Source: Methanocaldococcus indicus
GTDB taxonomy: Archaea > AGJL01 > Methanococci > Methanococcales > Methanocaldococcaceae
DNA: 64,000 nt
Direction: 5' to 3'
Assembly: GCF_049554935.1 (NCBI RefSeq)
Contig: NZ_CP186926.1
Span: 1,280,001 to 1,344,000 of the forward strand
The position numbers and the translations under genes were made by a program. Below are positions 1 through 64,000 of the stretch, piece after piece. The notes beneath the pieces are model-generated. The model was not told where the DNA came from, ran no database searches, and saw only the letters and a program-made list of their open reading frames with translations. Position 1 is the stretch's first letter. The number at the start of each line of letters is the position of its first letter.

Positions 1-461
1 ATCCAATTATTGGTGAGGAAGCAAAAAATTTATTAATTAAGTATTATTTAGAAATGAGAGAAAAACATCAAATAACAGCAAGACAATTAGAAGCAGCTAT
101 TAGGTTAGCTGAAGCTCATGCAAAGGCAAAATTAAAAGATATTGTTGAGGAAGAAGATGCAAGAGAAGCAATAAAGATTATAACAGAATGTTTAAGAGAA
201 ATTGCTTATGACCCAGAAACAGGAATGTTTGATGTTGATAAAATACTTGGAGTGTCTAAGAAAGAAAGAGATAAGTTAATGATAGTCTATGATATAATTA
301 AAGAATTAAATGAGAAATTTGAAATGGTTGAGTTTGAAGATATTGCTCAATTAGCTGAAAAAAAAGGTTTAGATAGAGTAGAAGTTGAAAACATTATTAA
401 AAAATTAATAAAGTATGGAGATATTGATGAACCAAAACCTGGAAGATATAGAATATTATAA
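1..461 (+). CDS. mcm: MCM replicative helicase, C-terminal part (5'-truncated by window)
   Basis: Frame is open from the window edge; ITARQLEAAIRLAEAHAK sensor-2 region and C-terminal winged helix ending GDIDEPKPGRYRIL. Confidence 0.93.
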   Translation, partial: PIIGEEAKNLLIKYYLEMREKHQITARQLEAAIRLAEAHAKAKLKDIVEEEDAREAIKIITECLREIAYDPETGMFDVDKILGVSKKERDKLMIVYDIIKELNEKFEMVEFEDIAQLAEKKGLDRVEVENIIKKLIKYGDIDEPKPGRYRIL

Positions 462-473
462 GAGGAGATAAGA

Positions 474-908
474 ATGAAAGTGTATATAAAAACAAAAGTT
501 AAACCAACTGAAAATAAAAATAAAGTTATTAAAGCTGTTAAAAATATCTTTCCTAATATAAAATTAGAGGGTAAAAAAGAAGAAGAGTTAATAATTTTAG
601 AAGGAGAAACATCAAACTTGAACAAATTTAAAGAAATGATTAGGAGGCAGGCAATTTTAGATACTGCAAGAATGATATTAGAAGAGAATTTAAGAGGTAA
701 TTCAACTACCTTCTATTTGAATAAACAAGCTGCTTATGTTAATAATATTAATTTTGATATAGATACACATGGAGGTATCTTTGTTAAAATTGTTGCTGAT
801 GAGAATGAAGATATTAAAAAGATAATTAAGGATATTGCTCCAAGAACTAAGCATGGTAAAATTATAGTTGAAGAAGATGAGGAAGAAGGTGAAATTTTTG
901 AACAATAA
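474..908 (+). CDS. UPF0201/DUF54 putative RNA-binding protein
   Basis: VKPTEN..KVIKAVKNIFP and LNKQAAYV motifs typical of UPF0201. Confidence 0.8.
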   Translation: MKVYIKTKVKPTENKNKVIKAVKNIFPNIKLEGKKEEELIILEGETSNLNKFKEMIRRQAILDTARMILEENLRGNSTTFYLNKQAAYVNNINFDIDTHGGIFVKIVADENEDIKKIIKDIAPRTKHGKIIVEEDEEEGEIFEQ

Positions 909-2385
909 TGATGTTATTGGATATGTATTTGGTGAGACAAGAGTTGATGAACTATCTTTCTTAGCAAAAAAACCTCCAAAAGTAGGAGATTATGTTATTA
1001 TAAATTATAATGACAACAAAATTTTAGGAATGGTTGAGAGCACAATACTGGGAAGTAGAGCTTTGGATGGAGTATCTGATGTAGAGTACTTAGAAAAAAT
1101 AAAAGATTTTGTAAATGACACATACTATATAAAAGGAAAAATAAAAGTTCTTGGAGATATTGAAAATTTAAAATTACCAAGAATTCCTCCAGAGCCAGGA
1201 ACCCCTATATACTTAGCTGATAAAGAAACATTAAAGAGAGTTTTTGGTAATGGTCATATAAAAATTGGCCATTTAATAACAAGGGAAGATATTGAGGTTA
1301 AATTAGATGTCAATAAATTATGTTCAAGACATTTGGCTATATTAGCTATGACTGGAATGGGAAAGTCAAATACTGTCTCAATACTATTAAAAGAACTTTC
1401 AAAATTAAGAGCTACAATTTTAGTTTTTGACATGCATGGAGAATATGTAAATATAAAGTGTAATTCTCAAAAAATTCCAATAAATATAATTCATCCAAAA
1501 ATTAATGTTTATGAAATTGATGATGAAAGATTTTGTGACTTAGCTGGAATAGATAGGCAAGCAACTAAACAAAGACCTTATGTGCAAAAAGCTATCCATG
1601 AAGTTAAAAATAATAAAAAACAAAGTGATTTTGCAAATGTTGAAGAGTATTTAGATGAAATAATAAGTGTTTTAGAGAGATATTTAGATGAAAATGAAAA
1701 GGATAAGAGTAGTATTCAAACGGCTATATTCAGAATTGAGCATATGAAACACTTTAAGAAGAAAATACTTACAATAAACTATAATCCTGTTAAAGATATT
1801 AAAGAGCATCATGTTAATATCTTACCATTAGAATCTTTGGATGAGTATGAGGTGGATGTTGTTGTATCTTATCTATCTAAATCTATATTGGATAGTAGAA
1901 AAGAGTTAATTATTGAAAATAGGGAACTTGCAAAGCCAATATTTTTAATATTTGAAGAAGCTCATTTAATAGTTCCAAAGAATAGAGATACAGAAGCAAA
2001 AAGATATTTGGGAAGGATAGCAAGAGAAGGTAGAAAATTTGGAGTTGGATTATGTTTAGTTAGCCAAAGACCAAAAGGATTAGATGCTGATGTTCTTTCC
2101 CAATGCTCCAATTTAATAATCTCTAAGTTAATAGAACCATCTGACCAAAAACATGTCCAAGCAGCTTCAGAAGCTTTAAGTGATGATTTAATGAAACAAT
2201 TAACAAGTTTAAATATTGGAGAAGCTATTATTTTAGGGCCATGTGTTAAAGTCCCAGCTTTGGTAAAGATTGATGAATTTGATGGAGAAAGGGGAGGAGA
2301 AGATTTAGATTTAGTTAAATTATGGAGTAGAGAAGAGGAAAAAAAGGATTTTGATGATAATATTTTTGGTGATGATGACTTTTAA
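868..2385 (+). CDS. HerA/FtsK-like ATPase (HAS barrel + DUF87 helicase); true start possibly GTG at 889
   Basis: [14 protein letters not shown] Walker A, FEEAH Walker [20 protein letters not shown] HerA signature. Confidence 0.88.
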
Positions 2386-3479
2386 TCATTTCTTAGGGCT
2401 TTTATTGGTTCTACTTTTGTAGCTTTATAAGCAGGATATAGAGAGGATAATAAAGATGTTAAAACTCCAAAGATGATTCCTATAATAATATATAATATTG
2501 AGGATAATGGTAAAGAAACTTTTAATAAATAAACTGAGACAAAATAACTTATTATTAAGCTGATAATAACACCAACAACAGAGCCAATAAACCCTAAAAT
2601 ACCTGCTTCTAATAAAAATAATATTAAAATATCTAACTTTGATGCTCCTATACTTCTCATAATTCCTATTTCTTTTGTTCTCTCAATTACACTCATTAAC
2701 ATAACATTTCCTATCCCTATTCCAGCAACTAATAAAGAAATAGCTCCAATGGCAATAATAAAATAAGATATCTTAGATATTGCCTCTTTAATATTTTCAA
2801 CTATATTTTTTAATGATATAATTATAGCTTTCTTTTTTCTTTTATTTAAAATACTATCTATCTCTTTTTCAACTTCTTCCATCTTATTTATATCTTTAAC
2901 ATATACAACAATTCTTGTATATCCTTTTGGATTATACAATCTTTTGTATGTCTTTTCTGTTAATACTATTGAATTTTGAGGAACAATAAAAGAACTGTTG
3001 AATATTCCAGATACTCTAAATTTTATATCTCTAATTTTTATAATATCATCTTTTTTAATATCCCCTATTTCTGATAAATAGTTATCAACAGCTAAAGTTG
3101 TGTCTGAAATTCTTACATTCAAATTTGTATATTTTATATCATTCTTATTTATTCCAAATACTCTAACAGATAAATATCTATTCTTCCCAACTAAATAGAT
3201 ATTGTCATATCTTTCATACATTGGAATTACAACTCCATTTATACCTCTAAGTTTTAGTAAATCAGATTTATCAAAATATTCATAGCCAGATACAAAATTA
3301 GGAAATATTATTATGTAGTTTGCTACATTACCCAAGTTGTTATTAACAGCTGTTTTTACACTTTCTCCTAAAATTCCTAATGTTGTTATAGCAGCTACTC
3401 CAATAACTATACCTAACAAAGCTAAAATACTTCTTAATAAATGTCTTTTTAAATTTCTCTTAGCTAATTCTATATACAT
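2382..3479 (-). CDS. MacB/FtsX-type ABC transporter permease
   Basis: [16 protein letters not shown]-terminus and [25 protein letters not shown] motif. Confidence 0.92.
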
Positions 3480-3483
3480 AAAC

Positions 3484-4173
3484 TCACTTTAAATATTCTT
3501 CTTTTTCAATTTCTCCATCTTTTAAATAAATTATCCTATCTCCAAATTTGGCAACATTTATGTCATGAGTCACAACAACAATAGTTTTTCCACTTTCATT
3601 TAATTTTTTTAATAATTTCATTATTTTTTCTCCTGTTTTGCTATCTAATGCCCCAGTTGGTTCATCTGCCAAGATAATTGGTGGATTGTTTGCTAATGCC
3701 CTTGCTATTGCTACTCTTTGCTGTTGCCCTCCACTTAGTTGATTTGGTCTATGGTTAGCAAATCTCTCATCTAACTCAGCCATTTTTAAACATTCTAATG
3801 CTCTCTTTTTTCTTTCTTCTTTACTCATTGAATTTCTATATTTAAATATTAAAGGAAGCTCAACATTTTCCAATGCAGTTAATACAGGAATTAAATTGAA
3901 CTGTTGAAAGACAAAACCAATTTTATCCCTCCTAATTTTTGTTAATTCATCATCATCCAATTTATTTATCAGTATATTATCAATATAAACCTCTCCTTCA
4001 GTTGGTTTGTCCAAACATCCAATTATATTTAACATTGTTGATTTCCCACTACCAGAAGGACCCATAATTGAGACAAATTCCCCTTTTTTTATTTTTAGAT
4101 TTACATTTTTTAGAGCATAAATAGTTTCTTCTCCCATTTTATAAGTTTTTGTTACATTTTTGAGTTCTATCAT
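3484..4173 (-). CDS. LolD/MJ0796-type ABC transporter ATP-binding protein
   Basis: [24 protein letters not shown]; closely resembles M. jannaschii MJ0796. Confidence 0.95.
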
Positions 4174-4174
4174 T

Positions 4175-5671
4175 TTATAACATCCTTCTAAATCCTTTGT
4201 AAATTAAAAATAAAACTCCTAATAGAAAGAGAATACCAAAACCAATTAATAGGTAATTATTGTTTTCTTTATTGTTTTGATTGGTAGTATTCAAATTCTG
4301 TATTTTTATTGTTCTATAAATTGTTATTAAGTTGTTGTTTTCATCTCTATAAGTTATTTTAATTGGAATTTCACTTACATTTTCATCAATTTGGCAGTGA
4401 AGTTCAAAACTTGCATAGTCATCAGGATTTAAAGTTCCTACAAAGTAGCTCTCATAAGGTCTAAGAGGTTTAATATCTTTATTTTCTTCAATTGATAAAA
4501 GAACAGATTTAGCTACTCCACTACCTATGTTGTCTATATCCCCTGTTATTTTGATATAACCATTATTCTCTACATCTAACTGACTAAATACTAAATCTGC
4601 CTTTCCAACAACATTAACTAAGAATGTTTTTTTAATATCTAACTTATCAGCATATATCTCTAAGTTTAGTGGATATATTCCAACTTTATCAAATTTAACT
4701 AAGAAATTGACTTTTTTGGTAGTCCCTTTCTTAATGTAAATATATTTTTCATTATTACCAATAGAATTATTTAGTTTTAAAATAAATAATGCATCTTTGT
4801 AGTTATTTTTAATTAAAAAAGAGATATTTTCCAATTTACCAACAGTTAAACTTGAATTTTCTAAATTAACAATAATTGCTGATTGAGGATAGATATAGAA
4901 GTTTATTGTTCCCTCCTCTGTCTCAGATTTTAGGTTTTTATATGTTAAAGTTTCAGATTTAGAGTCATAAGAGATTGTCTCAGACTTTTGAGTTAGCTCT
5001 AATAGATTGTATGGATTTGTATATGAAATTTTATATTTTAATATACCTACTCCATTAGTTTTTGCATATACATCTAAATATATACATTTTGAGAATCCAG
5101 GGGTTAGAGAGGATATGTAAAAAGAACTTTGTCCTAAGATATCTAAGTTATCTCCATAAAAATCTATTTTTATATCATTTGCTGTTCCTGTTCCTGAATT
5201 TGTTACTAATAAAGTAATTTTGTTATTTCCTACTTTCAATGTGTTTGTTAATGGCTCTATGGTTAAGTATGATTTTCCTCTTACTGGAAGAGTAAAAACT
5301 CTATTTTCTTTATATACCTTATCTTTATAGTTATATTCACAATAAACAACTACTTTATAATCATAGCTAAAAGCTGATGGCTTAATTTTTATAATAAAGT
5401 GTCCTACTCCAACATCTCCTGGAAACAACTTTCCTATCCATGCTCTATCTTTAATAAACTCAATATTTTCCTTTGTTATGTTATTAAAAGGTTTCAAATA
5501 TAGAATTGTATTATTTATTTCTTTATCAGTTTCTATAACAACATACACATCATATGTTTTTCCTGGCTCTAAATATTCTGCTTTATAGTCAAAGCTCTTA
5601 AATGTTATATAAGAATAGGAAAAGCTCAACATTAAAAACATTAAAATTATTAAGATAACTTTTCTTATCAT
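4175..5671 (-). CDS. COG1361 S-layer-domain secreted, membrane-anchored protein
   Basis: Signal peptide, Ig-like repeats (NSGTGTA, NIGSGVAKSV, FVGTLNPDD), C-terminal TM helix; typical partner of this ABC family. Confidence 0.8.
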   Translation of the reverse strand: MIRKVILIILMFLMLSFSYSYITFKSFDYKAEYLEPGKTYDVYVVIETDKEINNTILYLKPFNNITKENIEFIKDRAWIGKLFPGDVGVGHFIIKIKPSAFSYDYKVVVYCEYNYKDKVYKENRVFTLPVRGKSYLTIEPLTNTLKVGNNKITLLVTNSGTGTANDIKIDFYGDNLDILGQSSFYISSLTPGFSKCIYLDVYAKTNGVGILKYKISYTNPYNLLELTQKSETISYDSKSETLTYKNLKSETEEGTINFYIYPQSAIIVNLENSSLTVGKLENISFLIKNNYKDALFILKLNNSIGNNEKYIYIKKGTTKKVNFLVKFDKVGIYPLNLEIYADKLDIKKTFLVNVVGKADLVFSQLDVENNGYIKITGDIDNIGSGVAKSVLLSIEENKDIKPLRPYESYFVGTLNPDDYASFELHCQIDENVSEIPIKITYRDENNNLITIYRTIKIQNLNTTNQNNKENNNYLLIGFGILFLLGVLFLIYKGFRRML

Positions 5672-5674
5672 GGT

Positions 5675-6334
5675 TTAACCAAATATTAGTTTTATTATGT
5701 TATATAGTTGATACAAACCAAATATGATAGTTGGTATCAATGCAGTTATAAAAGCTTTTTTGATATCTAAGTTTCTTGCATATTTTATTGCAAATGTCCA
5801 AATATAAAGGTTCCATAAAGTTACACCAATTCCCACAAATAAGTTAAAATAAACTAAACTTTTAGGAATTATACTTTTTACAACTTTTTGGACAATTATT
5901 GGATTTTGTAGTTGTTCTATAGATAATGGTTGAACATGGATATGTGAGAGATAATAGTAAGCAATAGGAATTGTTATTAATGCTCCAATTATATTTGGGA
6001 GGAATCCATAACCAACAAAAGATAAAGTTTTTTTAAATTTTCCTTTTCCTTTAAATGCAATTGAAATAAGATGCATAATTCCAGCTATAATTATCCAGGA
6101 AATAAGTCCTCCAATAAATGTTGATATTAAACTAATAACTTTTATGAAAGACATAATCTGTTGATACTGAGGAGGGAAGATTTTAAACATTACTGAAGTT
6201 GATATATAGGTAGAGATTGATATTAGTATAGAAAAAACTAAAACAATCAAAAATGGCTCTTTTAGAGAAATTTCTTTTTGAGAAAGTTTTTTAAAGAATG
6301 TATCCGGATTTATTAAAACTTCAATTATATTCAT
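5675..6334 (-). CDS. Yip1-family membrane protein
   Basis: VLINPDTFF N-terminus, GKGKFKKTLSFVGYGFLP, about five TM segments. Confidence 0.85.
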   Translation of the reverse strand: MNIIEVLINPDTFFKKLSQKEISLKEPFLIVLVFSILISISTYISTSVMFKIFPPQYQQIMSFIKVISLISTFIGGLISWIIIAGIMHLISIAFKGKGKFKKTLSFVGYGFLPNIIGALITIPIAYYYLSHIHVQPLSIEQLQNPIIVQKVVKSIIPKSLVYFNLFVGIGVTLWNLYIWTFAIKYARNLDIKKAFITALIPTIIFGLYQLYNIIKLIFG

Positions 6335-6389
6335 TAATATCCCTCATTATATTTTTTAATTAGTTTTATTGTTTATTGTATTTAAATCT

Positions 6390-6926
6390 TTATGTTAGTA
6401 TATAATTTGCTATTTTAGGAGTAATATAAACTTCTACAAAAGCAGCTATAACTATTAGAATTATTGAAATTAAAGATAATTTTAGGAACTCTTTTATATC
6501 CTCATTAGTTATTGGTTTTTCTTTTTTATCTAATAAATAAAGAGTTACTTCATAAGGAATTTTAAAGCCAGCTATTGCTGATATTAATATAGCTGGAATT
6601 TCGAATATACCGTGCGGTAGAGTAGTGACTAAAACAAAAAACCAGTTTTCTAATAAAGCTAATGCCTTAAATTGAATCGCTAATGCAAATCCATTAACTA
6701 CAAGATTATATATAATAGGAACTAAAAATACTCCTCCCAATATGTTAGTAAATACTACCTTTAGATTATTAAACAAGATTCCAAAAAACGAACACTTTGG
6801 TAGAAAATTAGCAGTAGATAAATCTATTCCACTAAATATATTTAACGGTGTAAAAAGCCCATATATAAATCCAAGTATAAAAATAATTATTGGCAAAATT
6901 TTATATATTTCTATATTCACTTTCAT
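6390..6926 (-). CDS. SpoIIM/DUF95 membrane protein
   Basis: ILFNNLKV, NG, LPHGIFEIPA and IAAFVEVYITP DUF95 motifs. Confidence 0.9.
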   Translation of the reverse strand: MKVNIEIYKILPIIIFILGFIYGLFTPLNIFSGIDLSTANFLPKCSFFGILFNNLKVVFTNILGGVFLVPIIYNLVVNGFALAIQFKALALLENWFFVLVTTLPHGIFEIPAILISAIAGFKIPYEVTLYLLDKKEKPITNEDIKEFLKLSLISIILIVIAAFVEVYITPKIANYILT

Positions 6927-7393
6927 TATTTTATTCCATGTGATTGATTCCAGTTTTTAAGAATATTTACTCCAAAGGCAAAAACAAAGCCTCCAGCATA
7001 ACTTAATATTAATATAATAAACAAACATTCTAATTGCTGAGAAGTTAAAGGATAAATAATAAGATATTTTATTAATATTGCAGAAAGTAAAATAACTAAT
7101 GGAAATGAAAATAAAAATATCTTAAAAAATTTTTCAAGGTTCTTTTTTTCAAATATGACATACTTTTTAATATTTTTACTTAATAGAATTTTTGACAAAT
7201 AAAATCCAATTAGCATTCCTATTGCAACTAAAACCACTGAAACATTAAAAATATTTTTTAGTAGGGGCATACCATAATTTAAATAAAAGTTAGAAAGTAA
7301 TATTGGAACAATCCAGAAAAATATACCTTCAATCATTAAAAGTAATCCAACAACATTTGGATTATTTATCCATGAGTGTGCAATATTTCTCAT
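6926..7393 (-). CDS. Small 4-TM hypothetical membrane protein (possible immunity protein)
   Basis: Four hydrophobic segments; GGTGA RBS precedes ATG at 7393; stop overlaps the DUF95 start. Confidence 0.6.
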   Translation of the reverse strand: MRNIAHSWINNPNVVGLLLMIEGIFFWIVPILLSNFYLNYGMPLLKNIFNVSVVLVAIGMLIGFYLSKILLSKNIKKYVIFEKKNLEKFFKIFLFSFPLVILLSAILIKYLIIYPLTSQQLECLFIILILSYAGGFVFAFGVNILKNWNQSHGIK

Positions 7394-7413
7394 AAATATC
7401 ACCAAAAAAAAAA

Positions 7414-7497
7414 TTAAAAATTAAAATAAATTATATTTATATTAACTAAGACCAAAGCTCCGAAAATCTTACATACACCATTCTTCAAAAATTTCAT
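7414..7497 (-). pseudogene. Truncated secreted-protein/precursor ORF, MKFLKNGVCKIFGALVLVNINIIYFNF
   Basis: AAGGGTGG RBS-like sequence before ATG; basic n-region plus hydrophobic h-region that runs into AT-rich, T-tract sequence. Confidence 0.45.
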
Positions 7498-7500
7498 ATT

Positions 7501-7560
7501 GCCACCCTTTATTGGTGGTTGTGCGGTAGGCTCAGCTCCTACATCGAAGCGTCATCGCCA
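7501..7560 (-). ncRNA. Putative structured RNA leader: K-turn hairpin plus RBS-sequestering hairpin
   Basis: GC-rich island. Minus strand reads GGC-GAUGA-C-GCUUC-GAUGUA-GGAGC-UGA-GCC, then CCACC-AAUAAAG-GGUGG. Confidence 0.5.
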
Positions 7561-7744
7561 ACTATTTTTTAATTTTTTATATTACTTTACTTATCTACTA
7601 CTTCGATTTCCAAATTTTTCATTAAAATAATAATACAAAACCCCTGTATATATTATGATTTTAATCAAATAGTAAAGTATAAAACGTTTCCGATTAGAAT
7701 TTTTAAATAACTAAAAAATAATAAAATGGTTTATAAATGTAAAG

Positions 7745-8090
7745 TTATGTTAGTATATAATTTGCTATTTTAGAAGTAACATAAACTTCTACAAAAGCAG
7801 CTATAACTATTAGAATATAAGAAATTTTAAAGCCAGCTATTGCTGATATTAATATAGCCGGAATTTCGAATATACCGTGCGGAAGGATTAAAGCTAAAAT
7901 TAGTTTTAACGGTTCATTTGTTAAGAATGTAGAACCGATTAAAACTCCAACATTGAAACCGTTAAAAATTAAATTTATAAAAGTAGATAAACCGAAGGTA
8001 ATAGAACCTGCTAACATTAAAAAGATAACTTTTAGGTTATTTGTCAGAATTAAAGATAAAGGTGCTGGACTGAATTTTGATGAAGATAAA
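7745..8090 (-). pseudogene. Degenerate second SpoIIM/DUF95 copy (frameshift plus internal deletion)
   Basis: LILTNNLKVIF* is out of frame with MLAG...LPHGIFEIPA; 3' part nearly identical to 6390-6617 but lacks about 90 bp. Confidence 0.8.
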
Positions 8091-8155
8091 AAATAATTTT
8101 TAGTTTTTATGTCATTAATACAACTATTGATTATTTTATAGATAACTGCAAAATT

Positions 8156-8707
8156 ATGATAAATTCAGATATAGAAATAGAATATCGTGGGAATATAATA
8201 AGAAAAAGATACTATGACACAATGGTAAAAATTGAAGGATATATAAAGGATACTAATTTGGATGAATTTATAGATATAATTAATAATCTCTGTTATTCTT
8301 ACCTACTGTTACCATGTGATAATTTTCAAAAAGAATGTGCATCAAGAGATGAACTTTTAAAGAAGTTTAATATAAAAGAACCTGATGATGATTTTATAAA
8401 AAGTATAATTAAAGAGACATTTGAATTTAATGACTTAGCAACAGAAAATCTTAACAAATCACATATTTACAATAATATTGAAGAAATTTTATCTATTTTA
8501 AAACATAATGATGTAATAGAGGATTATAACATTGGTATTGATGTACAAGATAAGTTAATAATTGTAGATATAAAAGTAATATCCAAAAAAGTTTTTGGAA
8601 TATTTAAAAAAGATGTCAATATTGACTCAATTAAAAAGATACTATTAAAAAATCTAAAAAATATGTATCCTAATCTCAATATAGTAATTTCAATAGCTGT
8701 TGATTAA
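8156..8707 (+). CDS. Hypothetical protein
   Basis: 183-aa ORF with host-like codon usage; no motif recognised. Confidence 0.6.
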   Translation: MINSDIEIEYRGNIIRKRYYDTMVKIEGYIKDTNLDEFIDIINNLCYSYLLLPCDNFQKECASRDELLKKFNIKEPDDDFIKSIIKETFEFNDLATENLNKSHIYNNIEEILSILKHNDVIEDYNIGIDVQDKLIIVDIKVISKKVFGIFKKDVNIDSIKKILLKNLKNMYPNLNIVISIAVD

Positions 8708-9457
8708 TATCATAGTTCCAATAACAAATAAAATTACAAATAAAATTATATTTACTTGTTTTTCATTTAAAATATTATATAGTCTATATCCCAATTTAGA
8801 TGAAAACAACATAGGAATCATAATTAATATAGTTATTGGCAAAGAGACATAACCAATATTTCCACATACATTATCTACTTTTGCAGTTAAATATGACAAA
8901 ACTGAACCAAAAGAAGTTAATGGGACAGCACCAATAGATATTCTAACTGCTTTTTTATTATCATAAATTAAGCTTAATAGTGGTGTGAATATTAAACCTC
9001 CTCCAATACCAAATAATCCTGAACAAATTCCTGCTATAATTCCAACAAAAATGCTAAAATTATTTTTAATTTTTGGTTTAGGGATTATTGTATAAAAACT
9101 TAAAAATAATAAAAAAAATCCTAATAGTATTTTTAACAAATAGGATGGCAAATAATTAACTACAAAAAATCCTGTTAAATAAGAAAATATTAAGCTAATA
9201 AGTCCTAATTTAATGGATTCCACAACATAAATATCTTTTTTATGTCTATAACATCCAATTAATGAATTTAGAAATACAACTAATGAAGAAGTTCCTACTG
9301 CAAATTTTACAGCATCTTCAATCTGATAAAAAGAAAATATAAAGGTTAATATTGGAGTTATTAAAAATCCACCACCTAATCCTAATAAACTACCTAATAC
9401 TCCAATAAATATTCCTGAAAAAATTAATATAAGTATAAACAGGTAAATTTCATACAT
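8690..9457 (-). CDS. TauE/SafE (TSUP) family sulfite exporter-like membrane protein
   Basis: Two GLGGG/GIGGG..TP repeats and AVGTS motif. Confidence 0.88.
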   Translation of the reverse strand: MYEIYLFILILIFSGIFIGVLGSLLGLGGGFLITPILTFIFSFYQIEDAVKFAVGTSSLVVFLNSLIGCYRHKKDIYVVESIKLGLISLIFSYLTGFFVVNYLPSYLLKILLGFFLLFLSFYTIIPKPKIKNNFSIFVGIIAGICSGLFGIGGGLIFTPLLSLIYDNKKAVRISIGAVPLTSFGSVLSYLTAKVDNVCGNIGYVSLPITILIMIPMLFSSKLGYRLYNILNEKQVNIILFVILFVIGTMILINSY

Positions 9458-9587
9458 AATTACTAAACCTCAACATTATAATTAATGTCTTAAACAAAAT
9501 TTATATAATATTATTATTTCTTAATTTTAATTAAGTAAGTTACAATAAAATAAATAAAATATATTGTTTAGGAGGGAGGTAGAAAAT

Positions 9588-10748
9588 ATGGAAAATGAAA
9601 AGATAACAGTATCTGTTATAAAAGCTGATGTTGGAGGATTATGTGGGCATACAGAAGCTCCTGAAGAGTTATTAGAGGCTTGTGAGGCTGTTTTAGAGGA
9701 AGCTGTTGATGAGATACTCATTGACTATTATGTTACAAGATGTGGAGATGACATAGATTTAATTATGACTCATAAATTAGGATGTGACAATGAAAAAGTT
9801 CATGGATTGGCTTGGAAAGCTTTTGAAAAAGCAACAGAAATAGCTAAGGAGTTAAAATTATATGGAGCAGGACAAGATTTATTAGCTGATAGTTTCTCTG
9901 GAAATGTTAGAGGTCTTGGTCCAGGATGTGCAGAGATGGAATTTGTTGAAAGAAAAAGTGAGCCAATAGTTGTTTTCTGCTGTGATAAAACAGACCCAAC
10001 AGCTTTCAACTTACCACTGTTCAAGATGTTTGCTGACCCATTCAATACAGCTGGTTTAGTTTTTGACCCCTCTATGATATCTGGATTTAGGTTTGAGGTT
10101 CATGATGTTGTTGGACATAAAAAAGTTTTCTTAGAGACACCTGAAGAGATGTATATGCTCTTAGCTTTAATAGGAGATTATGAAAGATATGCAATAAAAA
10201 GAATATTCAGAAGAAAAGATAATGAAATTGCTGCTGTTGTATCAACAGAAAAATTAAACTACATAGCAGGAGAATATGTTGGAAAAGATGACCCTGTTGC
10301 AATAGTTAGAGCACAAAGTGGATTCCCAGCAGTTGGAGAAGTTTTAGAACCGTTTGCAAATCCACACTTTGTTCCTGGTTGGATGAGAGGTAGCCATTGG
10401 GGACCATTAATGCCAGTTAGTGAAGATGATGCAAGACCAACAAGATTTGACGGACCACCAAGAATAATTGCATTAGGATTCCAATTAAGTGATGGATTAT
10501 TAATTGGACCAAATGATTTATTTGCTGATAAAGGATTTGATAAAGCAAGAGAAAAAGCTTTAGAAATGGCTGATATTATAAGAAAAATGGGACCATTCCA
10601 ACCACATAGATTACCTGCTACAATGATGGAATATACAACTGTCCCAAAAGTTTTAAAAGCATTAGAGGATAGATTTATCCCATTAGAAGGTTTAGAATTA
10701 GTAGAAGAAGGAGGAATAAAAAGAGAAGATAGAGGAGATGTAGAATAA
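9588..10748 (+). CDS. fbp: Bifunctional fructose-1,6-bisphosphate aldolase/phosphatase
   Basis: SVIKADVGG, LYGAGQDLL, YVGKDDPV, GWMRGSH, MEYTT motifs; GGAGG RBS precedes ATG at 9588. Confidence 0.96.
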   Translation: MENEKITVSVIKADVGGLCGHTEAPEELLEACEAVLEEAVDEILIDYYVTRCGDDIDLIMTHKLGCDNEKVHGLAWKAFEKATEIAKELKLYGAGQDLLADSFSGNVRGLGPGCAEMEFVERKSEPIVVFCCDKTDPTAFNLPLFKMFADPFNTAGLVFDPSMISGFRFEVHDVVGHKKVFLETPEEMYMLLALIGDYERYAIKRIFRRKDNEIAAVVSTEKLNYIAGEYVGKDDPVAIVRAQSGFPAVGEVLEPFANPHFVPGWMRGSHWGPLMPVSEDDARPTRFDGPPRIIALGFQLSDGLLIGPNDLFADKGFDKAREKALEMADIIRKMGPFQPHRLPATMMEYTTVPKVLKALEDRFIPLEGLELVEEGGIKREDRGDVE

Positions 10749-11327
10749 CTACAATGGTTTAGTTTTTCTTAAATCTTTTTCTATTTTTTCTATTTCATTT
10801 GCATATTTTAGAGCAATTTCTTCCATAATTTTGTTGGCATCTAAACCTAAATCTTCTAGACCAACAATAGGCACATGGATTTTTTTAGATTTTACATTTA
10901 TTCCTAAGTGTATTTTACCACTAACTATTCCTTTACAAGCTATTGAGACAGATAATTTTTTATTTTTGTAGTATAAATCATCTCCATCTCTATATAATTT
11001 AACTCCATAATTTTCAATAATTTCTTTGGCTATAAAAATTAATAATCTCTGTCTAAAATAAATATCTCTAAGAGAAACATCAAAATGCTCAACAATAAAG
11101 TTTATAGAATCATCTGAAACTATTGGCATATCTATTTTTTCCCTTTTTAAATCTTTCAAATCTTTCATAAATTCTCTTTTTACTTCCATTTTACCTCTAA
11201 ATGCCACAATACTATCCTTCTGAATATTAAATGTCTCAAAAGCCCATAATTCTTTTATTTCTTTTCCTGTATAATCTAAGTTATCTACAAAAACGACAGT
11301 TATATAGCTGAAATCAATAGCCTTCAT
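10749..11327 (-). CDS. DUF366 family protein
   Basis: DSIVAFRG, FIVEHFD, RDGDDLY...KKLSVSIA, KIHLGINV. Confidence 0.8.
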   Translation of the reverse strand: MKAIDFSYITVVFVDNLDYTGKEIKELWAFETFNIQKDSIVAFRGKMEVKREFMKDLKDLKREKIDMPIVSDDSINFIVEHFDVSLRDIYFRQRLLIFIAKEIIENYGVKLYRDGDDLYYKNKKLSVSIACKGIVSGKIHLGINVKSKKIHVPIVGLEDLGLDANKIMEEIALKYANEIEKIEKDLRKTKPL

Positions 11328-11331
11328 TTTT

Positions 11332-12210
11332 TCACTTTAAAATAGTCTCTCCTTTATCTATCTTTTCCAATAAAAAAATCATTAATGAACTTGCAACTAT
11401 ATCAGCTGTTGTTCCTGGATTTAACTTGTTTCCTTCCTTAGATAAGTAGTTATCAAAAATTATAACTTTGTCAATGCTAAAATCATCAATTATCTCCTTA
11501 GCCAACTTAGAAACTTCCTCAGCAACATCATAACCTTTTTTTCTTGCTATTAAAGTATCTGGATATTTAGACAATATTTTCAAGTATGTTTTTGTTATAG
11601 CCAAATTTATCCCATCGCTCTCATAATATTTTTTTAAATATTCATATCCTTCAAATGATATTTTATAGTTAGTTACCATCTCCTTACTTATATTATCCCA
11701 TTCAGAGGATATTTTAAATATATCATAAAGTGTTAAATTCTTTTCAAATATTTCAATCTTTGCATTATTTGAGAAAGCATCTGGGCCTTTTTTAGCTTTT
11801 CCAATATTTGGATTTGCTAAGAGGACAGCATCATAAAAGTTTAAGGCATCTTCAACTGTTGTATTTTTTAAAATTTTTTCTAAGTTCTTTTTTAGTTTTT
11901 TTACACTAAAAATATTCAATTTTCCAGCAGCCATAGATAGTGGGATATGTAAAATAACAATTCCTAAATTTGCATTTGTAGGACTCCATTTTTTGCTTTC
12001 TTCAACTGCCTTTTTAATATACATCCCTAAATTTTTGTTATCTTTTGCTGCTTCATAAACAACATTACCAAATCCAATTCCAGAGGCTATAAAATGATGA
12101 TATTTAATATCATCAAAATCTCTATTTCTATGTACATTACCAGGTTTAAAAGAGCTAACTTCTAAACAACATGCAATTTGTGAAGCTTTCATTATATCAA
12201 ATGGCTCCAT
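11332..12210 (-). CDS. citG: CitG-like triphosphoribosyl-dephospho-CoA synthase family protein
   Basis: [35 protein letters not shown]. Confidence 0.85.
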
Positions 12211-12211
12211 A

Positions 12212-12928
12212 CTATCTCACTAATTTAACCCAATCTATTTTATTTTTTAATAATGCTCTTGCTATGGATATACAATCAGAGTATTTTAGCATTTCCTTAG
12301 CCCTTTCTAATGAATCAATTGAATTATTTCCAATAATAAATTTATCTTTAAACTCCTCTGAAATTATTTTTAAACTTTCTATATCAGGATATGGTTTATT
12401 TGGATAAAAACAATCTATATGCAACCCATAAAACAACTCTCTAACATAGTTTAGAGTGTCTATTAAATCATTTAATGGAATATAGTTTAATCTTATCTTT
12501 AATAAAACTTTATCAAATCTATCCATCTTATTTAAAAATTTATATAAAAGATACCTATTTTTTAATAGTTCTTGCCCTAAACCTAAGGATGTTATTTCTT
12601 TCTGCCTACAATGGCAATTTAACTCTATAAAATCAGCATAAGTATCTATAACTTCCAACTTTTCATAAGCTTCCTCTATATCTAAAAATCTAACATTTAC
12701 ATTAACCTTGGCTTTTTTTATTAATTCAATTTCATTAATAATATATTCATTGAATTTATCTAAATCAATTATAAACTCCTTTCTACCTCTTTCAGTTATT
12801 AACTTAGCAGCTTTTAGTGTATATTTATCTAAGTTGTATCCTCCTAATGTAACAATATCAAATAAATCCTCATATCTTCTACAGAACTTACCATCTGTAT
12901 AGCCAGCCATTGGTGCTATTGCTATCAT
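12212..12928 (-). CDS. Dihydrouridine synthase-like TIM-barrel protein (MJ0144 family)
   Basis: [25 protein letters not shown]. Confidence 0.82.
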
Positions 12929-12930
12929 AA

Positions 12931-13524
12931 TTACTTCCTTTTTAAAATTAAGTTATCAAAAAATTTCTCCTGTATAATATCAATTTTATTCTCATTAGCT
13001 AAATACAAAGATGGTAAAAGATATTTAACTTTCTCTTCCCTATTTTTAAACTTTTCCTGAAAAATTATATATTCTTCCTTTAAAATTAATAAATATAGTT
13101 CTTCAACTATCTTGTCTATATCTTCCTCATCATCAATAAGCTCATTAACCAAATCATCTAAGTCATCAACATAAATCTCTTTATCTTTTTGGGATTTTTT
13201 CTTATATTCTCTTTTAATTTTTTTTAGTTCTTTATCCACCTTATTTATAAGTTCATCAGTTGTTATCTTCTCTTTCTTTTCTCTTTTTTTTCTTTTTTTC
13301 TCTTCCTTAGGATTTACTTCATTATAGAGTGATTCTGATTTTAATCTTAACAAAATACCTCCAACTAAAACAACATCAGCAGATAACTTTATATCAAAAT
13401 TTTTAAGTTCTTTAATTTTATTGATATAGTAATCAGCTATTTCAGCAATATTAACATCCCAAGGATTTAATTTTTTTGATTTAATACCCTCCTTAATAAT
13501 CCTTACCCACAATTCAATATCCAT
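12931..13524 (-). CDS. scpA: Segregation and condensation protein A (kleisin)
   Basis: [25 protein letters not shown]-terminal [20 protein letters not shown]. Confidence 0.85.
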
Positions 13525-13978
13525 CTTTTTTCACTTTTTTAACTACTCTTACTCCAAAAATTTCAGTTTCTTTATAATTATTTTCCTTTTCAACACTCTT
13601 AACCATATCCCAAATAGTTAGAAGAGCAACATTTACACCTGTTAATGCCTCCATCTCAACTCCTGTTTTGTATGTTGTTCTTACAGTACATACAACCTTT
13701 ATTTTATCTTCAAATACTTCAAAATCTATATTTACAGAAGATATTGGTAAAGGATGGCAAAGAGGTATTAACTCATAAGTTTTTTTTACAGCCAAAATTC
13801 CAGCTATTTGTGCAGTTGTTAGAACATTTCCCTTTTTTATTTTATTTTCTTTGATAAGGTTTATAGTTTTGGGCATCAGCTTTATATAACCTTCTGCTAC
13901 TGCCTCTCTAAAAACATCTTCTTTTTTAGAAATATCAACCATTTGAATACCTTTATCAGTTAGATGTGTTAGTTTCAT
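13514..13978 (-). CDS. moaC: Cyclic pyranopterin monophosphate synthase
   Basis: [30 protein letters not shown]. Confidence 0.95.
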
Positions 13979-14342
13979 AATCAATCTCCACCTTAGAGAT
14001 ATTGAAATCCTTACCTCCTGTTAATTTTAATGAGATGGATTTACATTTTGGACAATAAACTAAAATATCCTCAACTACTGGCTCACCTTCATATCCACAT
14101 TTTAGGCATTTGCATTTAGGTTTAATATATTTGGCTATAATTTCAGCATTCTTACAGATAGTATTCTCTGCTATAACTTCAAAAGCAAATTTTAACTGTT
14201 CTAAATTTATAAAGGTTAATTCTCCAATCTCTAAGTAAATTTTTTTTACTTTTTTTATTTTAATATTTTTATTTTCTTCTTCTCTTTTTATAGATTCTAA
14301 TATAGAGTTCAACATAGCAGAGGCAAAAGACATCTCATGCAT
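13956..14342 (-). CDS. hypA: Hydrogenase maturation nickel metallochaperone
   Basis: MHE N-terminus and two CxxC pairs. Confidence 0.95.
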
Positions 14343-14781
14343 TTAGCTCACTTTCAACAATTTCTTTTGTTTTAGATTCTTTATCCTTTCCAAAGATTTT
14401 AAAGTTAAACATAACTCTTATAATGTCATCTCCATCTATAACTTTACATTTTCCCAAATAAGCTTTTTGCTTATCAAATCTAACAAAAAATTTGTTATCT
14501 TCTATTCTTAAATGCAAATCTTTTTTTAGTTTATTTATATTTTTCTCATCAGATTTTATTAAATTGAATATATGTTTAAATGTTTTTTCAGCATCTTTAC
14601 CTTTTATGGTTATCTCAACCAACTTTATAGGATTTCTAAAATGACCTTCACTTTCAACAACATTAACCTCTACTTTCTCATCATTTATATCTTCTGGAAT
14701 TAAAAACTCAATAGCTTCCATAACCTTATCTAAATCTTCAGTTGCATGAACAATAGAAGAAAGTTTAACATAATTTAACAT
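14335..14781 (-). CDS. DUF54/RNA-binding protein (exosome-associated type)
   Basis: VHATEDLDKV, EGHFRNPI, RFDKQKAY. Confidence 0.8.
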   Translation of the reverse strand: MLNYVKLSSIVHATEDLDKVMEAIEFLIPEDINDEKVEVNVVESEGHFRNPIKLVEITIKGKDAEKTFKHIFNLIKSDEKNINKLKKDLHLRIEDNKFFVRFDKQKAYLGKCKVIDGDDIIRVMFNFKIFGKDKESKTKEIVESELNA

Positions 14782-14825
14782 TAATTATCACCTAAAAAGT
14801 TTTGAATTTTATTTTTTATTTTAAT

Positions 14826-15527
14826 GAGAGTGTTAAGTTAAGCTTTTATTAATAATTGATAAAAAATAATAAAATATGAAGCTCACGATAGAAGTCTTAA
14901 AGGAGAGAATCGAAGAGGAGAAGATTTTTAAAAGGAATAAGAAGTCGATAGAAGTTAAAATCTTAGCTGGGATTTTGTATTATCTTGGACTATCGTTGAG
15001 GAAGGTAAGTTTGTTTCGTTCCCAATTCGAAAGTATAAGCCATGAGTCGGTTAGGACTTATTATCACAAGATTAAAGATGTTTTAAACGAACCTGAAAGA
15101 AAGGAAAGATACGCAATTGCAATCGATGAGACCAAACTAAAGATTGGAAATGAAAATATTTACGTATGGTCTGCTATTGATGTTGAATCGAAAGAGTGCT
15201 TGGGAGTTTATGTTTCTGAAACAAGAAACTGCCTCGATACTATATTATTCGTTAAGAGTATATTAAAATTTTGCTCTAATAAGCCGAAGATTTTGGTCGA
15301 TGGTGGAAGATGGTATCCGTGGGCATGGCAAAGATTGGGTTTAGAATTTGAAAGAGTCAGATTCGGACTGAGAAATTGTGTAGAAAGCTTTTTCTCACTA
15401 CTCAAACGAAGAACTAAAGCATTTTATAATAGGTTTCCTAATAACAGCAAATTCGATACAGTTGTTAGCTGGATTAAAAGTTTCATGATGTTCTACAATT
15501 GGTTGAAGTCGTTAACTTGACAGTGTC
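14826..15527 (+). mobile_element. IS6-family insertion sequence (about 700 bp)
   Basis: Imperfect 16-bp TIRs GAGAGTGTTAAGTTAA (14826-14841) and TTAACTTGACAGTGTC (15512-15527), 13/16 match; flanking direct repeat TATTTTAAT. Confidence 0.9.
14876..15520 (+). CDS. IS6-family DDE transposase
   Basis: [38 protein letters not shown]; stop lies inside the right TIR. Confidence 0.92.
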
Positions 15528-15687
15528 TATTTTAATAAAAAATACTAAATTTGATGTTTTAATTTTTGACTAATTACTATTTAATGTTTGCAAAATATAT
15601 TTATAGATATTATACTTAATTTATGAGGTAATACAGTTAAAGTATTAAATCTTATTAAACTTCAAATAATTTAAAAGTGGATGTATA

Positions 15688-16611
15688 ATGATTATAAAAA
15701 AGATAGATTTAAGGGACATATCTCCAATAGATATCTATAGAAATATAAAAGGGGAGAATACTTTTTTATTGGAAAGTGCAGAGTTGTCTAAAATTTCAAG
15801 ATACACTATATTAGGAAAATGTGAAGGTAAGGTTATTTTTAAAGATGGTAAGTTAAAAGTAGAGGCATTTACAGAATTTGGTGAGAAAGCAAAAGAGTTG
15901 GAGGGTAAATACAGTTGTCCATTGGATGCTTTGAGAGAAGTTAAGAATATTTACAATTTAGATGTCTCAAAAATAAATCCATATCCAAGATTTAAAGGAG
16001 GATTGGTGGGATATCTAAGTTATGATATTGTTAGATATTGGATAGATTTGGATGAAAAAAAAGATGATTTAAAATTTCCAGATGCAGAGTTTTTGATTGT
16101 TAAGGATTTTATTAGCTTTGATTTAAGAGAGAATAAAATAAATCTTATATCAGATAGTGAGGAAGGAATAGAAAACTTAAAAAATTGGTTAAATCTTACT
16201 AAGCATGAAAATCAAGAAGATATAAACATAAAAAAGATTAAATCTAACACAACAAAAGAAGAATTTGTAAAAATGGTTGAAAAAGCTAAGGACTATATAT
16301 TTGCAGGAGATATTTTTCAGGTTGTATTATCAAGAAGAATAGATATTGATTTTAGTGGAGAGCCATTCTATATTTATAAAAAACTTAGAGAGATTAATCC
16401 ATCTCCATATATGTATTATTTAGATTTTGGAGATAGAAAGATTATTGGCTCTTCACCAGAGATTTTGGTTAGGACAGAGATAAAAAATAACAAAAAAATT
16501 GTTGTAACAAGACCAATAGCTGGAACAATAAGAAGAGGTAGAACTGAGGAAGAGGATAAAGAGTTAGAGAAAATTTTATTAAATGATAAAAAGAGAGAGC
16601 TGAACATATAA
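15688..16611 (+). CDS. trpE: Anthranilate synthase component I, N-terminal part (frameshifted)
   Basis: [49 protein letters not shown]; frame breaks near 16590. Confidence 0.9.
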
Positions 16612-17063
16612 TGTTGGTTGATTTAGCAAGGAATGATATAGGAAAAATTTCAAAGTTTGGAACTGTTGAAGTTACTGAATTTATGACAATAGAGAAGTAC
16701 TCCCATGTTCAACATATAGTTAGTAATGTTGTTGGAGAGTTAAAAGATAACTATGACTCTTTCTTAGCAGTTAAAGCTACATTTCCAGCAGGGACTTTAA
16801 GTGGTGCTCCAAAAGTTAGGGCTATGGAAATTATAAATGAATTAGAAAAAGCTAAGAGAGGCCCATATGGAGGAGGAGTTGGATACTTTGGCTGGGATGA
16901 TGTTATGGATATAGCAATAACTATAAGAACTTATACATTAAACAAAAATCTTCTATCTCTTCAAGTTGGAGCTGGAATTGTTGCAGATTCTATTCCAGAG
17001 AAGGAATGGGAAGAGACAGAAAGAAAAGGAATGGCTAATATAAAAGCTATTGGTGGATTATGA
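16611..17063 (+). CDS. trpE: Anthranilate synthase component I, C-terminal part
   Basis: [41 protein letters not shown]. Confidence 0.9.
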
Positions 17064-17962
17064 AATACTTAGAGTTGTATAACTTCCCTACAATAGAACT
17101 ACTTTATAAAGCTTTTAAACTAAAAAAATCTAAAAATATTGATTTATGTTCAATAATTAATGCTAAGAGTGGATTATGTAAAGAGAACTGTATATTTTGT
17201 GCTCAATCAATATATCACAATACTCAAATAAATATTTATCCTCTTTTATCAAAGGAGAAGATTTTAGAAGTAGCTAAAAATTTAGATGGTAAAGTTAATA
17301 GGTTTAGTATAGTTGTTAGTGGAAAAGAAGTTAATGGTGATGAATTTAGTAAAATTATAGAAATAATAGAATTATTAAAAGAAGAAACTAACTTAAAAAT
17401 TTGCTGTTCTTTGGGATTGTTAGATAAAGATAAACTAAAAGAATTAAAAAAACTAAATGTTAGAATTCATAACAATTTAGAGACAAACAGAGATTATTTT
17501 AAAAATATATGCACAACACACACATATGAAGATAAGCTAAGAACTATACTTTTAGCCAAAAAAATGGGTTTAGAGGTTTGTAGTGGTGGAATTATTGGAT
17601 TAGGGGAGAGTAGAGAGGATAGGATAAAGTTGGCATTAGAATTAAAAAAACTAAAAGTTGATAGTATTCCTATAAATATATTAATTCCTATTAAAGGGAC
17701 TAAGGCATATGAACTTTATAAAAGAGGAATAATTCAGCCTTTATCAATTGATGAGATATTAAAAACAATTGCAATATTTAAAATAATAAATAAAGATAGT
17801 GAGATAAGATTAGCAGGAGGTAGAAATTATTTAAAAGATTTTCAAAGTTTATCATTATTAGCTTTGGATGGTTTAATGGTTGGGAACTATTTAACAACAA
17901 AGGGAAGAAACCTTAAAAATGATTTAGAGATGATAAATAATTTTAAAAAAATAATTGAATAA
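17060..17962 (+). CDS. bioB: Biotin synthase (radical SAM)
   Basis: [40 protein letters not shown]. Confidence 0.93.
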
Positions 17963-19143
17963 TGATAGAGATGAAAAAGGTAAAATTAAGAGTTAAGCCT
18001 GAGGATTTTATTGTAGAGGAGATTATTAACTTAGATAAAGTTGATGGTAACAGATGTTATCTATACAAATTAACAAAGAGAAATATTGAGAGTTTAAAAG
18101 CTTTCTCCTACTTATCTAAAAAATTTAAAATTCCTCTAAAAGATATAGGATACTGTGGGTTAAAGGATAGACATGCCTTAACTACTCAATACATATCAAT
18201 TCCTAAAAAATATGGGAAATTAAAATTAAATGAGAAAAATTTAAAGTTGAAATTAGTTGGAGAGAGTAAATTTTTATTGTTGGGAGATTTAGAAGGAAAT
18301 AGATTTAAAATAACAGTTAGAGATATTAAAGAGAGTGAGTTAGATAGGATAAAAGATAACTTAAAATATATTGATTATGGAGCACCTAACTACTTTGATA
18401 GTCAGAGGTTTGGTAGTGTTTTTGATAAAAAATTTATTGCTAAGGAAATAATTAATAAAAACTATGAAGAGGCTATAAAAATCCTACTTACAAAATATAA
18501 AAAATCTGAAAAAAAGAGAATAAAAGATTTAAAAAGGTTTATATCAAAAAATTGGGGTGATTGGAAGAAGATATATAAATATATTGAAGAAAACAACATA
18601 AAAGCAAAAATGTATGTGAATATAATAAAAGAATTAAAAGAGACAGGAGATTTCAAAAGAGCTTTAAATTATGTTGATGACAGATTAAAAAAGTTGTTTG
18701 TTGCTGCTTATCAAAGCTACTTATGGAATGAATGTGTAAAAGAACTTTTAAAAAACTATATTCCAGAGGAAGATAGAGTATATTATCCTTATGAAGCTGG
18801 AACTTTTCTCTTCTATAAGAAGATTGATGAAGACATCTTCAATAATTTGAAAAATAAAGTTTTTCCAACTATTGCTCCTGATGTTGAATATGATAAAGAA
18901 TATCTTAATATAATAAATAAAATTCTAAAAAAAGAAAACATTAAGATGGAGAATTTAAAAAATATTGATGTCTTAGGTTGTAAATTTCCATATACTGAAA
19001 GAAAAATTTTATCTATTCCTAAGAATTTAAAATATTCTATTGAAAAAGATGAGATTTATAGAGGAAAGTATAAATTAACATTAGATTTTATTTTAGATAA
19101 AGGTAGTTATGCAACAATAATAATTAAAAGGGTATTTTTATGA
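17962..19143 (+). CDS. truD: tRNA pseudouridine(13) synthase
   Basis: PEDFIVEE, GLKDRHALTTQ, GNRF, PNYFDSQRFG, GSYAT. Confidence 0.93.
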   Translation: MIEMKKVKLRVKPEDFIVEEIINLDKVDGNRCYLYKLTKRNIESLKAFSYLSKKFKIPLKDIGYCGLKDRHALTTQYISIPKKYGKLKLNEKNLKLKLVGESKFLLLGDLEGNRFKITVRDIKESELDRIKDNLKYIDYGAPNYFDSQRFGSVFDKKFIAKEIINKNYEEAIKILLTKYKKSEKKRIKDLKRFISKNWGDWKKIYKYIEENNIKAKMYVNIIKELKETGDFKRALNYVDDRLKKLFVAAYQSYLWNECVKELLKNYIPEEDRVYYPYEAGTFLFYKKIDEDIFNNLKNKVFPTIAPDVEYDKEYLNIINKILKKENIKMENLKNIDVLGCKFPYTERKILSIPKNLKYSIEKDEIYRGKYKLTLDFILDKGSYATIIIKRVFL

Positions 19144-20345
19144 AAACTATTGAAATAAACAACTGTAAAATATACTTTGTAGGAACAGCTCATGTCTCAA
19201 AGGATAGTATTGAAGAAGTAGAAAAAGTTATAAGTGAGATACTTCCAGAAGGAATAGCTGTTGAATTAGATGAAAGAAGATTTCTCACCATAATGTCTGA
19301 AAACAAAAATAAAAAGATTGATATAAAAGAAGCATTAAAATCAGGAGATTTTACAAAATTGTTAATATATATTTTCTTATCTAACTCTCAAAAAAAGATT
19401 GGTGAGATGTTTGGTGTAAAACCAGGTAGTGAGATGAAGAAAGCAATTGAATTATCTTATCTGTATAATATACCAATTTACTTAATTGATAGGGATATAA
19501 ACATCACATTATCAAGATTATTAGAAAAAATGCCTCTAAAAGAAAAAATAAAATTTTTAATGGCTTTGTTTGAAGAAGATGATGATATTGAGATAAATGA
19601 AGAAAAACTAAGAGAAATACTAAATAATCCAAAAAAATATGTTGAGATGTTAAAAAAATTGTCTCCAACTATATACAATGTTTTAGTTGATGAGAGAGAT
19701 AAATATATGGCAAAAAAGATTTTTGAGCTAAGTAAAATAAAAAATAGTTTAGTTGTTGTTGTAGGAGCAGGACATGTTGATGGAATAATAAACTATCTAA
19801 AGAGATTAGAAAATGGAGAAAAGATAGATATTGATGAACTAATAAAAGTGAAAGATAAGAAATTTAAATTTAGTAAGATTTTTGGATATTTATTAACCAT
19901 TGCTATATTTGCATTTTTAGGCTATATTCTTTATTATTCTATTAGTAATCCAGATATTTTAAAGTTATTAACTATAAACTGGATTATTTTTACAGGAGGT
20001 TTAGCTGCTTTGGGGGTTGTATTAGCAAGAGGAAAACCATTAACAGCTTTAATAGCCTTTTTATCTGCCCCAATAACTACATTAATCCCTTTACCTTTTG
20101 CAGCAGTTGGAACAGTTGCAGGATTAGTAGAGTTAAAATTTAGAGAAATAACTGATAAAGATATTGTTAATTTATTTGAGGCAGATTTAAAAGATTTATT
20201 AAATAACAACTTATTTAGAATATTACTTGTTGCTACTTTATCAAACTTAGGAGCAACTATTGGTGTATTCTATTGCTTAGGAAAATTTACACATATTTTT
20301 ATTTTATTCCCAACCTTGTTTCTAACGATTCAAACCTTTTTATAA
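19140..20345 (+). CDS. TraB/PrgY (pheromone shutdown) family membrane protein
   Basis: VGTAHVS, AVELD, PGSEM, DERDKYMA, VVGAGHVDGI and C-terminal TMs. Confidence 0.88.
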   Translation: MKTIEINNCKIYFVGTAHVSKDSIEEVEKVISEILPEGIAVELDERRFLTIMSENKNKKIDIKEALKSGDFTKLLIYIFLSNSQKKIGEMFGVKPGSEMKKAIELSYLYNIPIYLIDRDINITLSRLLEKMPLKEKIKFLMALFEEDDDIEINEEKLREILNNPKKYVEMLKKLSPTIYNVLVDERDKYMAKKIFELSKIKNSLVVVVGAGHVDGIINYLKRLENGEKIDIDELIKVKDKKFKFSKIFGYLLTIAIFAFLGYILYYSISNPDILKLLTINWIIFTGGLAALGVVLARGKPLTALIAFLSAPITTLIPLPFAAVGTVAGLVELKFREITDKDIVNLFEADLKDLLNNNLFRILLVATLSNLGATIGVFYCLGKFTHIFILFPTLFLTIQTFL

Positions 20346-20509
20346 AAGTGATGAGGAATTAAAAATAATAAATTAATTATATTAATTCATATACTTACTT
20401 ATTTAAATTTATAAATTTTTTGTTTATTATTTGATGACAGATAATTATATATATACTCAACTATTATTTAATGTTTTTAGTATCCACTAAATAGTTAAGA
20501 GGGGAAAAC

Positions 20510-20896
20510 ATGAGTGTTTGGCAAGGTAAAAGTAGAAGAAAACCAACAGGAGGATTATATAGATTAGCAAGAAAAAAGAGAAAATATGAAATGGGAAGAG
20601 AGCCAATTGAAACACATATATCAGAAGATAGAAAAATAAAAAAAGTTAGAACAAGAGGTGGAAACTTAAAAGTTAAAGTTGTTAGAACAAACTATGCAAA
20701 TGTTATGGACCCTGAAACAAACACCTGTAAAAAAGTTAAAATCTTAACTGTAAAAGAAAATAAAGCAAATATACACTATGTTAGAAGAAATGTTATAACA
20801 AAAGGAGCAATTATTGAGACAGAGATAGGTTTAGCAAGAGTTACATCACGCCCTGGACAAGATGGAACTGTTAATGCTGTATTAATAAAAGAATAA
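20510..20896 (+). CDS. rps8e: 30S ribosomal protein S8e
   Basis: [27 protein letters not shown]. Confidence 0.97.
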
Positions 20897-20901
20897 AATT
20901 T

Positions 20902-21759
20902 TTATTTTTTAGTTTCTTCTATAATCATATTTAATACTTTTTCAGGAATATCATTGTATATTATTGATGCTCCTTTCCATGAAGGAGTAGAATTAACCTC
21001 CAAAATATATGTTTTGTCTCCTTCCAACAAATCAATTCCACCATAATATAAATTAAAAGCTTTTTTAACCTTGTAGCATATCTTTCTCATCTCTATATCT
21101 AACTCACAAATCTCCACTCTCCCTCCTAATGATATATTATTTTTCCAGTTATCTCCACCTATCCTATATATTGGATAAAGTTCATCTCCAACAATAAAAA
21201 CTCTTATATCTCTATAATCATCATATTTGCACTCAACAAATTTTTGAATATAAAATGTAGTATATTTCTTTTGAAACTCTTCTAAATCTTTTATCTTTTT
21301 TGTTATTGAATGTTCTTTTTTTAATCTTATAATCCCCTCTCCCCCACTACCAAATAGTGGTTTTATAACAGCATCTTCAAGATAATCAATAATCTTTAAA
21401 GCTTCTGATATATTCTCAGTTACATATGTCTCTGGGTGTGGAATATCTAACTTTTTAAACATTATTGAAGACAAAAACTTATTTGATGCTAAATTTATTG
21501 TTTCATAAGGATTAACAACAAAACAAAACTCTTCCAAAAATTTTAAAATATCAAATCTAAAAAAGCTATCATATCCAAGGTTTCTAACAAAAATAGCATC
21601 TAAATGTTTTAAAGATAGCTTATAATGATAAACATTATCTAAATCAGTAACTATATTTTTAGGATTGATAACATGATAATCAATATCTTTCTTTTTACAA
21701 ACATCTATTAGGTCATTGACTACATTGTCTCTTTCTATTGTTAATATTCCCAACCTCAT
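20902..21759 (-). CDS. mptN: Tetrahydromethanopterin:alpha-L-glutamate ligase (RimK ATP-grasp)
   Basis: KPLFGSGGEG, RDIRVF, WKNNISLGG, EVNSTP; resembles MJ0620. Confidence 0.75.
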   Translation of the reverse strand: MRLGILTIERDNVVNDLIDVCKKKDIDYHVINPKNIVTDLDNVYHYKLSLKHLDAIFVRNLGYDSFFRFDILKFLEEFCFVVNPYETINLASNKFLSSIMFKKLDIPHPETYVTENISEALKIIDYLEDAVIKPLFGSGGEGIIRLKKEHSITKKIKDLEEFQKKYTTFYIQKFVECKYDDYRDIRVFIVGDELYPIYRIGGDNWKNNISLGGRVEICELDIEMRKICYKVKKAFNLYYGGIDLLEGDKTYILEVNSTPSWKGASIIYNDIPEKVLNMIIEETKK

Positions 21760-22226
21760 TATTTCCCTTTGTATATTCCATTATAAATATTTGATTTTTC
21801 ACATCTTACAAAAACAATCTGGCAAATTCTTGCAAACTTATGTATTTTTATATCTCTATATACTTTTAATAGATATTCTGGATATCCTTCATATCCAGGG
21901 TCATGGACAGCTGAGTAAATAGTGGCTCCCATCCTTAACAAAGAACTTCTTGGATAAACAAATCCTGCAACATTCTGAGGAATTTTTAAGTAATCATATA
22001 CTTTAACTAAGTACTCTCCTCTCTTTAATAGAATATAATCATCTTTTTCAGAGTTAAATATCTCCTTATAGTTTGGAAGTTTTCTTTTTTCATTTGTAAA
22101 ATCTATTTCTCCACCATCTTCTATTTCAAAAATTTTCCAAACTCTTAAATCAACTCCACACTGCTGTACTTGTTTGTTATCCAAGTTCTTAAAAAAATTT
22201 TTTATTTCATCAATAGATACAATCAT
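21759..22226 (-). CDS. dut: Archaeal dUTPase (dCTP deaminase/dUTPase family)
   Basis: [30 protein letters not shown]. Confidence 0.85.
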
Positions 22227-22831
22227 GGTATCAGCTTTTTCTCTACAACTCTACCTCTTGGCTCTACTTCCTCAAAAATTTGAGCTTGGAATCTGTATAT
22301 TTTTACACCATCTAACAGCCAAGCATCTGGTGGTAAGCCAGCTTTCAAACATAGATGAGCTAAAAACTCTTCTACATCCCAGCCATACTCAACAGGAACT
22401 TGTGGAAGTAATAGACCTCTATATGGCCCATATTCAATAATTAAGCCATCTCTACCAATAACTATCTTCTCTAAATACTCTTTTGGATGATTAACTTCTA
22501 TTAGTTCTGGTTTTGTTAAAATACTTACTTCAACAACAATACCATCCATCTCATCCAAAGTTACTGGTGGAAATCTTGGGTCTCTTGTAGCAGCTGAAAT
22601 AGCAGCTTCTTTTAAAGCTTCAATTAATGGAAGAATTGGTTCAGGAAAGCCAATACATCCTCTTAGTTCTCTATCTGGATATGTATGTAGAGAGCAAAAA
22701 CATCCTCTTTTTTCATTAAAAACTTCTGGATAATCTTCAATAACTAAATCTTCTCCTTTTAAATAACTCTCTATAACAGCTCTTGCAAATTTAACAGCAA
22801 AAGTTCCCTCTTCTAAGGTTAATAATCTCAT
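22223..22831 (-). CDS. AMMECR1-domain protein (TIGR00296-type)
   Basis: LRGCIG, DPRFPPV, EVSILT, GLLLPQV, CLKAGL. Confidence 0.92.
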
Positions 22832-22850
22832 TCTATCACCAAAATTTAAA

Positions 22851-22904
22851 GCTCAGTCGTCCCAGGCATCATCATAAATCAGCCTATAACCCTATCATCA
22901 TCGC
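22851..22904 (-). ncRNA. Box C/D methylation-guide sRNA
   Basis: GCG-AUGAUGA(C)-UAGGGUUAUAGG-CUGA(D')-UUU-AUGAUGA(C')-UGCCUGGGACGA-CUGA(D)-GC, with two 12-nt guides. Confidence 0.92.
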
Positions 22905-22916
22905 ATAAATAAAATT

Positions 22917-23576
22917 TTATTGATAAAGATATTTATAAACTACTCCTAAAAATTCATCTACTTTCTTATAATCTTTTTTTCCTTTTTCACTTTCTAAGGA
23001 TGATGAGACATCTATACCATAAGGTTGAACTTTTTTAATAGCATCAACAACATTATTCTTATTTAATCCACCAGCTAAGATTAATGGCTTATCTATATTC
23101 TCCCTAATTTTTTTAGAAACTTCCCAATTGTGGGTTTTACCTTCAATTTTTATATTTTCAATTTTTGTATCTACTAAAATAGCATCAACATATTTAGAAT
23201 AGCTTTTAGCTATTTTGATAATCTCATTTATATCTAAATTATCATCTTTTGGAATATGCAAAGCTTTGATTATTGGGATATTAACAATCTTCTTTAAATT
23301 TTTTATAAATTCTATATCTTCATAACCATGGAGCTGTATAGCAGAAGGCTGTAATTCTTTATATACATTAACAACATCTTCAATAGAGGAGGGCATTAAA
23401 ACAGCTACCAATGATGTGAAAATTGGCACATAATTTTTTAAAAAAATAGCTTTATCTAAACTTATTTTTCTTGGAGTTTTTATGGGGACATCTATAATAA
23501 AACCAATAGCATGAACTTTTTTAGAAATATATTGAACATCTTCCTTGTTTGTTAAACCACAAATTTTTATCTTTAT
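22917..23576 (-). CDS. trpF: Phosphoribosylanthranilate isomerase (N-terminus extended to a putative ATA start)
   Basis: In-frame IKIKICGLT upstream of the tracked ORF, plus QLHG, ILAGGL, GIDVSSSLE. Confidence 0.9.
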   Translation of the reverse strand: MKIKICGLTNKEDVQYISKKVHAIGFIIDVPIKTPRKISLDKAIFLKNYVPIFTSLVAVLMPSSIEDVVNVYKELQPSAIQLHGYEDIEFIKNLKKIVNIPIIKALHIPKDDNLDINEIIKIAKSYSKYVDAILVDTKIENIKIEGKTHNWEVSKKIRENIDKPLILAGGLNKNNVVDAIKKVQPYGIDVSSSLESEKGKKDYKKVDEFLGVVYKYLYQ

Positions 23577-24097
23577 TTGTATTCACCTTTCTGATGTTGT
23601 AGAATTCTTTTTTTTGCTTTATCTTGAGAATCCTCTGAGAGAGTTTCATTAATTATAGATAAAAGATACTCTACTAAATCTTTTAATGTAGCAATTAGTT
23701 CAGGTGTAACATCAATTATATCATCTTTTGTAATCACACCTTCTATCTCCCCATTTTCATTAATAACAAAAATCTCTTTAGCTTTTTTATCTTTCATTAG
23801 CTTTATAACATCTTCTATAGATGTCTCTGGAGGTACTGTAACTATATTGTTTGATGCTATTTCAGAGGCTTTTACAGCTTCTGGAGGTAGTTTCTTTACT
23901 AAAACTTTGTTTAAAATATCATCAGTACGAGCTACTTTAATATTTTTATCTTTTGTTGATACTACAATAACACTACATCTTTTTTCATCAACTAACAACT
24001 TAGCTAAGTCATAAACAGTAATATCCCCACTAACAACAATAGGCTCTTTCATTATAACAAATGCTGGGACTGTTCCTACCATTAAAATCTTCCTCAT
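23573..24097 (-). CDS. CBS-domain pair protein
   Basis: Two CBS repeats (EPIVVSGDITV, NIVTVPPETSI, GVITKDDI). Confidence 0.8.
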   Translation of the reverse strand: MRKILMVGTVPAFVIMKEPIVVSGDITVYDLAKLLVDEKRCSVIVVSTKDKNIKVARTDDILNKVLVKKLPPEAVKASEIASNNIVTVPPETSIEDVIKLMKDKKAKEIFVINENGEIEGVITKDDIIDVTPELIATLKDLVEYLLSIINETLSEDSQDKAKKRILQHQKGEYK

Positions 24098-24205
24098 TAC
24101 AAATGATTTTAAATAGGTAATATAACATTTTTAATAACTTAAAGTAATATAAATGATATTAAACTTAATAGTTAGATAATCTATATAAAAATTAGGGTAT
24201 GTGTA

Positions 24206-24901
24206 ATGAAAGTGGATTTACATGTGCATTCTTGGGTTAGTAAATGTTCATTGAATCCAATATTTATATTAAGGAAGAAATGTAAAAAGTTAGGAATAAC
24301 TCCAGCTATATGTGACCATAATAAGCTCACTAAGTTAGATTTTGCAATTCCAGGAGAAGAGATAGCTACGAACAAAGGAGAGTTTATAGGCTTATTTATT
24401 GAAGAAGAGATTCCAAAAGGTTTGGATTTATTTGAGGCAATGGATAGAGTTAAAGAGCAATCTGGCTTAATTATCTTGCCTCATCCATTTGACTATAAAA
24501 GAAAGAGGAGTTTAGCAAAGTTTAATGTTGTTGAAGATAAAGAATTTTTAAAAAGAGTTGATATTGTTGAAGTGTTCAATAGTAGATGTAGAGATTTAAC
24601 ACCCAATATAATGGCATTGGAATATGCAAAGAAACATAAATTTGCAGTTTCTTTTGGTAGTGATGCTCATTTTCCATGGGAGTTAGGGAATGTATATATA
24701 AAATTGGATATAAATGAAATTGAACCTAAAACACTACTTAAGGGTTTAAAAGAGGTTAGTAAATATTTATTTAACTATCAAGACATATACACAAATCCAT
24801 GGAAATCAAAATATTTCTTTGGAAAACTTGGAAATTGCAAAAATATAGAATTATATAGTAAGATATTAAAAAATATCAGAAATTTAAGGTTTTCTTTTTA
24901 A
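24206..24901 (+). CDS. PHP-domain metal-dependent phosphoesterase
   Basis: DLHVHS, ICDHN, PHPF, EVFNSR, GSDAH. Confidence 0.9.
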   Translation: MKVDLHVHSWVSKCSLNPIFILRKKCKKLGITPAICDHNKLTKLDFAIPGEEIATNKGEFIGLFIEEEIPKGLDLFEAMDRVKEQSGLIILPHPFDYKRKRSLAKFNVVEDKEFLKRVDIVEVFNSRCRDLTPNIMALEYAKKHKFAVSFGSDAHFPWELGNVYIKLDINEIEPKTLLKGLKEVSKYLFNYQDIYTNPWKSKYFFGKLGNCKNIELYSKILKNIRNLRFSF

Positions 24902-25456
24902 TCTATGCCCACAATATGGACAAACCAACCAATCTGGTTGTATTGGCCTCTTACAATTTGGACATCTTAGTTCTTCTTCAACCTCTTCTTTTAATTTTAC
25001 TCCACAGTGAGTACAGTATAACCAAGTGTCAAAGATGTATTTATTACAATTCTTACATCTTCTTACTTCTTCTTCAAATACCATTTTGTCTATTTCTGCT
25101 CCACAATTAGCGCAGTATTCCCAACCTAAATCAACAGGATTCTTACAGTTGTTACAAATAGGAACATAAGTTGTGAATTTAGCTCCAAGAGCTTTTTTTA
25201 GCTTTTCCAAAGTAATCATTGCTTCTCTTCTAATAACTTCATCAGGGTCATATTCAATAATATGATTTAATAGAGTAATAATTTCATTCAAAGTATTTTT
25301 ATCATAAGCATCCATATAAAGTATTGCTTCAGGTCTATTTTCACAAATTTCTTGTAATTTTCTTAAGGTTATTAATCTTGTTCCTGGAACAGAACTTCTT
25401 AATCCTGCAATAATACTCATTTTTTCTTCTTCAGATAGTGGGATTATATAAACCAT
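24884..25456 (-). CDS. HEAT-like repeat plus three double zinc-ribbon (DZR) protein
   Basis: DPDEVIRREA HEAT-like motif and three CxxC...W..CxxCG units. Confidence 0.75.
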   Translation of the reverse strand: MVYIIPLSEEEKMSIIAGLRSSVPGTRLITLRKLQEICENRPEAILYMDAYDKNTLNEIITLLNHIIEYDPDEVIRREAMITLEKLKKALGAKFTTYVPICNNCKNPVDLGWEYCANCGAEIDKMVFEEEVRRCKNCNKYIFDTWLYCTHCGVKLKEEVEEELRCPNCKRPIQPDWLVCPYCGHRLKRKP

Positions 25457-25458
25457 AT

Positions 25459-25929
25459 TTATCTCACCTGATATTGTATTTTATCATTGACCCATAAACT
25501 TCCTAATTTCTCAGCTCTATCAAACAAGTATAATGTTGCAGTAGCTATCTCATCCTTGGACATATCTAATAGCCCCACAAGTTTTGCATCTCTCCTATCT
25601 ATCTTAAACTTATAATATACAATAGGATTTCCTGAATTGTTATAATAACAAATTATCTGAACTTCATCTGCATTTGTATTTTTAAAAACATAATATGTAA
25701 TCATCAATATTTTATACTTTGTGTCTATATCCAAATTTCCAGGTATTATCTTTGGATTTAATTTATTTATCATTTGATAGACAATTATAACATTTTTCCC
25801 ATCTATTGTCGTATTTTGGATTTTAACTACATTGTATTCCTTGTATAAAATGTCAGGGTATCCTGGATTTAAACAGCCTAAGAAAATTGTAGTCACTAAA
25901 ACCAATACAATAAGATATTTACTGTTCAT
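25459..25929 (-). CDS. Putative lipoprotein
   Basis: Hydrophobic N-terminus ending FLGC lipobox. Confidence 0.65.
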   Translation of the reverse strand: MNSKYLIVLVLVTTIFLGCLNPGYPDILYKEYNVVKIQNTTIDGKNVIIVYQMINKLNPKIIPGNLDIDTKYKILMITYYVFKNTNADEVQIICYYNNSGNPIVYYKFKIDRRDAKLVGLLDMSKDEIATATLYLFDRAEKLGSLWVNDKIQYQVR

Positions 25930-26136
25930 AAATAATTACCCCACACATAATGTATTAGTAAATCCTACCTACTCTTAATATTTTAGTGCTAAATACTATA
26001 AAATCCTTATTTTTTATCTCTTAAACGTATATTTGTTGAACTTGTATAGGCAAAAATTTTTATATGCAATATAATTAATTAACATTAACATATAAATATC
26101 AGATATTAGATATGAACAACCGTACATATCACTTAG

Positions 26137-27162
<1,026 letters not shown>

Positions 27163-27164
27163 TT

Positions 27165-27911
27165 ATGGGAAAAATAAATTATTTTGATATATTAATAATC
27201 TTTTTATCAACTATTATTTTTATCTTTATACTCTTACCTATTCTTAACTTACTTATAAATCATGGTGATTTTTCATATATTGATGAGGAAGTGTTAGATG
27301 CATTTAAAACAACTTTTTTAGCTGGATTTGTTGCTACATTTATAGCTTTAATTTTTGGTATCCCAACAGGCTATTTTTTGGCAAGATACAACTTTAAATT
27401 TAAAAGTGTTTTTGAGGCTTTAATTGATATACCTATAGCTATCCCTCATAGTGTTATAGGAATTATGTTACTATTATTAATTTATGGAATTAATTTTTTC
27501 AAACTTTTGGGTAATTATATTGTAGATAACTTTTGGGGGATTGTATTAGTTTATCTATTTGTTGGTATTCCTTTTATGGTAAATAGCATTAGAGATGGAT
27601 TTTTAAGTGTAGATGAGGAATTAGAATATGTATCAAGGACATTAGGAGCCTCTAAAATAAAAACTTTCTTTAATGTTTCTCTACCTCTAATAAAAAACAA
27701 TATTGTTTCAGGATGTATTTTATGTTTTGCAAGAGGTATAAGTGAAGTTGGAGCTATTCTTATTATTGCATACTATCCAAAAACAATTCCAGTGTTGATA
27801 TATGAAAGATTCATTAATTTTGGATTGCCTGCATCAAAACCTATAGCTGCATGTATGATTTTAGTTAGTATATTACTATTTGCTATATTAAGAGGAATAA
27901 CCAAAAGGTAG
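27165..27911 (+). CDS. wtpB: Tungstate ABC transporter permease
   Basis: DIPIAIPHSVIG, EAA-like SRTLGAS, FARGISEVGA. Confidence 0.9.
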   Translation: MGKINYFDILIIFLSTIIFIFILLPILNLLINHGDFSYIDEEVLDAFKTTFLAGFVATFIALIFGIPTGYFLARYNFKFKSVFEALIDIPIAIPHSVIGIMLLLLIYGINFFKLLGNYIVDNFWGIVLVYLFVGIPFMVNSIRDGFLSVDEELEYVSRTLGASKIKTFFNVSLPLIKNNIVSGCILCFARGISEVGAILIIAYYPKTIPVLIYERFINFGLPASKPIAACMILVSILLFAILRGITKR

Positions 27912-27915
27912 GAAT

Positions 27916-28803
27916 ATGCTTATAGTTGAAAATTTACATAAAAAATTTAAAAATTTTGAACTTAAAAACATCTCTTTTAAGCTTAATAAAGAGTATTGTA
28001 TAATTCTTGGTCCAAGTGGTGCAGGAAAATCAATTCTATTGAAATGTATTGCAGGAATACTTTATCCAGAAAAGGGTAGGATATATTTAAATGGAGATGA
28101 TATAACTCACTTACCACCAGAAAAAAGGAATATTGGATATGTTCCTCAAAATTATGCTCTTTTTCCACATAAAAATGTTTATAAAAATATTGCTTATGGA
28201 TTGATAATTAGAAAAGTAAATAAAATTGAAATTGAAAAAAAGGTAAAAGAAATTGCTGAATTTTTAAATATTTCTCATCTTTTAGATAGAAAGCCAAATA
28301 CTTTAAGTGGAGGAGAACAGCAGAGAGTGGCATTAGCAAGGGCTTTAATTTTAAAACCTTCTATTTTATTATTAGATGAACCTACATCAGCAGTAGATAT
28401 TAAAATTAAAGAGGAAATTATAGCTGAGTTAAAAAAAATAGATTATATTCCTGTTATACATATAACACATGATTTAGCTGAAGCAAGAACATTAGGTAAA
28501 AAAATAGGTATATTTATAGAAGGAGAACTTTTAGCTTTTGGAGGCAAAGAAGTACTAAAAAAACCAAACAATAAAAAAATAGCTAAATTCTTGGGCTATA
28601 ATATTGTTGATAATAAAATAATTCCACCAGAAGATGTAATTTTAACTGATGGAAAAGATTGTAAAATAACTAATGTTATTGATTATGGATTCTATAAGAA
28701 GGTTTTTGTTGAATATAACAACACCATAATTGTAGCATATACCAATAAAAACTATAATATTGGAGACTATGTGAGTGTCAGTTTTAAAGATTTAGTTAAA
28801 TAA
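27916..28803 (+). CDS. wtpC: Tungstate ABC transporter ATP-binding protein
   Basis: GPSGAGKS, LSGGEQQR, LLDEP. Confidence 0.9.
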   Translation: MLIVENLHKKFKNFELKNISFKLNKEYCIILGPSGAGKSILLKCIAGILYPEKGRIYLNGDDITHLPPEKRNIGYVPQNYALFPHKNVYKNIAYGLIIRKVNKIEIEKKVKEIAEFLNISHLLDRKPNTLSGGEQQRVALARALILKPSILLLDEPTSAVDIKIKEEIIAELKKIDYIPVIHITHDLAEARTLGKKIGIFIEGELLAFGGKEVLKKPNNKKIAKFLGYNIVDNKIIPPEDVILTDGKDCKITNVIDYGFYKKVFVEYNNTIIVAYTNKNYNIGDYVSVSFKDLVK

Positions 28804-28811
28804 ATATAAAA

Positions 28812-29558
28812 TTAATTGTCATACTTTACACTTAATTTATCATTGATTTCTCCTTTTCTTATAACTTCAAACAACTTACTAACAGATTCATTTGGTAACA
28901 CAATTAAAACATCAAAACCAGCACCTACATCACATACATATAATGAAGATTTAAAGGCCATAATGATATCATCATTCTTTATATTATTTTCATTAAAAAT
29001 TTTGTCTAATAGTTCATTACCCTTTCCTTCACAAAACTCTGGTGGTGACATAGTTAGAGATGTTTTCATAAAATTAGCAAATGAATCAACATATGCAGAT
29101 ATTAATATATTACAAATTTCATTAATAGCAGATATTTTCATTTCATCAAACTCATCTCCTTCAGCTTCCATACCCATTCCTGCCAACATTGCCCTAGATA
29201 AATTTAATGCAGAATCTCTTGAAAATATTAGAACTCCGGTTCCTTTAATATCCCCATTAAAATTAATTTTTGTTATTATTTTTTCATCTTCACCAAATTC
29301 CTCTTTTATTTCCTCAGGGGTTGCTAATCTTATATTAAAGACTTTTAGCTCAGAATTGTATCCTGTCATATCTGTTATAAATTTCATAGCCTTTTCAGAT
29401 GCATATTTTCCTACATCTTCAATTTTAGCTAAACAATCTAAGTCAAAATTATCAGCTAAGCCCCTATCTTCCATATTTTCTCCTAATGTCTTTTCAACAA
29501 TTGATTTAACAATAATTTCCAAAGATTTTTCAGAAATTTCAACATTTCCAATTTTCAT
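28812..29558 (-). CDS. cheC: Chemotaxis phosphatase CheC
   Basis: SAINEICNILISAYVDSFANF...MSPP CheC motif; adjacent to cheY. Confidence 0.85.
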   Translation of the reverse strand: MKIGNVEISEKSLEIIVKSIVEKTLGENMEDRGLADNFDLDCLAKIEDVGKYASEKAMKFITDMTGYNSELKVFNIRLATPEEIKEEFGEDEKIITKINFNGDIKGTGVLIFSRDSALNLSRAMLAGMGMEAEGDEFDEMKISAINEICNILISAYVDSFANFMKTSLTMSPPEFCEGKGNELLDKIFNENNIKNDDIIMAFKSSLYVCDVGAGFDVLIVLPNESVSKLFEVIRKGEINDKLSVKYDN

Positions 29559-29609
29559 AATATTCTCACTTAATTTAAGTTATTTCTAAAGGGAAAAAAG
29601 AGAAAATTT

Positions 29610-29987
29610 TTATTCATCAGGGAATAACTTATTTAGCTCTTCTAAAACCTTCTGAGCTTGGAATGGTTTAACAATATATCCATCAGCTCCAGCTTCTATA
29701 GCTTCAATAACTTTCTGTTCTTGGTCAATAGATGTACACATGACAATTTTAACATCAGGTAGTATTTTCTTTATTTCTCTTGTTGCAGTTATACCATCCA
29801 TCTCTGGCATAACAATATCCATAGTTATTAGGTCAGGTTTTAGTTCTTTTGCTTTTTCTATAGCCTCTTTTCCATTGGAAGCTTCACCTACAACTACAAA
29901 TTTTCCTGTAGGTGTTAAAATCTTTTTTAAAATGTTTCTCATAAAAGCTGAATCATCAACAATTAATGTTTTTACAATTTTTCCCAT
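29610..29987 (-). CDS. cheY: Chemotaxis response regulator CheY
   Basis: IVDDSAFMR, MDIVMP, YIVKPF receiver domain. Confidence 0.92.
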   Translation of the reverse strand: MGKIVKTLIVDDSAFMRNILKKILTPTGKFVVVGEASNGKEAIEKAKELKPDLITMDIVMPEMDGITATREIKKILPDVKIVMCTSIDQEQKVIEAIEAGADGYIVKPFQAQKVLEELNKLFPDE

Positions 29988-30107
29988 AAATTTCCCACCT
30001 CAATAATAATAAATATCTCTACTAAAATTATTAAAAGTAATGTATATTATATGGTTATAAATAATTTATGTTTGTTATCTATTTTGTTACTTTATTGAGG
30101 GATAATA

Positions 30108-31217
30108 ATGTATGAGTTTGCTATTGGACCAGTACATCCTACTATGTTAGAACCCCATAGATTAAGGTTATTTATTGAAGATGAAACTATAAAAGATGCT
30201 GAACTTGTTATAGGAACTAATTTTAGAGGAATAGAATTAATTATGGAAGGACTACCTCCTGAAAAAATAAATATTATTGCTGAAAAAGTTTGTGGTATTT
30301 GCTCACATATTCATGTTTGGACTTGTGTTAAATTAGTTGAAGAGGTATGTAACATATATGTCCCAGAAAGAGCTGAGTATATAAGGGCAATTGTTGAAGA
30401 GTATGAGAGGATTCATAGTCATATGTTGTTTTTAGGCCATATATTAGAGGTTATAGGATTTGAAACCTTGGCTTATAGAACTTTTATGATTAGAGAGCCA
30501 ATAATGCAATCTCTTGAAATGATAACTGGTAATAGAGTTCAAAATTCATGTCCTTTAATTGGTGGAATTAGACCAAGATGTAATATTAAAGAGAGAGATA
30601 TTCCCAAACTATTAGAAAGAATAGAAAAATTTAAAGATGATTTAAAAAAACTCAAAGAAAGAATTTTAAATGACCCTATGATTATGGTTAGAGTTAAAGA
30701 AGTAGGTTATCTTGATAAAGAAACAGCTATGAAATATCATGCATTAGGCCCAACTGCAAGAGCTTCAGGATTAAAATCTGATATGAGAAAACTTGGCTAT
30801 GTCCCAGTTTATAATAACTTTGATTTTGATGAAATTTTATATGATGAAGGAGATGTTTATGCAAGAATATTTACAAGAATTGATGAATGTTTTGAAAGTG
30901 TAAAAATTATAGAGCAAGCACTTAATCATTTAAATGAACTTGATAAAGAATTCTATAATCCAAACTATGAATTAAAAAAATTCAAGCCAAAACACACTTT
31001 TAATGAAGCTCAAAGAGGACAAGTAATGTATTCTTATGGATTAGATGAGCATTTTAGAGTTAGGCAAGTAAAAATTAGGACTCCTACTGCTACAAACTTA
31101 GCTTGTATGGAAAAAATACTTCCTGGACATCACGTTAGTGAAGCAGAGTTAATTATTGTAAGTTGTGACCCTTGCTTTACCTGCACAGATAGGATGATTA
31201 AGATTATTAAAGAATAA
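30108..31217 (+). CDS. Energy-converting [NiFe]-hydrogenase large subunit (probably EhbN)
   Basis: [24 protein letters not shown]; stands alone, as Methanococcales ehb genes often do. Confidence 0.88.
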
Positions 31218-31241
31218 ATTTTCAAATTTAGAGGGATTTTT

Positions 31242-32456
31242 ATGGACCCAATTGAATTTATACAGCAATCTGCAAGCTCTATTGCAAATACTATGCATAA
31301 ACTTAAATTAAAATATAATCCATTTTCAGAAAAACCTATTAGAGGAAACACAAAATTTTTTGTTGGAAGAGTGAGTGAGCTTAGAGAAATTGGGGAAATA
31401 TTAGGTTCTGCAATGCATGGAAGTGTTGCTAATGCTGCAATAGTAGGAACAAAGGGAATTGGTAAAAGTTCTATGCTAAATATTATTTACTATGCTACTA
31501 AAAAACAAGGTCATTGGGTTGTTGAATTAACAGCTTCTCAAATAACTCCAAGACAGTTCTTAATTCAACTTTTATATAATATATTAACTGAGAATGTATT
31601 AACAATAAGTGGAAATATTAAATCTGAATATATGGAATATTCTCCTAAAATTTTAGAGATGTATAAAAAATTAAATAACTATGGTGATAAAGTTCCTATC
31701 CACTATCCAAGAGAGAGAATTGAAAGAGATTTAGAATTTTTAATAAATACTGTAAAGAGTCATGATAAACTATGTATCATTTTAATAGATGAAGCAGACC
31801 AATTTGCAAAAAAGAGCTGTCTATCTTTATTACAATTCTTCCATTCTTTTTTATATGAAGAAGGAATTTTAACTTTTTTAGCAGGCTCACCAACATTAAT
31901 GGATGATTTAACAAAAATTTCACCTCCAATAAAGGATAGAATCCCAAAAATAATAAATATGCCACCACTTTCAAGAGATGAATCTTATGACTTAATAAGG
32001 AGAAGATTAGAAGATGCACATATAGAAGGAGCTGAAGAGTTTGAACCTTTCACAAATGAGGCTATTGATATGATTGTTGAAGAGTGTGATGGAATCCCAA
32101 GAAAAATAATTATGACCTGTTCCGAATCAATATCAATTGCTATAAAAAAGAACCTTACTAAGATTGATGAGAATATAGTTAAAGAAGCAATACATTCATT
32201 GGGCATTAGTGTTGGACATCAGATTTTAAATCATCTAACTCCTGCTCAATCTGAGATTGTTAAAGCAATGGCAAAGCTTGGTGGAACAGCAACAGTTACT
32301 CAATTAGCAGAGTATTTAAAAAAATCTCCTGGAACCATTGGAACTCATCTCTCAGATATTTATGAGATGGGATATATTTACAAAGAAAGAGATGGAAATA
32401 ATGTATATTACAAACTTTCCAAGGAATTAATAGAGGTTTTATTAGAGAAAGATTAA
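31242..32456 (+). CDS. AAA+ ATPase with C-terminal winged HTH (divergent Cdc6/Orc1-like architecture)
   Basis: FVGRVSEL, GTKGIGKS, ILIDEAD, GIPR sensor-2 and ArsR-like wHTH. Confidence 0.75.
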   Translation: MDPIEFIQQSASSIANTMHKLKLKYNPFSEKPIRGNTKFFVGRVSELREIGEILGSAMHGSVANAAIVGTKGIGKSSMLNIIYYATKKQGHWVVELTASQITPRQFLIQLLYNILTENVLTISGNIKSEYMEYSPKILEMYKKLNNYGDKVPIHYPRERIERDLEFLINTVKSHDKLCIILIDEADQFAKKSCLSLLQFFHSFLYEEGILTFLAGSPTLMDDLTKISPPIKDRIPKIINMPPLSRDESYDLIRRRLEDAHIEGAEEFEPFTNEAIDMIVEECDGIPRKIIMTCSESISIAIKKNLTKIDENIVKEAIHSLGISVGHQILNHLTPAQSEIVKAMAKLGGTATVTQLAEYLKKSPGTIGTHLSDIYEMGYIYKERDGNNVYYKLSKELIEVLLEKD

Positions 32457-32475
32457 AAAATAAATTAAAAAAAAA

Positions 32476-33954
32476 TTATGTTTTATTTTTCTCTCTCCAT
32501 TCTTTTAATATTCTTTCCCAATTTTGTCTTAAAAATTCTCCTACTTGTGAGGAATCTCTTGTTCCAACAACACAAGTCCAACCTGTTTTTTCTTCAATGT
32601 CTCCTCTTGTTGATGCTGCTAATGCAGGTAAAATAATTATTCTATGATTCACTTTATCAGCTATTCCTGTCTCTTCTATTAATTTTTTAGCATTCTCTCC
32701 ATTGTATTGTCCTCCTGCAACTGAAACATCAACCGCTTTTCCTCCTGTGTCCATAACCAACAGCCAACATGTCACATTATCTTTTTCAAAGTCCCCTGTA
32801 ACTGTATAGAATGTTAAGGAGAAGTTGGTTGTTAATATAACTGGACTATTTTCATCAGGATTACCAATAGGATATAAGCCAGGTTCAACTGCTTGAGGTT
32901 TTCTTGGGTCTGTGTAGATAGCTTGTCTTAATGTTAAGATAGGCATTAACTCCCAAATATCATAGTTATGCAAGATTAGAGCATCAGCATATCTATTTAA
33001 TAGAGTGGCTGATATAGTAGCTTCAAACATCTTAGCAGCATCTTCTTTACTTTTTATACTACCATTATCTATAAATTTAGTAAATGGAACCTCATAATTT
33101 AAAGCATAGTAATAGGCCTTTATTGGTAAATTTAATATTGGAAATCCAAGATATTTATCCTCTCTCTCTATTGCACTTCTTCTTATCATCACATTAAAAT
33201 CTAATGTTTCAGCTATATTTTCAGGATAAGTGTGAGGTTCTAAAACAATATCCTCAATACCATTGGCTAAACACTTTGCTGAGAGATTTTTTAGCTCTTT
33301 AACATTATTTGATGATACAACTAAAGCAACATCTTTTTTAGATTTTTTAATTACTTTAATCATATCATTTATATTATCTCTATTTGCACAGTAAATTAAT
33401 GGTTTTGACTTTATTACATTTAATGCCTCTTCAATTATCTCAGGATTTAAAGATGCTATACATATGGGCATATCAGTTTCTTTTTCAACAATTTGGATAG
33501 CTTTCTTAAATTTCTCTACATCTCCTGATGCACATCTAACAACAATAAAATCTAACTTTAATTTTTCTCCAGTTCTTTCAAATTCAAAATCTTCAATATC
33601 TTTTGCTCTCTTTTTAATCTCTTCTTCACTCAAAGTATCTGGGATATCTACACCTATAGCAGTAGGATTAAAAAATGTTAGTTCATATCTATACATTACT
33701 TCTTCTCCACCTAAAATAGCCTTCTTTTTTTCATTACCAAAACAAACCTCTTTAACTGGTGGAGATATAAGTTCCAAAATTTTCTTTTTATTTTTTTCAT
33801 AATTTGGAGTATTTAATATAGGACATTGGTCAAGTGTTGCCTCTCTCTCTAATAATTTTGTAGCAAAAGCCATACAAGAAGGATATCCACATTTTTTACA
33901 GTTTGTTTTTGGTAAATATTTATATATGTCCATTGCACTTATCTTTTTTGGCAT
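32476..33954 (-). CDS. cdhE: Acetyl-CoA decarbonylase/synthase gamma subunit (corrinoid FeS large)
   Basis: LPKTNCKKCGYPSCMAFA, IYTDPRKPQ, TTNFSLT. Confidence 0.93.
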   Translation of the reverse strand: MPKKISAMDIYKYLPKTNCKKCGYPSCMAFATKLLEREATLDQCPILNTPNYEKNKKKILELISPPVKEVCFGNEKKKAILGGEEVMYRYELTFFNPTAIGVDIPDTLSEEEIKKRAKDIEDFEFERTGEKLKLDFIVVRCASGDVEKFKKAIQIVEKETDMPICIASLNPEIIEEALNVIKSKPLIYCANRDNINDMIKVIKKSKKDVALVVSSNNVKELKNLSAKCLANGIEDIVLEPHTYPENIAETLDFNVMIRRSAIEREDKYLGFPILNLPIKAYYYALNYEVPFTKFIDNGSIKSKEDAAKMFEATISATLLNRYADALILHNYDIWELMPILTLRQAIYTDPRKPQAVEPGLYPIGNPDENSPVILTTNFSLTFYTVTGDFEKDNVTCWLLVMDTGGKAVDVSVAGGQYNGENAKKLIEETGIADKVNHRIIILPALAASTRGDIEEKTGWTCVVGTRDSSQVGEFLRQNWERILKEWREKNKT

Positions 33955-33967
33955 AAAATCCCCTCTT

Positions 33968-35152
33968 TTATGCTGTTATCCAATCATAATTATTTAATTT
34001 TGCTTTAACTTCTCCTGGTTTTGTTGTGAGTGTTTTTCCAATTTCTTTCAATGTTTTAACTGCTATAGGATTAAGCATCATAAACATATCTACTCCTGAT
34101 AGAAGCATAGTTATTCCAGTAGTTATTTCCCAAAGAGGTAATCTATACTCTCTTGGACCCCAGTCATCTTTTTTCATCCATGCTTCTCTTGCACCATTTG
34201 CATTAGTTGTTCCAGAGGACATAGGCATATTGACTAACTCATCTCCTTTTAAACCATTTAACCTTAATCTTGTCATTGCATTTATTGAGAACTCTATTCC
34301 ATATCCTAATGCACATGTTGTAGGGTCCATAACTATTCTATTAGGGTCTAATCCAGCATCTATAAGTTTCCTATTCAAATCTTTTGCCATATTTGGGTCC
34401 ATAATTGTCCAAGCTAAAACATTGTGGTCATACTTCATAGCTGCATTAACTATCCTTTTATAATCTAACTCTAAATTAGCAGATGCTAATAAACATCTAT
34501 CTCCTTCTGCAACTTCTGCACATGCCTCTAATACTAATGGGTCTTTATCTGGGTTTCCACTCCCCCCAATAACAAAAGGAACTTTAACAGCTTGAAGTAA
34601 ATCTTCCATTAATTTAGCTGCTTCTCTTGGTGATGTATCTTTAATTTTAGGGTCAGTTGATATATGATGGATAGTTATCATATCTGCCTCAAACTCTTTA
34701 ACACACTTCTTAGCCCATTCACAAGGGTCTTCCATAACATCCTCAAAAAACTGCTTAACAGGCTTAGGTAGGCTATGAAGTGGAATATCAAATATATCAA
34801 AAGTTACAACTGGAGGGTTAGGATAATGCTCTTCAAATCTGTATAAAGCTCTCTGTCCACCAACTTTTACAACTATTCCTCTACCACCTTCACTTTTAGG
34901 CTTTCCAAAAGAGACCTCCCTTATATATCCCTTATATTTTTCAATTGGTGGCTCAAAATCTAACTCTTCTATATCTTTAATCTCAATAATTCCTTCATCT
35001 GCAAGTTCTTGTTTTAGAGGTTGTGTCATTGGTACTCTTATAGGAGCTGATGTGGGAATGTTAATAACTAACTCATCTGCTTTGATTATTATATTCTCAA
35101 TCTCAATACCTCCAACTTTCTCAATAATTTTTAATAGTTTATCTAAATCCAT
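33968..35152 (-). CDS. cdhD: Acetyl-CoA decarbonylase/synthase delta subunit (corrinoid FeS small)
   Basis: IGGSGNPDKD, MDPTTCALGYGIE, AREAW. Confidence 0.93.
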   Translation of the reverse strand: MDLDKLLKIIEKVGGIEIENIIIKADELVINIPTSAPIRVPMTQPLKQELADEGIIEIKDIEELDFEPPIEKYKGYIREVSFGKPKSEGGRGIVVKVGGQRALYRFEEHYPNPPVVTFDIFDIPLHSLPKPVKQFFEDVMEDPCEWAKKCVKEFEADMITIHHISTDPKIKDTSPREAAKLMEDLLQAVKVPFVIGGSGNPDKDPLVLEACAEVAEGDRCLLASANLELDYKRIVNAAMKYDHNVLAWTIMDPNMAKDLNRKLIDAGLDPNRIVMDPTTCALGYGIEFSINAMTRLRLNGLKGDELVNMPMSSGTTNANGAREAWMKKDDWGPREYRLPLWEITTGITMLLSGVDMFMMLNPIAVKTLKEIGKTLTTKPGEVKAKLNNYDWITA

Positions 35153-35332
35153 AATTCCACCAATCTGTCATGATAAATCATTACAAATTTAGCTAATTAA
35201 AACTAATAAAAATACAAAGTTTATATACTTTATCTAAAATAAATTTTAAAAAAATTAGATATTCCTTGAACATTATAATATGTTGAGTATTATTAAAAAT
35301 AACATTGAATTAAAATAGTTCTAAAAAATAGT

Positions 35333-35657
35333 GGTGTGCATGGCTTCCTTGGGGTGGACTGGCCTCCCTACTTATCCCTGTAACCCCGAGGCCATCTCGG
35401 CCCCGCACCCCCGTGAGCACCGACGTCCCACCTACCGTTGCTCCCTTCCGGGCCTGGCGGGGTTCGGTGGGTAAAGGGGGTTATGCCCTCCTTACAGAGG
35501 GCACTCCCCCTCCGCCGAGTCCCACGGGACGAGGCCTCATTGATGGCCTCGGGAGGGACAAGTAGAGAGACCAGCCGCCCCCAAGTTTTCGGCCCCCGCA
35601 TAAGGACGGTTTCGGGTTACAGGGGACGCCCAACCCCCCGGCCTAGCCATGCACACC
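35333..35657 (-). ncRNA. ffs: Signal recognition particle (7S) RNA
   Basis: GC-rich; terminal helix GGUGUGCAUGGCU/AGCCAUGCACACC; helix-8 GCCAGGCCCGGAAGGGAGCAACGG. Confidence 0.96.
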
Positions 35658-35677
35658 AAATATATATAATAGTCTAT

Positions 35678-35690
35678 TTTATATATAAAA
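35678..35690 (-). promoter_or_regulatory. TATA box of the SRP RNA gene
   Basis: TTTTATATATA about 25-30 nt upstream of the RNA 5' end. Confidence 0.6.
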
Positions 35691-35724
35691 CTTGTCATAG
35701 AAAAATTAATATATAAAAATAAAT

Positions 35725-36108
35725 CTATAAAATTTTTACTATTCCTTTACTACCATCTAACAATAATTTATCTCCTGTTTTAATTTTATCTATATCTATC
35801 TTATCAACTGCTGGAATTCCTCCAAGAATAGCTCCTGTTGCAATAATTGGCTCACACTCTAAATTAATTATTCCCTTAAGAATACCTTTTTTTGCTAATG
35901 AATAGATGACATAACTTCCAACAGTACTACCTTTTCCATAAGGAAAAACAAAGATTTTGTCTTTTAAATTTTCTCCATAAACATCACTACTTTTATCAAT
36001 TATATTTCCATTATCATCAACTCCTCCTAAAAAAGAAAATGGCTTTTTAGACACTAATGCAATTCCCTCACATATACCTTTTGATATACTTCTACCTTTT
36101 AATATCAT
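35725..36108 (-). CDS. DUF126 / aconitase X swivel subunit (phosphomevalonate dehydratase small subunit-like)
   Basis: PFSFLGGVD, FPYGKGSTVGSYV, EPIIATGAILGGIP. Confidence 0.88.
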   Translation of the reverse strand: MILKGRSISKGICEGIALVSKKPFSFLGGVDDNGNIIDKSSDVYGENLKDKIFVFPYGKGSTVGSYVIYSLAKKGILKGIINLECEPIIATGAILGGIPAVDKIDIDKIKTGDKLLLDGSKGIVKIL

Positions 36109-36241
36109 TTTATTTCACACTCTTAATATTATTATAGAGCAGTCTTCCATAGATTTATTGGCTCCTCTTTATTAATTGAAATTATCACCTTTATCTCTTA
36201 CATCCTATAATACTCAATGAATGAAGTGTATATAAATATTC

Positions 36242-37090
36242 CTATAATATAATTTTAGCACCTTCATTGTTAGGTTTAGTTAATATTATTTTTCCATATT
36301 TTTTTAATGTATTAATTACTCTCTCAGTATTTTCTTTCTCAACTAATGCTATATAACTTGGGCCTGTCCCAGATAGTCCAGAAGTTAAGGCTCCAGCATC
36401 TAATGCCTCTATACTTATGTTTGTTGGAAAGTTTAAAGCTGATGAATATAGAATACCATTCAAAAATAGTGCTTTATAGTAATCTCCATTTAAAGCTAAG
36501 TTAAATGCTACTTCAACATAATCTTTTATGAGCTTCATTCTTTTAACATCCACATTCTTTTTTAAATTTGGTATTAAGATAACAATATCTAAATCCTCTC
36601 TCATTTTGTCTCTTTTAATTATCTCCCTTTTTAAATTATCAGTTATTGTTATTCCTCCATAGTAAGAGGCAGTAGCATCATCATAAGCTCCTGTAACTGT
36701 GAGTTTTTCATCAAAACATGACTTTATTGCTAAATCTAAAATTAATTTATCATCTATTTTTTCATTTAAAGCAGAGAATGTAGCTAAGACAACAGCATTA
36801 GATGTGGCACTACTTGAAGATAATCCTGATTTTATAGGAATTTCTGTCTTAGTTTCAACATAGGCAGAGTAGTTTAAATTAAAATAATCTAAAACATTTT
36901 TAACACATCTTATTATTAAGTTAGGCTCTATATCACTATCTAAAACTTTTCCTTTTATTTCATTTTTATTATCATCAATTAATTTAACTTTTGCATAAAC
37001 TTTTAAATCTATTCCAAAAGCAGAGCCTTTTCCTGTTGATATTGCATTAATTATAGTCCCAGATGCTAATGCGTAAGCTTCTCCTTCCAT
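36242..37090 (-). CDS. aroK: Archaeal shikimate kinase (GHMP family)
   Basis: [38 protein letters not shown]. Confidence 0.93.
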
Positions 37091-37094
37091 TTTT

Positions 37095-37991
37095 TCACTT
37101 AAAGTAAGGTTCTCTCCTTCTTATACACTCTAAAAAATACTTTTCTAAATCTTCTCCATTTCTTATAGGGGTTAATATATCTACTAAGTTGTCATCCCTC
37201 AATAGACAGGGTTTTAGATATCCATCATGAGTAACCCTTATCCTTGTGCAATGAGCACAAAATTCTGAGTTGTCCATAGGTCTTACAAATTCAACCTCTA
37301 CTCCACTCTCTAATATATATTTAGTTCTATTATGCATTAATCTCCTTCTTATTACTTTTTTGGCTCTTTCTTTTATTTTTTCTTCTATTGGCTTTATATC
37401 AACATAAAATTTTCTATCTTCTTCATTTTGTGGAAGAAATTCAATAATTTGGAGAATAACTCCTTTATCAGCACAAAAATCAATAAATTCATCTATTTCA
37501 TTTATATTTAATGTTAAAGCAACAAAATTTATTTTTATTGGATAAAAGTATTTTACTGCCTCATCTATCCCTTCTAAAACAGATGTTAAATTACCTTTTG
37601 TGATTTGATAATACACTTCTGAATTTAAAGAATCTAAACTTATATTAACCCTATCTAAACCTGCTTCTTTTAAAGATTTTGCATATTTTTTTAGTAGAGT
37701 TCCATTAGTTGTTAATGAAATATCTTCAATTCCCCTGACTTCTCTTATTTTTTCAACAATTTCAACAATATCCTTTCTTATTAATGGTTCTCCACCAGAG
37801 ATTTTAACTTTCTTAACACCAAATTTTACAGATGTTTCAACAATCTTTTTTATATCATCAGATGTTAGATATCTATCATTTCCTAAGTGTCCCTCTTTAT
37901 GACAATAAAAACAGTTGAGATTACATTTATTAGTTATAGAAATTCTTAGAGATTTTATAGGTCTCCCATATCTATCCTTCATAGCTATCAA
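37095..37991 (-). CDS. moaA: GTP 3',8-cyclase
   Basis: [40 protein letters not shown]. Confidence 0.93.
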
Positions 37992-38044
37992 AAAATAAAA
38001 ATAGTTGTTTTTATAGTTATTTTTTTATAAATTTAATTATATTT

Positions 38045-38731
38045 TTATTCTTCTTTTTCTTCTGTTTTTTCTTCATCTTCTTTTTTTCTTTTAAATGTTT
38101 CTACAAATTTAACCTCATCTATATTTTCAAATCTTTTGAGAATTTCTTGAACAATTGCCAACTTTTGCCTTATATCAATTGGAGGAACTTCTATAATAAC
38201 TGTGTTTCCTTCAATTTTAACCTCAGCTGTTAATCTTGGAACAGCCATTTTAACAATTTCTTTTATAATATCTTCATCATTCTCTATAACTTCTTCTATT
38301 TTGATTCTATATTTTACTTCTTTCCCAGCTAATTCATGATTGAAATCTACTAAAACTCTTCCACTATTTACACTTACAATTTTTCCTGGAGTTCCATCAA
38401 CATTTATAACTAATCCTTTAACAACTGGAATTCCTCTCTTTTTAAATTCACTTATTGGGATAATCTTTATTTTAGATGGGTCTCTTTTACCAAAAGCTTT
38501 CTCTGGTGGTAAAACAACTTCTCTCTCTTCTCCAACATCCATCTCTAATAAAACTTCATCTAAACCAGGAATAACTTGACCATCTCCTACAAAAATTGCT
38601 ACTGGTCCATAAACAATATTTGGATTGTATATTCCTTCTGCCTTTGCTTTTTCTTCATCTGTTGTATCAAACAACTTACCTTCAACATATCCATCATAAC
38701 TTATTCTGACTAACTTACCTTTTTCTACCAT
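38045..38731 (-). CDS. FKBP-type peptidyl-prolyl isomerase (long archaeal type)
   Basis: [25 protein letters not shown]. Confidence 0.92.
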
Positions 38732-38816
38732 TTTTACTTCACCATAAATTTTTAATTTTTTGGAAAATTATTAATGATACTATTTATATTTTAATTTTCA
38801 TTAAAATATCTAAAAC

Positions 38817-39443
38817 TTATAATCCTGCATAATCTTCTAAGATAACAATATTCTTTCTTGTATCATAGATAAAATAACTCTTAGGAGATGGATTTACAAC
38901 TATTGTATTATCTATTTTATCTATACATCTACTTTCATGAATATGGCCACAGGCACATAAAACAACATCATTATTCTCTATAAATTCTCTAACAGCCTTA
39001 CTACCAACATGAGTATTATTGACAATATCTGCCATAGTTCCATAAGGTGGAGCATGAGAAACTAATATAATATTATCTAAGTTGTAAAATTTTTTTAGCT
39101 CATTTAAAAGTTCATTGTCATCATACTCATAATATGTATTAAATGGGGTTCTATTACTTCCTCCAATCCCTAAGAAGTTGTATTTATCTATCTTTTTAAC
39201 TTTTTTGTCTATATTTAAATTATAACTGTTTAGTTCATCTATAACCTCTTTTGTATCACAGTTCCCAGGGACACATAAAACATCTAAATAATCAGATAAC
39301 TCTGCTAAATCTTCAATAATCTCAATTCCTTTCCCAAAGTGAGTAATATCACCAGAAACAACTAAAACATCAGCTTTGTTTTTAAGTTCATATAATATTG
39401 AAGGAAATCTACCATGTAAGTCAGTAACTCCAATAATTATCAT
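38817..39443 (-). CDS. Calcineurin-like metallophosphoesterase
   Basis: DLHG, GD, GNCD, HAPP, GHIHE. Confidence 0.9.
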   Translation of the reverse strand: MIIIGVTDLHGRFPSILYELKNKADVLVVSGDITHFGKGIEIIEDLAELSDYLDVLCVPGNCDTKEVIDELNSYNLNIDKKVKKIDKYNFLGIGGSNRTPFNTYYEYDDNELLNELKKFYNLDNIILVSHAPPYGTMADIVNNTHVGSKAVREFIENNDVVLCACGHIHESRCIDKIDNTIVVNPSPKSYFIYDTRKNIVILEDYAGL

Positions 39444-40111
39444 TTTCTCACCACAAATCCAATATATGTGGATATATACTTATATGGTGTGTTATAAAAG
39501 AATTTATCTAAAAAGATATTTGATAAACCAAAACTAAACTCTAATTTAAAATTTAATTTATTTAAAAGTTTTATTATTTCTTTATATGAGTAAAATCTTG
39601 TTTTAACATTATATTTTTTGTTGTTAATAACTTTATAAATTTCTCCTTTCCTTTTCTTTATAGCTGAAAATATCTTTTTTGGTTTTTTTAAATTTTTTAT
39701 AATCCAAAAAATATCATATACATTAGCTAATGTAAATATGAATATTCCATCATTTTTTAATACTCTTCTTATTTCCTTAAAAGCTCTAATAATATTACAA
39801 TGATTCAATGCTCCAAAAAAAGATATAACTGCATCAAAAGAGTTATTTTTAAATGGAAGATACTCAACATTTCCAACTACAACAGGATTATACTTTTTAG
39901 CTATTTTAGCCATCTCTAAGGATATATCTAATCCAATAGCTTTCTTAAAATATTTTAAATGCCTCCCTGTTCCACATCCAATATCTAAAACTAAATCATC
40001 CTCTTTTATATACTTGCTCATAATTTTTCTTTCAACATCTTCCATATAATTTAGATTATAAAGTTCATTATACTTCTTTGCCAGTGCATCATAATATTTG
40101 ATAATTTTCAT
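39440..40111 (-). CDS. Class I SAM-dependent methyltransferase
   Basis: VLDIGCGTG, LPFKNNSFD. Confidence 0.88.
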   Translation of the reverse strand: MKIIKYYDALAKKYNELYNLNYMEDVERKIMSKYIKEDDLVLDIGCGTGRHLKYFKKAIGLDISLEMAKIAKKYNPVVVGNVEYLPFKNNSFDAVISFFGALNHCNIIRAFKEIRRVLKNDGIFIFTLANVYDIFWIIKNLKKPKKIFSAIKKRKGEIYKVINNKKYNVKTRFYSYKEIIKLLNKLNFKLEFSFGLSNIFLDKFFYNTPYKYISTYIGFVVRK

Positions 40112-40122
40112 ATATTTTTCAC

Positions 40123-41277
40123 TTATATCTTTTCAATATCTAAAAACAAACATTTTAAATATTCAGTACCTTTTGATGTTATAGGATGGTCTCTGGCTTG
40201 GCTACCTATATAAAAGATTCTTCCCCATTTTTTAGCTTTTAATACAGCATCAATAACTAAAGCTTTAAAATTATCCATACTTACTGGCTGAGAGCATGAA
40301 CAACTAACCAACAAATTCTTTGTTAATTTAGCACCTAATCTATTTAGATAATGATAACCCTTTAAAGCATTTTTAAGGGATTTTTTAGATTGGGCAAAGG
40401 CAGGGGGGTCTAAGATAACTGTATCAAAGGATATATTATCATTTAAGAAAGATTCCATAACTTCAAAGGCATTACCTTCAATAAACTCATACTTATCTTT
40501 TGGGATTTTGTTAAGTTCCATATTTTCCTCAGCAACTTTTAAAGCTTTTTTAGATAAATCTACTCCAACAACATAACCTCCTCTTAAAGCTGCATGGACA
40601 GAGAATCCTCCTGTATAACAACAGACATCTAAAACTTTATCCCCCTCTTTTATAAACTCCTCTAAAAATATCCTATTCTCCCTCTGGTCTAAAAAAAATC
40701 CAGTTTTTTGTCCATCAAACCTTACAATAAATTTAGCTTCTCCCTCTGTTATTATTGTCTCTTTCTTTGTACCATATAAATGTTTTTCAAAATCTTTTAG
40801 TCCAGCTCTTCTTCTATTTCTACCTGAACTTTTTTCAAAAATACTCTCAATACCTAAATCTACTAATGTCTCAACAATAACATCTCTAAATTTTTCAATA
40901 CCATAATTAAATATTTGAATGGTTGCAATATCATTAAATTTATCAATTATTAAACCATTCAACCAATCTGATTGTGTATAAACCATCCTATAACTTTCTT
41001 TATATCCTATCTTTAACCTAAACTCATTTGCTTTAGTTATTTTATCTCTTATATATTTTTCATCTAATTCCTCCTTTCTTAGAGTCATTATTCTAACTTC
41101 ATAAGGATTTTTAAACCCTCTGCCTAAAAATTTTCCTTTTTTTGAGTATATATCAACAACTTCCCCTAATTCAGCTCTATCAAAATCTTCCTTATTTAGA
41201 ATATTCTCTCTTGGAATTATTAAATTTCCTTTCTCTATTGCAGAATATCCTCCAAAATCAACATAAAGCTTTATCAT
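40123..41277 (-). CDS. RlmI-like PUA-domain rRNA m5C methyltransferase
   Basis: GQKTGFFLDQRENR, CYTGGFS, ILDPPAF, SCSCS, EYLK; likely ATG at 41277. Confidence 0.88.
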   Translation of the reverse strand: MIKLYVDFGGYSAIEKGNLIIPRENILNKEDFDRAELGEVVDIYSKKGKFLGRGFKNPYEVRIMTLRKEELDEKYIRDKITKANEFRLKIGYKESYRMVYTQSDWLNGLIIDKFNDIATIQIFNYGIEKFRDVIVETLVDLGIESIFEKSSGRNRRRAGLKDFEKHLYGTKKETIITEGEAKFIVRFDGQKTGFFLDQRENRIFLEEFIKEGDKVLDVCCYTGGFSVHAALRGGYVVGVDLSKKALKVAEENMELNKIPKDKYEFIEGNAFEVMESFLNDNISFDTVILDPPAFAQSKKSLKNALKGYHYLNRLGAKLTKNLLVSCSCSQPVSMDNFKALVIDAVLKAKKWGRIFYIGSQARDHPITSKGTEYLKCLFLDIEKI

Positions 41278-41284
41278 AATTCTC

Positions 41285-42064
41285 TCACTTGTTTTTAATC
41301 TCTTTAATAATATCAATAATCTCTTTAATATGATAAATTTTTTTATCAGCTATTTCTAAAACTTTTGGTGAGACAGAGCCATTTTGTAAAGTAGCTATTG
41401 ATAAATCACTCTCTTTCATAGCTAAAACATCATTAGCTCCATCTCCAACCATAACTGTAAAATATCCTTCTTCTTTTAATTTTTTTATTAAATCTCTCTT
41501 GTCAAATTGATTAGCTTCATAAATATAATTGTCTATTTTTAACCTTTTAGCTAAATTTTCTACCATTCCTTTTCTATCCCCAGATGCAATATATATTTTA
41601 TCAACTAAATTTTTTAGCTTGTCTATTGTTTCTTCTACTCCATCAAACAAACAACCTCCTGTTGCAATAGTATAAGATATTTTTTTATCATAAGTATCTG
41701 CAATTAGAGCACTACCATATCCTGTCTCCAACTCATATCTTTTTAATACATTTAATGGCTCTTTAAGCTCCTTCATTTTTGTTTTATTATCCTTAAAAAT
41801 ATTTTCTTTTATAATAGGAGGATTACAATATGATATTCCTATATTAACCTTTTTTAGAAAATTAGATATTAATTCATTGTCATCCTCTTTATCCACAACT
41901 TCAATAGGACAATCTTTTATAATAACCAATACTCTACCTTTCTTTTTATCAACTAAATCAACTGTCTGTTTATTACAAATAAATTTGTTCTTTTCTATAT
42001 CTTTAATAACTCTAATAATTTTAACTAATGTCCCAGCTGAATCAAAAACAATAGCTATCCTCAT
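41285..42064 (-). CDS. Soluble P-type-ATPase-like HAD phosphatase
   Basis: FDSAGT, ASGD, MVGDGAND. Confidence 0.85.
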   Translation of the reverse strand: MRIAIVFDSAGTLVKIIRVIKDIEKNKFICNKQTVDLVDKKKGRVLVIIKDCPIEVVDKEDDNELISNFLKKVNIGISYCNPPIIKENIFKDNKTKMKELKEPLNVLKRYELETGYGSALIADTYDKKISYTIATGGCLFDGVEETIDKLKNLVDKIYIASGDRKGMVENLAKRLKIDNYIYEANQFDKRDLIKKLKEEGYFTVMVGDGANDVLAMKESDLSIATLQNGSVSPKVLEIADKKIYHIKEIIDIIKEIKNK

Positions 42065-42230
42065 AATCAACAGCAGCAATAGTTTTTTATTTCTTAATAA
42101 ATAATAACTATATTAATTAAATATTAATTTTTTTGGTTAGTCTATAAATTATAAAATGTACATATGTAAATTTATAATTTTCAGTAAGATTAATATATGT
42201 GCTCAGTATTTTTTTATAACCTTACAAAAA

Positions 42231-42258
42231 AGGGGATGTGGCTAAAAAGCTGAACCCT
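42231..42258 (+). promoter_or_regulatory. Probable eL15 ribosomal-protein leader hairpin
   Basis: AGGG-GAUGU-GGCU-AAAA-AGCU-GAA-CCCU in the 5' UTR, just before the rpl15e RBS. Confidence 0.55.
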
Positions 42259-42273
42259 AAAAAGAGGGGTAAA

Positions 42274-42858
42274 ATGAGTTTATATAAATATATAAGAGAA
42301 GCTTGGAAAAGACCAAAAGAGAGCTATGTTAAAGAGTTGTTATGGGAAAGATTACAACAGTGGAGAAGAGAGCCAGCAGTTGTAAGAATTGAAAGACCTA
42401 CAAGATTAGACAGAGCAAGAGCATTAGGATACAAACCAAAACAAGGAATTATTGTTGTTAGAGTAAGAGTTAGAAGAGGAGGTTTAAGAAAATCAAGACC
42501 TAAAAATTCTAAAAAACCTGCAACATTAGGAGTTAATAAAATAACAATGGGTAAATCCATCCAAAGAATTGCAGAAGAAAGAGCAGCAAGAAAATTCCCA
42601 AATATGGAAGTTCTTAACTCCTACTGGGTTGGAGAAGATGGAAAACACAAATGGTATGAGGTTATATTAGTAGATCCTCACAACCCAGTTATAAAAGCAG
42701 ACCCTAACTACAACTGGTTATGTACTGGAAAACACAAAGGTAGAGCATTTAGAGGTTTAACATCAGCTGGTAAGAAAGGAAGAGGTTTAAGAAACAAAGG
42801 TATTGGAGCTGAAAAAGTTAGACCAAGTATAAGAGCTCATGGTAGAAGAGGTAAGTAA
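42274..42858 (+). CDS. rpl15e: 50S ribosomal protein L15e
   Basis: [34 protein letters not shown]. Confidence 0.97.
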
Positions 42859-42965
42859 AATATTTATATAAGTTAGATATTTTTAAGTCCTTGGGGGAAA
42901 ATAACCACTACTTTTTCACTGTCCCCCTAAAAATATTTTTAAAAACTTATTTTTAAGGTGAGGAA

Positions 42966-43640
42966 ATGAGCAATGAGTTAAACTTGTTAGTGCCATTAGA
43001 CCAATACTTAGCAGCAGGAGTCCATATAGGTACAATGCAAAAAACAAAGCACATGGAAAAGTTTATTTATAGAGTTAGAAGTGATGGGTTGTATGTTTTA
43101 GATGTTAGAAAGACAGATGAAAGATTAAGATTAGCAGCTAAGTTTTTAGCAAGATATGAGCCAGAGGATATATTAGCTGTTTCAAGAAGAATATATACAA
43201 CAGGACCATTAGAAGAATTTGGTAAATATACAGGAGTTAGAACAGTTATTGGAAGATTTGTCCCAGGAACATTAACAAACCCATCATATAAAGAATTCTT
43301 AGAGCCAGAGGTTATATTCATATCTGACCCAAGAGTAGATAGACAAGCTTTAAAAGAAGCTGTTGAAGTAGGAATTCCAATAGTTGGTTTATGTGATACA
43401 GAACATTTGACATCATTTATTGATTTAGTTATTCCAGCAAACAACAAAGGGAAGAAGGCTGTTGCATTATTATACTATTTATTAACAAGAGAGTTCTTAA
43501 AGAATAAGGGAGTTATTGAATCTGATGATAAAGTTCCATTTACATATGAGGAGTTCTTAGAAAGAGCTATGAATCCAAAAATTAGAATTATTATACAACC
43601 ACAAGATAGAAGAAGAAGGAGAAGAAGAAAGAAAAAATAA
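42966..43640 (+). CDS. rps2: 30S ribosomal protein S2
   Basis: [28 protein letters not shown]. Confidence 0.97.
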
Positions 43641-43652
43641 AGTTGATAATTT

Positions 43653-44261
43653 ATGGAAAAAATTAATTATGTATGTGAGAACTGTGGTAATGATGAGTTA
43701 GAAGTATTAAAAAAGAAAGTTCATGATAAATCATTTTACTATTTAGTAAGATGTCCAAAATGTGGAAATGTATTTGAAATCTCAGATAAATTAAAACTTT
43801 CTCAAACTAAACTAATAATAAGTAGATATGATATATCTGAATCAAAAGTTATAACAATTCCAAAAGATGTAGAGTATAAAGTTGGAGATACATTAAATAT
43901 TGATGGGGAAGAGTTAGAAATAACAAAGATAGAAACAGATAAAACTGTTAAAGGAGCTGAAGGAAAGGATATAAAAGTTATTTGGACAAAATCACTCTCA
44001 ATTCCAAAAAAGATAGGAATAAGTATAAATGATAAAAATAGAACGTACAGTGTATATTTATTAGTTCCTAATGACTATATTTTTGAAACAGAAAGAACTT
44101 ACAAAATTAATGAAGGTTTCTTTAAAATTAAGAAGATAAAATTAGAAAATGGTAAATTTGCTAATAAAGCAGAAGCTAAGGACATAAAAAGGATATATGG
44201 GGAAGTAAGTAGGCCATATAGAAATGCTAAGGACTTAACAGAATATCTAAAAGAGGATTAA
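43653..44261 (+). CDS. Archaeal Zn-finger protein (HVO_0476-like)
   Basis: N-terminal CENC...CPKCG followed by two repeated beta domains. Confidence 0.8.
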   Translation: MEKINYVCENCGNDELEVLKKKVHDKSFYYLVRCPKCGNVFEISDKLKLSQTKLIISRYDISESKVITIPKDVEYKVGDTLNIDGEELEITKIETDKTVKGAEGKDIKVIWTKSLSIPKKIGISINDKNRTYSVYLLVPNDYIFETERTYKINEGFFKIKKIKLENGKFANKAEAKDIKRIYGEVSRPYRNAKDLTEYLKED

Positions 44262-44273
44262 GAAGGTGATTAA

Positions 44274-44930
44274 ATGGCAACTGCAAGAACTGCAAGAAGT
44301 AGAAGAAAAGTGAGAAAGGTAAGAGATAAATGGAAAGAGAAAGTTTGGTATGAGATATATACAACTCCAGAATTTGGAGGAGTATTTATTGGATTGACAC
44401 CATCTAATGACCCAAGTTTAGTTTTAGGTAGAGTTGCAGAGATTAGTTTAAAAGATTTAGCAGGAGACCCAACAAAACACATGCATAGAACATACTGGAA
44501 AATCTTTGGAATAGCTGGAAGTAGAGCAATAGCTCAATTTTATGGACATGATACAACAAGAGAATTTATGAAAGCACAAATTAGAAGAAGAAGAAGTAGA
44601 ATTGATGCTATATTAGATGTTGTTACAAAAGATGGATATAAAGTAAGAACAAAGGCATTAGTTTTAACAGCTCACAGAGCAGATACAAGACAAAAATCAG
44701 ATATTAGAAAGAAAATGGAAGAAATTATTAAAGACATGGCAAAAGAGAAAGATTTTGCTCATTATGTCCATGCTATGCTAATGGGAGAAATGGCTGAAAG
44801 AATTAAAAATGAATGTAAAAAAATATTCCCAATAAAGAATGTTATAGTATATAAATCAGAAGTTTTAGAGTTGGCTAAATCAGAAGAAACAGAAGGATAT
44901 ATAAAAGAAAGTGAAGAAGAAAACAACTAA
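44274..44930 (+). CDS. rps3ae: 30S ribosomal protein S3Ae (eS1)
   Basis: DKWKEKVWY, GRVAEISL.DL, KKIFP..KSEVL. Confidence 0.95.
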   Translation: MATARTARSRRKVRKVRDKWKEKVWYEIYTTPEFGGVFIGLTPSNDPSLVLGRVAEISLKDLAGDPTKHMHRTYWKIFGIAGSRAIAQFYGHDTTREFMKAQIRRRRSRIDAILDVVTKDGYKVRTKALVLTAHRADTRQKSDIRKKMEEIIKDMAKEKDFAHYVHAMLMGEMAERIKNECKKIFPIKNVIVYKSEVLELAKSEETEGYIKESEEENN

Positions 44931-44937
44931 ATTTTTT

Positions 44938-45759
44938 TTATTTTTTAACTTTCTCTTTATTTATAAAGTTTTTAGCTAAATCTAAAATATTCTCAGAGAT
45001 TATATATTTAGAGTTGTCTTTTAATACTACTTTAGCTACTTCTAATGCTTGATATATTTGTGCTTCATCTTTAAAGTATTCTCTTGCAGCTTCTGCAACT
45101 ATTTTTATTGCCTTAGCTCTACCTTCTGCTTCAATCCTTAAACTTTCAGCAATTCCTTCTGCTTTTAGTATTCTACTTTGCTTTTCTCCTTCTGCCTCTA
45201 AAATAGCAGCTCTTTTTAATCTTTCAGCTTTCATTTGTTGTGCCATTGCATTTTTAATATCTTCTGGTGGGTCTATTTCTTTAACTTCTACTTTCTCAAC
45301 TCTAACTCCCCATGCATCTGTCTCCTTATCCAATATCTCTAAAAGTTTTGAATTTATATATTCCCTTTTGTTAAGGACTTCATCTAATTCCATATTTCCA
45401 ATTATAGCTCTTAAAGTAGTTTGAGCTAAGTTAATTATTGCATATTCATAATCCTCAACTTCTAAAAGAGCTTTTTCAACATCTACAACTCTATAATAGA
45501 TAATTGCATCTACTCTAACAACAGCATTGTCCTTAGTTATCATATCTTGGGGAGGAATATCTGTAACTTTTGTCCTTAAATCTACTTTAACTGGAACATC
45601 TAAAAAAGGGATAATTATATTAACTCCAGGTTTTAACTTTCCTATAACTTTACCTAATCTAAATATTAAACCTCCTTCATACTGCTTAACTATAACAACT
45701 GCTTTAATTATTATAAATAAAACAATAAATCCTAATATTAACCAAAAAATCCATAACAT
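44938..45759 (-). CDS. SPFH/band 7 (stomatin-like) protein
   Basis: [28 protein letters not shown]. Confidence 0.93.
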
Positions 45760-45765
45760 TTTTTA

Positions 45766-46173
45766 TCACACTCTTTTAACTATAAGATGAACACCTTCAT
45801 ATCCAATAACAATAACTTTATCTCCTTTTTTTATATCATCTTCTGATTTAGCATGCCATACTTCATTCTCTATCTTAATCTTTCCATAGTTATCTTTAAA
45901 ATCTTCTAATGCTATACCTTCCTTACCTATTAACCTTTCAACTCCTACTTTATACTCATTCTTTGAAAAATAAACAAATTTATATAATAAGAAAACAGTT
46001 ATTATTCCTGCTAAAAAACCAGCTAATAGTGAATAGTTTGGCATAATAAATAAAAAAATTCCATAAACTATAAGAGCTATTCCCAAAGCAGGAAAATATA
46101 AACCAGGAATATAGCTCTCTAATAGAACTACAATGAATCCAATAACTATAAGGATATATCCTAACTCCTCCAT
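45766..46173 (-). CDS. NfeD-like membrane protein
   Basis: TM N-terminus plus OB-fold (LIGKEG, GKIKIENEVWHA); paired with the SPFH gene. Confidence 0.88.
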   Translation of the reverse strand: MEELGYILIVIGFIVVLLESYIPGLYFPALGIALIVYGIFLFIMPNYSLLAGFLAGIITVFLLYKFVYFSKNEYKVGVERLIGKEGIALEDFKDNYGKIKIENEVWHAKSEDDIKKGDKVIVIGYEGVHLIVKRV

Positions 46174-46243
46174 AACAAATCCTACAAAATTTTAATAATT
46201 ATAACTTTTTAAATTTAGTAATATATATAACTTTTGTAAATAA

Positions 46244-47557
46244 ATGTTTAAGGTTTTGGATATGATAGAAAATTTAAAAGAGTTAGAAAGAGTTGCAAAT
46301 GAAATAAAAGAAAAGATAAACAACTATTCAGGATATATAAAGATAATAACTCACCATGATACAGATGGATTAAGTAGTGGGGGAATTGTTGCAAAAACTC
46401 TATTAAGAAATAACAAACTCTTCCATATTTCTGTTGTAGAGCATTTAAGTGATAAAGTTATTGAAAAATTGCATCCAAACTGTTTATACATATTTTGTGA
46501 TATGGGCTCAGGACAGTTAGATAAAATTCTACAAAAAGATGAAAATATAAATGCTATTATTTTAGACCATCATCCCCCTTCTATATATGAAGAAAAAATT
46601 AACAACATTATTCAACTAAATCCTCATTTATATGGTATAGATGGCTCAAAAGAGGCAACTGCAAGCTCTATTTGTTATTTATTGGCAAGAGCTTATAACT
46701 TCTATGATTTAGCAGGATTGGCAATTGTTGGAATGATTGGAGATATGCAGTATAATCCTTTTTTAGGATTGAATAAGTTTATAGTCAATGAGGCAAGAGA
46801 ACATAAAATAATAAAAATATTCAAAGATATAATTTATAATGTTTATGGAGTAGAGCTTTATAAAGCAATTGCATACTGCACAAAGCCATATATTGAGACA
46901 CTATCATCTGAAAATAAAGCATACAAATTTTTAAATGAATTGAAAATAAATCCTGAAAAAACAGAAATGGATGAATCAGAAAAAAAGAGATTTTTAGCTC
47001 AAATAGCTTTTAAATTTCCAGATATTGATAAGTTAATGATAGATAGAATAATTATTAATCATAAGGTTCAAGATGCTTTCTTATTATCTGAGATTTTAAA
47101 CTCTGTTGGTAGATTTGGAAAATTTGGAGTAGGAATAGGAATAACTTTGGAAGATGATAAATGTATTGAGATAGGTAAAGAACTTTTATGGAAGTATAAA
47201 AAAGAGTTGGTAAGTGAAATAAAAAGGATAACTTTAAAAGACCTTAAACATATTAAATATTTTGAGGGTAAAAAGGGATATATTGGTGTTATAGCCTCTA
47301 TATTAGCAACTGAGAAGCCAGTTGTTGGATACTATATTGAAGATGATATAGCAAAATTTTCAGCAAGAGGTAATAAAGAGTTAGTTGAGAGAGGTTTAGA
47401 TTTAAATAAAGTAATGGCAATAGCCAAAGAGTTTAGTGGAAATGGAGGGGGGCATAATATAGCAGCAGGTGCAACAATTAAAAAAGAATATATACAAGAT
47501 TTCTTAAAAAGAATAGATGAATTAGTAGGAGAACAATTGAAAGGTGAGAAAAAATGA
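46244..47557 (+). CDS. RecJ-like DHH/DHHA1 exonuclease
   Basis: HHDTDG, DMG, LDHH, GDMQ, SAR, GGGHNIAAG. Confidence 0.9.
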   Translation: MFKVLDMIENLKELERVANEIKEKINNYSGYIKIITHHDTDGLSSGGIVAKTLLRNNKLFHISVVEHLSDKVIEKLHPNCLYIFCDMGSGQLDKILQKDENINAIILDHHPPSIYEEKINNIIQLNPHLYGIDGSKEATASSICYLLARAYNFYDLAGLAIVGMIGDMQYNPFLGLNKFIVNEAREHKIIKIFKDIIYNVYGVELYKAIAYCTKPYIETLSSENKAYKFLNELKINPEKTEMDESEKKRFLAQIAFKFPDIDKLMIDRIIINHKVQDAFLLSEILNSVGRFGKFGVGIGITLEDDKCIEIGKELLWKYKKELVSEIKRITLKDLKHIKYFEGKKGYIGVIASILATEKPVVGYYIEDDIAKFSARGNKELVERGLDLNKVMAIAKEFSGNGGGHNIAAGATIKKEYIQDFLKRIDELVGEQLKGEKK

Positions 47558-48477
47558 AATATGTTGTAGGGCACAAAAATCCAGATACTGATTCAATTGC
47601 ATCTGCAATAGTTTTAGCATATTTCTTAGATTGTTATCCAGCTAAGCTTGGAGATATAAATCCTGAGACTGAATTTGTTTTAAGAAAATTTGGAGTTATT
47701 GAGCCAGAAACTATAAAATCAGCAAAAAATAAGGAGTTAATATTAGTTGATCATTCAGAAAAAAGTCAAAGTTTAGATGATTTAGAAGAAGGAAAGTTGA
47801 TAGCTATTATAGACCACCATAAAGTTGGTTTAACAACATCCGAACCAATATTATACTATGCTAAACCAGTTGGTTCAACTGCAACTGTTATAGCAGAGTT
47901 ATACTTTAAAAAAGCTTTAGATTTGATAGGTGGAAAAAATAAAGAACTAAAACCAGATTTAGCAGGATTATTATTAAGTGCAATAATATCAGATACTGTC
48001 TTATTCAAATCACCAACAACAACAGATTTAGATAAAGAAATGGCTAAAAAATTAGCTGAGATAGCCAATATAAAAAATATAGAAGAGTTTGGAATGGAAA
48101 TCTTAAAAGCTAAATCAGTTGTAGGAAAACTATCTCCAGAAGAAATAATAAATATGGACTTTAAGAACTTTGATTTTAATGGAAAAAAAGTGGGAATTGG
48201 GCAAGTTGAGGTTATAGATGTTAAAGAAGTGGAAAGTAAAAAAGAGGATATATATAAACTTTTAGAAAAGAAATTAAATGAAGAAGGTTATGATTTAATT
48301 GTCTTTATGATAACAGATATTATGAAGGAAGGTAGTGAGATGTTAGTTGTTGGTAATAAAGAGATTTTTGAGAAGGCATTTAATGTTAAATTGGATGGTA
48401 ACTCTATATTCTTAGAAGGAATTATGTCAAGAAAAAAACAAGTTGTTCCACCATTAGAAAAAGCATACAAGGAGTGA
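47554..48477 (+). CDS. ppaC: Manganese-dependent inorganic pyrophosphatase
   Basis: GHKNPDTDS, IDHH, SRKKQVVP. Confidence 0.95.
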   Translation: MKYVVGHKNPDTDSIASAIVLAYFLDCYPAKLGDINPETEFVLRKFGVIEPETIKSAKNKELILVDHSEKSQSLDDLEEGKLIAIIDHHKVGLTTSEPILYYAKPVGSTATVIAELYFKKALDLIGGKNKELKPDLAGLLLSAIISDTVLFKSPTTTDLDKEMAKKLAEIANIKNIEEFGMEILKAKSVVGKLSPEEIINMDFKNFDFNGKKVGIGQVEVIDVKEVESKKEDIYKLLEKKLNEEGYDLIVFMITDIMKEGSEMLVVGNKEIFEKAFNVKLDGNSIFLEGIMSRKKQVVPPLEKAYKE

Positions 48478-48483
48478 TTCAAT

Positions 48484-49233
48484 ATGTTTAGAGCAGAGTT
48501 TGAGAGTGCGAAAGCATTTAAGAAGGTAGTAGATACACTATCAACATTGTTAGATGAGATAACCATAAAGATAGATGAGGAAGGGATGAAAGCAATAGCA
48601 ATGGACCCAAGCCATGTAGCATTAGTAAAATTAGAGGTTCCAAAATTAGCATTTGATAGCTATGAAATAGATGAGGAGAAGGAGATAGGAATAGATTTAG
48701 AGATGTTAAAGAAGATATTTAACAGGGCTAAGGCAAAAGATAAGTTAATTTTAGAGTTGGATGAAGAAAAAAACAAGTTAAATATAATCTTTGAAAACAC
48801 AGGGAAGAGGAAGTTCTCAATAAGCTTATTAGAAACAGGAGGGATAACTCACAAAGTTCCAGAAATTGAGTATGTAAATAAAGTCATGTTAAAAGGAGAT
48901 GCATTTAAAGAGGCATTAAAAGATGCTAAGCTATTCTCTGACAGTGTTACATTAAAGATAGATGAGGAGAAGTTTGTTGTATATGCAAAGAGTGAAGTTA
49001 ATGAAGTTGAGAGCATCTTTGATAAAGATAGTTCAGCAGTTATAAGCTTAGAATGTGGAGAAGAAGCAAAGTCATCATTTAATTTAGAATATTTAGAGGA
49101 TATGGTTAAAGGAGTTAGTAGTGGAGATATTGTTAAAATAGAGTTAGGTAATGATATGCCTCTAAAATTAGAATACTCCCTCTCCGGTGCTGAACTATTG
49201 TTCTTCTTAGCCCCAAGAATTGAGGAAGAATAA
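48484..49233 (+). CDS. pcn: DNA polymerase sliding clamp PCNA
   Basis: [18 protein letters not shown]. Confidence 0.96.
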
Positions 49234-49312
49234 TTAATAATTTTATTTTCTTTAATTTTATTTTTAAATATTAAGATATTATTATTGATATTAATCTAAA
49301 GAGGGCATAATT

Positions 49313-50125
49313 ATGGATTTTAAGATGTTAGTTGATAAGAGAGAAAAAAAGTATCTTCTTAAAAAAAAGGTTAATAAGTTAGGTACTGATTTAGGAGTTG
49401 TAGATTTGGAAAACAAAGATGTTGGAGAGGTTGTTTATTCACATTTAGGAGAAAAATTTTACTATGTTGAACCTACTCTTTATGATGTTTTAAAAAGAAT
49501 GAAAAGAACAGTAACTACTCTCCTACCAAAAGATATTGGATTTATTATAGCAAGAGGGGGAATAAGAAATGGAGAGATTGTTTTAGAAGCTGGGACTGGC
49601 TCAGGAGTTTTAACTATGTATTTAGCTAATGCTGTTGGGAAAGAAGGTAGAGTTATTACTTATGAAAAAAGGCCAGAATTTGCAAAAGTTGCAAGAGAGA
49701 ATTTACTAAGATTAGGTTTAGTAAGAAAGAATCAGCCAATTATTGGATTAGATGAAGAATTTAATGATGATATTGAAGTAGAAGAAGGTCTATTTAATGT
49801 TATTATGAAGATAGGAGATGTAAGAGAAGGGATTGAAGAAAGAGATATAGATGTTATTGTTTTAGATATGCCTGATCCTTGGGAAGTTGTAGAGCATGCT
49901 AAAAAAGCTTTAAACAAAAAGAGAGGTAGAATAATAACCTATCTCCCATATATTGAGCAAGTAAAAAAAACTGTTGAGAAATTAAAAGAAGAAGGTTTCT
50001 GGGATATTCAAACATATGAATTGATAGAGAGAGTTATTGAAGTATCTGAAAAAGGGGTACGACCTTCAACAAGGATGATTGGACATACAGGATATATAAC
50101 ATTTGCAAGAGTCCCAATTGATTAA
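49313..50125 (+). CDS. trmI: tRNA (adenine-N1)-methyltransferase
   Basis: PKDIG, EAGTGSG, LDMPDPW, HTGYI. Confidence 0.93.
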   Translation: MDFKMLVDKREKKYLLKKKVNKLGTDLGVVDLENKDVGEVVYSHLGEKFYYVEPTLYDVLKRMKRTVTTLLPKDIGFIIARGGIRNGEIVLEAGTGSGVLTMYLANAVGKEGRVITYEKRPEFAKVARENLLRLGLVRKNQPIIGLDEEFNDDIEVEEGLFNVIMKIGDVREGIEERDIDVIVLDMPDPWEVVEHAKKALNKKRGRIITYLPYIEQVKKTVEKLKEEGFWDIQTYELIERVIEVSEKGVRPSTRMIGHTGYITFARVPID

Positions 50126-50817
50126 AAAATTCTTTGAGCAATTAATTTAAACAATATTTTAAATCCTGTTATGACATTTGTTCCTCTGCTCATTGAATAA
50201 TCTGTATATATTGTTTTTATTGGAACTTCTTTTATTTTTAAATTGTGTTTCTTAGCCAATATTATAAATTCTGATGATACTTCATATCTATCACTTTTTA
50301 AATCATCAATAATTTTTTTTGCAGCTTCATAAGAAAATGTTCTTAATCCACTTTGACTATCTGAAACAAAGTAACCTCCCATAAAATAAGTTATGAAGTT
50401 TAAACCAAAATTACCAATTCTTTTAACAAGAGGCATATTTTTTAGCTCATTTTTATCTAACATCCTACTTCCAATAACAAAATCATAACCTTCAAAGATA
50501 GGTTTTACAACTTTCTCTATATCTTCTGGATGATGCTGTCCATCAGCATCAAAAGTTACAATAACCTTTGGATTATATAGAAGAGCTGTTTTAATCCCAG
50601 TTCCTAATGCTCCTCCTAAACCTCTATTTATTATATGCCTACAAACAATAACATCCTCCTGTTTAGCTAACTCATAAGTTTTATCCTTTGAGCCATCATC
50701 CACAACAACAATGTTTTTATATCCATATTTTTTTAGATTTTTTAATGTTTTAGTTATCATTTTTTCTTCATTGTATGCTGGAACAACAATAAAAATATCA
50801 TCTTTGTTTATTTCCAT
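50122..50817 (-). CDS. GT2 glycosyltransferase (dolichol-phosphate mannose synthase-like)
   Basis: VPAYNEE, VDDGSKD, FDADGQH, DSQSG; ATG at 50817. Confidence 0.9.
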   Translation of the reverse strand: MEINKDDIFIVVPAYNEEKMITKTLKNLKKYGYKNIVVVDDGSKDKTYELAKQEDVIVCRHIINRGLGGALGTGIKTALLYNPKVIVTFDADGQHHPEDIEKVVKPIFEGYDFVIGSRMLDKNELKNMPLVKRIGNFGLNFITYFMGGYFVSDSQSGLRTFSYEAAKKIIDDLKSDRYEVSSEFIILAKKHNLKIKEVPIKTIYTDYSMSRGTNVITGFKILFKLIAQRIF

Positions 50818-51079
50818 ACTTTCCACCAATAACTTTAGAGAAAGCAATGTTTCCAGCAACACCACACAAAAATATAACCAATGCAATACTATCAGCAAAA
50901 GGAATATTGTATTTTAGGGATATAAGGACTATCATAGTTCCAATAACAACAGTAATTAATGAACTACCAATTAAAACATTTGATGTCTCTTTTTTAAAAG
51001 CTAATCTTAATCCAACCAAAGCTGAAAAAGTTAGAGAGAGAATAGCAAATATTATTATTAGATTAAATATAAGCTCCAT
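50798..51079 (-). CDS. Small 3-TM protein, MrpF/MnhF-like (possible Ehb membrane subunit)
   Basis: Three TM helices ending SIALVIFLCGVAGNIAFSK. Confidence 0.55.
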   Translation of the reverse strand: MELIFNLIIIFAILSLTFSALVGLRLAFKKETSNVLIGSSLITVVIGTMIVLISLKYNIPFADSIALVIFLCGVAGNIAFSKVIGGKYGNKQR

Positions 51080-51092
51080 ACTAATCCCTTAT

Positions 51093-52112
51093 TCAAATAT
51101 AGTTATTAATATCTAATCCTACTTCATCACATATATTTTTTAGTATATTATAGAGGGATTCATCTATTGGAATCCCATCTTTATTTTTTTCTTTATTTCT
51201 TTCTTCTATCTCTCCAGGAATTAAAACATTTTCTCCAGCACTTTTAACTTCCTCCATTAGCTCATCAACTTTCTTTTTAAATTCCTCTTTCCCCATAAAG
51301 AAGTCAGGATTTATAACTATAAATAAATCTCCTTTTGTGCATCTTTCTTTTGGATTAGCTGTTCCTCTAACTTTACTACCCACTTCTGCTCCTCCAATTG
51401 CTGAAAGCATCTCTATAGCCAATGCTAATGCATAACCTTTTGGACCACCAAATGGTAATATACAACCTTCTAATGCTTCTTTTGGGTCTGTTGTTGGATT
51501 ACCATCTTTATCTACAGCACAACCTTCTGGAATTTTTGTTTTCTTCCTTAAAGCTTCTAATATTTTACCTCTTGCAATTGATGATGTAGCCATATCTAAG
51601 GAAAATTTATATTTATTTCCTTTAAAGGCAATTGCTATTGGATTAGTTCCTAAAATTTTCTTTTTTCCACCAAATGGTGCCATAGCAGGCTCAGTGTTTG
51701 TCATAACTATTCCAATCATATCCTCATTCATAGCTTTTTCAGTATAGTATCCTGCTATACCAAAATGATTAGAATTAATAGTGGATACACAAGATATTCC
51801 CATTTTTTTAGCTTTTTCAATTGCAATATCCATAGCATAATCTCCTACAACTTGTCCTAATCCTAAATCTCCATCAATAACAGCTGTTGCTGGACTTTCT
51901 TTAACTATTCTTATATTAGGATTTGGATTTATATTTTTTAGCTTTAATCCTTCAACATATTGAGCAAATCTACCAATTCCATGAGAAGTAAATCCTTTTA
52001 AATCTGCTTCAACTATTACATCTGCAACTATCTTAGCATCTTTTTCTGGAACATTATACTTTTTTAGAACATCAACAATTAGCTGCTTTGCTTTCTCAGG
52101 TTTTATTTTCAA
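51093..52112 (-). CDS. comC: (2R)-3-sulfolactate dehydrogenase (coenzyme M biosynthesis)
   Basis: SHGIGRF, NSNHFGIAGYY, GTNPIA, GGPKGY; adjacent to endA as in M. jannaschii. Confidence 0.88.
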   Translation of the reverse strand: MKIKPEKAKQLIVDVLKKYNVPEKDAKIVADVIVEADLKGFTSHGIGRFAQYVEGLKLKNINPNPNIRIVKESPATAVIDGDLGLGQVVGDYAMDIAIEKAKKMGISCVSTINSNHFGIAGYYTEKAMNEDMIGIVMTNTEPAMAPFGGKKKILGTNPIAIAFKGNKYKFSLDMATSSIARGKILEALRKKTKIPEGCAVDKDGNPTTDPKEALEGCILPFGGPKGYALALAIEMLSAIGGAEVGSKVRGTANPKERCTKGDLFIVINPDFFMGKEEFKKKVDELMEEVKSAGENVLIPGEIEERNKEKNKDGIPIDESLYNILKNICDEVGLDINNYI

Positions 52113-52126
52113 TATCTCACCTAAAT

Positions 52127-52642
52127 TTATGGTCTTATATATTCCATATTATAATATACTATATCTCCATCATTATCTACAATAGCAATTAACAACTTTT
52201 TTCTAACTGAATGAGCCACTCTTACAAAACCAGTTAGCTCACCTAAGTAGATTTTACTGTCTTCATTAAAAACCTTTACTAAATATATTGAATGCTCTTT
52301 TTCAATATCTGCCCCTCTCTCATACAATCTAAAATCAGCACCATACTTTAAGCCAGTTTTAATAATATATCCCCTTTTTCTTAAATCTCTATAAACTAAA
52401 TACTTAATAGTTAATTTTTCTTCTAACTCTTTTGCATAGTTAAATAACTCTTCAAAAGATAAGGTTCTTTTTCCTTTTTTGACAACTAACCAACCTAATT
52501 CAACTAAGTATAAAGCTTCAATTAAGGATAAAGATAAAAATTTTCCATTGTAGGAGCCATAGTATTTATTTTTAAACTTTGCTATTCCATTGTTGTCAAA
52601 AACAACTACTCTATCACTCTCTAAAATTCCTTCTATTGGGAT
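52127..52642 (-). CDS. endA: tRNA-splicing endonuclease (full frame; putative ATC/ATA start)
   Basis: In-frame upstream DRVVVFD, LSLSLIEALYL, KTGLKYGADFRLY, then EHS and RVAHSVRK. Confidence 0.92.
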   Translation of the reverse strand: MPIEGILESDRVVVFDNNGIAKFKNKYYGSYNGKFLSLSLIEALYLVELGWLVVKKGKRTLSFEELFNYAKELEEKLTIKYLVYRDLRKRGYIIKTGLKYGADFRLYERGADIEKEHSIYLVKVFNEDSKIYLGELTGFVRVAHSVRKKLLIAIVDNDGDIVYYNMEYIRP

Positions 52643-53649
52643 GATATCACCTTTTCATATATTTCTCTAACTTTTTCAGCTGTTTTTTTCCAGCTAAATT
52701 TTTCAGCTGTTTTTCTTGCATTTTTTCCAAGAGTTTTTCTTAAATTTTCATCTTCCATTAAAGTTATAATATATTCTTTAAATTCCTCTTTGTTATTTGC
52801 TAAAAAACCATTGTAGTTGTTTGTTATCAACTCTCTTAATCCATATCTATTAAAAGCTACAACTGGTTTATATGATGCAAATCCTTCCAATGCCACTAAT
52901 CCAAAACCTTCAATCCTTGAAGGAACAGCTACAAAACTACATCTACCAAGGTAGTTTATAACTTCACTATGCTGTTTTTTTCCTAAGAGGATGACATTAT
53001 CTTTCACTATTTTTTTGACCTTATTGAATAATGGTCCATCACCAATAAAAATAAATTTATAATTTAGCTCCTTACTAATCTCTGCTAAAATATCTACACC
53101 CTTTGTTTTTAAAAAAGCTCCTACATAAAGAATATAGTTCTCATCTCCCAAATTTTTATATTTTTCAATATCAATGCCATTATAAATAACAACTCCTTTT
53201 CCTACTTCATTTTTTATAGCTTTACTAACACAAATCACTTCATCAGCTTTTTTTATAGAATAGTTAAAAAATAATTTCCCTTTTAAAGAATTTTTTAAAA
53301 AGAGAGCATCACTACCATGTAGAGTTAAAATATATGGAATATTAAACTTATCTTTTAATAATGCTCCTAAAAAACCTTGTGGAAATGCATAGTGAGAATG
53401 AATTAAATCAATTTCTTCTTTTTCAATAATCTTTTTAGCCAATTTATATGCATTGTATAAATAAGAAATTCCTCTAAATTTTTTTAAGTAATTAACATTA
53501 TGAATAACTACATTTTTATATTTAGGAGTTGTATAATCATAAGTTAGTATATGAAATTCAATATCTTTAAGATTCTTAACAAGATTATCAACATGTTGAG
53601 TAATTCCCCCTAAATGAGGGTAGTATATAGTAGGCATTAAAACTTTCAT
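52633..53649 (-). CDS. GT4 glycosyltransferase
   Basis: YPHLGG, HSHY, TLHGSD, PSRIEGFGLVALE. Confidence 0.9.
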   Translation of the reverse strand: MKVLMPTIYYPHLGGITQHVDNLVKNLKDIEFHILTYDYTTPKYKNVVIHNVNYLKKFRGISYLYNAYKLAKKIIEKEEIDLIHSHYAFPQGFLGALLKDKFNIPYILTLHGSDALFLKNSLKGKLFFNYSIKKADEVICVSKAIKNEVGKGVVIYNGIDIEKYKNLGDENYILYVGAFLKTKGVDILAEISKELNYKFIFIGDGPLFNKVKKIVKDNVILLGKKQHSEVINYLGRCSFVAVPSRIEGFGLVALEGFASYKPVVAFNRYGLRELITNNYNGFLANNKEEFKEYIITLMEDENLRKTLGKNARKTAEKFSWKKTAEKVREIYEKVISSQ

Positions 53650-53672
53650 AACTAACACATAAGTGATATAAT

Positions 53673-54668
53673 ATGGATGAATTTAGAATAATTAGAAAAG
53701 GAATTATTTTACTATTGTTTTTAGGATTTATTTATATGCTATATCCTTTTTTAGATACCTTTGCTTATGCTGTTGTTTTTGTTTATATGGCTTTACCCAT
53801 ATATAAGTTTTGCAATAGATTTTTAAATAAAACTTTGTCTGCAATAGTTGCAATATTGTTTTATATTGTTCCAATAATTTTAGTGGGGATATACTTCATT
53901 TTTACAGTTGTAAATATATTATTAAACACAAATCCAGACTCAATACTATCTTTTTTAGATAGTATTTTAAAATACCAATATTTTTCATATATCAATACAA
54001 TAGTAAATAAAGAGCTAATTACAGAATATTCTAAAGCAATTTTTACATTTCTTGTTAATTTTATTACTCAGAGATTATTAGATTTTGGATATTTGATTAT
54101 AAAAATAATAATTGTCCTTTTTTTAACATTTTATTTTTTAAGGGATGGTGATAAAATAAAAGAGTTATGCTTAGATTTAACCCCACCCTACTACAAAGAA
54201 AGTATGAACATTTATTTATACTATCTTCATCAATCTTATAAAAACTTGTTTATAACTAATGTAAATATATCCATCATAATTGGTATCTTAGCATATATTG
54301 GATATAAAATTTTCTCAATTCCAAACTCAGAGTTATTAGCAATATTAACAGGAATTTTTGCATTACTCCCTATAGTTGGTAGTTGGACAGTTTATGTTTT
54401 ACTATCTATTTATTATATTTTGTTAGGGGAATATTATAAAGCATTAGCTATATTTATTTATGGACAGATATTTTTATCATTAGCTCCTGATTTTATTATA
54501 AGACCTTACTTAGTTAATAAAGAGACAGATATCCATCCTGTATTGGTTGTTATAGCATTCTTAATTGCTCCTCTTACATTAGGAATTGTTGGTTTTGCTG
54601 TTGGCCCAATAGTTGTTGGAGCTTTATATGCATACTATCTTGCTAAATATAAATACAAAAGAATATAA
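53673..54668 (+). CDS. AI-2E (PerM) family transporter
   Basis: FYFLRDG, LPIVGS, IRPYL, IHP, GPIV. Confidence 0.88.
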   Translation: MDEFRIIRKGIILLLFLGFIYMLYPFLDTFAYAVVFVYMALPIYKFCNRFLNKTLSAIVAILFYIVPIILVGIYFIFTVVNILLNTNPDSILSFLDSILKYQYFSYINTIVNKELITEYSKAIFTFLVNFITQRLLDFGYLIIKIIIVLFLTFYFLRDGDKIKELCLDLTPPYYKESMNIYLYYLHQSYKNLFITNVNISIIIGILAYIGYKIFSIPNSELLAILTGIFALLPIVGSWTVYVLLSIYYILLGEYYKALAIFIYGQIFLSLAPDFIIRPYLVNKETDIHPVLVVIAFLIAPLTLGIVGFAVGPIVVGALYAYYLAKYKYKRI

Positions 54669-54679
54669 AAATTGGTGAT

Positions 54680-56578
54680 ATGATGGATTTAAATTATAAA
54701 GAACTTGGTTTAAAAGTTGGATTAGAGATACATCAGCAATTAAATACTAAAAGAAAGTTGTTCTGTCATTGTCCAACTAAGTTGTGTGATGATGTAGAGA
54801 AAGAAGTTTTTAGAATTCTAAAACCTACTTTGAGTGAGATGGGTGAGATAGATAGAGCAGCTTTATTAGAATTAAGAAAAGGTAAGAAGTTCCTATATCA
54901 ATATTCATCTAAAAGTGCATGTTTAGTTGAGTTGGATGAAGAGCCTCCACATTTACCAAGTGAAGAAGCTTTAAGAGTAGCTTTGGAAGTTGCTCTATTA
55001 ATGAATATGAAAACTGTTGATTTAGCTTATACAATGAGAAAGATAGTTATTGATGGCTCTAATACCTCTGGCTTCCAAAGAACAATATTTTTAGCTTATG
55101 ATGGATTTATTGAGATAGATGGAAAAAAAGTAGGAATAGAAAGTTTATGTTTAGAGGAAGATGCTGCAAGAAAAGTAGAGGATAGAGAGGATGTAGTTGT
55201 TTATAACTTAGATAGATTAGGAATACCATTGGTTGAGATATCCACCTCTCCAGATATTGACTCTCCAAAGATGGCAAAAGAGACAGCTAAAAGAATTGGA
55301 CAAATTTTAAGAGCTACTGGAAAAGTTAAGAGAGGAATTGGGACTATAAGACAAGATATTAATATCTCTATAAAGGATGGTGCAAGAGTTGAGATAAAAG
55401 GAGTATCTGAGTTAGATTTGATTGAGAAAGTTGTTAAGAATGAAGTTTTAAGACAACTTAATTTAATAGAGATAAGCAAAGAACTAAAAAATAGAAATGC
55501 AAAAGTTATAGAGGAGATTTATGATATAACTGAGTTATTTAAAGATTGTAAATCTAAGATTATACAAAATGCTATAAAAAATGGTGGTAGAGTTAAGGCT
55601 ATAATTTTAAAAGGATTTGCTGGTTTAGTTGGTAAAGAAATCCAACCAGGAAGAAGATTAGGGACTGAGTTCTCTGATAGGGCTAAAATTATATCAGGTG
55701 TTGGAGGAATATTTCATACTGATGAACTTCCTAAATATGGAATTACTGAGGAAGATGTTAAAAAACTTAGAGAGTTTTTAAATGTAGATAAAGAGGACTG
55801 TATTGTTATAGTTGCTGACAAGGAGAAGAAAGTAGATAAAGCTTTAAAAGCAGTTATTGATAGGGCAAAAGAAGCAATTGAAGGTGTTCCAGAAGAAACA
55901 AGAAGGGCCTTGGAAGATGGAAACACATCATATTTAAGACCTCTTCCAGGAGCTGCAAGAATGTATCCTGAAACAGATATTCCACCAATAAAAATAGATA
56001 AAGAACTATTAGAAGATATTAAAAACAACCTTCCAGAACTTCCAGAGGAGAAAATAGAAAGATTCAAAAAAGAATATAAATTAAATGATGAATTAGCCAA
56101 GAAAATGGTATTCTCTTATTATGTTGATTTATTTGAAGATTTATGTAAAAAATTTAGAGATATAAAACCAACATTAATAGCTAAAACATTAGAAGAGAGT
56201 TTAAAAGAAATTAGAAGAGAAGGATACAATATTGATAATTTAAAAGATGAACATTTCTATATGATATTTGAGTCCCTCTCTAAAGGAAAATTAGCTAAGG
56301 AAGGTATTGTAGAGGTTCTAAAAGGATTTTGTGAATATCCAAATAAAGACATAGATGAAATTTTAGAACTTAAAGGATTAAAAGGGTTATCTCAGGAGGA
56401 AGTTGAGAAGATTATTGAAGAAATTATTAAAGAAAATATAGAAGTTGTAAAAGAGAAAAAAGAAAAAGCTTTGGGTATGTTGATGGGAAGATGTATGGCA
56501 AAATTAAGAGGAAAAGCAGATGGAAAATTAGTTAATGAAATTTTAAGAGAAAAAATTAAAGAATTTATTAATGGTTAA
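54680..56578 (+). CDS. gatE: Glu-tRNA(Gln) amidotransferase subunit E
   Basis: GLEIHQQL, DGSNTSGFQRT, RPLPGAARMYPETD. Confidence 0.96.
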   Translation: MMDLNYKELGLKVGLEIHQQLNTKRKLFCHCPTKLCDDVEKEVFRILKPTLSEMGEIDRAALLELRKGKKFLYQYSSKSACLVELDEEPPHLPSEEALRVALEVALLMNMKTVDLAYTMRKIVIDGSNTSGFQRTIFLAYDGFIEIDGKKVGIESLCLEEDAARKVEDREDVVVYNLDRLGIPLVEISTSPDIDSPKMAKETAKRIGQILRATGKVKRGIGTIRQDINISIKDGARVEIKGVSELDLIEKVVKNEVLRQLNLIEISKELKNRNAKVIEEIYDITELFKDCKSKIIQNAIKNGGRVKAIILKGFAGLVGKEIQPGRRLGTEFSDRAKIISGVGGIFHTDELPKYGITEEDVKKLREFLNVDKEDCIVIVADKEKKVDKALKAVIDRAKEAIEGVPEETRRALEDGNTSYLRPLPGAARMYPETDIPPIKIDKELLEDIKNNLPELPEEKIERFKKEYKLNDELAKKMVFSYYVDLFEDLCKKFRDIKPTLIAKTLEESLKEIRREGYNIDNLKDEHFYMIFESLSKGKLAKEGIVEVLKGFCEYPNKDIDEILELKGLKGLSQEEVEKIIEEIIKENIEVVKEKKEKALGMLMGRCMAKLRGKADGKLVNEILREKIKEFING

Positions 56579-58703
56579 TATTTGCATTAATAATTGAAGT
56601 ACTATCTTTTTCTATATCTCCATCATTGTTTATATTACCACTATTTATTTCTGAATAATCTTTTATAATTATTGTTCCATTATTATTTACATTTATAGTT
56701 CCTATTTTTGAGTTTATTAAAATAATTTCTCCATTGTTTTCATTTATATTTAGATTATTAATTATAGAGTTTTTAATTTCTAATACTCCATTACTGATTA
56801 TTTTTTCAATATTAATATCATTTACTATTCCACCATCTATAACCAACTCAGCATTTCCATTTATTATTGTGGCTTTAATTGTACTTATATATTTATCTTT
56901 TAGATTAACATTTACATCTCCAACTATTTCACCTAATTCAGGACTTAAAGAATTAAATCCATCATTTGATATGAAATATATATGATAAATGTTAGGTACA
57001 TCATCAAAATCTATATTAGAGTTACCTTCTAATCTTAAATATAAGTTATTTATACTTTTTATATTTCCAAGAATTAAGTTTCCATTACCATTTACTTTTA
57101 TTCTACCATTATTAATTACTCCATTTAAGTTGAATATGTAAGTATCTCCACCAGGAATTTTAATGTATATATTAGGACCTATAACAACTGCATTTGTTAA
57201 AGGTTCTTTGTAAAACTCTAAATCTCCATAACCATTTACCTTTATATATAATCCTTCTACATCTGCAGGTTGTAGGTTTGTATTATTAGTCAGATTTATA
57301 TTATTATATATAGGAGTATTATTGGTTATATTAGTGTTCTCATTATTATGACAACATCCTTTTTCAATCTCAAATGTTATATACATTATGTTATTATCTT
57401 CATTAGACTCATTAACTAAGTTATTATAATCTACATAGATAGCTAAAGTGTGGTTATATTCTTCACATTCACATTTGCAACATTTTGATGTAGAGATTGT
57501 ATAATCAAATATAACAGTTTTTGTTTCATCTACTCCTAAACTATCTATTTCTTTACTATCTACAGAGTAATTATTATCACGTAGTCCAACATAGAACTTT
57601 GATGCTGAGGCATTACCTATATTTTTAACAACTACTTCAATCTCTACATTAGTGTTGTTTTTACATCTATGTCTAAATTGATTTTGTGACTCTTGATTTT
57701 CCCCATGATTTTTTACTTGTTCTTCCCATCTATGACAGTATTTTGTTCCATTGTTGTAGATAATATTTACTTCATAAGGTATTAAGTCAGGTAATTTTAC
57801 TGTTATTGGTTGTGTCTCAGATATGTTAATTACAACAGTTTTTGTTATACTACTTGTTAAGTTTTTGTTATCAACAACAGTTAAAGTTACATTATAAGTT
57901 CCTGGAGTATATGTATGAGTAATAATTGGAGTAGTAGTTTCCTCTTTTGAGCCATCTCCAAAGTTCCAAATATATTTAACTATTTCCCCATTAGGTGAGT
58001 AGGATTTAGAAGCATCAAAAATTACCTCAACATTTGAAATCTCATCACTACTTTTAATTTCCCCATTTACAAGGACAATTTTGTGTTTTGAATATCTACT
58101 ACCTTTCCATATATAGATTGAAGCATTATCTCCTTTAATTTCTATATAATATTGACCTAAACTTTTCCCATTACCATTAGTTTCATGAGTAATATTATAT
58201 TCTAAATTACCTACAAATTCAACCATGCATCCTGATATATGGTAAGATTTGTTATCAATGAGTATTGTAGCTTTTCCAATAACCTTAAATTCTATTGTGT
58301 TAGCAATTCCTGAGTATGGAACTGATATGTCTCTCAAATTTATTGATTTGCCATCTATTTTTAATATAACTGGCTTTCCTGATCCTGGATTAATTCTATT
58401 GACAAATTCAAAACTATACTTATCTTTAAGATTTATATAATATTCAAAATCTGCAATTGGTTTTTTTGTTGTATTGGTAGTATTTGTAGTTGTATTTTGT
58501 TGTTCTTCTGTTATATTTGTGCTAATTGGTGATATTTCAGGTTTATATACAAAGTATCCAATAGCTTCTTTTTTTACAGTATTTGTTGCATTTCCTAAAA
58601 ATTTTATATCTGGCTTAGCTACTTGGACAGTTAATACAGCCCCACCTATAATAACTCCCAATATTAATATAATTAATTCTAAGGATACTTGCCCCTTTTT
58701 CAT
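56568..58703 (-). CDS. Large class III signal-peptide (pilin-like) surface protein with PKD and CARDB domains
   Basis: MKKG|QVSLE + hydrophobic helix; FDASKS...WNFGDG PKD; LPDL...KNIG...VNESNEDNN CARDB. Confidence 0.8.
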   Translation of the reverse strand: MKKGQVSLELIILILGVIIGGAVLTVQVAKPDIKFLGNATNTVKKEAIGYFVYKPEISPISTNITEEQQNTTTNTTNTTKKPIADFEYYINLKDKYSFEFVNRINPGSGKPVILKIDGKSINLRDISVPYSGIANTIEFKVIGKATILIDNKSYHISGCMVEFVGNLEYNITHETNGNGKSLGQYYIEIKGDNASIYIWKGSRYSKHKIVLVNGEIKSSDEISNVEVIFDASKSYSPNGEIVKYIWNFGDGSKEETTTPIITHTYTPGTYNVTLTVVDNKNLTSSITKTVVINISETQPITVKLPDLIPYEVNIIYNNGTKYCHRWEEQVKNHGENQESQNQFRHRCKNNTNVEIEVVVKNIGNASASKFYVGLRDNNYSVDSKEIDSLGVDETKTVIFDYTISTSKCCKCECEEYNHTLAIYVDYNNLVNESNEDNNIMYITFEIEKGCCHNNENTNITNNTPIYNNINLTNNTNLQPADVEGLYIKVNGYGDLEFYKEPLTNAVVIGPNIYIKIPGGDTYIFNLNGVINNGRIKVNGNGNLILGNIKSINNLYLRLEGNSNIDFDDVPNIYHIYFISNDGFNSLSPELGEIVGDVNVNLKDKYISTIKATIINGNAELVIDGGIVNDINIEKIISNGVLEIKNSIINNLNINENNGEIILINSKIGTINVNNNGTIIIKDYSEINSGNINNDGDIEKDSTSIINANINH

Positions 58704-58857
58704 AAATAATTCACCTCCAAAATTAATTTTTTGTAAATTTATAGTATATTAATAATTCTAATTGTAATGTCATAAATTCAAATTAATAATTATAAGAAAA
58801 ATATTTATAGAACTTCATAAACATATTATATTCAAACTCATATATAAAGGTGATGAT

Positions 58858-59556
58858 ATGGTAGTAGATGCAAAAGAGGTAGAAATTGTAAATACTCATG
58901 TTTTTGAGACATTAGGAAATCCTGAAAAAGAGAGAGAATTTAAACTAAAATCCTTAAAAAGATGGGGATTTGATTTAATATTTGGGAAAATCGATGGAAA
59001 AGAGACATACTTTACTGCTGAAATTGATACAAAAAAAGCAGGAGATAAATATACAAAAGATGAGAAAGAGTATGAAGTTGTTGAAGTTTTAGAAGAACTA
59101 CCAAAAGGTAGAGAACTCTATGCACATATAGAAATGGAAATGGGTAGAGCATATATTGTTTGTGAGCTAAGAGATGAAGATGGAAACAACATAGAAGTTT
59201 TGAGAGTTCCAGCTGCTGCTTTATTGTTGGCTTTCTTTAAAAAGAATAAATTGAGCAATTTAATAAAAGCTATTAGAAATGTTGGAGTTAGTTCTGAATT
59301 AGTTTTACAAAAAGCTCCTGGAGGAAAACCCTTACCTTATGAAGAACTTCCTAATTCAATTAGAAGATTTATAAGAAGTGTTAGAAAAGTTGAAAAAGAG
59401 ACAGGATTTGGTAGATTGGCAATTGCATACTATGGAGAAACAAAAGATAAAGAACCAAGATTTTGGTTCTCTTGGCTATTACCAACTATTGCATTATTTG
59501 ATTTAGATATAGCTAAAAAAACTGAGCAAACATTAGGAATATTAAAGAGTGATTAA
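58858..59556 (+). CDS. Conserved hypothetical protein
   Basis: 232-aa ORF with GGTGA RBS and host codon usage. Confidence 0.7.
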
Positions 59557-62500
59557 AAGAAATCTGTTAATTTAGCTTGTTTTTTCTTATCATTTTCAAA
59601 TAATGATTTAATTCCATCTTTTATTAATCTTAATCTTTGTTTAACATACTCATCTACTTTATAATCCTCAGCCATTTTCTCTGCTACATCTAAATACTTC
59701 TCAACTGCTCCTTTTGAAACTGTCAATATCAATTTAGAGCCACATTTTGGACATACTCCTCTCAATGGAATTCTCCTAAATTTAGCTCCACACTTACATC
59801 TAACACCTTGTCTTGAAAAAGCCCTTAAATTACCAATTAAATCAGGAATAAAGTGAGAATTAATAACTTTCTCAGCTACATCTTTCTCATCAACAGCTAC
59901 AATCTTTTTAGCTATATCTAACTGTGCATTTGTTTTGTCTAACATTGTTCCTAAGGTTTTGTATAAACAAACTTTTGGACCTAAATCTATAGATGTAGTT
60001 TCATGGGTATAACCAAGATTTTCATATTGTTCTTCTTTTCCTAATCTATCTTCAACAATCTCCATTATATCTCTAACATCTTTTGGAGAAACCATTTCTA
60101 AGGTTTTTTCATAAAATTCTAATGGATATCTCCACATAACATCCATATTATGAACTTCCCCATCTACTTCTTTTGGGTCTAATATAGTTGTTAAAACAAG
60201 AGGTGCATCCATCTGCCCTCCTCTTTTATCTGGTAGAAAGAGTTTAGAGAAGTTTAAGAATGCATCCAACAATAGAAAGAAGGCATCCTCATCTCCATCA
60301 CATTGATGTGTTAGTATATTCTCATTTATTATTACATTATGATATTTCTTAGCATTTATTGAATATATAAACTCATCTTCACATTGTATTATTTCAATAT
60401 GATTAATCTTGGTAGTATATATATTTATTACATTATCTAAATCAACATTATCAATTATAACCATTAACTCTCCTTCTTTAACATCCATAGCTAATTTTTT
60501 TATGAATCTTCCATTTTCATAAACTAAAACTGGATGGTCATAAGTTGTTGTAAATTCTCTATTTCCATCTAATTTTATCTTTATAAGATGATTAGGAGCT
60601 CTTATCTTTAAAACTTCTTCAATATCTGTTAAAATAACTTTTTTACTTTCTATATCAAAAGAATAAACTTTAATATTTACTTTTGGTTTATTTTTTATAT
60701 AGGAGAATTTCTCATATCTTTCATTTTCAAAAAGTTCATATAAATCTTTTAAGGTTATTCTTTCAACATTTCCATTAATATTTACTAAAATTTCAGTATC
60801 TCCTGGGAAACAGTTTCTTCTCTTAGCTGCATGATAGTAAGGATGAGCATAGCCAACATTTGCTTTAACATATCCTATAATTCTACCAACCATTCCAGCA
60901 GATGTGTGGGGAGCCATTCCTATAACTAAATGTCCAATTAAGTCCTCTTTTTCTTTAACATTGTAAAATCTTTCTTTTTTATAAAATCTTTCCAATAGTT
61001 CATCTATAAAATTAGCAACTCTAACAAAATATTCTGCACAACTCTCTGGAATTATGACATCTTGAGGCTTTAATTCTAAAATTTGATTTTCATCTTTTAA
61101 CTCATTTCCATAAATATCTCTATCATATCCCAACTCTCTCAACTTTTCAACAGATGCATTTATCTCCTTAGGTTTAAAATGAGTAACTGGCATATCTGTG
61201 CAGTCAAATCTTGCAGTCCCATCTTTAAATACATAAACATCATTTTTAGCTCTTAAAATAGCTTTCTCTAATGGTTCAACAATCTTCTTCTTAGATGTCA
61301 TCCCTTTAATACACTTAACATCCCCAGATTTATTTAAATTTAGTCTCTTTAATGCCAAGTATAGATAATCTTTTAAAGGAGCTTTAATCTTTCCAAATTT
61401 ATTTAGTTCTACTCTTTCACCACAGTAAGGACAAACTCTATATAGTGAGATTTTTCCACAATTTTCACAAATTCCAAAACTTACCTCAATATCATCTGTT
61501 TTATTCTCTTCAACAGCTTTATTTATTAATCTAACTTGTCCTCCTGCATTACCAATAGGGAATAATCCACAAACAGGAGGTTTCATTTTTCTTGGAGCTG
61601 CTTTTTCAGGCCTTCCCATCCTTGCTCCAACATAAACATAAGTATTTCTTCTAATCTCAAATGGTGATAATAAATTAATTAAATGCATAGAGTTTTTAGC
61701 TTCTTCTAAAATTTTATCTAAATTGTCAATAAGTAATTTTTTCTCTTTAACATCATAGCCCAAAGAATAAAGAAGAGGATAATATTCTTCAATTAAAATT
61801 TTGTTTTCTCTAACTAAATGACAGCAGCCAATATCTTCTAATATTCTTTTAATATCTAAATCCAAATCAACACTCCAATATTTTTTATTATCTTTCTCAA
61901 TCTCTTTACCTTTAATTAAATACTCTCTCAATTTTATAATATCTTCTTTCTCAACATCATGCCATCTATATGTATATCTTGGATGGAGGGGTGTATTTGT
62001 TCTTAAAGCAAAAGATACAGCTTCTTCTGGATTTGGATTATTTATAAAATCTTTTTTGTATTCAATATTCTTACTCTTTAAAAGTTCTTCATACCACTCT
62101 TCACACCAACAACTTGGAATTAGAGGATGATTGTTCTCTAAAAAATCTCCATAATTAACTAAAACATCCCCTAAAAATAGTATTTTATCTACTTTATCCC
62201 TTAACTCTATTGCTTTCTCAACACTTTCAACTCTAACAACATCTCCATTTTTTAATCTAACAATTGGTCCTTCAATTGAATCAACTGGAGCAGCAACTGT
62301 CCCTTTTCCAGGACGTTCAGTTTTTAGTTGAGTTCCAATAGCAATAAATTCATTTAATAGATACATTAAAGCAGGATGTATTCCTTGTGTAGCAAATCCA
62401 GTATTCCTACTTCTCCCATATCTTAATCTAAAACCTCCTTTTTTAGATGGATGTGCAAAAACAGGCCTTCCAGCTATAACTTCACTAATAAACTTCTTGT

Positions 62501-63443
62501 TTGCCTCTATTTTTATATCTCTCCAATAAGTATTTATTTCTGATTCTTCAATTTCTTCATCTTCTAAATTTTCATCCTCATCTTTTTCTTCTTCTTTTCC
62601 TTTATTAACAAAATCTTTTAACCAATCCCATCCTTCTAAATTCAGTTTTTCAACTCTTTTTAAAATTTTAGGAGCTTTTAATAAAACTCCCTCAACAATA
62701 ACTAATAAAGCTCCACCTCTTAATTGGTTAGTTTCTACTCTCTTTAAATCTCTATGCCCTGAAACTTCAACATTGTCAGTTGCTTCTCCAGTTATCTCTA
62801 TTGGTATATTTCTTATAGCTTTTCTTATCTCATCTGCTGTTGGAGAGTATTGGAAAGAACCTACCTCAGATTGATACAACTCTACCTCTTCAACATACCT
62901 CTCAATTTCATCCTCAGTTGGTTTATATCTATCTAATCCCATAGCTTTTCTAACAAAATCTCCAACTAAAACAGATAAAGCTTGAGCTGTCCCCCCAGCA
63001 CTTCTTATTGGTCCAGCATAATAGATAGCTAAGTATTCAGTTCCATCAAAATTTTTTTTAATTTTAACATCAGCTATTCCTTCTATTGGAGCTGCAACAA
63101 TCCCTTCTGTTAAAACAGCTAATGCAGTTCTAACTGCCTGCTCAGCTAATTTTTCTCTATCAATTTCTCCAAATTTTCCATTAACTATCTCTTCAGCTAT
63201 TTTTAAAGCTGCCTCTTCCTTTCCATATTCATTTACAAGTTCTCTAATCCTTTCAGCTACTCCTTTTGGTCCTACTAACCCCTCAACTCTATCAGCCATA
63301 TCTTTTGCTAATGGAATCTCAACATAATCCTCCGGGTCTAATCCCATCTTTCTACATTCTTCTGCTATCTTGTAAATTCTTTCAACTTCTTTAATTAAAT
63401 TTTCAAAGTATTTTTTCATTCTTTCTGAACAAACTACGTGCAT
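59553..63443 (-). CDS. polC: DNA polymerase D large subunit DP2 (intein-containing)
   Basis: [35 protein letters not shown]|...|CDGDED, C-terminal Zn finger and PIP-like QAKLTDFF. Confidence 0.97.
60303..60812 (-). mobile_element. Mini-intein (170 aa) in DP2
   Basis: Starts CFPGDT, block B TTYDHP, ends ILTHQ before extein Cys of CDGDED; no LAGLIDADG domain. Confidence 0.93.
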
Positions 63444-63537
63444 ATTCTCACAAATTAGTTATTTAAATACATAATTTAGCTATTTTTAATCTACAAAATA
63501 AATTTTATATAACATAATTTATATTTTACCACTCTTT

Positions 63538-64000
63538 ATGAAATGCTTAGCCATTAGTGGAAGAGCAATTGCAAATATATTTAAAAAGAGATATTCAAAA
63601 AAGCCAATAAATAAGAAAGATTTAAGAAAGTATAAACTTTATCCAATTCCTTCTTTGACTGTTGATGGAATTCTTGAAATGAATAAAAAGATTTTACTTA
63701 TAAAAAGGAAAAATAATCCTTATAAAGATTTTTATGCACTTCCTGGTGGATTTGTAGAGTGTGGAGAGACATTAGAAGAAGCTATTATTAGAGAAATAAA
63801 AGAAGAAACAAATTTAGATGTTGAAGTAGAGTCATTATTTAATGTTTATTCCTCCCCAAATAGAGACCCAAGAGGACATATTGTAACTGTTGTTTATATT
63901 TTAAAATGTATAGGAGGAGAATTAAAAGCTAAAACAGATGCAAAAGATGTTAAGTTTTTTGATATAAATAATCTTCCTAAATTAGCTTTTGACCATGAAA
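63538..64000 (+). CDS. Nudix hydrolase (ADP-ribose pyrophosphatase-like), 3'-truncated by window
   Basis: LPGGFVECGETLEEAIIREIKEETNL Nudix box and RDPRGH. Confidence 0.9.
   Translation, partial: MKCLAISGRAIANIFKKRYSKKPINKKDLRKYKLYPIPSLTVDGILEMNKKILLIKRKNNPYKDFYALPGGFVECGETLEEAIIREIKEETNLDVEVESLFNVYSSPNRDPRGHIVTVVYILKCIGGELKAKTDAKDVKFFDINNLPKLAFDHE

Follow-up and report, generated by a model that had tools for sequence, protein, structure and literature searches.

To our knowledge, archaea offer few families of cis-regulatory RNA that are backed by comparative evidence, and the only well-studied control of an mRNA by a kink-turn (K-turn) that we know of is the one that L7Ae exerts on its own message. 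Daume et al. (2017; PMC5539422) describe the repression of reporters by L7Ae, which attaches to K-turns located in the 5' UTRs of saci_1520 and saci_1468. According to a second study (Huang, Ashraf & Lilley, 2019; PMC6298567), L7Ae induces folding in all K-turns analysed; those of l7ae leaders are predicted to depend on protein for folding, which was demonstrated in one case. The statement in a first-pass annotation of the DNA studied here, that archaeal L7Ae binds K-turns including those in mRNA leaders, thus has an experimental precedent in these two reports.

The leader that we describe resembles the l7ae and saci_1468 leaders of these two reports in that its K-turn is of the standard type, with GAU as the bulge and tandem G·A/A·G pairs. 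It is likewise a stem-loop in an mRNA leader that also carries the Shine-Dalgarno (SD) sequence, and L7Ae is the expected ligand. However, what lies downstream is not l7ae but the stub of a peptide gene and then the gene of a 155-aa membrane protein. The SD, which adjoins the K-turn in the l7ae leader, lies 22 nt from the end of the K-turn (7529) under a separate anti-SD hairpin. Moreover, the K-turn of the new leader stands at the predicted 5' end of the RNA, is found in tandem in two of nine leaders and, unlike that of the l7ae leader, is predicted to fold without protein.

Box C/D sRNAs share with the element a K-turn formed by C-like and D-like words and a terminal canonical stem, and a copy from a related locus (L004 394-424) even has the canonical U:U at positions 3b:3n. 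The element is, however, 31 nt long as opposed to about 55 nt, has neither C'/D' boxes nor guides, and carries a loop that caps the stem behind its K-turn. In RNA thermometers and other SD-sequestering leader hairpins, the SD is bound in a short hairpin by an anti-SD located upstream of it; the leader described here has such a hairpin, which is predicted to melt with temperature, but its stem comprises 4-5 bp and is joined to a K-turn. The double K-turn of euryarchaeal RNase P RNA, as presented in PMC5499556, consists of two adjacent K-turns of the L7Ae type within a single methanogen RNA and can be compared with the L004a and L007a leaders, although the latter contain two separate hairpins in an mRNA leader. 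All in all, the new leader is probably a variant of the known L7Ae/K-turn control of mRNAs, with binding of L7Ae predicted. A literature search, outside the screen of Klein et al. 2002, which is said to have dealt with GC-rich ncRNAs of M. jannaschii, returned no description of this leader.

The GC-rich island and its gene neighbourhood

The window, i.e., the whole 64-kb stretch of Methanocaldococcus indicus DNA that was analysed, has an overall GC content of 28%. Positions 7500-7559 reach 56.7% GC (57% over 7501-7560) as against 12-28% in the flanking 60-nt windows, and with a 50-nt maximum of 58% this island is second only to the SRP RNA across the 64 kb. It is the sole one of the 25 GC peaks listed that falls into the intergenic gap 7744..7498 (the other peaks were not matched to ORFs), and neither a tRNA nor a tRNA fragment was found within the 64-kb window. 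The features to which we refer are the following:

8017..7745, minus strand: truncated SpoIIM paralogue (partial Pfam SpoIIM match; 93-96% identity to 6390-6620)
7744..7498, minus strand: intergenic gap of 247 nt containing the GC island
7625..7560, minus strand: conserved promoter-like upstream region, seen in the alignment, with an A/T-rich run up to -2
7559..7529, minus strand: K-turn hairpin, GGC/GAU/GA/C/GCUUC/loop GAUGUA/GGAGC/U/GA/GCC
7542..7526, minus strand: alternative helix, GUAGG (7542-7538) with CCUAC (7530-7526)
7518..7502, minus strand: anti-SD/SD hairpin, CCACC (7518-7514), loop AAUAAAG (7513-7507), GGUGG (7506-7502)
7497..7414, minus strand: stub ORF of 27 codons (translation)
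7393..6926, minus strand: multi-pass membrane protein of 155 aa, with its own GGUGAU ribosome-binding site (RBS) at 7403-7398
6926..6390, minus strand: full-length SpoIIM-family membrane protein (Pfam), final gene of the module
6334..5675, minus strand: Yip1-domain protein
5671..4175, minus strand: CARDB-like protein of 498 aa
4173..3484, minus strand: ABC ATPase of the MJ0796 type (PDB match to M. jannaschii MJ0796, E = 2e-133)
3479..2382, minus strand: FtsX/MacB-type permease
35337-35653: archaeal SRP RNA (Rfam, gathering score)

The truncated SpoIIM paralogue is the tail of a decayed upstream module and lies just ahead of the promoter region of the leader. The first intact gene downstream of the leader encodes the 155-aa membrane protein, for which a Pfam search gave no family and which has just five relatives besides itself, one of them named from Methanocaldococcus sp. 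FS406-22.

In the minus-strand RNA, the C-stem pairs G7559-G7558-C7557 with G7531-C7530-C7529 and is followed by the 3-nt bulge G7556-A7555-U7554, the tandem pairs G7553·A7532 and A7552·G7533, and C7551:U7534 at position 3b:3n; the NC stem pairs 7550-7546 with 7539-7535 around the loop 7545-7540. This pattern occurs once in the window at up to three mismatches and not at all in 100 shuffles; there is no second copy in the window at that threshold, and the next best match of the covariance model described below has E = 2.5. The folding energy of the window copy (-17.9 kcal/mol; z = -0.56) is reached by 45 of 200 shuffles and is therefore not significant, so that the case for the K-turn rests on covariation and on the comparison with relatives. 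Without protein, nearest-neighbour folding puts the K-turn hairpins at about 0 kcal/mol at 85°C, which points to a requirement for a protein partner.

The K-turn hairpin in related loci

Related loci were collected by scanning for the permease with six exact 8-residue patterns, with one genome taken per species. This yielded eight loci from Methanocaldococcus, Methanothermococcus, and unclassified Methanococci. Neither the source genome nor any locus bearing the name of M. jannaschii, M. vulcanius, M. infernus, or FS406-22 is among them; the last three do have genes for proteins related to the peptide or to the 155-aa protein. When window positions 6300-8200 were compared with the eight loci by BLASTN, the intergenic region was found to recur, often several times per locus. 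A motif scan over both strands (162.7 kb) located the K-turn word pattern 13 times; 11 of these matches lie within homologous leaders, and the two others, in the GC-richer L006, are unrelated and were set aside. Outside of the window there are hence 10 copies, in four related genomes:

K-turn copies (11): window; L001 1603; L002 1571 and 4345; L004 352, 394, 2002, and 3717; L007 23, 58, and 2234

A further copy, at about position 5262 of L001, has decayed: its promoter-like region and GGUGAUGACGC are kept, and its 3' half and the peptide gene are lost.

The 11 copies were aligned with MAFFT, and eight Watson-Crick or wobble pairs were scored, giving 86 cells. Standard pairs were found in all 86, a level reached by none of 500 column shuffles (81% paired) and far from the 20-44% obtained with a slid partner. 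Both sides had changed in a compensatory manner in four of the five NC-stem pairs, across 15 cells, and the alignment contains at least five NC-stem sequences (GCUUC/GGAGC, GCCC/GGGC, GCCUC/GAGGC, GAACC/GGUUC, and GAACAU(U)/(A)AUGUUC). RNAalifold returned the identical eight pairs without a supplied structure. Near-duplicates are present among the copies (two each in L002 and L004) and all of them come from one narrow clade, so that the cell counts overstate the number of independent events, which is perhaps five or six double substitutions. The remainder of the motif is nearly constant: the C-stem reads GGC/GCC in 10 copies and GGU/GCC in one, 10 copies have a GAU bulge and one has UGU, and both GA dinucleotides are invariant in all 11. 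The covariation is confined to the NC stem, because the C-stem and the G·A positions never vary in a compensatory way. A covariance model built from the alignment gave the window copy 53.8 bits (others 46-57) and listed 10 of its 11 training copies, the eleventh overlapping a neighbouring copy; no additional copy emerged in the window or in the eight loci (best other E = 2.5 and 3.9).

In all 11 copies, the C helix lies immediately 5' of the 3-nt bulge and the sequence allows tandem G·A and A·G pairs to open the NC helix, which continues base-paired for 4-7 bp beyond 3b:3n. By its sequence, 7559..7529 has the anatomy of a standard K-turn, from which a kinked three-dimensional fold and sheared G·A geometry are predicted. 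Position 3b:3n is C:U in four copies, U:G in six, and U:U in one; position -1b:-1n is C:G in 10 copies and U:G in one. Ten of the 11 copies thus carry C:G at -1b:-1n, and 10 of 11 have C at 3b or G at 3n; the published rules predict that such copies fold in metal ions alone (PMC6298567). The change from C:U to U:G at 3b:3n retains this predicted folding under the same rules (PMC6298567).

Two G·U pairs (W column 17-30 and L004_2002 column 7-37) would become A·C mismatches on the opposite strand. The fold of the plus strand has a similar energy (-18.4 kcal/mol; z = -1.46), and a plus-strand ORF of 43 aa (7499..7630) overlaps the island. A plus-strand reading was nonetheless discarded, since the G·U pairs and the asymmetry of the K-turn fit the minus strand only and the changes occur pairwise and not codon-wise. 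A second K-turn directly follows the first in two of the nine leaders (L004 394-424 and L007 58-88). These tandem second copies have kept the whole motif without an adjacent promoter, so that a function of the DNA itself hardly accounts for the conserved 5' half.

Collectively, we regard the presence of a conserved, K-turn-shaped RNA element at the island as highly probable. The first-pass annotation had proposed the GC island, a minus-strand K-turn with the layout given above, and a "stub ORF" behind it, and all of these have held up; the comparison of homologs by a covariance model that it had suggested revealed conservation as well as covariation, in 11 copies from five genomes.

The gene that follows the K-turn is a small peptide gene in every leader (seven motif matches, the L002a leader, and the window stub), and the distance from the last K-turn to the start codon is 31-43 nt in all eight leaders that have an ATG. 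In the relatives, the peptide ORFs are complete and encode 88-110 residues, with a conserved, signal-peptide-like N-terminus (MKFLERGVYK.FAGLVLVSMIGALVAEPVALGD and variants), a variable middle part, and a variable, hydrophobic C-terminus rich in Gly and Ala. Searches of Pfam and NCBIfam with the peptide family gave nothing significant. Its few relatives in the databases are all "hypothetical" and all from Methanocaldococcus-like sources, and most of them align over the first third only. Leads from the ESM Atlas are weak (best 0.80; glycine-zipper cluster 0.79) and fall short of the score from which that tool counts a match as evidence. An archaeal SECIS was considered and dropped, given that the stub ends in TAA, the peptide ORFs of the relatives are complete, and no SECIS family matched the island region at E ≤ 10.

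The peptide gene, a variable small membrane protein gene, and a SpoIIM-like gene form a module, one to three copies of which precede Yip1-CARDB-ABC. The genes upstream of the leaders vary (SpoIIM, a PIN/AF2212-like pair, HicB-like, transposase, archaeal ATPase), whereas the downstream gene is constant, and L005 has Yip1-CARDB-ABC with CRISPR-like repeats in place of the modules and has no K-turn. These observations tie the K-turn to the 5' side of the peptide gene, and, judged from this gene order, it belongs to the peptide gene family and not to the upstream gene or to the ABC cassette as such. The proposal of a control element "for the cassette" has to be revised in this sense, since in L005 the cassette occurs without peptide modules or K-turn.

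In the window, the alignment of the stub with the peptide family covers no more than the first ~19 residues, after which the stub gives way to an AT-rich spacer; its stop codon is TAA, and the DNA homology of the window to L001 ends at about 7445. On this alignment, 7497..7414 is what a deletion has left of a small signal-peptide gene.

The modules are interspersed with mobile and toxin-antitoxin genes and adjoin a MacB-type exporter, and their C-termini and partners are variable.

Predicted RNA start and the Shine-Dalgarno hairpin

A promoter-like block is conserved at a fixed distance from the K-turn in the upstream alignment. In M. jannaschii, transcripts start at a purine preceded by T, the TATA box (TWTATATA) ends 23±2 nt ahead of this start, and promoters have an A/T-rich element at -11..-2 (PMC2699501). 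The TTTAAAAA/G box of L004 ends 25 nt ahead of the first G of the C-stem, a spacing that predicts a start at about -4..+1 and would hence place the K-turn at the very 5' end of the RNA. In the window, the box aligned with the TTTAAAAA of the relatives (7591-7584) reads AGTAAAGT, a poor TATA; a better TATA-like word, TAATATAA, is present at 7584-7577, with no more than 17 nt between it and the first C-stem G, and from this word the 23±2 nt rule predicts a start inside the 5' strand of the K-turn. The tandem copies argue that the entire motif acts in the RNA.

GGUGG at 7506-7502 is the SD of the stub ORF, five bases before the ATG at 7497, and can pair with the upstream CCACC. The resulting hairpin of the window is part of the predicted minimum-free-energy (MFE) structure at 37 and 65°C and is fully open at 85°C; among the nine leaders, five keep it at both of the lower temperatures, and only L007a has it at 85°C. 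Within the spacer between K-turn and SD, ACCACC is the best-conserved block of the alignment. By inspection, at least 4 contiguous bp of anti-SD/SD pairing can form in six of the nine leaders (5 bp in the window). No compensatory change was seen across the nine leaders, and in three of them (L007b, L004b, and L004c) the hairpin is weakened by an uncompensated change in either the anti-SD or the SD; it is thus conserved but without covariation. Consequently, the suggestion that a second hairpin, CCACC/GGUGG, hides the RBS is borne out as far as the presence of the pairing and the conservation of ACCACC are concerned, but it lacks covariation.

The first-pass annotation had further suggested that GUAGG could pair with the downstream CCUAC instead, to the exclusion of the K-turn. 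This alternative helix was assessed by removing the 5' strand and folding the loop and 3' strand with the 12 downstream nt. The helix is present, but in the window 26% of shuffles of these 12 nt do equally well or better, i.e., it is at chance level. When the energies of the 11 copies are added up, 1.3% of shuffles reach the observed total, a signal driven by the non-independent L004 copies. The K-turn hairpin and the SD hairpin fold independently and coexist in every MFE structure. We therefore do not regard a switch between K-turn and RBS as demonstrated, since neither fold alters the other and coupling of the alternative helix to the RBS is missing. A simple steric block of the SD as in the l7ae leader is unlikely as well, because 22 nt separate it from the K-turn.

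Possible functions of the leader

We lean towards a cis-acting role in which the K-turn of the 5' leader, bound by L7Ae, controls the stability or the translation of the mRNA, a proposal that, with its RNA start, protein binding, and effect all inferred, we hold to be slightly likelier true than false. The 5' leader of the minus-strand mRNA would begin, or be processed to begin, at or just before the K-turn 7559..7529 and would run on into the anti-SD/SD hairpin 7518..7502. L7Ae, the K-turn protein of archaea, would bind the K-turn to give a constitutively formed RNP at the 5' terminus that sets the use of the downstream message; we favour such a constitutive RNP because the K-turn is clear of the SD and is predicted to fold without protein. 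By the likeliest route, the 5' end would be shielded from 5'->3' decay and/or translation would be tuned to the pool of free L7Ae, and the protected unit would be the message or the segment of a longer transcript that covers the module. The decay-protection step draws on what is generally known of 5'-end protection. The SD hairpin would act as a separate brake on initiation, either constitutive or temperature-dependent. In the relatives, the leader would serve the signal-peptide gene and then the small membrane protein and the SpoIIM-like protein; in the window, with the peptide gene cut to 27 codons, leader and promoter may now mainly serve the 155-aa protein and the later genes.

Since the peptide gene is broken in the window, the copy found there might be inert, a non-functional relic that persists after the deletion. 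A decayed copy in a relative (L001 ~5262), the fragmentary SpoIIM gene upstream, and the 27-codon ORF, whose homology to intact genes ends near 7445, point in this direction. Nevertheless, we judge this to be unlikely: every K-turn position is intact in the window, whose score of 53.8 bits falls within the range of the other copies, the SD hairpin and the ATG are intact too, and the closely spaced downstream genes on the same strand probably still need promoter and leader for their expression. Somewhat less probable again is a small RNA that stands alone, namely a minimal K-turn RNP that is C/D-like but guide-less, with a promoter of its own or left over from mRNA decay, which would act in trans or merely accumulate. 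Box C/D sRNAs have the consensus RUGAUGA for the C box and CUGA for the D box, and the core of the element does resemble these boxes (AUGACGC...CUGA in the window; GUGAUGA...CUGA in L004 394-424). A conserved promoter-like region directly 5' of the element and a GC-rich island that stops ahead of the ORF would also suit a small RNA. C'/D' boxes and a single-stranded guide of 10-12 nt are lacking, however, and the NC stem (loop 5-7 nt) takes up the bases ahead of the D-like box. Furthermore, there is no oligo-T conserved across the leaders between K-turn and ORF, and the distance to the start codon is held at 31-43 nt with a conserved SD hairpin behind the K-turn. In Rfam 15, the only hit in the whole window at the gathering score was the SRP RNA, and at E ≤ 10 a single chance match to SNORD102, off the island, was returned for 7300-7800; no C/D family matched the island at this threshold, whereas a true C/D sRNA at 22851-22905 drew about 28 sub-threshold matches to C/D families. 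Hence, the element is not a canonical C/D sRNA, the proposal in the first-pass annotation of a minimal C/D-like sRNA finds little in its favour, and the Rfam comparison it had called for assigns the island to no family. Its idea of a riboswitch-like element fares no better: no known aptamer family matched the island at E ≤ 10, and only 31 nt plus a short spacer are conserved.

It is very improbable, in our estimation, that the island acts as DNA, i.e., as a promoter-proximal or transcription-factor site of which only the inner hairpin, or nothing at all, matters in the RNA. Such a site would be in keeping with the invariance, as opposed to covariation, of the C-stem and GA positions and with GGCGATGA at the start site implied by the best TATA-like word of the window under the spacing rule of PMC2699501. 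Yet the tandem second copies keep the full motif at a distance from promoters, the G·U pairs fit only the minus strand as RNA, and an asymmetric 3-nt bulge, GA on both strands, and a covarying stem are the signature of a K-turn and not of a palindromic protein site. The least credence of all is due to temperature as the sole signal, in which CCACC/GGUGG would be an RNA thermometer, shutting the RBS at temperatures lower than those of growth, and the K-turn an architectural or stabilising appendage. This would leave the best-conserved feature, the K-turn, unexplained, and a stem of 4-5 bp may stay open throughout the growth range; moreover, the hairpin does not covary and is weakened in three of nine leaders. 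Its predicted persistence at 37 and 65°C in five of nine leaders, lost at 85°C in all but L007a, and the rank of ACCACC as the most conserved part of the spacer speak for a thermal response.

Returning to the L7Ae-bound leader, a bolder version of it may be put forward as a long shot, less credible than the stand-alone RNA though not as improbable as the DNA site. The K-turn would serve as a sensor of free L7Ae, and thereby of the state of ribosome assembly or growth, that switches on polymorphic secreted glycine-zipper-like peptides together with a paired "immunity-like" membrane protein, the SpoIIM-like protein, and the MacB-type exporter, i.e., an archaeal bacteriocin-like toxin/immunity system under RNP control. 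The peptide/membrane-protein modules recall bacteriocin-immunity loci by analogy only, and the only hints are the weak glycine-zipper leads. If this were true, the window stub would mark an "orphan immunity" module that has retained its leader.

In the Methanococci examined here, a K-turn leader supported by covariation precedes an unrelated, lineage-specific family of secreted peptides. If L7Ae binds this leader, the L7Ae regulon of methanogens would extend beyond L7Ae itself, and the element would represent a 5' RNP module, both simple and portable, that functions at temperatures of at least 80°C. Furthermore, the finding points to an unstudied, fast-evolving peptide/membrane-protein/exporter locus in Methanocaldococcus.

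Upstream block and structured RNAs

In the alignment of the regions upstream of the K-turn leaders from the window and its relatives, a second conserved block, …ATGAAAAAT.TGGAAA.CGA…, occupies window positions about 7595-7621 (-) and the corresponding columns, approximately 36-62 nt 5' of the K-turn. It is common to all four genomes whose loci retain upstream sequence, and could be a BRE or regulator site.

Two other structured RNAs lie within the window:
22851-22905 (-), canonical archaeal box C/D sRNA with C, D', C' and D words
35337-35653 (-), full-length archaeal SRP RNA, scoring 257.8 bits

The first carries two 12-nt spacers between its C/D-type box words and, judged by its sequence, is a canonical archaeal box C/D sRNA. 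It stays under the gathering score of every Rfam family, with sub-gathering matches to about 28 C/D-box families in total, including sR20 and sR14 (E ~2e-6).

Fragmentary and variant module copies

Upstream of the leader, a SpoIIM fragment (90 aa; 7745-8017 (-)) shares 93-96% identity with the 3' part of the intact SpoIIM-family gene that ends the peptide module (6390-6926 (-)); its 5' part is divergent and a 90-nt stretch of the intact gene is absent. This pattern looks like either a decayed second module or the product of gene conversion between paralogues.

Among the relatives, the first peptide gene of locus L002 has ATA (about 1640) where all other peptide genes have ATG, and the frame that follows is still open; translation may begin at a non-canonical codon here, or else the gene was inactivated recently. 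At L001 (about 5262), a decayed leader retains the promoter-like region and GGUGAUGACGC; the K-turn 3' half and the peptide gene are gone, and a 64-aa membrane ORF stands in place of the latter.

Mobile elements and inter-module gaps

Genes occupy the gaps between peptide modules of relatives, and a transposase ORF is present in the window:
L001 4422-5106, inter-module genes
L002 2483-3481 and 3713-3925, inter-module genes
L007 924-2042, inter-module genes
Window 14876-15520 (+), 214-aa ORF encoding an IS240-type DDE transposase domain

The window ORF places an insertion sequence about 7 kb away from the K-turn leader. Locus L005 has neither peptide modules nor the K-turn; at about 4138-5991, upstream of its Yip1 gene, are repeated short translated motifs of the CRISPR-array type. 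Taken together, the gaps of L001, L002 and L007 hold a PIN gene paired with an AF2212-like one, a DDE transposase, an archaeal ATPase resembling MJ1010, and an ORF weakly matching HicB, below cutoff. The gaps between peptide modules in these relatives look like an insertion hot spot.
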